Origin: Negativicutes bacterium
GTDB taxonomy: Bacteria; Bacillota; Negativicutes; UBA1444
DNA length: 29,706 nt
Direction of reading: 5' to 3'
Assembly (NCBI GenBank): GCA_035560855.1
Contig: DATMYT010000568.1
Span: forward strand, 1-29,706
In this document: one piece after another, positions 1-29,706 of the stretch
Layout of the letters: every line of letters begins with the position of its first letter
How positions within the stretch are numbered: the first letter of the stretch is position 1
Notes under the pieces: model-generated
The model's database searches: none
What the model saw: only the letters and a program-made list of their open reading frames with translations
Told to the model about the DNA's origin: nothing
Program-made: the position numbers and the translations under genes

Positions 1-104
1 AATTTTACCTGTCTGTCAATAGCTTTTAACGAAATTGTTAGACTAGTTCTTTTATTCAAATAGAAGTCGTGTGGCGGCCCTATAAGGTCCAATATTTCAC
101 AAAC

Positions 105-145
105 AAAAAAAGGTTGCGCCGAACTTCATAGTTTCGACACAACCT
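105..145 (-). terminator. Intrinsic terminator after yabN
   Basis: Minus strand AGGTTGTGTCGAA...TTCGGCGCAACCT stem (with G-U pairs) followed by a T run, about 55 nt after the yabN stop. Confidence 0.75.
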
Positions 146-199
146 CAACGCCAAAATCAGTTTTTATAAAATTAACCGGTAATAATCCGCACTATTATC

Positions 200-1660
200 T
201 TATTTTTTCTCCGTCGCCTTGGCCGCTTCCCACATTTCATCCATCGCTGTTAGATCAAGATTCTTCCATTTCAGCCCCTTCGCACGGACCGAAGTCTCCA
301 CTTGTTGAAAACGCCGGATGAACTTGTTGTTGGTTCCGTTCAGCGCTACTTCCGCCTCGATGCCTAGAAAACGCCCCAGATTAACTACGGCAAATATGAC
401 ATCACCAAGTTCATCTTCGATTTTCACCTTGTCTCCGCTTGTTTCCGCTTCCCGCAACTCATCCAGCTCTTCGGCTACCTTTGCCCATACGGGAGCAATG
501 TCGTCCCAATCGAATCCAACTTTAGCCGCTTTCAGCTGCAATTTATTCGCCCGTAACAGCGCCGGCAACCCTTTGGGAACGCCGTCAAGCGCCGACTGCG
601 GCTTGACCGTCTTTTCACGCCTTTTGATCGCATCCCAGTTCACGATGACTTCGGCCGCATCACGAACCGAGATATCGCCAAACACGTGAGGATGACGCCG
701 GATTAGTTTTTCTGTCACCGTGTCCACGACATTCTGCATACTGAAGTCACCGTTTTCTTCTGCCATGCGGGCATGAAAAACGATCTGCAGCAACAAGTCA
801 CCGAGTTCCTCGCACAAATGGGCCGGATCCTTTTCGTCGATGGCTTCCAACACTTCGTAGACTTCTTCGATAATATAGCGGCGCAGGGTGGCATGACTCT
901 GCTCGATGTCCCACGGGCAACCATCCGGCGAACGTAATCGAGCCATGACATCTACCACCGGGTCTAGAGAAAAAGTATTCTGGCGGGGTGAGCCATGCGG
1001 TACATATACGCTGGTCAAATGATCAAACCCGCTCTGTCGGTCCAGTTCAAAAAGCGGCACGCTTTCCACCGATTCGTCAGGCAAGCCCAGATGTCTGGCA
1101 ACAATGACCGGCGCTTCATCCTGCAATCGTTCCATCAAGCTTAGTTTTAATTCGGATGCAATGAATGGGCTAAACACTTGCGTGATAACAAGTCCAGTCG
1201 GCAAATCTGATGGTAACGTCTCGATTTCCTGCGCATCCACGATCGTCATCCCCTGCTGCGGATCAACGCCCAATCGGTTGCAAAGCAATTCAAAAAAGCT
1301 CATCCCTGGTAAAACTCTCACAGGAACCTGCTCCTCCTGTGCCTTGATGCGAATCAACCCCACCGTTTTTTCAGCAACCATCGGGCTGCCGGGCACCGCA
1401 AAGACAACGCTCTGCCCTTGTTGGGCCCGTTTCAAAACATCGGCGGCAATCGCCGCATAAATAGAATCGAAATCAGTTCCTTGTTCATATAAGGCATCAT
1501 AACTTTCAAATACAACCCCGCGCGCCTGCAATTCTCCAACGGTTGGATGAATGGCGGTACGCAATAGCAGCGTCGACGCTTGCCTCACAATATCCCAGGT
1601 TTCCAGACTCATGCAGCCGAACGGTCCCGGTCCCAAGCCAACAATCGTAATACTTCCCAT
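200..1660 (-). CDS. yabN: Bifunctional tetrapyrrole-methylase-like / MazG nucleoside triphosphate pyrophosphohydrolase (YabN family), 486 aa
   Basis: N-terminal GSITIVGLGPG and FAVPGSPMVAE (methylase-like domain); RLRSPDGCPWD, EEVYEV...EELGDLLLQ and a second EELDE...ELGDVIF MazG repeat; conserved position after mfd-yabM. Confidence 0.93.
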   Translation of the reverse strand: MGSITIVGLGPGPFGCMSLETWDIVRQASTLLLRTAIHPTVGELQARGVVFESYDALYEQGTDFDSIYAAIAADVLKRAQQGQSVVFAVPGSPMVAEKTVGLIRIKAQEEQVPVRVLPGMSFFELLCNRLGVDPQQGMTIVDAQEIETLPSDLPTGLVITQVFSPFIASELKLSLMERLQDEAPVIVARHLGLPDESVESVPLFELDRQSGFDHLTSVYVPHGSPRQNTFSLDPVVDVMARLRSPDGCPWDIEQSHATLRRYIIEEVYEVLEAIDEKDPAHLCEELGDLLLQIVFHARMAEENGDFSMQNVVDTVTEKLIRRHPHVFGDISVRDAAEVIVNWDAIKRREKTVKPQSALDGVPKGLPALLRANKLQLKAAKVGFDWDDIAPVWAKVAEELDELREAETSGDKVKIEDELGDVIFAVVNLGRFLGIEAEVALNGTNNKFIRRFQQVETSVRAKGLKWKNLDLTAMDEMWEAAKATEKK

Positions 1661-1663
1661 AAT

Positions 1664-3265
1664 TTATCGCCTCAACAAATGAATTTTATTCAAAAAGTCC
1701 ACGGCCTGCCTGCCGACAGCCGGGATTTTCAACAACTCGCGTTCGCCGATACTACCGACCATCAACAGCAGAACGGCATACACGCCGCCCCCAATCAGAA
1801 TGGCGGTTAACGTCGATAGGGTGTTTCCAATTCCTTGTGCAAAAAGCAGAGTATAAACCCCCAGACTGACAATGCCCATAACAGCAGCAGCGGTAGCAGT
1901 TTTCAAGGTATCTTTGACATCCAGGACAAAACCAATGGAGCGGTAAATAAAGAACATATTCAACAGTGCGGCAAACCCAAAGTCGGCGATCGTCGCCCAT
2001 GCAGCGCCAACAATACCGACCGATGGCATCGCCGTAAACGTCCAGCTCAGCACCACCTTGATCCCGGCAGATATAACCATATTCATGACAGGAACTGCTG
2101 TGCGGCCCAAGCCTTGAAGTACTCCGGTCGTAACCTGATGAATTCCTAAGAGGAAAATCCCCAACGCAGAAATGGCGATGCATACACCGGCTTTCGGTGT
2201 AGCATAAAGCATTGTAGATATGGGAGTCGCCAGCAGCCACATGCCGACAAACGCCGGAATCGTAATAAGGTTGGCAATTCGAAGTGCAGTAGAGGTTCGG
2301 TCGTAAATCGCCTCCCGGTCTCCCAATGTGTTGGCTTCCGATACGGAGGGAACTATACTGGCAGCCAGAGATGCGGTAAGAATGGTCGCCATATTAACGA
2401 GCGGCACTGCCATGCCGGTCAGGTAACCGAACAATTCTGTCGCCTGTTCCACCGTGTACCCCGCCACTTCCAGGCGAGGCGGCACGATTAACAGATCAAT
2501 ATTGGATACGATCGGCAGCATGATATTGGCGAGCGACACCGGCAAAGCCAACTTGACGATCCGGACGATAATGGATGTTCCTGACTCTTGCTGCAGTTGA
2601 GGTTGATGTTCCATTTGGTAGTTGCGGTCTTTCCGATATTTCCAGTAAAAAAAGAGCAACACCAATAGCCCTGTAACCGCGCCGGGTCCCGCGCCGAAGC
2701 TTGCTCCCGCTGCGGCGTATTCAAGCCCGCGCGGCAACAAAAAGTAGGCAAAGCCAACCATTGTGATCACGCGAACAAGTTGCTCAGCAATCTGCGAAAT
2801 GCCGGTCGGCAGCATCATCTGCATGCCTTGGAAATACCCTCGATAGCTCGATAAAATGGTAACAAAGAAAATGGCCGGTGCCAACGCCGCAATTGCATAA
2901 TAGGCGCGCGGATCGCGGACATACTGGTGTTCGATCAGCCACCCTGCGCCAAAATATAATAGGATTGAAAATAAAAACCCAGTCACGATCAATAACGAAA
3001 GTGAAATCCGAAAAACCCGGTTGGCCCCCCGATAATCCTGCAGTGCAGCTTTTTCAGCCACTAAAATAGAAATCGCCACCGGAATGCCCGCGGAAGAAAT
3101 GCTCAATGCCAGCAGATATATTGGATAGGCCATCTGATATAGACCGATGCCTTCGCCGCCAAGAAGCCGCGAAAGAAAAATCCGGTTGACTGACCCGATC
3201 ACTTTGACCACAATGCCAGCAACCGTTAAAATCAAGGCTCCTTTAAGAAATTTTTCCTTGCTCAA
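1664..3265 (-). CDS. yabM: MOP-superfamily (MurJ/SpoVB/YabM-type) polysaccharide/lipid II flippase, 533 aa, TTG start
   Basis: KFLKGALILTVAGIVVKVIG, LGGEGIGLYQMAYP, RGYFQG, EQLVRV motifs; many hydrophobic segments; positional match to B. subtilis yabM between mfd and yabN. Confidence 0.85.
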   Translation of the reverse strand: MSKEKFLKGALILTVAGIVVKVIGSVNRIFLSRLLGGEGIGLYQMAYPIYLLALSISSAGIPVAISILVAEKAALQDYRGANRVFRISLSLLIVTGFLFSILLYFGAGWLIEHQYVRDPRAYYAIAALAPAIFFVTILSSYRGYFQGMQMMLPTGISQIAEQLVRVITMVGFAYFLLPRGLEYAAAGASFGAGPGAVTGLLVLLFFYWKYRKDRNYQMEHQPQLQQESGTSIIVRIVKLALPVSLANIMLPIVSNIDLLIVPPRLEVAGYTVEQATELFGYLTGMAVPLVNMATILTASLAASIVPSVSEANTLGDREAIYDRTSTALRIANLITIPAFVGMWLLATPISTMLYATPKAGVCIAISALGIFLLGIHQVTTGVLQGLGRTAVPVMNMVISAGIKVVLSWTFTAMPSVGIVGAAWATIADFGFAALLNMFFIYRSIGFVLDVKDTLKTATAAAVMGIVSLGVYTLLFAQGIGNTLSTLTAILIGGGVYAVLLLMVGSIGERELLKIPAVGRQAVDFLNKIHLLRR

Positions 3266-3333
3266 ATTATGGGTGCCCTTTCTTTCCCGACATTCATTTA
3301 CTGTGTCGGACGTTTAGTACAAAATGCAAACTT

Positions 3334-3363
3334 ATAGTAACCCGTACAGGCATTTTTCGTCAA
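3334..3363 (-). promoter_or_regulatory. Putative sigma-A promoter for yabM-yabN
   Basis: TTGACG (3363-3358, overlapping the mfd stop), 18-nt spacer, TACTAT (3339-3334). Confidence 0.5.
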
Positions 3364-6300
3364 GGAGCCAGCGATGGGCCTACCTTCTGAAATACGGACA
3401 ACAACCAATTCCCAAAAGACTCTCCTGCGCCGGAAGCTTTCTTGACGCATAGCATTTGCGGCGGGCCGGCAATTATTTTCACTTGGTTGGGTGCGTGGGT
3501 GCGGAGCTCCATAAGCCCCTGCACATTAACATCCGGTTTATCCGTAAAGCTGATTTCGACCCAGTCCACTCTCTGAATCACTGACTTAACTCCCATTGCT
3601 TTTGCCACATTCTTGATTTTTGCCACAATCATCAGATTGTTCAAGGCCTCCGGCGGATCACCAAAACGGTCGATTATCTCATCGATCAGATCACTTGCCT
3701 GCGCCTCGGTCTGGATCGCCGCAATCTGTTGGTAAAGTTCAATCTTGTGCATGGCATCTTCCACATAGTCGTTCGGAATATACGCATCAAGTTTCAACTC
3801 GATCACCGGATCGGGCAGCGGCTCGACCTGTGGCCCGTCCTTCAATGTGCGAACTGCCTCGTCAAGCAATCGGCAATACATTTCAAATCCTACGCCCGCA
3901 ATATGGCCGTGCTGTTGGGCGCCGAGCAGATTGCCCGCCCCTCTGATTTCGAGATCGCGCATCGCGATTTTGAAGCCAGCTCCAAGTTCGGTAAACTCCG
4001 TAATGGCCCGCAGCCGTTTTTCCGCAATTTCGCTGATGACTTTTTGCGGCCGGTATGTCAGGTAAGCATGCGCCAAACGATCGGACCGGCCTACGCGCCC
4101 CCGCATCTGATACAGCTGGGAAAGCCCGAAATAGTCGGCGTTATAAACAATGATCGTATTGGCGTTCGCCACGTCCAGCCCGTTTTCAATAATACTGGTG
4201 CATAGCAACAAATTATAGTGTCCTTCATAGAAATCGAACATGACATCTTCAAGTACATCGTCTGACATTTTTCCATGCGCCACACCGATTTTCGCTTCCG
4301 GCGCCAACGCCTTCAGCTCGCTATGCATTCTTTCAATGCTCTCAATGCGGTTATAAACAAAATATACTTGCCCGCCCCGACCTATTTCCTGACGGATCGC
4401 TTCAGCGATCAGCGCCGGACGATATTCCACCACATACGTCTGCACCGGCAGCCGATCTTCCGGGGCGCTCTCGATGGTACTCATATCCCGCAGTCCAGCC
4501 AGGGACATATGCAGAGTACGAGGAATGGGCGTCGCCGTCAACGTAAGGATATCCAGTCCTACACTCCATTTTTTTAACCGTTCTTTCTGCGCTACGCCAA
4601 ACCGTTGCTCCTCATCCACCACGAGCAGCCCCAAATCTTTAAACCTCACATCCTGCTGCAACAGTCGATGGGTACCGATAAGAACGTCAACCGATCCCTC
4701 CGCCGTTTTCTGTAAAGTATCCCGCTGCTCGGCCGCCGAGCGAAAACGACTGACCACGCCTACCGACAAGCCGAAAGCCGCAAATCGGCTGGAAAAAGTC
4801 TGAAAGTGCTGCTGCGCCAATACGGTGGTAGGAACCAAAACCGCTACCTGTTTCCCGCTCATCACGGCCTTGAATGCGGCTCTCAGAGCCACTTCCGTCT
4901 TGCCGAAACCAACATCGCCGCACAACAAGCGATCCATAGCCTGGGGCTTTTCCATATCCGCCTTGATTTCGGCCACTGCCGACAGCTGATCCTGCGTTTC
5001 TTCAAAAGGAAAAGAGTCTTCAAATTCCACCTGCCACGGCGTATCCGGCAGAAATGCAAACCCCTGCGTCATGCTGCGCCTTGCATACAGCTCGATCAGT
5101 TCGAGGGCGAGATCGGCGACGGCCGCTTTGGCGCGGGCTTTTGTTTTGGCCCAGTCCGTTCCGCCAAGTCGCGACAATTTGGGAGCGTCTCCCTCGGAAC
5201 CGATATATTTCTGCAACATCTGAACCTGATCGGTCGGCACATACAGTTTATCGTCAACTGCATACCGGATATGGAAATAGTCCCGGTGAACTCCATTTAG
5301 CTCAATCGTTTCCACACCAATATATTTTCCGATGCCATGCGACACGTGCACTACATAGTCACCGGCCTTAAGGTCGGAGTAATCGGCGATGCGTCGGGCC
5401 TGCCCAATGCGGCTACGTCGCTGCAGTTTGAGACGACCTTTGATTTCTTTTTCCGTTACCACTGCAATGCGGTCTTCCGGCAATTCAAACCCCGCCGACA
5501 AATTCCCGGCAACTACGAAAATCCCTGTTGCCGCCATCTCATCCGTAGGCGCCGCCGCCTGCGCTTTGACTCCCTGCTGAGCCAAATTTTCCCTTAGCAC
5601 GACTGCAGACTGCAGGCTGGACATCATCAAAACAACCTGATAGTTTCGGTCTTGCCATGAAAGAATGTCATTGACTAGAAAATCAGCCTTTCGATGATAG
5701 GGTGGAATACTACGAGTCACAATTCCAATCGAGGCAGGAAAATCATCTGCATTGTCTGCCGGCGCAAGCATGGAAAAAAAGCACGCTTTTGTTTCGGACA
5801 TGGCCTGCTCTTTTAGTTCTTTCCAGCTGACTCCGCGTACTGCGGCGCTTGCATCCGCTTTTTGCAGGCCGTCAATCGTTTCTTTCAGTCGGGATGCCTC
5901 ATCAAAAATCACTGCAGCGCCCGACGGCAGATAGGAAATCACCGTCCCTTCCGCCGACAGCCCTTCCGCATCGACGGATGGCAACAAAGTGACCGATTCC
6001 AAAGTTTTCACAGAACGCTGGGTCACGGGATGAAACTCGCGAACAGAATCAACCACGTCGCCAAAAAGTTCGATACGAACCGGCATCTCCAGATTCACGG
6101 AAAAAATGTCAATGATCCCGCCCCGACTGCTGAAGTGTCCCACGGAATCCACTCGATCAACCCGTTCATAGCCATACTCCATCAAACGGGAAAGTAGCTC
6201 TTCGCGTTCCACTGTTTCGCCCACCCGGAAACTGCAGCTATTTTTGTAGAACAGCTTGGGCAAAGGCACACGCATGGCCGCTGCTTCAATCGTCGTCAAA

Positions 6301-6659
6301 ACCAGGACCGGCTCGCCCGCGTTCATCCGGGAGAGGGTTTCCGTCCGTTGCCGTGCCAATTCCAGACTACGGGCCATCGCTTTCACCGAAGACGCCGGAT
6401 CGCTGACCGGCAGTTCCAGGATAACGCGATTTGGGCATAGGAGTGCCAGATCGTTTCGATACGCTTCAAGTGCATCTCTGGCAGCAGTTACTATCAAAAC
6501 CGGCGTTTCTTGGTTTTCCGCCAGAAGCGCCGCCAGCACGCTTCGCAACGCGCCGGAGATTCCGTGAACCGATACCGGCTCACGGCCTTCTCGCCGAAAT
6601 AGTGCAGCTACTCTGCCGACATTTTCTTTTTGGACCACACTGTGAAGAAGAGTATGCAT
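3360..6659 (-). CDS. mfd: Transcription-repair coupling factor Mfd, about 1099 aa (start moved from 6728 to ATG 6659)
   Basis: UvrB-like N-terminus, CarD/RID region (GDYVVHVSHGIGKY), GDVGFGKT Walker A, DEEQRFG, QMRGRVGR, DLEIRGAGNLLG, C-terminal TRCF domain; GAAAGGAAAG SD just before ATG 6659. Confidence 0.97.
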   Translation of the reverse strand: MHTLLHSVVQKENVGRVAALFRREGREPVSVHGISGALRSVLAALLAENQETPVLIVTAARDALEAYRNDLALLCPNRVILELPVSDPASSVKAMARSLELARQRTETLSRMNAGEPVLVLTTIEAAAMRVPLPKLFYKNSCSFRVGETVEREELLSRLMEYGYERVDRVDSVGHFSSRGGIIDIFSVNLEMPVRIELFGDVVDSVREFHPVTQRSVKTLESVTLLPSVDAEGLSAEGTVISYLPSGAAVIFDEASRLKETIDGLQKADASAAVRGVSWKELKEQAMSETKACFFSMLAPADNADDFPASIGIVTRSIPPYHRKADFLVNDILSWQDRNYQVVLMMSSLQSAVVLRENLAQQGVKAQAAAPTDEMAATGIFVVAGNLSAGFELPEDRIAVVTEKEIKGRLKLQRRSRIGQARRIADYSDLKAGDYVVHVSHGIGKYIGVETIELNGVHRDYFHIRYAVDDKLYVPTDQVQMLQKYIGSEGDAPKLSRLGGTDWAKTKARAKAAVADLALELIELYARRSMTQGFAFLPDTPWQVEFEDSFPFEETQDQLSAVAEIKADMEKPQAMDRLLCGDVGFGKTEVALRAAFKAVMSGKQVAVLVPTTVLAQQHFQTFSSRFAAFGLSVGVVSRFRSAAEQRDTLQKTAEGSVDVLIGTHRLLQQDVRFKDLGLLVVDEEQRFGVAQKERLKKWSVGLDILTLTATPIPRTLHMSLAGLRDMSTIESAPEDRLPVQTYVVEYRPALIAEAIRQEIGRGGQVYFVYNRIESIERMHSELKALAPEAKIGVAHGKMSDDVLEDVMFDFYEGHYNLLLCTSIIENGLDVANANTIIVYNADYFGLSQLYQMRGRVGRSDRLAHAYLTYRPQKVISEIAEKRLRAITEFTELGAGFKIAMRDLEIRGAGNLLGAQQHGHIAGVGFEMYCRLLDEAVRTLKDGPQVEPLPDPVIELKLDAYIPNDYVEDAMHKIELYQQIAAIQTEAQASDLIDEIIDRFGDPPEALNNLMIVAKIKNVAKAMGVKSVIQRVDWVEISFTDKPDVNVQGLMELRTHAPNQVKIIAGPPQMLCVKKASGAGESFGNWLLSVFQKVGPSLAP

Positions 6660-6740
6660 TCTTTCCTTTCCACGCCGACAAGGGCCTCGGCAGCGCCGAA
6701 GCCCTCTGGCTATTTCTTTTGCATTCAATAGATCAGACTA

Positions 6741-7385
6741 TTACAGATTCGCTGCTTTCCAGTCATCTAGAAAACGCTGAATACCGGCGTCTGTAAGCGG
6801 ATGCTTCACAATCGACATCAATACTTTGTAGGGAATGGTGGCGATATGGGCCCCAGCCAGCGCCGCTTGCGTGACATGCATCGGATGTCGGATACTGGCT
6901 GCGATAACCTCGGTATCGATGTCATGAATGTCAAAGATATCAATAATTGTTTTCACAAGATGGATGCCCTCTTCACTGATATCATCCAGCCTGCCTACGA
7001 AGGGGCTGACAAAAACCGCACCGGCCCGGGCCGCCATCAGCGCTTGGTTGGCGGAAAAAACGAGCGTTACATTGGTCGGGATATCCTCTAGCGACAGAGC
7101 ATGCACTGCCTTGAGACCCTCTAACGTCATCGGGATCTTGACCACGACATTCTCAGCCAGAGCAGCCAGTTCCCGCCCTTCGGCAATCATTTCCGGCGCA
7201 GTGGTGGCAATCACCTCTGCACTAACCGGACCTTCGACAATCTCACAGATTTCTCGAATGACAGAATGAATATTTTGCTTTTCTTTGGCAATAAGGGAAG
7301 GATTGGTGGTCACTCCATCCAAAAGTCCCAGTTGCGCCACTTCTTGTATTTCTTTAACATTGGCTGTATCTAGAAAAAAACGCAT
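6741..7385 (-). CDS. tal: Transaldolase (short Tal/FSA family, transaldolase type), 214 aa
   Basis: [21 protein letters not shown] Schiff-base Lys; Glu in VSAEV and Phe in SPFVGR, the residues that separate Tal from FSA (Gln/Tyr); AAGGGGG SD. Confidence 0.92.
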
Positions 7386-7414
7386 TTTAGTTCCCCCTTC
7401 TTTTTATTAAAATA

Positions 7415-9883
7415 CTACCGTAATCGAGGTCGTACTTCGTCGAGCAATAAATTATCCGGTTGGCGCGGCAACAATGGTGCTTTTCCTGCAGGGATCGGCA
7501 GCGGCTCAATCAAGTTTCGTCCTGAAACAGTTGGTTTTCCCGCAACTCTCTGCCCAATAACCAGTTGGTACACATCTTGTCGCTCATCCCAAGCAAAAGC
7601 AATTTCATGTCGGTCTCCCGACAAGACAATTTCCTGAATCGGCTGGCCGTTTTTCAGCAAAGTTGCGTGCAAGCCGCTTCCCCAGTATCGGAGAGGCATT
7701 CTGAGCGTCAGATTATGCCTATGGTCCCGGTCCACCGGAATGAATCGGCCGAGAAAGTCGAGCGAAAACTCTGCCCCGCCCGCCGCCTCTTTAAGCAAGG
7801 GGCCAACCAAAACCAAAGGCTCAGGCCAATAATAGTCAAGATACTCACGAACCAAAGTGCTCGCCGTTCCAAAATGAAGCAACCCTTTTTGAACATATTC
7901 CCGTTTTAGGAATCCAAGGTGGTCATCTAAAGCCTGATAGTGTTTTCCAACCGTACTTTTCCATCCTTGCGATCCCATAATGAACATCGCATGGGAAAAC
8001 CCGACGATAGAATGCACTCCGGCGCGCACTTTACCCCCATCAACAAATTCATTGACTCCCTGACGAACTTTTTCGTTCAGGACTGCTGTAGAATCGATAT
8101 CGTACATGATAAGCTGGCGCGGCGTCGGACGGAATTCGACAAGACCAAGTTTTTTTAGATCAGTGGCCGGCGCGTTGATGTCATCTTGAGGTGTTAGGTA
8201 TAATGCCTTGCTATAATCACCGGAGGTAATTCCCCCTGCATTTCCATCGGCGTCACTGTTTCCCCATAGTCCAGCGGCCCGATAAGCACGAATGCTCATG
8301 GCCTCTGACTCAGGACCATTTCCAAAATCAAAAGAGCCTGTCCTTGCAGTTAATACCTCTCCTGACGGGAAATAAAGCGTCAATTTATTCAGTTCCCTCA
8401 AATGATAAAACAAAACTCCAGTTCGAGTAGACCGTTGGTTGGCATCTCCCTCAACAGGAAATGAGTGAGCCCACCCGTGACGAAGATGATTCGCCCAAAA
8501 ACCGTCTGTAGCCGCATTATAGGATAATACATTCCCGGAAACTTCGGGATCATAATCCGAGTGCAGGTGCAGCGCGTACTCATGTCCACGCTTAGACTGA
8601 TCGCGAACAGATTGCCGTACCTGGGCCAACGCAGAACGCCAATCTTGTTTTGCGGAAATGCTGGCGGCCCACTCGCCTGCTGCCAGCGCCGGCATTGCAA
8701 GATAGTGAGTCCAGAAAGCCCCATGCTTTTCTGCAATCCGGTTCAGCGCTTCCGCTTTACCAACCAACTGTACCCGGAATTCCTCGGCATCAAGCCAACC
8801 ATTCTGGTTTCCCCAGGCCGTCGGATATCCCGCCGCATCCATCGGTTCCAGATCTTCGGTCATAACATAAAAAATTTTGCCTGGCGCAGGGTCAACCACA
8901 TCGATTCTGGCGACGGTCTGCGCCAGCGTTTTATTGACGCTCAGTTGCAAACTCCATGGCTGTCCCAAATTGACTGTCGAAGCCCTTTGAGCCTTTATTG
9001 TCCATGATAAGGAAACGGTTTCGCCCACAGCAAGTCGGGAAATATTCTGCGTTGAATTCCCGGCAATAACTAACCCATAACCATAGGGCTCCAGCACCCG
9101 AACCGAAAGATTTTCCAGAACCTTATCCGTCACATTGACAACATCCGATACTACGGTAAGAGTGTCGCCCTGCATCGCTTGGGGCGGCACAGACCGCCAG
9201 ACGATTTTAGTTCCTTCCACCTGGGTTCCGGAAGACTTCAGCTCCGTAATCAACGCATGCTGTCCATTACCGGATTCAACACTGACCCGGTATCGGGCAA
9301 TTGCTTCCGGAATGAAGGCCGGAACCTGGGATGAGAAAAGCTCCGCCGGATGAACCTGTTCCTGAACCCAGCCGCCTTGATAATTGTTCGCGAGGCGTCG
9401 GTCAATCCAAACCGTTTTGTCCCTTTTTTCTGGCATGTTGCCTGTAAAGACGTAGCCGACCGTCGCAATCGTCCGTTCATCTTTCCCTATGGCCGCGATG
9501 CTCATACGACCTGTTCCCTGTGTAGAAAGAAATTGAAACCGATATTTCAGCTCAGCGTCCGCATCGTTCATGTCCAAAAAATATTCCGTCCGAGCTCCGA
9601 CACCGGCAGCCATTTCCAATGCTTGCGGCGCAAGTAGTCCTGCACCAGTTACAACACGGGAAAAAGTTTCAGCCCCTTCAGTCACCAAATTCCCCGGCAA
9701 ATTCCACTCGCTTTTCTGGTCAGGTGGTAAATCCTTTAGTCCAGCAACCGCGGAATGCTTCTGCGTGACAGAGTTTATACCGGCCCCCTGAGTTGAGTCC
9801 GGTATAATCGAAGACAGGGACTCGCAACCACTCACAAGGAATAAACAAACTAACAATAACAAACCCAGTACTTTTCGAATCAT
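7415..9883 (-). CDS. Hypothetical multidomain lipoprotein with a putative polysaccharide-deacetylase-like (NodB/CE4-like) catalytic domain, 822 aa
   Basis: Signal peptide with lipobox VSGC (Cys20); Ig-like segment around aa 225-330; TEDLE (342-346), HEYALHLH (434-441), ARTG (513-516), GFSH (628-631). CDS status is solid; function is inferred. Confidence 0.75.
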   Translation of the reverse strand: MIRKVLGLLLLVCLFLVSGCESLSSIIPDSTQGAGINSVTQKHSAVAGLKDLPPDQKSEWNLPGNLVTEGAETFSRVVTGAGLLAPQALEMAAGVGARTEYFLDMNDADAELKYRFQFLSTQGTGRMSIAAIGKDERTIATVGYVFTGNMPEKRDKTVWIDRRLANNYQGGWVQEQVHPAELFSSQVPAFIPEAIARYRVSVESGNGQHALITELKSSGTQVEGTKIVWRSVPPQAMQGDTLTVVSDVVNVTDKVLENLSVRVLEPYGYGLVIAGNSTQNISRLAVGETVSLSWTIKAQRASTVNLGQPWSLQLSVNKTLAQTVARIDVVDPAPGKIFYVMTEDLEPMDAAGYPTAWGNQNGWLDAEEFRVQLVGKAEALNRIAEKHGAFWTHYLAMPALAAGEWAASISAKQDWRSALAQVRQSVRDQSKRGHEYALHLHSDYDPEVSGNVLSYNAATDGFWANHLRHGWAHSFPVEGDANQRSTRTGVLFYHLRELNKLTLYFPSGEVLTARTGSFDFGNGPESEAMSIRAYRAAGLWGNSDADGNAGGITSGDYSKALYLTPQDDINAPATDLKKLGLVEFRPTPRQLIMYDIDSTAVLNEKVRQGVNEFVDGGKVRAGVHSIVGFSHAMFIMGSQGWKSTVGKHYQALDDHLGFLKREYVQKGLLHFGTASTLVREYLDYYWPEPLVLVGPLLKEAAGGAEFSLDFLGRFIPVDRDHRHNLTLRMPLRYWGSGLHATLLKNGQPIQEIVLSGDRHEIAFAWDERQDVYQLVIGQRVAGKPTVSGRNLIEPLPIPAGKAPLLPRQPDNLLLDEVRPRLR

Positions 9884-9892
9884 AATCCCATA

Positions 9893-10819
9893 CTATCGGA
9901 ATTGGGGTGCAGAAGTCGGATTCATAAGCCGTTCTCCTGACATTTCCCCCCGCAACAACCGTCCAAACAAAACATCCGCCAAAGACTGGCTGCTGGGCCC
10001 AAAAATCGTTTCCCACAGGCCGGTATGTCCATATTCGCGTATCACAGGTTTACCCGAAATACCGGCCATTTTTGCCGCCGCATTCACTGCATCTTCCATC
10101 GTACCCATCTCATCGACCAATCCCAAAGATTTTGCCTTTCTCCCGGTATATATCCTACCATCGGCTAACTGACGCACTTTTTCCGGATCCATTTTGCGAC
10201 CTTCTACTACTACGGCGACAAACTGATCATAAAGATCATCCACCATGTCTTGCAGAATAACCCGCTCTGCTTCGGTCATTGGGCGTTCCGGCGACAACAT
10301 ATCTTTGTGGGGTCCGCTTTTTATTTTTTCGCCATGCACACCAATTTTTTTAAACAACTCTTCCCAGTTTGCATACGGAATATACACGCCAATACTGCCG
10401 GTGATCGTTCCTGGATTTGCATATATTTTGTCACAGAGAGCTGCAATCCAGTATCCTCCAGAAGCTGCAATGTCTCCCATCGAAGCTACCACTACCTTAC
10501 CGGTAGCGCGCAATTTTTTCAGTTCCTCCCCGACTTCCTGCGAAGCGGGCGCGCTGCCGCCGGGGCTGTTGATACGAATTACCACGGCCTTAATGCTTGC
10601 GTCATCCCGAGCAGACTGAATCTGGCGGATAACGGAATCCGTCCCACCACCATCGCCAAACAATCCGCCTTGGCCTCGGCCACCTGTTATTACGCCTTCT
10701 ACGTGAATAACAGCCACTCTGTCCACCTGTTCAAAGGGGTGGAATAGCCACCACCCCATCAGGACCAGCAAGGCTCCGATCAAACATAACATCCCGATAA
10801 AGGATTTTCTGCGAGTCAC
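9893..10819 (-). CDS. sppA: Signal peptide peptidase SppA (S49, single-domain type), about 308 aa (start moved to GTG 10819)
   Basis: N-terminal TM anchor; RINSPGGS, AASGGYW (catalytic Ser), TGSIGV, KSGPHKD; AGGAGG SD 7 nt before GTG. Confidence 0.93.
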   Translation of the reverse strand: MTRRKSFIGMLCLIGALLVLMGWWLFHPFEQVDRVAVIHVEGVITGGRGQGGLFGDGGGTDSVIRQIQSARDDASIKAVVIRINSPGGSAPASQEVGEELKKLRATGKVVVASMGDIAASGGYWIAALCDKIYANPGTITGSIGVYIPYANWEELFKKIGVHGEKIKSGPHKDMLSPERPMTEAERVILQDMVDDLYDQFVAVVVEGRKMDPEKVRQLADGRIYTGRKAKSLGLVDEMGTMEDAVNAAAKMAGISGKPVIREYGHTGLWETIFGPSSQSLADVLFGRLLRGEMSGERLMNPTSAPQFR

Positions 10820-10835
10820 GCCAGTTCCTCCTGTG

Positions 10836-10864
10836 AAAAACTGTTGGGACAATCCCAACAGTTT
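10836..10864 (-). terminator. Intrinsic terminator after pyrG
   Basis: Perfect 12-bp inverted repeat AAACTGTTGGGA-(3 nt)-TCCCAACAGTTT ending in a TTTTT run on the minus strand. Confidence 0.8.
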
Positions 10865-10882
10865 CAATGTTTATAGAAAAAA

Positions 10883-12911
<2,029 letters not shown>

Positions 12912-12994
12912 TACTAACCCTCCAGCTATAATTGTTCTATTTTTGGCAGTTTATCCCCTGCCTGATATTGAGATTAGTTTTTCTTTTGTAAAAG

Positions 12995-14659
12995 CTACAT
13001 TTTTTCCGGAGCATCCACGCCCAAAATCCCAAGGCTGTGTTTAAGTACCCGCTGCGCCGCAGTAACAAGCGCAAGGCGCGCTGCTGTCAGCTCCGGCTCG
13101 ACGCCAAGTACGCGGCATCCGTTGTAAAAGGAGTGAAACAACCCTGCCAATTCATGTGCGTAACGAGCAATCCGATGCGGAGCTCTGTCGCGGGCTGCAG
13201 CAGAAATTTCTTGCGGGTAGTCGCCGAGCTTGCGAATAAGGTCAAGTTCAAACTCCGTGGACAGCCGGGACAATTCCGCTTTGGCGCTGTTGTCAAAAGA
13301 AATTCCCGCTTCTGTCATCTGGCGGAGAATGCTGGCGATACGGGCATGAGCATACTGCACGTAGTACACGGGATTGTCGTTCGAATGAGACTTGGCCAAG
13401 TCAAGGTCAAAGTCGAGCTGGCTGTCGAGGGAACGCATGATAAAAAAGTATCGTGCTGCGTCCCGACCGACTTCTTCGATAAGCTCGGTCAATGTAACGC
13501 CCTGACCGGTCCGTTTGGACATCTTGACCAATTCCCCGCCCTGGTACAGGGACACCATTTGCAGAATCAGCACTTCCAGGCGGTCCGGGTCATAGCCAAG
13601 CGCCGCCATGGCGGCTTTCATGCGGGGTATGTAACCGTGGTGGTCTGCGCCCCATATATTGATGACGGTTTCAAACCCACGGTGGAATTTGTTATCGTGG
13701 TAGGCGATGTCGGAGGCAAAATAGGTCGGAACGCCGTTGTCACGGATAATGACCCGGTCTTTGTCATCGCCAAAATCTGTACTGCGCAGCCAGAATGCCC
13801 CGTCTTTGTCATAGGCATGGCCTTTCTCCCGTAGTTCGGCGCAAGCCGCAGCTACCGCATCATTTTCAAACAAGGATCGTTCACTGAACCAGACATCAAA
13901 GGTAACTCCAAAAGAGGCTAAGTCTTCCTTCAGTGCCGCTAACTTTTCCTCTAGCGCGACCTGTTTGAAGACTTCGCGGCGCGCTTCAGATCCCATCAGC
14001 AGGTAACGGCTGCCGGCATTATCGATGATTCGCTGTGCCGTGTCGATGATGTCGCGACCATGGTAGCCATCTTCCGGAAACTCGGGGCTCTGCCCCAAAA
14101 GTTCAAGATAACGAGCTTCCACTGAAAGCGCAAGATTGTCGATCTGGTTGCCTGCATCGTTGATGTAAAATTCTTTTTGTACATCATAGCCAGCGGCCGC
14201 CATCAGATTGGCGAGCGCGCTGCCAAACGCTGCGCCGCGGCCGTGACCCACATGCAGCGGGCCGGTGGGGTTGGCGCTGACAAATTCAATCTGTATTTTT
14301 TGTTTCCCGCCGATCTCAGTATTGCCGTATGTTTCTCCCTGATCGAGGATTTCCTGCAATAGGCCGTACAACCAGTCAGGTTTCAGAAAAAAATTGATGA
14401 AGCCGGGTCCGGCAATTTCGGCTCGGTCCAACCAGGGAAACTGCAAATGGGCCACAATCGCTTCGGCAATTTTTCGAGGATTAGCCTTAAGCGTTCGAGC
14501 AGCCTGCATCGCAAAATTAGTAGCATAATCACCGAAGCTCTTTTCCGGCGGTACTTCCAGAAATACTTCCGGCAAGGCACCCTGCGGCAAACTTCCTTCC
14601 GCCACTGCTTCAGCCGCCGCGCGCGCGATGGCTCCGGCCAGTTGTTCCTTAACGTTCAA
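12995..14659 (-). CDS. argS: Arginine--tRNA ligase, 554 aa, TTG start
   Basis: FGDYATN, EFVSANPTGPLHVGHGRG (HIGH-type motif), WGADHHGY, KMSKR, YVQYAHARI; AGGAGG SD. Confidence 0.98.
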   Translation of the reverse strand: MNVKEQLAGAIARAAAEAVAEGSLPQGALPEVFLEVPPEKSFGDYATNFAMQAARTLKANPRKIAEAIVAHLQFPWLDRAEIAGPGFINFFLKPDWLYGLLQEILDQGETYGNTEIGGKQKIQIEFVSANPTGPLHVGHGRGAAFGSALANLMAAAGYDVQKEFYINDAGNQIDNLALSVEARYLELLGQSPEFPEDGYHGRDIIDTAQRIIDNAGSRYLLMGSEARREVFKQVALEEKLAALKEDLASFGVTFDVWFSERSLFENDAVAAACAELREKGHAYDKDGAFWLRSTDFGDDKDRVIIRDNGVPTYFASDIAYHDNKFHRGFETVINIWGADHHGYIPRMKAAMAALGYDPDRLEVLILQMVSLYQGGELVKMSKRTGQGVTLTELIEEVGRDAARYFFIMRSLDSQLDFDLDLAKSHSNDNPVYYVQYAHARIASILRQMTEAGISFDNSAKAELSRLSTEFELDLIRKLGDYPQEISAAARDRAPHRIARYAHELAGLFHSFYNGCRVLGVEPELTAARLALVTAAQRVLKHSLGILGVDAPEKM

Positions 14660-14709
14660 TCGTTGTTCCTCCTGTGTATCCTTAAAGGCATTTACGCAAA
14701 TACGTGTCT

Positions 14710-14738
14710 ATTATAGCAGCAGTTGCGACTGTTGCCAA
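14710..14738 (-). promoter_or_regulatory. Sigma-A promoter for argS
   Basis: TTGGCA (14738-14733), 17-nt spacer ending in TGC (extended -10), TATAAT (14715-14710). Confidence 0.8.
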
Positions 14739-14754
14739 ATACGAATTTAACAGT

Positions 14755-16248
14755 TCACAATGCCTTCGTCATCGCCTCAGCAACAGTCTTGAGCACGGTC
14801 ATTCGCGCATATTCTTTGGAGTTGGCAGCCACTACCGTCCATGGAGCCTTGTGGGTCGATGTTCGAAAAAGCATTTCATCGACAGCAACTTTATAGGCAT
14901 CCCATTTTTCTCGGTTGCGCCAATCTTCGGCAGTAATTTTCCAGCTTTTTTCCGGAGTATGTTCACGTTCCTCAAAGCGTCGCAGTTGTTCATCCTTATC
15001 AATGTGTAGCCAGAATTTAACAATGACGGCGCCAAAATTCGTTAGTTGCTCTTCAAATTCATTGATCTCACGGTAGGCGCGCCGCCATTCATTCTCTTTG
15101 CAAAAACCTTCCACGCGCTCTACCAGAACCCGACCATACCACGTCCGGTCAAAAATGGTAACGCGTCCTGCCGCCGGCACAGCCTGCCAAAACCGCCAGA
15201 GATAGTGATGAGCCCTTTCCGTATCATTGGGAGCCGAAATCGGCGTCACTTCATAGCCTCGAGGATCAAAATTTTCCACCAGTCGTTTAATAGCGCCACC
15301 CTTGCCCGCGGCATCCCATCCTTCAAAGAGAATCAGGACCGGAATTTTTTTCTTGTAGGTTTCATAATGCAACGCATGGAGTTTGGTTCCCCATCGATCA
15401 ATTTCCTTCTCATATTGGTCTGGTTTCCAATCTTTCGATATAGTGACTTTGTCGAGAACAGATGTAGGAATTTCTGTCGGTGCGCCTACAAAGTCCGGCA
15501 CGGGTAACATCGCTTGCGCTTCTTTTCCCCCTCGCTCCTTTTGCTGAATGCGTTGCAAGAGCGTATCGATGACCGTCCTGCAAATCTTTTCAGCGGCAAA
15601 CCGCCGGTCCATGGCTGCGATCGGCGTCCACGGGCTGCAGTCGCGATCCGTACGGCTCAGGGTTTCCTCAATGATTGTAAGATATTCTTCATATTTACGA
15701 TGTCGGCGCATTTCCACATCGCCCACCCGCCAACGGGTTGCGGGATCTTTTTCAAGTTCATCTATACGCTTTTTCTGTTCTTTTTTCGTAATATGCAGAA
15801 AAATTTTAATCAGAAGGCAACCTGAATCTGACAGCTGCCTCTCGAACGATACAATCTCATCATAAAAAGTTGACACTCGATCATTTTTTGTCACTCCATC
15901 GATCCGATCAGATAGTACTGCATCATACCAGCTTTTGTCATAAATCATAATCTGACCTGCGGCCGGCGTAGTATTCCAATACCGCCACAAAAAAGGATGC
16001 GCAACCACATCACCGTGGCAGAGGTTATTGGCAAAAACCTTGAATCCCCGGGGATCCAAGCGCAATATCAGTTCATTGATCAACGTACCGCGTCCTGCCG
16101 CATCCCACCCTTCAAATACGATAATAGCTGGAATGCCAAGGTCATGTAATCTTCGGTGCAATGCGCCCAGTTGGACTCCTAAGCGATCCATCTGCGTCTT
16201 GAACTCGCTTTTGGAAATCTTTTGTCCTAAATCCAGCTGGTCAAGCAT
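14755..16248 (-). CDS. pap: Polyphosphate:AMP phosphotransferase (two-domain PPK2, class II type), 497 aa
   Basis: Tandem PPK2 domains: FEGWDAAGRG...LDPRGF...DKSWY and FEGWDAAGKGG...FDPRGY...FDRTWYGRVLVERVEGF. Confidence 0.92.
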   Translation of the reverse strand: MLDQLDLGQKISKSEFKTQMDRLGVQLGALHRRLHDLGIPAIIVFEGWDAAGRGTLINELILRLDPRGFKVFANNLCHGDVVAHPFLWRYWNTTPAAGQIMIYDKSWYDAVLSDRIDGVTKNDRVSTFYDEIVSFERQLSDSGCLLIKIFLHITKKEQKKRIDELEKDPATRWRVGDVEMRRHRKYEEYLTIIEETLSRTDRDCSPWTPIAAMDRRFAAEKICRTVIDTLLQRIQQKERGGKEAQAMLPVPDFVGAPTEIPTSVLDKVTISKDWKPDQYEKEIDRWGTKLHALHYETYKKKIPVLILFEGWDAAGKGGAIKRLVENFDPRGYEVTPISAPNDTERAHHYLWRFWQAVPAAGRVTIFDRTWYGRVLVERVEGFCKENEWRRAYREINEFEEQLTNFGAVIVKFWLHIDKDEQLRRFEEREHTPEKSWKITAEDWRNREKWDAYKVAVDEMLFRTSTHKAPWTVVAANSKEYARMTVLKTVAEAMTKAL

Positions 16249-16329
16249 GTTGTTTCCCCCTTAATTCCCCTAATCCGAGAAATTCATCCGCTGTTTTCTG
16301 TTCATCTATGTATATCTGGTAGGAATTCA

Positions 16330-16338
16330 TGGTAAAAT
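16330..16338 (+). promoter_or_regulatory. Possible extended -10 promoter for the + strand gene
   Basis: TG-G-TAAAAT about 37 nt upstream of ATG 16376; no recognisable -35. Confidence 0.35.
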
Positions 16339-16375
16339 ACTTGCAGAATCCCAATATGTTTAATGAGGTGAAGCT

Positions 16376-16870
16376 ATGAAATCAGCCAAAAACAAATCCA
16401 TGCTCTCATTGCTGCTGGCCGTAATGTTGCTGCTATGCCTGCAATCAGCGGTATTCGCCGCTAAGGCTCCCGCTACTTTGCCCCCCGTCACCCCTGCTGC
16501 TCCTGCGCCGCAGTATGTAGTTCCTTTCGAAATTCGCGAGTTCACAGCTGACTCGCTGGGAACGACTCTGGTTCAAAAAATACGCGATTCCTTTGCCGAG
16601 GATAAAAGATTTCGTTTATCAGTTTCAGATGCAAATCGGGTAATTATCCGTTTGTACACCCGGGGAATTCCCGGCAAAGAACTTCAAACCGCTTATAGCT
16701 TTACAGTAACCTTCAAGCTGGCAAATAATACCGAGGAATTATTTGCGGGAAGTACAATCGGCACATGCAACCTGAAAGAAGTTCCCGCCGATGCAAAAGG
16801 CATTGTGAATATGGCGTGGGATCAAGTCAACAACTATCCAAAGTTGTTTGAAGCAGTTACGAAAAAATAG
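16376..16870 (+). CDS. Hypothetical secreted/periplasmic protein, 164 aa
   Basis: GAGGTG SD 5 nt before ATG; Sec signal peptide ending AVFA; Pro/Ala linker; occupies the gap between pap and the PfkB gene; followed by a terminator. Confidence 0.8.
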   Translation: MKSAKNKSMLSLLLAVMLLLCLQSAVFAAKAPATLPPVTPAAPAPQYVVPFEIREFTADSLGTTLVQKIRDSFAEDKRFRLSVSDANRVIIRLYTRGIPGKELQTAYSFTVTFKLANNTEELFAGSTIGTCNLKEVPADAKGIVNMAWDQVNNYPKLFEAVTKK

Positions 16871-16902
16871 TTCAAATAACAACTACCATGAAGTTTGTCT
16901 GC

Positions 16903-16930
16903 AAACCTCCGGTTACACCGGAGGTTTTTT
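16903..16930. terminator. Terminator between convergent genes (clear on +, probably bidirectional)
   Basis: AAACCTCCGGT-tac-ACCGGAGGTTT followed by TTT; overlaps the PfkB stop codon (16929-16931). Confidence 0.85.
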
Positions 16931-17852
16931 ATACGTCCAACTGCTCTTTGAGCGTCGGGCAGTTGTTCTCAGAAAACTGAATCGTGCAGGCTGCCGCTCG
17001 GGTCCCGGTAACAACAGCTTGCGCCAAAGACGCCCCGCGCGCTAAGCTTACCATTGTTCCTGAGAAAAAAGCATCTCCCGCTCCGCAGGTATCTACCACG
17101 TTCACTTTCATTGCCGGTTGCACACCGGACTCACCAGATATTGCATCAAAAAAAGCACAACCATTGGCGCCCAAAGTGACCACCACCGACTGCAGTTTTC
17201 GCTCGCGGGCAAATGCAGGAAGTTTAGCCATTACACTTTGAGGATCTGTTTCATTAAATTCAGTCCCACACAGTCGGCCTGCTTCAATATGGTTACAGAC
17301 AAAACAGGCCAGCCCATTCAGCACTTCCGGCGCATTCAGGATTACGTCCAGATTGCCGGGTAATCCGTATACCGGTCGTTGCTTTTCTTTGGCCAATTTT
17401 AATACCTGTTTGGTAATCGTCTCGTTCAAATCGAGTTCCAGTGCAATATGCGTTGATTTATCCATGAGGTCAGCACCCCGTTGGTATATCATATCCGCCA
17501 TTCCCTGCAAATTTGGCATCTGCGAAATAGATCCCGCCAATTCGCCCTGCTCATCCAGGACAACCAACCACATTCCCATGCCGCATTCATCCAATTTCGC
17601 CAAAAATGTGGTATCGACGCCGACCGTTTCGAGCTTTCCGGCAACATCCTCACCGATAGCTCCCTTGTCAATACTGGATACCAGACTGACGGAAAGCCCC
17701 ATTCGAGCAATATTTTCTGCGACATTGCGCCCGACTCCGCCATGCACAAAGCGCACCGAACCTAAATTTCTGCCGAGTGGCACATATTTCGCGGCGGCAA
17801 AGCCTTTACAGTCCACAAAAACAGTTCCCACTACTCCAACGTGAGTTAACAA
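16929..17852 (-). CDS. PfkB/ribokinase-family kinase, substrate unknown (PsuK-like N-terminus), 307 aa, TTG start
   Basis: GGVGRNVAENIARMG (PfkB signature 1), CNHIEA, VVTLGANG, DTCGAGDAF (signature 2); GGAGG SD. Confidence 0.88.
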   Translation of the reverse strand: MLTHVGVVGTVFVDCKGFAAAKYVPLGRNLGSVRFVHGGVGRNVAENIARMGLSVSLVSSIDKGAIGEDVAGKLETVGVDTTFLAKLDECGMGMWLVVLDEQGELAGSISQMPNLQGMADMIYQRGADLMDKSTHIALELDLNETITKQVLKLAKEKQRPVYGLPGNLDVILNAPEVLNGLACFVCNHIEAGRLCGTEFNETDPQSVMAKLPAFARERKLQSVVVTLGANGCAFFDAISGESGVQPAMKVNVVDTCGAGDAFFSGTMVSLARGASLAQAVVTGTRAAACTIQFSENNCPTLKEQLDV

Positions 17853-17893
17853 AACTCATCCTCCATTTCCGCACCAGACTTCTCATAAGCAAT

Positions 17894-17938
17894 AAAAGGG
17901 AGACGGGCCTGCCCTCCGGGAGAAGAACATGCCCGTCT
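17894..17938 (-). terminator. Possible terminator after speD
   Basis: 8-bp stem AGACGGGC/GCCCGTCT with a 22-nt loop, then CCCTTTT on the minus strand; the large loop makes it atypical. Confidence 0.4.
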
Positions 17939-17949
17939 TGTCATTCTGT

Positions 17950-18795
17950 TTATACTTTTGGAATATTTCTGCCTGAGAAGATCTCATTCATTTCTTTTTT
18001 CAACCTCTGCTTTATTTTTTTCTTTTCAGCAGTGATTAGCTCCTTCTTGGCGGTGCCAAACAAATAATTGTCGAGATCAAATTCCTTCAGCAGCATCTTC
18101 GTGTGGAAAATATTATCCTGGTAAACATTCACATCTACCATCTGATACAAATCCCGTGTTTCCCGGGAAATATAATTTTGGATCGAATTAATCTTGTGGT
18201 CAATAAACAGTTTTTTGCCATTAATATCGCGCGTGAATCCGCGCACCCGATAGTCAATGACTACCATATCCGAACTAAAACTGTTGATCAAATAATTCAA
18301 GGCAGTTAACGGTGAAATTCGGCCGCAAGTCGACACATCAATATCCGCGCGGAAAGTGCTGATGCCTTGATCCGGATGACTCTCCGGATAGGTGTGGACA
18401 GTGATGTGACTTTTGTCGAGATGCGCCACTATCGCATCGGTCTTCTTCTTTTTCACTTTTTTCTTCGGCTCATCTTCATCGATAATTTCCGGCGTCTCTG
18501 CCGCCAAAGCCTCTGATGCTTCCTTGTCCTCTGCAATCAGCATTGTTACGCTCGAACCCTGTGGTTCATAATCCTGTTGGGCAATATTGAGGATGTTGGC
18601 GCCGATGATCTTTGCCACTTCAGTGAGGATCCCGGTCAATCGCTCAGCATTATACTCTTCATCAATATAGTCGATGTACGCCTGCCGGTGTTGGGGCGTT
18701 TTGGCGTAACAAATATCGTACATGTTGAAACTCAGTGATTTGGTCAGGTTATTAAAACCATATAACTGAAGTTTCTTGATTCTTTTGACCTTCAT
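17950..18795 (-). CDS. speD: S-adenosylmethionine decarboxylase proenzyme, long E. coli-like form, 281 aa (start moved to ATG 18795)
   Basis: [35 protein letters not shown] (pyruvoyl-forming K/S cleavage), [16 protein letters not shown]; GGGGA SD. Confidence 0.95.
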
Positions 18796-18836
18796 GCGCT
18801 TCCCCCTTATTCCATCCGGCATTCTTTTCTACACAA

Positions 18837-18865
18837 ATAGTAGCAGATTTTCTTACATGTTTCAA
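18837..18865 (-). promoter_or_regulatory. Sigma-A promoter for speD
   Basis: TTGAAA (18865-18860), 17-nt spacer ending in TGC, TACTAT (18842-18837). Confidence 0.7.
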
Positions 18866-18918
18866 ATGTTTATGCAATAAAGTTTTTCAGAGGCAAATAT
18901 GATTGTCGGAAATTGTTT

Positions 18919-19635
18919 TTACAGCCCGCTTTCGCGCCAACAAAAATATACACCAAGCAACCCGTGACCCAAGGACACGCTGACACTTTGCGAACCTTCC
19001 GCCAACCGATTGCAAATTCCACCAGGATGCTTCATCGTCAATGTTGCTTCCTGCAACGGCCAATGCACACCCTGGCTGTTCACATTGTCACATACTGCAG
19101 ACAAGGGCATCAACGACACAGCAATCGGACTCTGCGTCAACTCCGCTCGAAACGCTTGGCCGCCTTCAACTAAAAACAGTGCTTCCGCTTCATCAACCAA
19201 TCCAATCGCATGAACGTCCCACAGCTTTGATTCCTGCAAACTGAACACATTGGAGTAAGCATGATCAAAACGCCGCCCCATACCGCCCGTCAGCAACGCC
19301 GATGCGTCGGGATGTCGGCCCCCAAGTTCCTGCAATGTCAGTTGAAGATCCGTCAAATCCTTGTCAATGGAGTGCCGCACTATCGGAACATGGTGAGACT
19401 CGGCCCATTGCCACGCTTCGACTGCTCCGCTGTCTGCATCACCGACCAGAATTTCCGGAATCACCGCCGCAGATCGGCACACGTCTATACCACGATCAAT
19501 CGCCCACACCGGGTAGCGCTGAGCCACCTGCTTCAACCACTTTTCATTCGGTGGTCGCCCTCCGGCAACCAATATCACAGGATCAGACGACTCCGAGGCG
19601 AGAAAAAAGCACCCCTGCGGCAACTCTATTTTCAT
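18919..19635 (-). CDS. thiN: Thiamine pyrophosphokinase, 238 aa
   Basis: AIDRG, LVGDADS, DKDLTD, RFDH, C-terminal GVHWPL...ICN thiamine-binding domain; GGAGG SD. Confidence 0.88.
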   Translation of the reverse strand: MKIELPQGCFFLASESSDPVILVAGGRPPNEKWLKQVAQRYPVWAIDRGIDVCRSAAVIPEILVGDADSGAVEAWQWAESHHVPIVRHSIDKDLTDLQLTLQELGGRHPDASALLTGGMGRRFDHAYSNVFSLQESKLWDVHAIGLVDEAEALFLVEGGQAFRAELTQSPIAVSLMPLSAVCDNVNSQGVHWPLQEATLTMKHPGGICNRLAEGSQSVSVSLGHGLLGVYFCWRESGL

Positions 19636-19650
19636 GCAGTCAGCCTCCGT

Positions 19651-21585
19651 TCAAGCATTTGGAGTCTCTTGCCCATCCAGGTCCTCCAATGCGGCGCCGA
19701 GTTGTTCCCAAGTCCGGTAAACTTCTTCCAACGCCGACTTCACCCGTTCGTATTCTTCGCCCAACTTGCAGCTTTGAGCTGGATCTGCATGTGAAGCCGG
19801 ATCATTGATTCTGCATTCCAACTGCGCCAAAGCAGCTTCCATTTCACTGATTTCTTTTTCCGCCCGATTCATTTGACGCATACAATCCTGTCGACGTTTG
19901 AGTGGGGAAGTGTTTTTTCTTTCCGTCCGCTCCATTTTTTTAGCTTTGGGCTGCGCCACCGCGTCAGCTGGCGCAACGCTCTCCGTTGCCAAGGCGCACG
20001 CAGCCTTGTATTCGCTATAATTCCCGGGATAGGACAATAGTTTTCCCGCCTCAAACACAAGAACACGATCGGCAATCCTGTCGATTAAATACCGATCATG
20101 CGACACCAGCAAAATTGAACCGGGAAAAGCGTCCATTGCTTCTTCAACGGCTTCCCGCGCCGGGATATCCAAGTGGTTGGTCGGCTCATCCATGACCAAA
20201 AAATTGGCCCCGGACAAAATAATCTTCAATAAGGCAAGGCGGGCTTTTTCGCCGCCAGACAAATCTCCAACCACCTTGAACACGTCGTCGCCCCGAAACA
20301 TAAACCGTCCCAATACCTTGCGGGCCCGTTCCTCCGTCAGAGCGCACTGATACACCAACTCATCAATCACCCGCAGCGAATCGTTCAGTTCTTCAAACTC
20401 CTGGGCATAGTATCCCATACGAGCACGCGGGCTGTTCTTCACGCGCCCCCGCATCGGCTGCATTTCCCCCAGTAAAAGACGCAGCGCGGTGGTCTTACCT
20501 GCGCCATTTGGTCCAAGCAAAGCCACTTTTTCGCCGCCACGCAATAAAAATGAAATATTTTCAAATACGCACGTTTCTCCATACCCTGCAGAAACCTCAA
20601 TAAACTCAGCCATCCGTTCCGGAACTTCATCACAGTCCGGAAAGAAAAACTGCATCGCTTCTCGAATTTCCGGTCGCTCCAGCCGCTCCAGCCGATTCAG
20701 CTGCGACTCCCGTCCTCTGGCCTGTTTTGATTTGATTCCTGCCTTGTACCGGCGGATATACTCCTCCGTCTCGGCGATTTTCTCCTGTTGTTGTTCATAG
20801 GCAGCCAGCACTGCTTCGAGACGATCTGTCTTTTGCGCTACATAGCCAGAATAACCTGCAGAATAATCCTCAAGTGAACAGTTCTCCAATTCCAGTGTCC
20901 GGCGCGTCACCGCATCCAGAAAATACCGATCATGTGAAATAACCAGAACCGCGCCCGGATAATCCCTCAGGTACCCCTCAAGCCACTCGGTCCGCTCTAG
21001 ATCAAGGTGATTGGTAGGTTCGTCCAAAATGAGAAAATCGGGCTGCCGAACCAGTTCACGCGCCAAGGCAATCCGAGTTTTTTGACCACCGGAAAACTCT
21101 TCCACTTTCCGTGCCAACTCACTATCCGAGAATCCCAGGCCGATGCAAATCTGACGTATCCGGCTGTCCATCGAATAGCCGTCGGCATGTTCAAACCGGG
21201 CCATAACCTCAGAATATTCTTTCAGTAATTCGGCCTGAGCCCCGTCACTGTGGTCGGCAATCTTTTGTTCCAGCGTCCGCATGCGTTCTTCCAACGCGAG
21301 AACATCCTGATATGCCTGCTTCAGCTCCTCCATTACGGTTCGACCGCCGAAGTCGGCAGCCTGTTCCACATAGCCGATGGCACAGCCCCCATACCAGGTG
21401 ACCTGTCCCCCATCTGTGCACTCTTCCGCCAACAGGCAACGCAACAAAGTCGTTTTGCCGGCGCCATTCGGCCCCACCAACCCGACTTTCTCACCCCGCC
21501 GGATCTCGAATCCGACGCCGGAAAACAACGTCCGTTCTCCGAAATATTTGGCCAGTTCGGAAACTTTTAACAGTATCTCACTCAT
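19651..21585 (-). CDS. ABC-F family translation-associated ATPase (YdiF/Uup/YheS-like), 644 aa
   Basis: Two GPNGAGKTT Walker A motifs, FSGGQ and LSGGE signatures, two LDEPTNHLD-type Walker B regions, helical arm insert, inter-ABC linker, C-terminal coiled coil, no TM segments. Confidence 0.93.
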   Translation of the reverse strand: MSEILLKVSELAKYFGERTLFSGVGFEIRRGEKVGLVGPNGAGKTTLLRCLLAEECTDGGQVTWYGGCAIGYVEQAADFGGRTVMEELKQAYQDVLALEERMRTLEQKIADHSDGAQAELLKEYSEVMARFEHADGYSMDSRIRQICIGLGFSDSELARKVEEFSGGQKTRIALARELVRQPDFLILDEPTNHLDLERTEWLEGYLRDYPGAVLVISHDRYFLDAVTRRTLELENCSLEDYSAGYSGYVAQKTDRLEAVLAAYEQQQEKIAETEEYIRRYKAGIKSKQARGRESQLNRLERLERPEIREAMQFFFPDCDEVPERMAEFIEVSAGYGETCVFENISFLLRGGEKVALLGPNGAGKTTALRLLLGEMQPMRGRVKNSPRARMGYYAQEFEELNDSLRVIDELVYQCALTEERARKVLGRFMFRGDDVFKVVGDLSGGEKARLALLKIILSGANFLVMDEPTNHLDIPAREAVEEAMDAFPGSILLVSHDRYLIDRIADRVLVFEAGKLLSYPGNYSEYKAACALATESVAPADAVAQPKAKKMERTERKNTSPLKRRQDCMRQMNRAEKEISEMEAALAQLECRINDPASHADPAQSCKLGEEYERVKSALEEVYRTWEQLGAALEDLDGQETPNA

Positions 21586-21607
21586 ACTCTTGCCTTCTCA
21601 ATCCCAA

Positions 21608-22774
21608 TCAAAAATACTCGCTGATAAAATTACGGCAGACTGGAAAAATCTGCTCCAGAAAATTCAGTTCTTCTTCGTGGTAGATGCCGCTAGTTCCTGC
21701 CGCTAAAATCTCTCGCACCGGACGTTCACCAAATAGCAGATGACTCAGCGCAGCGATGTCTAGCGACACCCCGGCGTCATCAGCAGTTAATAGTGGGCTC
21801 AAAGCGCCTTTCCCCTGCCGGATGCTCCAATGAAAAGTCCCGTGGTTCCATGGCGCTAACGAATCTGTGATCGTCAAATTCGTTTCCACTGACAATTTGA
21901 TCGGATATTCCATCGCTTCCAGCACAGACTTGATATCCGTAATTCGCCCCATTAAAAATGGCTCAGGCCGGGAACCAGAATACAGAACAGATCCCGGATC
22001 ACCGGAAGGATCATCCCATTCCAGAACATCCACACCGCATCCCTGTTCAATCAGATACTTCCACGTGGTGTCCACTACCCCTGGGTCACGCCAGGCCATT
22101 TCACGCACTCGCAGTAATTTTTCACCGATATGATACAACACATACCCCTCGGGATTGCCTTCGCGGGAAATAACGCCAACCTTTCCTCCATCGCCTCGGT
22201 GATCGGCGAGCAATTTATCCCAATCCTTGCTTTCACGCAAAGCATACCCATGCCTCGACTGCACAAAGGCACCATACAATCCCTCTAACGGAGCCCTTGC
22301 CATTTCGTCAGGCGTCCATACCATCGCTGGCGAAACATCCTCCGGCAACATCAAGTTTGCCTCGATCATCGGCATACTGTACCTCTGTCTTGAATAACAA
22401 AAGTCCCAGCCCAGTTTACGATAAAACTCCGGCCACCTCGGCTGCAATATACTGATGCCGACACCCGTTCGCTTTAACTGTGCCAAGGCGCTCATCATTA
22501 CCGCTCGGCCGATCCCGGTTCCGCGCAAATTTTCTTCCACACAGACGCCTACAAAATAAACCGCATCCCGCCACGAGCCGCGCAACATCAGTCGATACGG
22601 CAATAAATGCGCCTGTGCCAAGACTTGCCCATTTTCCACCCCGACCCATGTTTGATCAGCACGGTAGTGCTTTGAGAAATACCAGCTCGTCCAGGGTTCT
22701 TCTTCCCCGAAAGCCTGGCCCCAGAGCCGCCGCACCGCCGTATATTCGTCTTCCCTGCTCAGGCGGAATTCCAT
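21608..22774 (-). CDS. Eis-like GNAT acetyltransferase with C-terminal SCP2-like domain, 388 aa
   Basis: GVCVEENLRGTGIG acetyl-CoA motif A, FYRKLGW, second GNAT repeat (NPEGYVLY), FMGRITD, LTITDSLAPWNHG, C-terminal SEYF typical of the Eis family. Confidence 0.88.
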   Translation of the reverse strand: MEFRLSREDEYTAVRRLWGQAFGEEEPWTSWYFSKHYRADQTWVGVENGQVLAQAHLLPYRLMLRGSWRDAVYFVGVCVEENLRGTGIGRAVMMSALAQLKRTGVGISILQPRWPEFYRKLGWDFCYSRQRYSMPMIEANLMLPEDVSPAMVWTPDEMARAPLEGLYGAFVQSRHGYALRESKDWDKLLADHRGDGGKVGVISREGNPEGYVLYHIGEKLLRVREMAWRDPGVVDTTWKYLIEQGCGVDVLEWDDPSGDPGSVLYSGSRPEPFLMGRITDIKSVLEAMEYPIKLSVETNLTITDSLAPWNHGTFHWSIRQGKGALSPLLTADDAGVSLDIAALSHLLFGERPVREILAAGTSGIYHEEELNFLEQIFPVCRNFISEYF

Positions 22775-22784
22775 CGTTTACTCC

Positions 22785-23672
22785 TCAGACGCCGTCGGCG
22801 CGATATTTTTCGACCATCCGAATCGGACGATACGACATCTTGGCTGCCCGCAGCCCGGGAATGCCCATGTCCTCTTCCCGGTTGACGAAAATCATGTGCG
22901 ACCAGTCATGTGTCAGATATTCCCGGTTTAACATCTGATATAACCCTACCACTTCCGGGTCCGCTTTTTCAATATGGATGACTGCCGTATCTTCGCTCAG
23001 AGCTTCGCCTACAGTAAATGCCCGAATTTTGTCATCGATCTTGATGAGCCCTCCACTTAGCTTCAACTCGGCAAAATGAGTCAGCGCCTGCTCTATTGCA
23101 AAGGTCTCCGCCTGTAAAATTGCATCGTCACTGTGCTGCCTCACCAGCCATTCCTTTGCGACAGGAATGCATTCCACCGCGTTGTCCGCATTCATGACTT
23201 CATAGGAAAAATCCGGTGTGTTCCTGAGAAACGTGCGAATATGATGCCGTTTGGCGTCAAATTTCCGCCCCTTGAGCTCAATCAGCTCTTTGACACTATA
23301 GATATAGTCATCTTCGCAACGGTCATGCTCGATTTTCCAGTCCGGAAAAGCGTCCATTAATAAATCCGCCAACGGTTTTTCCAAGCCACGGATTAATATC
23401 GGCTGCCCTTGTTTCCGAAACCAGTCGGCCAACATGCCTGCTGCCTCAACGGCGTCTTCGCTTTCACACGCACAGGGATGCAGCGCATACAAAGGCCCAT
23501 CGTTCCGTACAACAACACAGATAGCTTTTCCCGCCTGTGTCCAGACAATGTCCAATGGTTTTCGCCAGATATACAGATTGGTAAAGCTGCTTTCCGACCC
23601 CTGATGCTGACAACAGCGATACGCTTTATCAAAAATTGGCCTATCCTGTAAAGTGATTGGATGAAATTCCAT
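22785..23672 (-). CDS. Stand-alone DUF2156 protein (aminoacyl-PG synthase transferase-like tandem GNAT fold), 295 aa
   Basis: SFTNLYIW, DYIYSVKELIELKGRKF..KRHH, HIEKA, NREEDMGIPGLRAAKMSYRP; no membrane domain; GGGAG SD. Confidence 0.88.
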   Translation of the reverse strand: MEFHPITLQDRPIFDKAYRCCQHQGSESSFTNLYIWRKPLDIVWTQAGKAICVVVRNDGPLYALHPCACESEDAVEAAGMLADWFRKQGQPILIRGLEKPLADLLMDAFPDWKIEHDRCEDDYIYSVKELIELKGRKFDAKRHHIRTFLRNTPDFSYEVMNADNAVECIPVAKEWLVRQHSDDAILQAETFAIEQALTHFAELKLSGGLIKIDDKIRAFTVGEALSEDTAVIHIEKADPEVVGLYQMLNREYLTHDWSHMIFVNREEDMGIPGLRAAKMSYRPIRMVEKYRADGV

Positions 23673-23711
23673 GTTGAATACACTCCCACGTTTGGTTCCC
23701 TGCCATTTTTC

Positions 23712-24866
23712 TCATGGTCGAAAGGTAACCTTTATTTCCACTATTTCCGAGGCGGCGCTAGTGCGAACCGGCGGCCCCCATGTGCCAAAACCTGCGGAAA
23801 CGATCACATTCATTGCCCCTTTACGCATATATCCCCAATCCGTCTCATAGAGCGACCGCGTCACCCATTGATTGGGGAAAAGTTGGCCTCGATGAGTATG
23901 GCCGGACATCATCAGATCCACTCCCGCCGCTGCAGCTTCCTCCATGCTTCGGGGTTGATGATCCATCATCAGCAGAGGTTTCGTTCTATCAACGCCTTCC
24001 AGAAATTCGCTTAATGGCTTGCGCGGACTATTCATAAAACGCACCCGGTCCCAGTCGTCACGACCAGCTAACACAAACTGATCTCCCACATTAAAAACGG
24101 AATCGCGCAAAACCATGATCCCGCTACTGCGTAACAATTCCACCGCCACATCAGTCTGCCCACCAATGTATTCATGATTTCCGAGTACTGCAAAAACGCC
24201 GAACCGAGACTTCAGTCGCCGAAAGGTCGCTGCCATCCCTTGATTAACAAAAGGTCCGACATCCTCGTCAATCACGTCACCCGCCAATAAAACCAGATCA
24301 GGGCGCCGGGCATTGATTTCATCAACCAGCTTCTCCAAGCGTCCATTTTTGATGACCTTCCCCAGATGGATATCTGTCACCAGAATGATATGTAGTTCAC
24401 GCAGATCCCCAGCGGATTTGTCAATCGAAATATCATAGTGTCGCCAGACGGTATTCGTTGCATTCCATACGCCAAAAGCGATGATCACTGTGACCATCGC
24501 CACCACAATTCCTCCGGCAACAGCCGGAGCCTGTCGCCATGTCTCCGGAACGAACGACAGTCGTCTGTCTGCAAAGCGAATCAAATCGATGAAGGCGCAA
24601 AACAACACCAAGTAGTACAGAATCGCCAGCCAAGTTCCACCGACGAGCGACAACGCATTGGTTATAAAGTTTGGAAGATAGTTTCCCAAAATTCTCTCAA
24701 AGATATACGAAAACGATATCAGAAAGAACAATAGAGAATAAAAACGGCCGCCAGGGAAGGCAGGCAACGCATGGAACGCCTGCCACCCCCGGAGACCTAC
24801 ATAGTAGTTGCCCATTGAATATACGATAAGAATGATCCCAAAAAAAGCAATAAATTGTACGTTCAT
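23712..24866 (-). CDS. Membrane-anchored calcineurin-like metallophosphoesterase (YkuE/YaeI-like), 384 aa
   Basis: About four N-terminal hydrophobic segments, then TDIH, GDVID, GNHE, DHQP, SGHTHRGQ. Confidence 0.9.
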   Translation of the reverse strand: MNVQFIAFFGIILIVYSMGNYYVGLRGWQAFHALPAFPGGRFYSLLFFLISFSYIFERILGNYLPNFITNALSLVGGTWLAILYYLVLFCAFIDLIRFADRRLSFVPETWRQAPAVAGGIVVAMVTVIIAFGVWNATNTVWRHYDISIDKSAGDLRELHIILVTDIHLGKVIKNGRLEKLVDEINARRPDLVLLAGDVIDEDVGPFVNQGMAATFRRLKSRFGVFAVLGNHEYIGGQTDVAVELLRSSGIMVLRDSVFNVGDQFVLAGRDDWDRVRFMNSPRKPLSEFLEGVDRTKPLLMMDHQPRSMEEAAAAGVDLMMSGHTHRGQLFPNQWVTRSLYETDWGYMRKGAMNVIVSAGFGTWGPPVRTSAASEIVEIKVTFRP

Positions 24867-24873
24867 GAATATT

Positions 24874-24882
24874 ATTGTATCA
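24874..24882 (-). promoter_or_regulatory. Extended -10 element placed for a leaderless transcript
   Basis: TG-A-TACAAT ending 7 nt before ATG 24866; no SD upstream. Confidence 0.6.
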
Positions 24883-24900
24883 CAGGAACGCCGCTAGCGG

Positions 24901-27579
24901 CTACTTTGTCCCGGTCGCGCCCTCTGCTCCCACAACATTGGCCTGTGCCGCAGCCAGCCGTGCAACCGGCACCCTGAATGGCGAACAGCTGACAAAATCA
25001 AGTCCAATCTGATGACAGAACTCGACGGAATTCGGTTCGCCTCCGTGCTCGCCACAAATCCCAATCAACAGATTGGGTTTTGCCGTCCGTCCCGCTTCCA
25101 CGGTCATCCGCATCAACTGGCCGACGCCACGGCGATCTAAGATGATAAACGGATCATCTTTGAGAATTCTGCCTTCCAGATATGCATCCATGAACTTTCC
25201 TTCGGCATCGTCCCGGCTAAATCCAAACGTTGTCTGTGTCAAGTCGTTGGTACCGAAACTAAAGAAATCGGAGATTTCGGCCAGTTCGCCAGCCAGCAGG
25301 GCAGCCCGAGGCATTTCAATCATGGAGCCTACGGAATATTCGAAGTGCACTTTTTCCTTGATCATGATTTCCTTAGCCATTGCGTCAATACGGGTTTTGA
25401 AGAAATCCATCTCTTTGAAATCGATTGTCAGTGGAATTTCGACTTCCGGCAAGACATGAACGCCTTCTTTTGTTAATTTCACACAGGCATTGAATATCGC
25501 CCGAACCTGCATGTCATAAACATCGGGATGAGTGATGCCGAGGCGGCAGCCCCGGTGCCCAAGCATCGGGTTGAATTCGTGCAGTTCGCGGATTTTTGAC
25601 AAAAGAACTTCCTGCTCTGCCAATCGCTCCGGGTCTTTGCCAGTAATGCGAAGCTCGACAGTCTCTACCAGCACCGATTCATAGTTGGGTAAAAATTCAT
25701 GCAGGGGAGGATCCAGCAAGCGAACGGTAACCGGTAGTCCGTGCATGGCTTTCAGAATCCCATAGAAGTCGGATTCCTGCATCTTCTGGAGATGGGACAA
25801 AGGCTCTACCCTTTCTTCCTGGCTATCGGCCAAAATCATTCGTTGCACGTACGGCAACCGATCTGCTCCCATGAACATATGCTCTGTTCGGGTCAAACCG
25901 ATCCCCTGTGCACCAAAGGAACGGGCAAGTTTGGCGTCTTCCGGCGTATCGGCATTAGCGCGCACTTTCATGCGAGACAAGCTGTCGGCCCACTTTAGAA
26001 CTTGGTCATATTCCTTCGAGAACATTGCATCCACAACCGGTACAGCGCCCAGGATTACCCGGCCGGTGCTGCCGTCGAGCGACAAAATGTCGCCGGCTTT
26101 GATGACGTGACCTGCAACGGTAGCGGTCTGAGTTTCATAATCGATGCGTAGCGCATCACAGCCACAGACGCAGGGTTTGCCCATACCGCGCGCAACCACT
26201 GCAGCGTGGCTAGTCATGCCGCCGCGGCTGGTCAGGATGCCCTGAGCCGCCACCATGCCGTGAATATCCTCCGGTGTGGTTTCCATACGAACCAGCAGCG
26301 TTTTAATTCCTTCAGTCGCTTTTTTCGCCGCCGTATTGGCATCGAACACCACAGCGCCAGAGGCAGCGCCCGGTGAAGCCGGCAGGCCTTTGGCAATGAC
26401 ATCCAATTTCGCCTTCGGATCAATCTGACGATGCATCAATTGCTCAATGTGGGCAGGTTCTACTTTCATAATGGCTTCCGCCGGAGTCAGGATGTTTTCC
26501 TGCACCAGATCATACGCAACCTGTACAGCGGCGCGACCGGTACGTTTCCCGTTACGGGTCTGCAGCATATAGAGACGGCCACGCTCGATCGTAAACTCAA
26601 TATCCTGCATATCCTTATAGTGGTGTTCCAACGTGTCGGCAGCTTGCACAAATTGCTTGTACATTTCCGGCATCTGGTCCTTGAGTTCGGAAATGGGACG
26701 CGGTGTGCGGATACCGGCCACCACATCTTCGCCCTGAGCATTGGTAAGAAATTCACCGTACAGCAATTTTTCGCCGGTAGACGGATTCCGTGTAAATGCA
26801 ACGCCAGTGCCGCAATCATCGCCCATGTTACCAAATACCATCGACTGAATATTGACTGCAGTCCCAAGATCATGGGAAATGCGATTCAGATTACGATACA
26901 CAATCGCCCGCTCGTTGTTCCACGAACGGAAAACGGCTTCCACCGACATGAACAACTGTTCCATTGGATCTTGTGGAAATGGACGCCCTGATTGGTCCGT
27001 CACCAGTTTTTTATAGTCGGAGACCAATGCCGCAAGCGACTCTGCCGTCAATTCCTGATCAAACTTTACACCCTGCATTTCCTTGCGTTTCGTCAGTAAC
27101 TCTTCAAAAGCATGTTTGTGAATTTCCAGCACCACATCGCCAAACATCTGAATAAAGCGACGGTAAGCATCAAAGGCAAATCGTCGGTTTGCCGTGGCGG
27201 CTGCCATTCCTTCCACAGTGACATCATTCAGGCCGAGGTTCAGAATAGTATCCATCATTCCAGGCATCGAAAAAATTGCGCCGGAGCGAACAGAGATCAA
27301 CAAAGGATTTGTAGCATCGCCAAATTTTTTTCCGGCCTTCTGTTCAGTTACTTTCAAGCAGGCTTTGATTTGGTCGGCTAATCCTTCCGGAAAATGATTC
27401 CCAACTTTATAATATTGTCGACACACTTCCGTCGTGATAGTCATGCCCGGAGGTACCGGCAATCCGATTCGGGTCATTTCCGCCAGACCTGCTCCCTTGC
27501 CGCCGAGCAGCGAACGCATGTTGGCGCGTCCCTCTTCAAACAGATATACCATTTTCCCCTGGTTTTCCGCTTTGTCCAT
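24901..27579 (-). CDS. ppdK: Pyruvate, phosphate dikinase, 892 aa
   Basis: LGGKGAGLAEM, SVRSGA..SMPGMMDT, QGEDVVAGIRTP, GGMTSHAAVVARG (phospho-His), NPMLGHRGCR, GICGEHGG; GGGGGG SD. Confidence 0.98.
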   Translation of the reverse strand: MDKAENQGKMVYLFEEGRANMRSLLGGKGAGLAEMTRIGLPVPPGMTITTEVCRQYYKVGNHFPEGLADQIKACLKVTEQKAGKKFGDATNPLLISVRSGAIFSMPGMMDTILNLGLNDVTVEGMAAATANRRFAFDAYRRFIQMFGDVVLEIHKHAFEELLTKRKEMQGVKFDQELTAESLAALVSDYKKLVTDQSGRPFPQDPMEQLFMSVEAVFRSWNNERAIVYRNLNRISHDLGTAVNIQSMVFGNMGDDCGTGVAFTRNPSTGEKLLYGEFLTNAQGEDVVAGIRTPRPISELKDQMPEMYKQFVQAADTLEHHYKDMQDIEFTIERGRLYMLQTRNGKRTGRAAVQVAYDLVQENILTPAEAIMKVEPAHIEQLMHRQIDPKAKLDVIAKGLPASPGAASGAVVFDANTAAKKATEGIKTLLVRMETTPEDIHGMVAAQGILTSRGGMTSHAAVVARGMGKPCVCGCDALRIDYETQTATVAGHVIKAGDILSLDGSTGRVILGAVPVVDAMFSKEYDQVLKWADSLSRMKVRANADTPEDAKLARSFGAQGIGLTRTEHMFMGADRLPYVQRMILADSQEERVEPLSHLQKMQESDFYGILKAMHGLPVTVRLLDPPLHEFLPNYESVLVETVELRITGKDPERLAEQEVLLSKIRELHEFNPMLGHRGCRLGITHPDVYDMQVRAIFNACVKLTKEGVHVLPEVEIPLTIDFKEMDFFKTRIDAMAKEIMIKEKVHFEYSVGSMIEMPRAALLAGELAEISDFFSFGTNDLTQTTFGFSRDDAEGKFMDAYLEGRILKDDPFIILDRRGVGQLMRMTVEAGRTAKPNLLIGICGEHGGEPNSVEFCHQIGLDFVSCSPFRVPVARLAAAQANVVGAEGATGTK

Positions 27580-27748
27580 GCATTATTTCCCCCCATAAGT
27601 TTTGGTTGCGAAACTGCTGACATATTCGACCAGCCAGACAAGCCTCGGGATATTGTCGCGTTTTTTTAAACTTGTCTGTTTTTTCGCTATAGCATTCGAT
27701 ATTCGACTCAAAAACAAGAAACCCTGCTTGCGCCAAAAAATATTCCAT

Positions 27749-28546
27749 TCATTTCGCCACTGAATTCGTTTTCAATCCGAGTAGCATGTCCCGAATGACA
27801 GGATCCCAGAATGGCCGTTCTCCATCGAACCCTGCCAAAATTCCTACTGTCAGTTTGTTATCAACACTCATTGCGTAGGCGCGGGAAAAAAACGCAAACG
27901 GCAATCCTTCTACTGTGATCATGACACGTCCACCCGTTGTCCAGAGTTTTCCCTCCTCCAACGGCACTGTCTGCAGCGGCATCATTTCAATAAGTTTAAA
28001 ACTAACCTTGTTTTTCTCGTCCGTATACTGAGCTTTATGGATATTCTCATCTACCCATTTTTTCAAATCTGCCAATTGCTCCGTTTGTTCAGGCGTCAAT
28101 TCTTTGGCAAATATATCAACTGCGGGAGGCAGTGGCTCGCCGTCACGGGCCGCCATAAACCACGCCATATGAATGGCTTCTCCGTCATCCACAGTCAAGT
28201 GGTACAATGCAAACTCTGATTTTTGAAACCGTTTCGTTAGAGAATCCGTATCTGTAGGAAGAACATCCGTCAAAATTTTAGGCGTCCCGGACGGAACCTC
28301 CGGTAATGCCTTATTGTCGTTCTTCGTCTTGGCAACTTTAGGGTTTGACAGCTTTTGCTTTTCCTGCTCAATAAAACTGCGGAAATCTTTCACTTCCACG
28401 GCTGAAAATCCAATCGGTGTTTTCATCGTGCCTATAAAGGGAATGTTCCATTCTGATACCTGCCACTCAAAAGCAGCATAAGCCTGGGACAGATTCGTCA
28501 AAACCATGAACACTGTAATCAGCAGGATCGTTGACACCTTTTTCAT
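27749..28546 (-). CDS. Hypothetical secreted protein, 265 aa, possibly PsbP/Mog1/DcrB-like fold (start moved to ATG 28546)
   Basis: AAGGAG SD; Sec signal peptide MKK...AYA; C-terminal strand series ending in an amphipathic helix (FWDPVIRDMLLGLK). The fold call is pattern recognition only. Confidence 0.75.
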   Translation of the reverse strand: MKKVSTILLITVFMVLTNLSQAYAAFEWQVSEWNIPFIGTMKTPIGFSAVEVKDFRSFIEQEKQKLSNPKVAKTKNDNKALPEVPSGTPKILTDVLPTDTDSLTKRFQKSEFALYHLTVDDGEAIHMAWFMAARDGEPLPPAVDIFAKELTPEQTEQLADLKKWVDENIHKAQYTDEKNKVSFKLIEMMPLQTVPLEEGKLWTTGGRVMITVEGLPFAFFSRAYAMSVDNKLTVGILAGFDGERPFWDPVIRDMLLGLKTNSVAK

Positions 28547-28583
28547 CTCAGCACGCTCCTTTATTATTTGCCAAAATGGTGCT

Positions 28584-29706
28584 TTACGGATGCCAGATAG
28601 TAGCCGAAGAAAGTACGTCAATGAAGTGATGACCACTCCGCAGAGAGACATCCAATCCGCCAACCACAACCTTCATTACTTCCACACGAGGCAGCGTCCC
28701 ATCGGCCCTTGGATGCAAAGAATCGCCATAGCTGCCAAGGCTATGGATGGCATAATATTTGCCGTCTTCCTGTCCCAGATAGAGCATCACATGATTGCGC
28801 AGATGTAGCGTTGCACCCGGTTCAGCCCGATTCAGCATCGCATAGCGGGTTGTAGTATCCGAAATTCCCTGCAATGCAACGTGCCGGCCCGGAATTTTCT
28901 CCTGCTGATCCGCGTTGCGGGGTGAACGAATCCCAAACACATTGTAAATATCCATGATGAAGGAAGAACAGTCCCGCCCATCATGCAATCCACCCCAGCC
29001 ATAATTTTCACCTAGCATTTTAAACGCCTGACGCAAAATATGCGCCTGGGTATAGGCGAGATATCCGACCGACACGTCCGCCTTGCCATGAATCCATGCT
29101 CTGCGCCAGATAACAGCCCCACCATTGCCCCGTTGGGGGATCTCAATCGCATAGCCTTCTTTTTCCATACCCAAAAACGGCAAGCGCGTTCCCATTCCAG
29201 CCCGCCAATCTGGCACCGGGTTCCCCATTACAGTATCGCGGGGAGCTACTTTGGTTCCAGTAATTATCAAAAATGAAGCCGTCTCCCGTTTCGCCTGCCA
29301 AGCCTGTCTGGATGACGCCAGCGCTACATCCGCTGCGCGCAACCAGCCCCGGTAATTGTACATCTGAACATAAACCCAGGCAGCATCCCCGCTGTGGTGC
29401 AACACAGCAACCGGTTCGGCAATATTGACCGCCGTTTCCTGGAACAGGTCGAAATCATCAGATTCATCATCTTCACTAGACGCGGTAAATGTTGGAAAGG
29501 TCCGCAGATCGGTCCGCCGGACCGTGAATCCCCAAGTAACAGGGTTCATCTCGCGCAAGAGTTGCAAATTCATGTTCTGTTCCAATTTGTCATAAAAAGC
29601 TCCGGAAATTGGCTCGCCCTTAGAATAGCGTTCCTCGGTACGCGGCATCTTGTCAGCTGCCAGCCATCGTTGCAGCGTATTTTTGTCGATCGAGTCGGGA
29701 AAGCGA
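28584..29706 (-). CDS. SH3b-containing NlpC/P60 (C40) peptidoglycan endopeptidase, YkfC/DVU-type, 5'-truncated by the window edge
   Basis: Frame stays open to the window end (RFPDSIDKNTLQRWLAADK before the ORF-track Met); RRTDLRTFPT and FQETAV SH3-like region; YGWGGLHDGRDCSSF (Cys), HVMLYLG (His), AIHS (third triad residue). Confidence 0.88.
   Translation of the reverse strand, partial: RFPDSIDKNTLQRWLAADKMPRTEERYSKGEPISGAFYDKLEQNMNLQLLREMNPVTWGFTVRRTDLRTFPTFTASSEDDESDDFDLFQETAVNIAEPVAVLHHSGDAAWVYVQMYNYRGWLRAADVALASSRQAWQAKRETASFLIITGTKVAPRDTVMGNPVPDWRAGMGTRLPFLGMEKEGYAIEIPQRGNGGAVIWRRAWIHGKADVSVGYLAYTQAHILRQAFKMLGENYGWGGLHDGRDCSSFIMDIYNVFGIRSPRNADQQEKIPGRHVALQGISDTTTRYAMLNRAEPGATLHLRNHVMLYLGQEDGKYYAIHSLGSYGDSLHPRADGTLPRVEVMKVVVGGLDVSLRSGHHFIDVLSSATIWHP

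Follow-up and report, generated by a model that had tools for sequence, protein, structure and literature searches.

PgaB is a multidomain exopolysaccharide deacetylase that is also a lipoprotein. HpPgdA (HP0310) of Helicobacter pylori binds zinc through Asp14, His86, and His90, with the water held by Asp12 and His247, and shows no activity on polysaccharides (PMC3084791). Here, we describe an uncharacterised protein, encoded in a 29,706-nucleotide stretch of DNA from a Negativicutes bacterium (the window), that is a divergent branch of a known enzyme superfamily. We consider it slightly better than an even bet (probability about 0.55) that this protein is an exported, lipid-anchored envelope enzyme performing CE4-type, metal-dependent deacylation of an envelope glycan sugar.

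The open reading frame comprises 822 codons from ATG to stop at positions 7415-9883 of the minus strand, as given by the ORF list and the translation, and the plus-strand frame across the same interval contains stops throughout. The initial annotation had left the strand unstated, and the 822-aa gene that it proposed is genuine and far from a chance ORF. In the public gene call on contig DATMYT010000568.1 the protein has 756 aa and begins at an internal GTG, codon 67. Translation more probably begins with the ATG at 9883, because orthologues span all 822 aa with the lipobox kept. Homologues of the 822-aa protein numbered 191 at E<=1e-3 in a word-indexed search and 137 representative clusters in an exhaustive one. 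The gene was found in 70 of 201 sampled genomes of the host class and is retained across many environmental Negativicutes. It and its upstream neighbour are placed as follows:

7415..9883, minus strand: whole gene for the 822-aa predicted lipoprotein (stop codon 7415-7417; full-length orthologues, 60-83% identity)
9893..10867, minus strand: sppA, signal peptide peptidase S49 (PF01343, 3.7e-52; TIGR00706), conserved upstream neighbour

The sppA stop codon lies 9 nt ahead of the target ATG, GGGA in the gap forms a weak Shine-Dalgarno, and the two genes are not separated by any terminator-like site. Across 24 compared loci from about 20 families, sppA was upstream of the gene in 21, and a fixed block pyrG-sppA-yip1-X-response regulator was seen in about 20 Negativicutes families. 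At two loci of one lineage (L009 and L015), sppA and yip1 do not adjoin the gene, and a large Orn/Lys/Arg decarboxylase (85% identical between the two) lies 3' of it. None of the compared loci provided a glycan-synthesis neighbour for the Negativicutes gene, the neighbours being housekeeping genes. A sporulation link, with the protein as a PdaA-like cortex enzyme, was prompted by nearby spoVB-like, yabN, and mfd genes and was rejected, as presence of the gene is uncoupled from SpoIVA: the window's own family has SpoIVA in 0/12 genomes and the target in 11/12, family f12 has 0/4 and 4/4, and family f25 has 14/15 and 1/15, respectively.

The AlphaFold model (full-length pLDDT 87.5; catalytic domain alone pLDDT 94, pTM 0.93) orders the protein into a lipid anchor with linker, a beta-sandwich, an Ig-like domain, a (beta/alpha)7 barrel, and a C-terminal beta-sandwich:

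9824..9883, minus strand: signal peptide and lipobox L-V-S-G-C, by motif position (Cys20 codon 9824-9826)
9737..9823, minus strand: linker, about aa 21-49 (pLDDT <50 for residues 19-45)
9224..9736, minus strand: N-terminal beta-sandwich, about aa 50-220 (~10 strands, pLDDT 82-94)
8894..9211, minus strand: Ig-like beta-sandwich, about aa 225-330 (strands 225-330, pLDDT 94-98)
7820..8884, minus strand: (beta/alpha)7 barrel, about aa 334-688 (domain model pLDDT 94, pTM 0.93; fold matches)
7553..7816, minus strand: C-terminal beta-sandwich, about aa 690-777 (strands 690-777, pLDDT 89-96)
7418..7552, minus strand: Pro-rich disordered tail, aa 778-822 (pLDDT <50 for 783-822)

The lipobox noted at Cys20 is present at that residue, where V-S-G-C20 follows a hydrophobic segment and fits the pattern [LVI][ASTVI][GAS]C. 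Of 121 orthologues, 104 keep this arrangement of a hydrophobic segment and then [GAS]-C, and truncated gene calls account for most of the rest. Export and lipid anchoring in the envelope of this diderm Firmicute are predicted from this signal. The domain boundaries guessed earlier from the letters agree with the AlphaFold2 secondary structure, which is beta-rich at 66-218, a beta-sandwich at 225-330, beta/alpha at 336-685, and beta-rich again at 690-777. Judging from the model, the linker at aa 21-49 is likely a flexible tether. The N-terminal beta-sandwich is restricted to Negativicutes orthologues, with matches to distant relatives beginning at about aa 230-260. It is possibly carbohydrate-binding; its language-model neighbours include CBM27, CBM30, and Lyase_N clusters (0.90-0.92), which we treat as a lead only. 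The conserved core begins with the Ig-like domain and includes the C-terminal beta-sandwich, where matches to distant relatives extend to about aa 750-780 and P730 is invariant. A language-model search with the C-terminal domain returned uninformative scores of <=0.84. Accessory beta modules do flank the barrel, as had been proposed: the beta-sandwich and the Ig-like domain are seen in the model, and for the Ig-like domain there are hits to PF10633 (NPCBM_assoc) in 15 of the 56 family members, the best at E 1.9e-4, besides precomputed hits in four homologues. The Pro-rich tail occurs only in the window's own family, and orthologues of other families stop matching at about aa 776.

No Pfam or NCBIfam family covers the catalytic domain of the protein, and the view that its architecture was unrecognised holds, since no curated family corresponds to it. 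PF01522 matched neither the 822-aa protein nor any of 56 catalytic domains at E<=10, a threshold at which Pfam as a whole gave only scattered noise over these domains, and a genome-wide PF01522 search recovered three other genes, the target not being among them. PDB sequence searches with the protein and with a catalytic-domain profile returned nothing for the core even at E 10, and a search with the full profile returned TPR proteins only, picked up via TPR-fused members. Profile-profile comparison by hhalign was not significant against CE4 (PF01522/DUF3473; probability 4.4%) or against nine DUF2194 (PF09960) proteins (about 10% over 30 columns). DUF2194 and DUF3863 (PF12979) are uncharacterised families named by a language-model search; PF09960 matched one of the 56 members (E 0.28) and PF12979 none, and PF12979 was found neither in the genome nor in control genomes.

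The structure check that had been suggested, an AlphaFold model searched with Foldseek, gave a 7-stranded barrel whose best solved matches are CE4-type proteins. By VIA-align, the barrel scored Z 21.0 to 3lm3, 20.5 to 3rxz, 20.3 to 3qbu (HpPgdA), and 19.3 to 1z7a, with insect chitin deacetylases, ArnD, PelA, and Agd3 lower at Z 15-17. Its top solved matches (Z 10-21) almost all belong to the GH/deacetylase superfamily, and PgaB is not among the structural matches listed. Foldseek with the barrel put CE4-type proteins first (E 9e-6), and its shape neighbours in the ESM Atlas were 'polysaccharide deacetylase family' clusters (TM 0.72-0.76). This modelled structure places the barrel in the (beta/alpha)7 glycoside hydrolase/deacetylase superfamily, as a highly divergent member. 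The assignment to a NodB/CE4-like class thus stood at the level of superfamily fold (Z 19-21) and failed, as NodB/PF01522 membership, in every sequence test. With the full-length model, the structures retrieved were GH2 enzymes, beta-galactosidases and glucuronidases, but TM was 0.12-0.15 and rmsd >25 A, which echoes the domain order only and is no real match. The fold by itself leaves the chemistry unfixed, because GH57 and GH38 glycosidases, the allantoinase PuuE, and the deformylase ArnD share it.

More specific information comes from conserved residues. The motifs lie where the initial annotation had placed them (TEDLE 342-346, HEYALHLH 434-441, ARTG 513-516, NSD 542-544, and GFSH 628-631), and over 56 sequences the five motif-like positions vary little or not at all and are arranged in CE4 order. 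D344, E346, W415, H439, H441, R514, and G516 are invariant in all 56, down to about 16% identity; H631 is found in 55 and H393 in 53 of them, and H655 is near-invariant. In the AlphaFold model, the conserved residues sit within successive strands or at their C-terminal ends. The codons concerned are:

8852-8854, minus strand: D344, invariant in 56 sequences
8846-8848, minus strand: E346, invariant in 56 sequences
8567-8569, minus strand: H439, invariant in 56 sequences
8561-8563, minus strand: H441, invariant in 56 sequences
8342-8344, minus strand: R514, invariant in 56 sequences
7991-7993, minus strand: H631, His in 55/56
8705-8707, minus strand: H393, His in 53/56

Motif 1 reads T-E-D344-L-E346, with an acidic pair at i, i+2 and Glu for Asp, in place of the adjacent Asp pair of CE4 T-F-D-D, where one Asp is the catalytic base and the other binds metal. 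The i, i+2 spacing also occurs in HpPgdA, an atypical CE4 (Asp12/Asp14). The His pair is H439-x-H441 in 56/56 sequences, as opposed to H-(S/T)-x-x-H (i, i+4) in CE4 motif 2, where both His bind metal, and none of the 56 has His at position 443. R514 and the invariant G516 stand in the context R-x-G-x-x-[DE], compared with R-x-P-Y in CE4 motif 3, whose Arg orients the base. The L-x-H of CE4 motif 5, which supplies the His acting as catalytic acid, has its counterpart in [F/M/I]-S-H631 at the end of strand 623-631. The non-significant hhalign match to CE4 aligned R514 with the motif-3 Arg and G-H-E-x-x-x-H439 with the CE4 G-H-E-x-x-x-H84. In the structural alignment with HpPgdA, which opens at model residue 7 against chain residue 2, D344 would fall on Asp12 and E346 on Asp14 if strand 1 is ungapped. 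By analogy with HpPgdA, it is more likely that E346 rather than D344 is the acidic metal ligand and D344 the water-activating base. The metal site proposed earlier, D344/H439/H441, was hence only approximately right, in that the His pair is H-x-H and not H(S/T)xxH and that E346 is the likelier ligand. Because the HxH spacing is unlike every CE4 motif compared, the metal geometry may also differ from that of CE4, and the conservation of H393 and H655 suggests that these extra residues could form a different or binuclear site.

In the modelled barrel the layout follows the CE4 scheme: the acidic pair D344-x-E346 ends strand 1 and H439-x-H441 strand 3, with R514 on strand 4, the Asp/Ser-rich turn 542-544 after strand 5, and H631 at the end of the last long strand. 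If the protein is an envelope deacylase, we infer its metal binding, residue roles, chemistry, and substrate class as follows. The Ig-like domain would act as a spacer, and the C-terminal beta-sandwich would pack after the barrel. The likeliest mechanism is that of CE4: a divalent metal would be held by E346, H439, and H441, while D344, oriented by R514, would activate the metal-bound water and H631 would donate a proton to the leaving group. The outcome would be that a sugar unit in peptidoglycan, or in a periplasmic or surface polysaccharide, loses its acetyl group or another small acyl group by hydrolysis.

The genomic context of distant relatives points to secreted or capsular polysaccharides as the target. 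Three TPR-fused relatives lie inside exopolysaccharide (EPS) loci with GT4 transferases, Wzx/Wzy, an initiating transferase, a DegT aminotransferase together with a hexapeptide acetyltransferase, and CapK-like/CapA-like genes, or with exosortase EpsH/EpsI. Their fusion recalls PelB and PgaA, the TPR partners in EPS systems. A fourth distant relative lies between SLH-domain genes and a GT4 gene. The relatives in EPS loci belong to other phyla. When ten of the distant relatives were looked up by cluster, hardly any carried a name or taxon, the one exception being a Myxococcales MAG.

Several observations speak against an envelope-glycan deacylase: no sequence method puts the protein in CE4, the genome already carries three canonical PF01522 genes, and the Negativicutes gene sits among housekeeping genes. 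The protein might instead be an amidohydrolase or esterase that shares this fold and depends on a metal but acts on a substrate other than a polymer acetyl group, such as a lipid- or nucleotide-linked sugar (as does the deformylase ArnD), a small molecule (as does PuuE and as has been proposed for HpPgdA), or another envelope amide, for example a peptide or polyamine amide on peptidoglycan. The PuuE-like/HpPgdA subgroup and ArnD are among the best solved matches, and HpPgdA has a closed site besides being inactive on polysaccharides (PMC3084791). Relatives of roughly 950 aa lack a signal peptide, and a thioesterase domain is present in some of them, so that the substrates of that branch may be cytoplasmic. 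The decarboxylase 3' of the gene is a further argument for a substrate other than a polymer acetyl group. We nevertheless regard such a substrate as unlikely, since the decarboxylase is confined to one lineage (L009, L015), the EPS-locus relatives argue for a sugar-polymer context, and the protein is, by prediction, exported and has two or three beta-sandwich modules of the sort usual in enzymes that act on glycans. It is likewise doubtful, though conceivable, that the core (Ig-like domain, H-x-H barrel, and C-terminal sandwich) founds a new carbohydrate-esterase-like family with a Glu/His/His or binuclear (H393/H655) site and a lineage-specific envelope role tied to sppA-yip1 in diderm Firmicutes. 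In that case, one possibility would be editing of the peptidoglycan or polysaccharide layer to which the outer membrane is anchored, as distinct from the usual N-deacetylation of peptidoglycan.

It is improbable that the protein trims envelope glycan as a glycoside hydrolase or transglycosylase on a 7-stranded barrel, as in GH57 and GH38. GH57 structures do appear among the matches (7e1y at Z 18.3, 1k1w at Z 16.5, also 9jlr, 2b5d, and 1ufa; range Z 14-18), and the order beta-sandwich, Ig, barrel, beta-sandwich recalls many glycosidases, with GH2 full-length matches reaching only TM 0.13. However, CE4-type chains outrank GH57, no member matches PF03065 at E<=10, and the invariant Asp/Glu on strand 1, two His, Arg, and His appear to follow the CE4 pattern, not that of GH57, with its Glu nucleophile and Asp acid/base, or that of GH38, with its His-Asp zinc site. 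Least of all do we expect a lipoprotein without catalytic activity that binds glycan or serves as a scaffold, comparable to the CE4 pseudoenzyme BA3943, and that partners SppA and the Yip1-like membrane protein. The conserved sppA-yip1-target order with short gaps, the presence of a CE4 pseudoenzyme (7bkf) among the structural matches, and the non-canonical motifs would agree with such a role, but it would be difficult to account for seven residues that stay invariant in sequences down to 16% identity, two His, Asp, Glu, and Arg at active-site positions among them, if the protein were not a catalyst, and sppA and yip1 are not adjacent to the gene in L009 and L015.

The core family escapes detection by Pfam, NCBIfam, and PDB sequence searches, yet its seven residues are invariant over very wide divergence. 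Characterisation of an envelope deacylase of this kind would extend the metal-dependent deacetylases by a further branch, probably one that makes up a new CAZy-type family, test the H-x-H/Glu site as a substitute for the canonical Asp-His-His triad, and pin down an activity that modifies the envelope of diderm Firmicutes, a structure about whose biology little is known. No new principle is involved, as the fold and the likely chemistry are already known.

Among known systems, the best solved match is BDI_3119 of Parabacteroides distasonis (3lm3, 'putative glycoside hydrolase/deacetylase'; Z 21.0, 269 residues, 3.3 A, 12% identity), which is itself uncharacterised, found no mention in the literature searched, and adds no functional information. 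The barrel is also shared with the PuuE-like large CE4 subgroup (3rxz, 1z7a, 3cl6). PelA (9cgy; Z 15.6) and Agd3 (CE18, 6nwz; Z 15.4) resemble the target in being extracytoplasmic and in setting a CE4-like barrel amid beta-sandwich/CBM modules, but their structural similarity is lower than that of the PuuE-like group and their domain order is different. In contrast to the PelA, Agd3, and PgaB systems, the Negativicutes gene has no adjoining synthase or export genes. The PEP-CTERM-locus polysaccharide deacetylase (PF01522 + DUF3473; P0258, L002) shares its EPS locus with one of the target's TPR-fused relatives. Its T-V-D-V-E-D resembles T-E-D-L-E and its G-H-E-I-A-S-H resembles G-H-E-Y-A-L-H, and ESM Atlas clusters of this type match the target barrel at TM 0.57-0.58; however, it is about 300 aa long, lacks accessory domains, and carries the canonical H-S-x-x-H, and hhalign gave only 4.4%. 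HpPgdA (3qbu) is a single-domain cytoplasmic tetramer with H86-x3-H90, whereas the target is a four-domain predicted lipoprotein with H439-x-H441 and Glu replacing Asp as the presumed ligand, and the two share about 11% identity with no sequence-level match. Common to both are the barrel (Z 20.3, 250 residues aligned, 3.4 A), two acidic residues at i, i+2 where strand 1 ends (Asp12-x-Asp14 and D344-x-E346), and a late His, His247 and H631, that would serve as the acid.

The gene of the 822-aa lipoprotein, which the initial annotation had flagged as deacetylase-like, is a single open reading frame, with stops throughout the plus-strand reading of the same interval. The motifs named in that annotation are all at the positions assigned to them (LVSGC with Cys20, TEDLE 342-346, HEYALHLH 434-441, ARTG 513-516, NSD 542-544, and GFSH 628-631).

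Features of the lipoprotein gene (window coordinates)
7415-9883, minus strand: open reading frame of 822 codons
9683-9883, minus strand: N-terminal stretch absent from the public gene call, which thereby loses the signal peptide and lipobox
7418-7552, minus strand: 45-residue Pro/Leu/Arg-rich disordered C-terminal tail, found only in the window's own family

The public call on this contig, P0002 (756 aa), begins at an internal GTG, codon 67. Since orthologues with 60-83% identity can be aligned across all 822 residues and retain the signal peptide, the upstream ATG (9883) is preferable as the start. A weak GGGA precedes this ATG, which lies 9 nt past the sppA stop codon, and no terminator-like site was found between sppA, the lipoprotein gene, and fsa. 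The proposed lipobox is conserved: 104 of 121 close homologues have a hydrophobic stretch leading into [GAS]-Cys, and among the 17 that do not, most are gene calls cut short at the N-terminus, still carrying x-G-C or starting inside the mature protein.

An AlphaFold2 model of the full-length protein was built from a 56-sequence alignment with identities to the query as low as about 16% and is of high confidence (mean pLDDT, 87.5; pTM, 0.74). The accessory beta domains that had been postulated appear in it as three beta-sandwiches.

Regions of the full-length model (residues)
N-terminus: signal helix
19-45: disordered tether
about 66-218: first beta-sandwich
225-330: second beta-sandwich
336-685: alternating beta/alpha region
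690-777: third beta-sandwich
783-822: disordered tail

The catalytic region (residues 328-690), modeled separately with a pLDDT of 94 and a pTM of 0.93, was compared exhaustively with 48,161 PDB representatives.

Structural matches of the catalytic region
3lm3, BDI_3119 of Parabacteroides distasonis, uncharacterised 'glycoside hydrolase/deacetylase': Z 21.0, top match
3rxz, putative polysaccharide deacetylase: Z 20.5
3qbu, HpPgdA of Helicobacter pylori: Z 20.3
1z7a, PuuE-like protein: Z 19.3
GH57 amylopullulanase: Z 18.3
Insect chitin deacetylases, ArnD, PelA, Agd3, and classical small CE4 enzymes: Z 12-17

Foldseek agreed (3rxz best, E 9e-6), and shape neighbours in the ESM Atlas were clusters automatically named 'polysaccharide deacetylase family', without a Pfam domain (TM 0.72-0.76). 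These matches confirm the barrel predicted earlier, and the protein belongs to the (beta/alpha)7 glycoside hydrolase/deacetylase fold superfamily. The full-length model retrieved GH2 enzymes, but this match (TM 0.13) was rejected, as only the succession of domain types is alike.

Sequence searches gave no Pfam match for the lipoprotein, a single sub-threshold NCBIfam match in the Ig-like part, and, by phmmer and profile search of all PDB sequences, nothing for the core. When 56 catalytic domains from the diverse alignment were scanned separately against Pfam at E<=10, CE4, GH57, and DUF3863 were absent from the scattered noise, and one domain matched DUF2194 (E 0.28). Profile-profile comparison yielded probabilities of 4.4% against a PF01522/DUF3473 deacetylase profile and 10.5% against nine DUF2194 proteins. 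By its own model, PF01522 (CE4) does not include the protein, and motif 2 was not matched. We conclude that the family is uncharacterised and Pfam-less, that its metal-site signature is altered, and that its lipoprotein architecture is specific to the lineage. A GH57-like glycosidase, a reading to which the amylopullulanase match relates, appears improbable; the amylopullulanase ranked under 1z7a, and none of the 56 catalytic domains matched GH57 at E<=10.

D344, E346, W415, H439, H441, R514, and G516 are invariant in all 56 sequences, H631 (55/56), H393 (53/56), and H655 (51/56) are nearly so, and an acidic residue (Asp or Glu) occupies position 519 throughout. The conserved residues sit on successive model strands, mostly at their C-terminal ends, and follow the order of CE4 motifs 1-5, as had been expected.

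Placement of residues in the model
D344 and E346: end of strand 336-345 and just beyond
H393: middle of strand 391-396
H439 and H441: end of strand 435-440 and just beyond
R514: strand 512-515
542-544: past a short strand
H631: end of strand 623-631

The metal site of the initial annotation was upheld in the order of its residues, but it differs at two points. CE4 motif 2 reads H-(S/T)-x-x-H, whereas the His pair here is H-x-H, and none of the 56 sequences has a His at position 443, four after H439; the acidic pair of strand 1 is D-x-E, with E346 the likelier ligand. HpPgdA, which is among the three best structural matches, binds zinc through Asp14, His86, and His90 and holds the catalytic water with Asp12 and His247 (PMC3084791). 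The 3qbu alignment starts by pairing model residue 7 with chain residue 2; we infer that, if strand 1 is ungapped, D344 (model residue 17) would fall on Asp12 and E346 (model residue 19) on Asp14. In this register, E346, H439, and H441 are the more likely metal ligands and D344, oriented by R514, the more likely catalytic base, with H631 as the probable acid. A non-significant hhalign alignment paired G-H-E-Y-A-L-H439 with CE4 G-H-E-I-A-S-H84 and R514 with the motif-3 Arg.

For 15 of the 56 members, domain 225-330 has a match to PF10633 (NPCBM-associated/NEW3), the best at E 1.9e-4. Among the homologues from an exhaustive search, which yielded 137 representative clusters, the N-terminal sandwich is restricted to Negativicutes proteins; a language-model search places CBM27, CBM30, and Lyase_N clusters among its neighbours (0.90-0.92), a lead only. 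The conserved core includes the C-terminal sandwich, whose language-model neighbours were uninformative; orthologues outside the window's own family end at about residue 776.

In distant full-length relatives the match starts inside the Ig-like domain (about residues 230-260) and runs to about 750-780. Many, of about 900 aa, have an N-terminal hydrophobic helix and TPR repeats in place of the N-terminal part, and all three TPR-fused relatives examined lie in polysaccharide loci.

Genes at the loci of TPR-fused relatives
Locus 1: GT4s, UDP-sugar dehydrogenase, FemAB-like, heparinase II/III-like
Locus 2: exosortase EpsH/EpsI, GT4s, CapK-like, canonical PF01522/DUF3473 deacetylase
Locus 3: initiating transferase, oxidoreductase, hexapeptide acetyltransferase, DegT aminotransferase, GT4, CapK-like, CapA-like, Wzx, Wzy

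A CapK_C (adenylate-forming, CapK-like) gene directly adjoins the TPR-fused relative in two unrelated exopolysaccharide loci (L002, 6590-7993; L014, 10668-12062), and the two may form a conserved functional pair. Relatives of roughly 950-1000 aa are without a signal peptide; one is flanked by four SLH-domain genes and a GT4, another lies near GT2/GT4 genes. The 4HBT thioesterase family was matched by 5 of 56 aligned sequences, and one cluster member of the distant relative P0133 is named acyl-CoA thioesterase.

Our preferred prediction, with a probability of roughly 0.55, is a lipid-anchored metal-dependent de-acylase acting by a CE4-like mechanism on an envelope glycan. The relatives' loci, the sole functional context, point to amino-sugar-containing polysaccharides; the leading alternative, albeit an unlikely one, is that this chemistry is directed at a non-polymer substrate or another amide. 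A pseudoenzyme or scaffold we regard as very improbable. Three ordinary PF01522 genes lie elsewhere in the genome, so that the predicted de-acylase may be dispensable for routine peptidoglycan deacetylation.

Named homologues are from Negativicutes (Sporomusaceae, Pelosinus, Anaeroselena, Lucifera, and 'Veillonellaceae bacterium' MAGs). The gene was detected in 70 of 201 sampled genomes of the class (31 of 80 genera), and in many families nearly every genome has it (f1, the window's own, 11/12; f7, 15/15; f27, 8/8; f11, 4/4; f12, 4/4). It was not found in several large ones (f13, 0/34; f17, 0/32; f24, 0/19; f4, 0/11) and only once in f25 (1/15). Outside the class, only one genome matched in a 401-genome phylum sample that included the window's genome and 12 of its class. 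A sporulation link was rejected: SpoIVA was found neither in the window's genome (about 90% complete) nor in 12 genomes of its family, which has the gene, yet it occurs in f25, which is, save for that one genome, without it; the distribution thus does not track sporulation.

Other features of the window
200-1660, minus strand: YabN
1664-3265, minus strand: SpoVB-like flippase (TIGR02900 at 8e-104, below cut-off)
10883-12649, minus strand: pyrG as listed, 588 aa, matched by CTP synthase models only from residue 52-54
14755-16248, minus strand: two-domain PPK2 (polyphosphate:AMP phosphotransferase model TIGR03708, 5.9e-189, above cut-off)

The spoVB-like gene and yabN without SpoIVA suggest that sporulation-block synteny was retained in a non-sporulating lineage. 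Translation of pyrG probably starts at an internal codon, some 50 codons into the listed frame.

Of the 24 loci compared, two belong to the window's own genus, two are public contigs, and the remaining 20 represent about 19 further families in the class. The comparison revealed one conserved block: argS, rpoE-like, pyrG, sppA, a Yip1-family membrane protein gene, the lipoprotein gene, a single-domain response regulator, a 209-aa hypothetical, fsa, (M23/LysM), mfd, and spoVB-like. Three members of the block, yip1, the response regulator, and the 209-aa hypothetical, are missing in the window's own family. In most Negativicutes families a Yip1-family gene stands between sppA and the lipoprotein gene (L001, 7420-7995; L019-L033); sppA and yip1 may be a functional pair, like sppA-yteJ of B. 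subtilis. The lineage of loci L009 and L015 has neither, and a 763-aa Orn/Lys/Arg decarboxylase replaces the response regulator downstream (L009, 8427-10718; L015, 8225-10510), a neighbour of possible interest because some Negativicutes attach polyamines to peptidoglycan. The rpoE-pyrG-spo0F-fbaA-tal region of B. subtilis, we assume, shares the backbone of the block; if so, sppA-yip1 and the lipoprotein gene look like a module inserted in an ancient Firmicute block. The recurrent sppA-yip1 neighbours aside, the context indicates vertical inheritance, not function.

Both as a possible new carbohydrate-esterase family and for the envelope biology of diderm Firmicutes this family is a good candidate, although its fold and probable chemistry are familiar. 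In its predicted working it comes closest to the atypical PuuE-like CE4 branch (HpPgdA, 3rxz), and in architecture it resembles the multidomain exopolysaccharide deacetylases PelA, Agd3, and PgaB.

Follow-up and report, generated by a model that had tools for sequence, protein, structure and literature searches.

A conserved pairing of a free-standing DUF2156 protein with an Eis-type acetyltransferase in gut and oral anaerobes

What does a soluble DUF2156 protein do when its gene directly precedes that of an Eis-type acetyltransferase, and do the two act together? The question is raised by two neighbouring genes on the minus strand of a contig of a Negativicutes bacterium (DATMYT010000568.1, positions 1 to 29,706; this whole stretch of 29,706 nucleotides is called the window below). 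The family of the first gene is currently annotated as 'phosphatidylglycerol lysyltransferase domain-containing protein'.

The two genes and their products

The initial annotation of the window described a soluble DUF2156 gene 10 nt upstream of an Eis-like GNAT gene, each with its own Shine–Dalgarno sequence (SD). This layout was recovered when the open reading frames (ORFs), the spacer and both SDs were read:

23683–23687, minus strand: SD of the DUF2156 gene (GGGAG), 10 nt ahead of its ATG
22785–23672, minus strand: DUF2156 gene, 295 aa, ATG start, TGA stop; soluble free-standing PF09924 (LPG_synthase_C) protein of the BT_3689 (2HQY) subfamily
22775–22784, minus strand: spacer of 10 nt between the two genes, containing the SD of the GNAT gene
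22781–22784, minus strand: SD of the GNAT gene (GGAG), 6 nt ahead of its ATG and abutting the TGA of the DUF2156 gene
21608–22774, minus strand: Eis-type GNAT gene, 388 aa, ATG start; three domains

The placement of the GNAT SD right at the DUF2156 stop codon suggests translational coupling. The DUF2156 ORF of 295 aa lies inside an open frame of 308 aa. A promoter and terminator scan of the window gave a signal no better than that of shuffled sequences, and no transcription unit was defined. The absence of a membrane domain from the DUF2156 protein, also claimed at the outset, held for the 295-aa ORF. No membrane-like segment was found in either protein with a 19-residue Kyte–Doolittle window (maximal means of 0.85 for the DUF2156 protein and 1.12 for the GNAT).

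The DUF2156 protein matched Pfam PF09924 (E 4.1e-49; 167.7 bits, cut-off 27.5) over profile positions 4–297 of 298, and the PDB entry 2hqy (E 1.7e-40) over residues 3–292. Its family comprised 3806 representatives matching at E below 1e-30. When the family profile was searched against the PDB sequences, 2HQY was the sole match (E 1.2e-99) and the MprF structures were not reached. The AF2 model (pLDDT 94) had a tandem-GNAT fold, with helix 136–151 lying between two beta-sheet halves. Foldseek placed 2hqy first (TM 0.93, rmsd 2.0 Å), followed by MprF catalytic domains (TM 0.60–0.69, 11–16% identity). Helicobacter homologues were 35–38% identical to the window protein. The host genome contained only two PF09924 frames, each of roughly 300 aa, and no MprF.

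With hhalign, the family aligned to MprF at 81% probability and 18% identity, the MprF alignment consisting of five sequences only. In this alignment the two shared a helix G-K-R, one Trp and GLRxxKxx[YF]xP only; the DLMR of MprF fell on IHIEK, its invariant D..R being aligned to H..K. The helix segment between the GNAT halves (133–151) was conserved in all of 90 homologues with a net charge of +3 to +9, and the homologues were otherwise acidic (median pI 5.5). About 35 positions were at least 90% conserved in the family. They clustered in the GNAT II motifs (H233, E235, K236, N264–D268, K278, Y281) and look like an active site. The family invariants also included G243 and N249. Y281, the Tyr of GLRxAKxSY, was considered as a marker of CoA chemistry as opposed to the Phe of MprF and was discarded, since some MprF proteins also have Tyr.

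The GNAT carried PF13527 (Acetyltransf_9; residues 3–125, E 1.9e-22), PF17668 (Acetyltransf_17; 176–278) and PF13530 (SCP2_2; 282–382). Judged from this domain set, it has the Eis architecture of an N-terminal GNAT, a central GNAT and a C-terminal SCP2-like domain. Its PDB matches were 3n7z (E 1.3e-25), 2i00, 2ozg and the Eis structures 3sxn and 6rft. The acetyl-CoA pyrophosphate motif (R/Q-x-x-G-x-G/A) was intact as R84-G-T-G-I-G89, Tyr118 was conserved within an iLmPxxxxfY motif, and the C-terminal residue was F, Y or W in most of 40 full-length partner GNATs. Presumably R84–G89, Tyr118 and the free carboxylate of the aromatic C-terminal residue have the same roles as in Eis; on these motifs, the partner is predicted to be a catalytically intact acetyltransferase. 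Eis enzymes form hexamers and acetylate amines at multiple sites. The window GNAT was not an Eis orthologue by the NCBIfam equivalog NF002368 (45.9 bits, cut-off 576). Some short partners in other genomes lacked the SCP2 and central domains, and the acetyl-CoA-binding Acetyltransf_9 domain alone was left. A toxin–antitoxin interpretation, after the GNAT toxins that acetylate aminoacyl-tRNA (aa-tRNA), was rejected because size and architecture do not fit it and a small antitoxin is lacking.

Conservation, gene order and fusion of the pair

The pair was retained in all 12 orthologous loci of the genus and family. In a sample of 301 genomes of the phylum, 69 were DUF2156-positive and 42 had any Eis-like match. 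The Eis-like gene lay immediately downstream on the same strand in 28 of the 69 DUF2156-bearing genomes, spanning 13 families; counted from the other side, it was located directly after DUF2156 in 28 of the 42 genomes with any such match. The gene order was constant in all 28 paired genomes, and stop and start codons often overlapped. A search for named loci, built on an 11-sequence alignment of the DUF2156 family, found the genes paired or fused at 37 of about 72 assessable loci, among them those of Veillonella parvula, Megasphaera, Acidaminococcus, Intestinibacter and Paraclostridium. The adjacency is thus far beyond chance, and the pair is kept together, sometimes fused, by gut and oral anaerobes.

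The surroundings of the pair were not conserved in the same way. Across 20 fetched loci, the two genes overlapped by as much as 32 nt or stood as far as 98 nt apart. The flanking genes of the fetched loci varied by lineage, DUF2156 and GNAT being the sole recurring genes. All-against-all clustering of the ORFs of 21 loci revealed no third conserved gene beyond family-level synteny. A 'five-gene unit' was rejected as local synteny, because the metallophosphoesterase, ABC-F, TPK and PPDK genes present in the window accompanied the pair only inside the genus or family. Pfam searches of ten same-strand neighbours returned unrelated functions (Hsp70-like, carbonic anhydrase, FakA, HlyD-like, pseudouridine synthase, M14 peptidase, DinB, spore permease, MPG) and no pointer to a substrate. 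An aminoacyl-tRNA synthetase (aaRS) paralogue, flippase or hydrolase linked to the pair was likewise absent from the loci and same-strand neighbours examined.

An exhaustive profile search detected natural fusions of 461–701 aa that follow the gene order: L131 (461 aa), P0180 (694 aa), P0192 (701 aa), P0221, P0276 and P0308. Fusions were absent from a homologue search with the Eis-type protein as the query because that search reaches close relatives only. In a phylogenetic tree, 18 of 19 free Eis-like genes fell into one well-supported clade, apart from 53 partner GNATs; the DUF2156-linked GNATs thus form their own group. Co-folding of the two window proteins, run without alignments, scored 0.00, a value that counts neither way on binding. 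About half of the DUF2156 family has no GNAT partner, as in Selenomonas and in Helicobacter. The neighbourhood and fusion test proposed for stand-alone PF09924 proteins with Eis-type GNATs was therefore positive, given the 28 of 69 genomes, the 37 of about 72 loci and the natural fusions. The conserved neighbourhood, the fusions and the partner-specific GNAT group make a strong case that the two genes are functionally linked.

The acyl donor and the competing explanations

The nearest relatives that have been studied bear on the donor used by the DUF2156 protein. The 2HQY entry lists the ligand COA (PMC2954221), and the structure has been described with acetyl-CoA in the active site (PMC10700544). 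In Helicobacter pylori, deletion of hpb8_1270 lowered the acetylation of RNase J at K323, K397, K511 and K649 (PMC10700544). The drop was partial, was seen in a deletion strain and is possibly an indirect effect. Another candidate for the H. pylori DUF2156 gene, HP0935, was rejected as an unrelated small single-domain GNAT. The literature search brought up no in vitro assay for a protein of the BT_3689 type. By analogy, the bound CoA and the RNase J phenotype point to an acyl-CoA donor for the subfamily.

We tentatively favour a dedicated two-enzyme, CoA-dependent acyltransferase module in which both enzymes act on one amine-bearing target, a preference that stops short of an even chance. The two enzymes would be co-inherited as one acyl-transfer module, made as a single polypeptide in some lineages, and both would work in the cytoplasm on the common target. 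The DUF2156 partner would be an acyl-CoA-dependent N-acyltransferase that has kept the ancestral GNAT CoA site and makes no use of aa-tRNA, and the Eis-type partner would be an acetyl-CoA-dependent acetyltransferase. Between them, the two enzymes would attach two acyl or acetyl groups to the same substrate, either at separate sites or one after the other; candidates for this substrate are protein lysines and a polyamine-like small molecule. We infer the CoA donor of the DUF2156 protein from the 2HQY and H. pylori literature, and we also infer that the substrate is common to both enzymes. Against this model, two acetyl-CoA enzymes on one substrate explain a tight pair or a fusion less obviously than successive different reactions do. 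The CoA donor also has to be set against the biochemistry of the wider family. All PF09924 enzymes assayed so far, namely MprF/aaPGS, ErdS, ErgS and VlmA/Ady7, use aa-tRNA (PMC8913301, PMC7334510, PMC9379638, PMC6103681), and a helix of strong positive charge linking the two GNAT halves has been described as a hallmark of aa-tRNA transferases (PMC6103681). The same tandem-GNAT fold with a positive inter-half helix was present in our DUF2156 protein (AF2 model, 90 homologues). The aa-tRNA use of the assayed enzymes, the conserved helix and the rank of MprF catalytic domains as the next-closest solved structures after 2HQY count against a CoA donor.

The initial annotation had read the pair as a pathway of aminoacylation followed by acetylation, which we rank below the dual CoA-dependent module and consider rather unlikely. 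DUF2156 would transfer the aminoacyl moiety of an aa-tRNA to an acceptor, be it a lipid, an envelope component or a small molecule, and the Eis-type enzyme would N-acetylate the new alpha-amine. The acetyl cap, an equally doubtful proposition, would stabilize a labile ester, remove its charge and yield an N-acetyl-aminoacyl product. Tight coupling and fusion would fit two consecutive reactions whose intermediate is labile, a lipid could conceivably be bound by the partner's SCP2-like domain, and mycothiol synthesis offers an analogous sequence of steps in MshC and MshD. Membership in PF09924, in which every assayed member is an aa-tRNA transferase, speaks for this pathway, as do the conserved positive inter-domain helix (PMC6103681 for the hallmark) and the rank of the fold next to MprF C-domains in Foldseek. 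N-succinyl-Lys-PG is a precedent for N-acylation of an aminoacyl-lipid, made by an enzyme that is not known (PMC6103681). The earlier premise that the DUF2156 domain is known only from fusions to a flippase or a synthetase is out of date, as free-standing aa-tRNA-dependent members have been characterized in fungal ErgS (PMC8913301) and in the PF09924 enzymes VlmA/Ady7 (PMC9379638), and these too count in favour of aminoacylation.

Several observations weaken this pathway. The subfamily data, namely the 2HQY ligand and the H. pylori phenotype, favour CoA (PMC2954221, PMC10700544). MprF is a remote relative (18% identity, hhalign 81%), and its D..R aligns to H..K. Nearly half of the DUF2156 family has no GNAT partner; neither an aaRS paralogue nor a flippase or hydrolase accompanies the pair in the loci and neighbours examined, and the genome has no MprF. 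Of the proposed pathway, the functional link was upheld by the neighbourhood and the fusions, whereas the aa-tRNA step finds its backing among distant relatives and the nearest relatives favour CoA.

It is improbable that the pair makes up a hetero-oligomeric acetyltransferase in which one protein alone is catalytic while the other subunit, in all likelihood the DUF2156 tandem GNAT, presents the substrate, regulates or serves as a scaffold. Fusion and translational coupling of the pair would suit such a complex, as would the short partners that keep just the catalytic Acetyltransf_9 domain. Inactive GNAT halves occur in Eis, MshD and other tandem GNATs, in which one non-catalytic half is common. 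The roughly 35 strongly conserved, active-site-like positions in the GNAT II motifs nevertheless argue that DUF2156 is itself an enzyme, and since the family is common without a partner in Helicobacter and Selenomonas, it should have a function of its own. That the two genes are mere neighbours with unrelated functions would account for the missing partner in about half of the family members, but it is barely credible in view of the constant order and strand over 13 families with unrelated flanks, the stop/start overlaps, the independent fusions and the partner-specific GNAT group.

Significance and relation to known systems

Both superfamilies are well known. As first supposed, the literature found on DUF2156 describes no function for the pair, in which an Eis-type acetyltransferase is locked to a tandem GNAT of the BT_3689 type. 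The module is widespread, and its carriers include human commensals that can be cultivated and, in part, manipulated genetically. If this DUF2156 branch uses CoA, a large part of an 'aminoacyl-tRNA transferase' Pfam family would be users of CoA thioesters, and a widespread annotation would be corrected. If, as we doubt, aminoacylation precedes acetylation, the pair would represent an undescribed tRNA-dependent two-step pathway in which a lipid or metabolite is esterified or amidated and then acetyl-capped. N-acetyl-aminoacyl compounds would then be a new class in Veillonella, Megasphaera, Acidaminococcus and Peptostreptococcaceae, abundant human commensals, a prospect we regard with similar reserve. 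Either outcome would also place the Eis-like enzymes of anaerobes in a physiological setting other than resistance to aminoglycosides.

Among known proteins, BT_3689 (2HQY) of Bacteroides thetaiotaomicron and HPB8_1270 of H. pylori belong to the same subfamily of free-standing PF09924 proteins of about 300 aa. The BT_3689 structure, with its bound CoA, is a structural-genomics deposition that was never published, and the protein has no defined reaction. For HPB8_1270 there is the deletion phenotype in RNase J acetylation only and no defined reaction (PMC10700544), and the Helicobacter genes, unlike those of the window, have no GNAT partner. The catalytic domain of MprF/aaPG synthases (4V34–4V36, 5VRV, 6LV0, 7DUW) shares the Pfam family, the tandem-GNAT fold, the basic inter-half helix and, apparently, GLRxxKxx[YF]xP. 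Unlike MprF, the window DUF2156 protein has no membrane or flippase domain, is 11–18% identical and is acidic rather than basic. In the five-sequence MprF alignment, the MprF motifs DLMR and LGxAPL appeared to be replaced, and GLRxFKxKFxPxW seemed to have its counterpart in GLRxxKxx[YF]xP. Ergosteryl-glycine synthase (ErgS) and VlmA/Ady7 are, like the window protein, soluble PF09924 proteins with no fused flippase or synthetase, and they show that PF09924 enzymes are able to modify lipids or small molecules as acceptors (PMC8913301, PMC9379638). Compared by description, they come from other lineages and contexts (fungal sterol metabolism; actinobacterial azoxy natural-product clusters with VlmH/B/O) and have no reported Eis-type partner.

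The GNAT shares its architecture, acetyl-CoA motif, Tyr and aromatic C-terminus with mycobacterial Eis and the homologues of Bacillus anthracis, Enterococcus and Anabaena (3SXN, 6RFT, 3N7Z, 2I00, 2OZG), but it lies far below the Eis equivalog cut-off, in a DUF2156-linked group apart from free Eis-like genes. Two further systems, with no sequence relation to the pair beyond the GNAT fold, serve as analogies for the two rival mechanisms. In mycothiol synthesis, aminoacylation by MshC, a CysRS-like ligase outside PF09924, is followed by N-acetylation by the tandem GNAT MshD. The fused AAC(3)/AAC(6') resistance enzymes join two acetyl-CoA enzymes that act on one substrate.

Two adjacent genes and a second DUF2156 paralogue

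A reading of the sequence bore out the two ORFs of the initial annotation, with a spacing of 10 nt:

22785-23672, minus strand: DUF2156 ORF (295 aa)
21608-22774, minus strand: Eis-type GNAT ORF (388 aa)

As had also been claimed, each gene had its own SD on the coding strand (GGGAG, 10 nt 5' of the DUF2156 ATG; GGAG abutting the DUF2156 TGA stop, 6 nt 5' of the GNAT ATG), and the DUF2156 protein lacked a membrane domain, hydrophobic segments being absent from both protein sequences. The DUF2156 protein matched PF09924 (LPG_synthase_C/DUF2156) end to end (E 4.1e-49), and the GNAT had PF13527, PF17668 and PF13530, the complete domain set of Eis. By this sequence measure the GNAT is not an Eis orthologue, because it scored 45.9 bits against the Eis equivalog, for which the cut-off is 576. 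On the strand of the pair, three genes further downstream, lay a gene for an S-adenosylmethionine decarboxylase of the E. coli type (TIGR03331, E 4.6e-138; 17950-18822, minus strand). This puts a gene of polyamine synthesis close to two putative acyltransferases of amines, an arrangement looked at in this window only.

The genome of the window, a 713-contig assembly with 90% completeness and nearest named relatives in the Veillonellaceae/Negativicutes, contained no PF09924 frame of MprF length. It encoded a second free-standing DUF2156 paralogue (40% identity to that of the window), of a type common across the class; both paralogues were also present in genus relatives. The second was unpaired, with no GNAT partner next to it on its contig, and was followed after 2 nt by a DUF520 (YajQ-like) gene and then an HD-domain gene (locus L001, contig C234 of genome G000):

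1350-2255, minus strand: second DUF2156 paralogue
853-1347, minus strand: DUF520 gene
69-839, minus strand: HD-domain gene

Conservation, fusion and inheritance of the pair

The pairing exceeds chance on the basis of four samples: close relatives, a phylum sample, fetched loci and named loci. The Eis-like gene directly downstream was kept in 12/12 genus and family orthologues (70–82% identical), and the pair was also kept in five of 17 more distant loci of the same class (DUF2156 ~40%, GNAT ~30% identical). In the phylum sample of 301 evenly drawn genomes, 69 had a free-standing DUF2156 homologue and 42 an Eis-like gene; matching of the coordinates by eye placed the latter immediately 3' of DUF2156 on the same strand in 28 genomes from 13 families. 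When all ORFs of 20 paired loci fetched from this sample were clustered, only DUF2156 and Eis-like genes recurred. The flanking genes were unrelated, and several pairs lay between divergent or convergent genes; at the junctions the two genes overlapped by up to 32 nt or stood up to 98 nt apart. Of 80 named loci, taken from one-genome-per-species contigs, ~72 had enough downstream sequence, and 36 of these were paired and one fused. Among the carriers of the pair were Veillonella parvula, V. fallax, Megasphaera hexanoica, M. hutchinsoni, Acidaminococcus, Phascolarctobacterium, Caldicoprobacter oshimai, Intestinibacter bartlettii, Paraclostridium bifermentans, Christensenella, Oscillospiraceae and Lachnospiraceae MAGs, and MAGs labelled Paludibacteraceae and Acholeplasmataceae. 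The DUF2156 gene stood alone in Selenomonas, Mitsuokella, Helicobacter and several Clostridia lineages. The pair is widespread and can be tested in cultured commensals.

In the window, the genes for PPDK, metallophosphoesterase, DUF2156, the Eis-like protein and ABC-F followed one another in this order (18919-27579, minus strand), and then TPK. The metallophosphoesterase, ABC-F, TPK and PPDK neighbours accompanied the pair only within the genus or family. A conserved five-gene system was rejected in favour of local synteny, because the PPDK-to-ABC-F order was maintained across genus and family and lost beyond.

When 1.84 billion representatives were searched exhaustively with the family profile, 3806 DUF2156 family members matched at E < 1e-30. 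The best 150 of these included five fusions with the domains in gene order, namely two complete DUF2156-Eis fusions (P0180, 694 aa; P0192, 701 aa) and three DUF2156-Acetyltransf_9 fusions (P0221, P0276, P0308). A single 461-aa protein with PF09924 (25-294) and then Acetyltransf_9 (301-415) was encoded on an Alistipes-labelled contig (L131, 1971-3356, plus strand). Linkers between the Pfam domains of all these proteins were only ~6–25 residues long, and natural single-chain fusions of this sort would lend themselves to biochemical or structural study. Short unfused partners (243–330 aa) retained just the N-terminal acetyl-CoA-binding GNAT.

A tree was built of 72 Eis-like proteins. One well-supported clade held 18 of the 19 not encoded beside DUF2156 and stood apart from the 53 partners; in genomes with both kinds the two fell in different groups. 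Two related genomes had a free-type second Eis-like gene (415 aa) ~3 kb from the pair on the opposite strand (L049, 697-1944, and L050, 33-1280, both plus strand). Many sub-groupings recurred in the DUF2156 tree, as expected if the two genes of the cassette are inherited and transferred together. The latter tree was pair-enriched by design, and its 53 paired rows out of 90 are not a frequency because 19 were fetched for being paired; on this pair-enriched tree the pairing trait requires ~13 changes. DUF2156 members on contigs labelled Acholeplasmataceae (L100), Patescibacteria group (L062), Paludibacteraceae (L128) and Helicobacter (L081, L107, L110, L125-L127) nested among Bacillota sequences, and L100 was sister to an Acidaminococcaceae sequence in the DUF2156 and GNAT trees alike. 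This nesting has one of two causes: either the whole cassette was transferred horizontally, or the MAG contigs were binned wrongly.

Possible donor of the DUF2156 enzyme and probable joint function

The DUF2156 enzyme and the GNAT very probably cooperate on one pathway or substrate. We tentatively propose that both would be CoA-dependent, transferring acyl or acetyl groups onto a common amine-bearing target. The subfamily structure 2HQY (BT_3689 of Bacteroides thetaiotaomicron) appears with a COA ligand in a structural-genomics list whose remaining CoA-bearing entries are true CoA proteins (PMC2954221), acetyl-CoA has been reported in its active site (PMC10700544), and a partial drop in acetylation at four lysines of RNase J followed deletion of the H. 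pylori member, HPB8_1270 (PMC10700544). The support for a CoA donor is thin; since experimental data on the subfamily are confined to these, they outweigh inference from 15%-identical relatives.

The initial annotation had proposed tRNA-dependent aminoacylation followed by N-acetylation, which we regard as possible though rather unlikely, as the subfamily data favour CoA (PMC2954221, PMC10700544). In its favour, aa-tRNA is the donor of every assayed PF09924 enzyme, including the free-standing ErgS and VlmA/Ady7 (PMC8913301, PMC9379638), whose characterization also runs counter to the annotation's premise that characterized DUF2156 domains are fused to a flippase or a synthetase. Further, a basic helix is regarded as common to aa-tRNA transferases (PMC6103681), and the basic segment between the GNAT halves (133-151) was conserved, with a charge of +3 to +9 in 90/90 homologues of this acidic protein (median pI 5.5).

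In Eis, an RGxGxG-type motif, a Tyr and an aromatic C-terminal residue serve acetyl-CoA binding and catalysis. The GNAT looks active, judging from its R84-G-T-G-I-G89, its conserved Tyr (Y118) and its C-terminal aromatic residue. A reading in which one partner is non-catalytic seems improbable. The neighbourhood analysis of stand-alone PF09924 proteins proposed in the initial annotation gave recurrent adjacency to Eis-like GNATs, plus fusions in the same order, and that the two are mere neighbours is scarcely credible. Explanations outside these four readings take the remaining probability. Gene context gave no substrate hint in the ORF clustering of the fetched loci, the Pfam matches of neighbours being unrelated.

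Comparison with known enzymes

The predicted DUF2156 model (pLDDT 94) consisted of two GNAT halves joined via helix 136-151. Its nearest solved structure was 2HQY (TM 0.93), with MprF catalytic domains second (TM 0.60–0.69, 11–16% identity), followed by acetyl-CoA tandem GNATs, FemX and the tRNA-dependent Sba18/Sbb17. Against structure sequences, the DUF2156 family profile matched 2HQY at E 1.2e-99 and matched no MprF structure; profile-profile comparison with five MprF C-domains gave 81% probability at 18% identity. The cassette is not a substitute for MprF, because two genomes of one family (G065 and G115) carried a full-length MprF (849–911 aa frame) alongside it. A description of the DUF2156-Eis pair was not found in the literature searched, and the pair is a novel combination of two established enzyme types.
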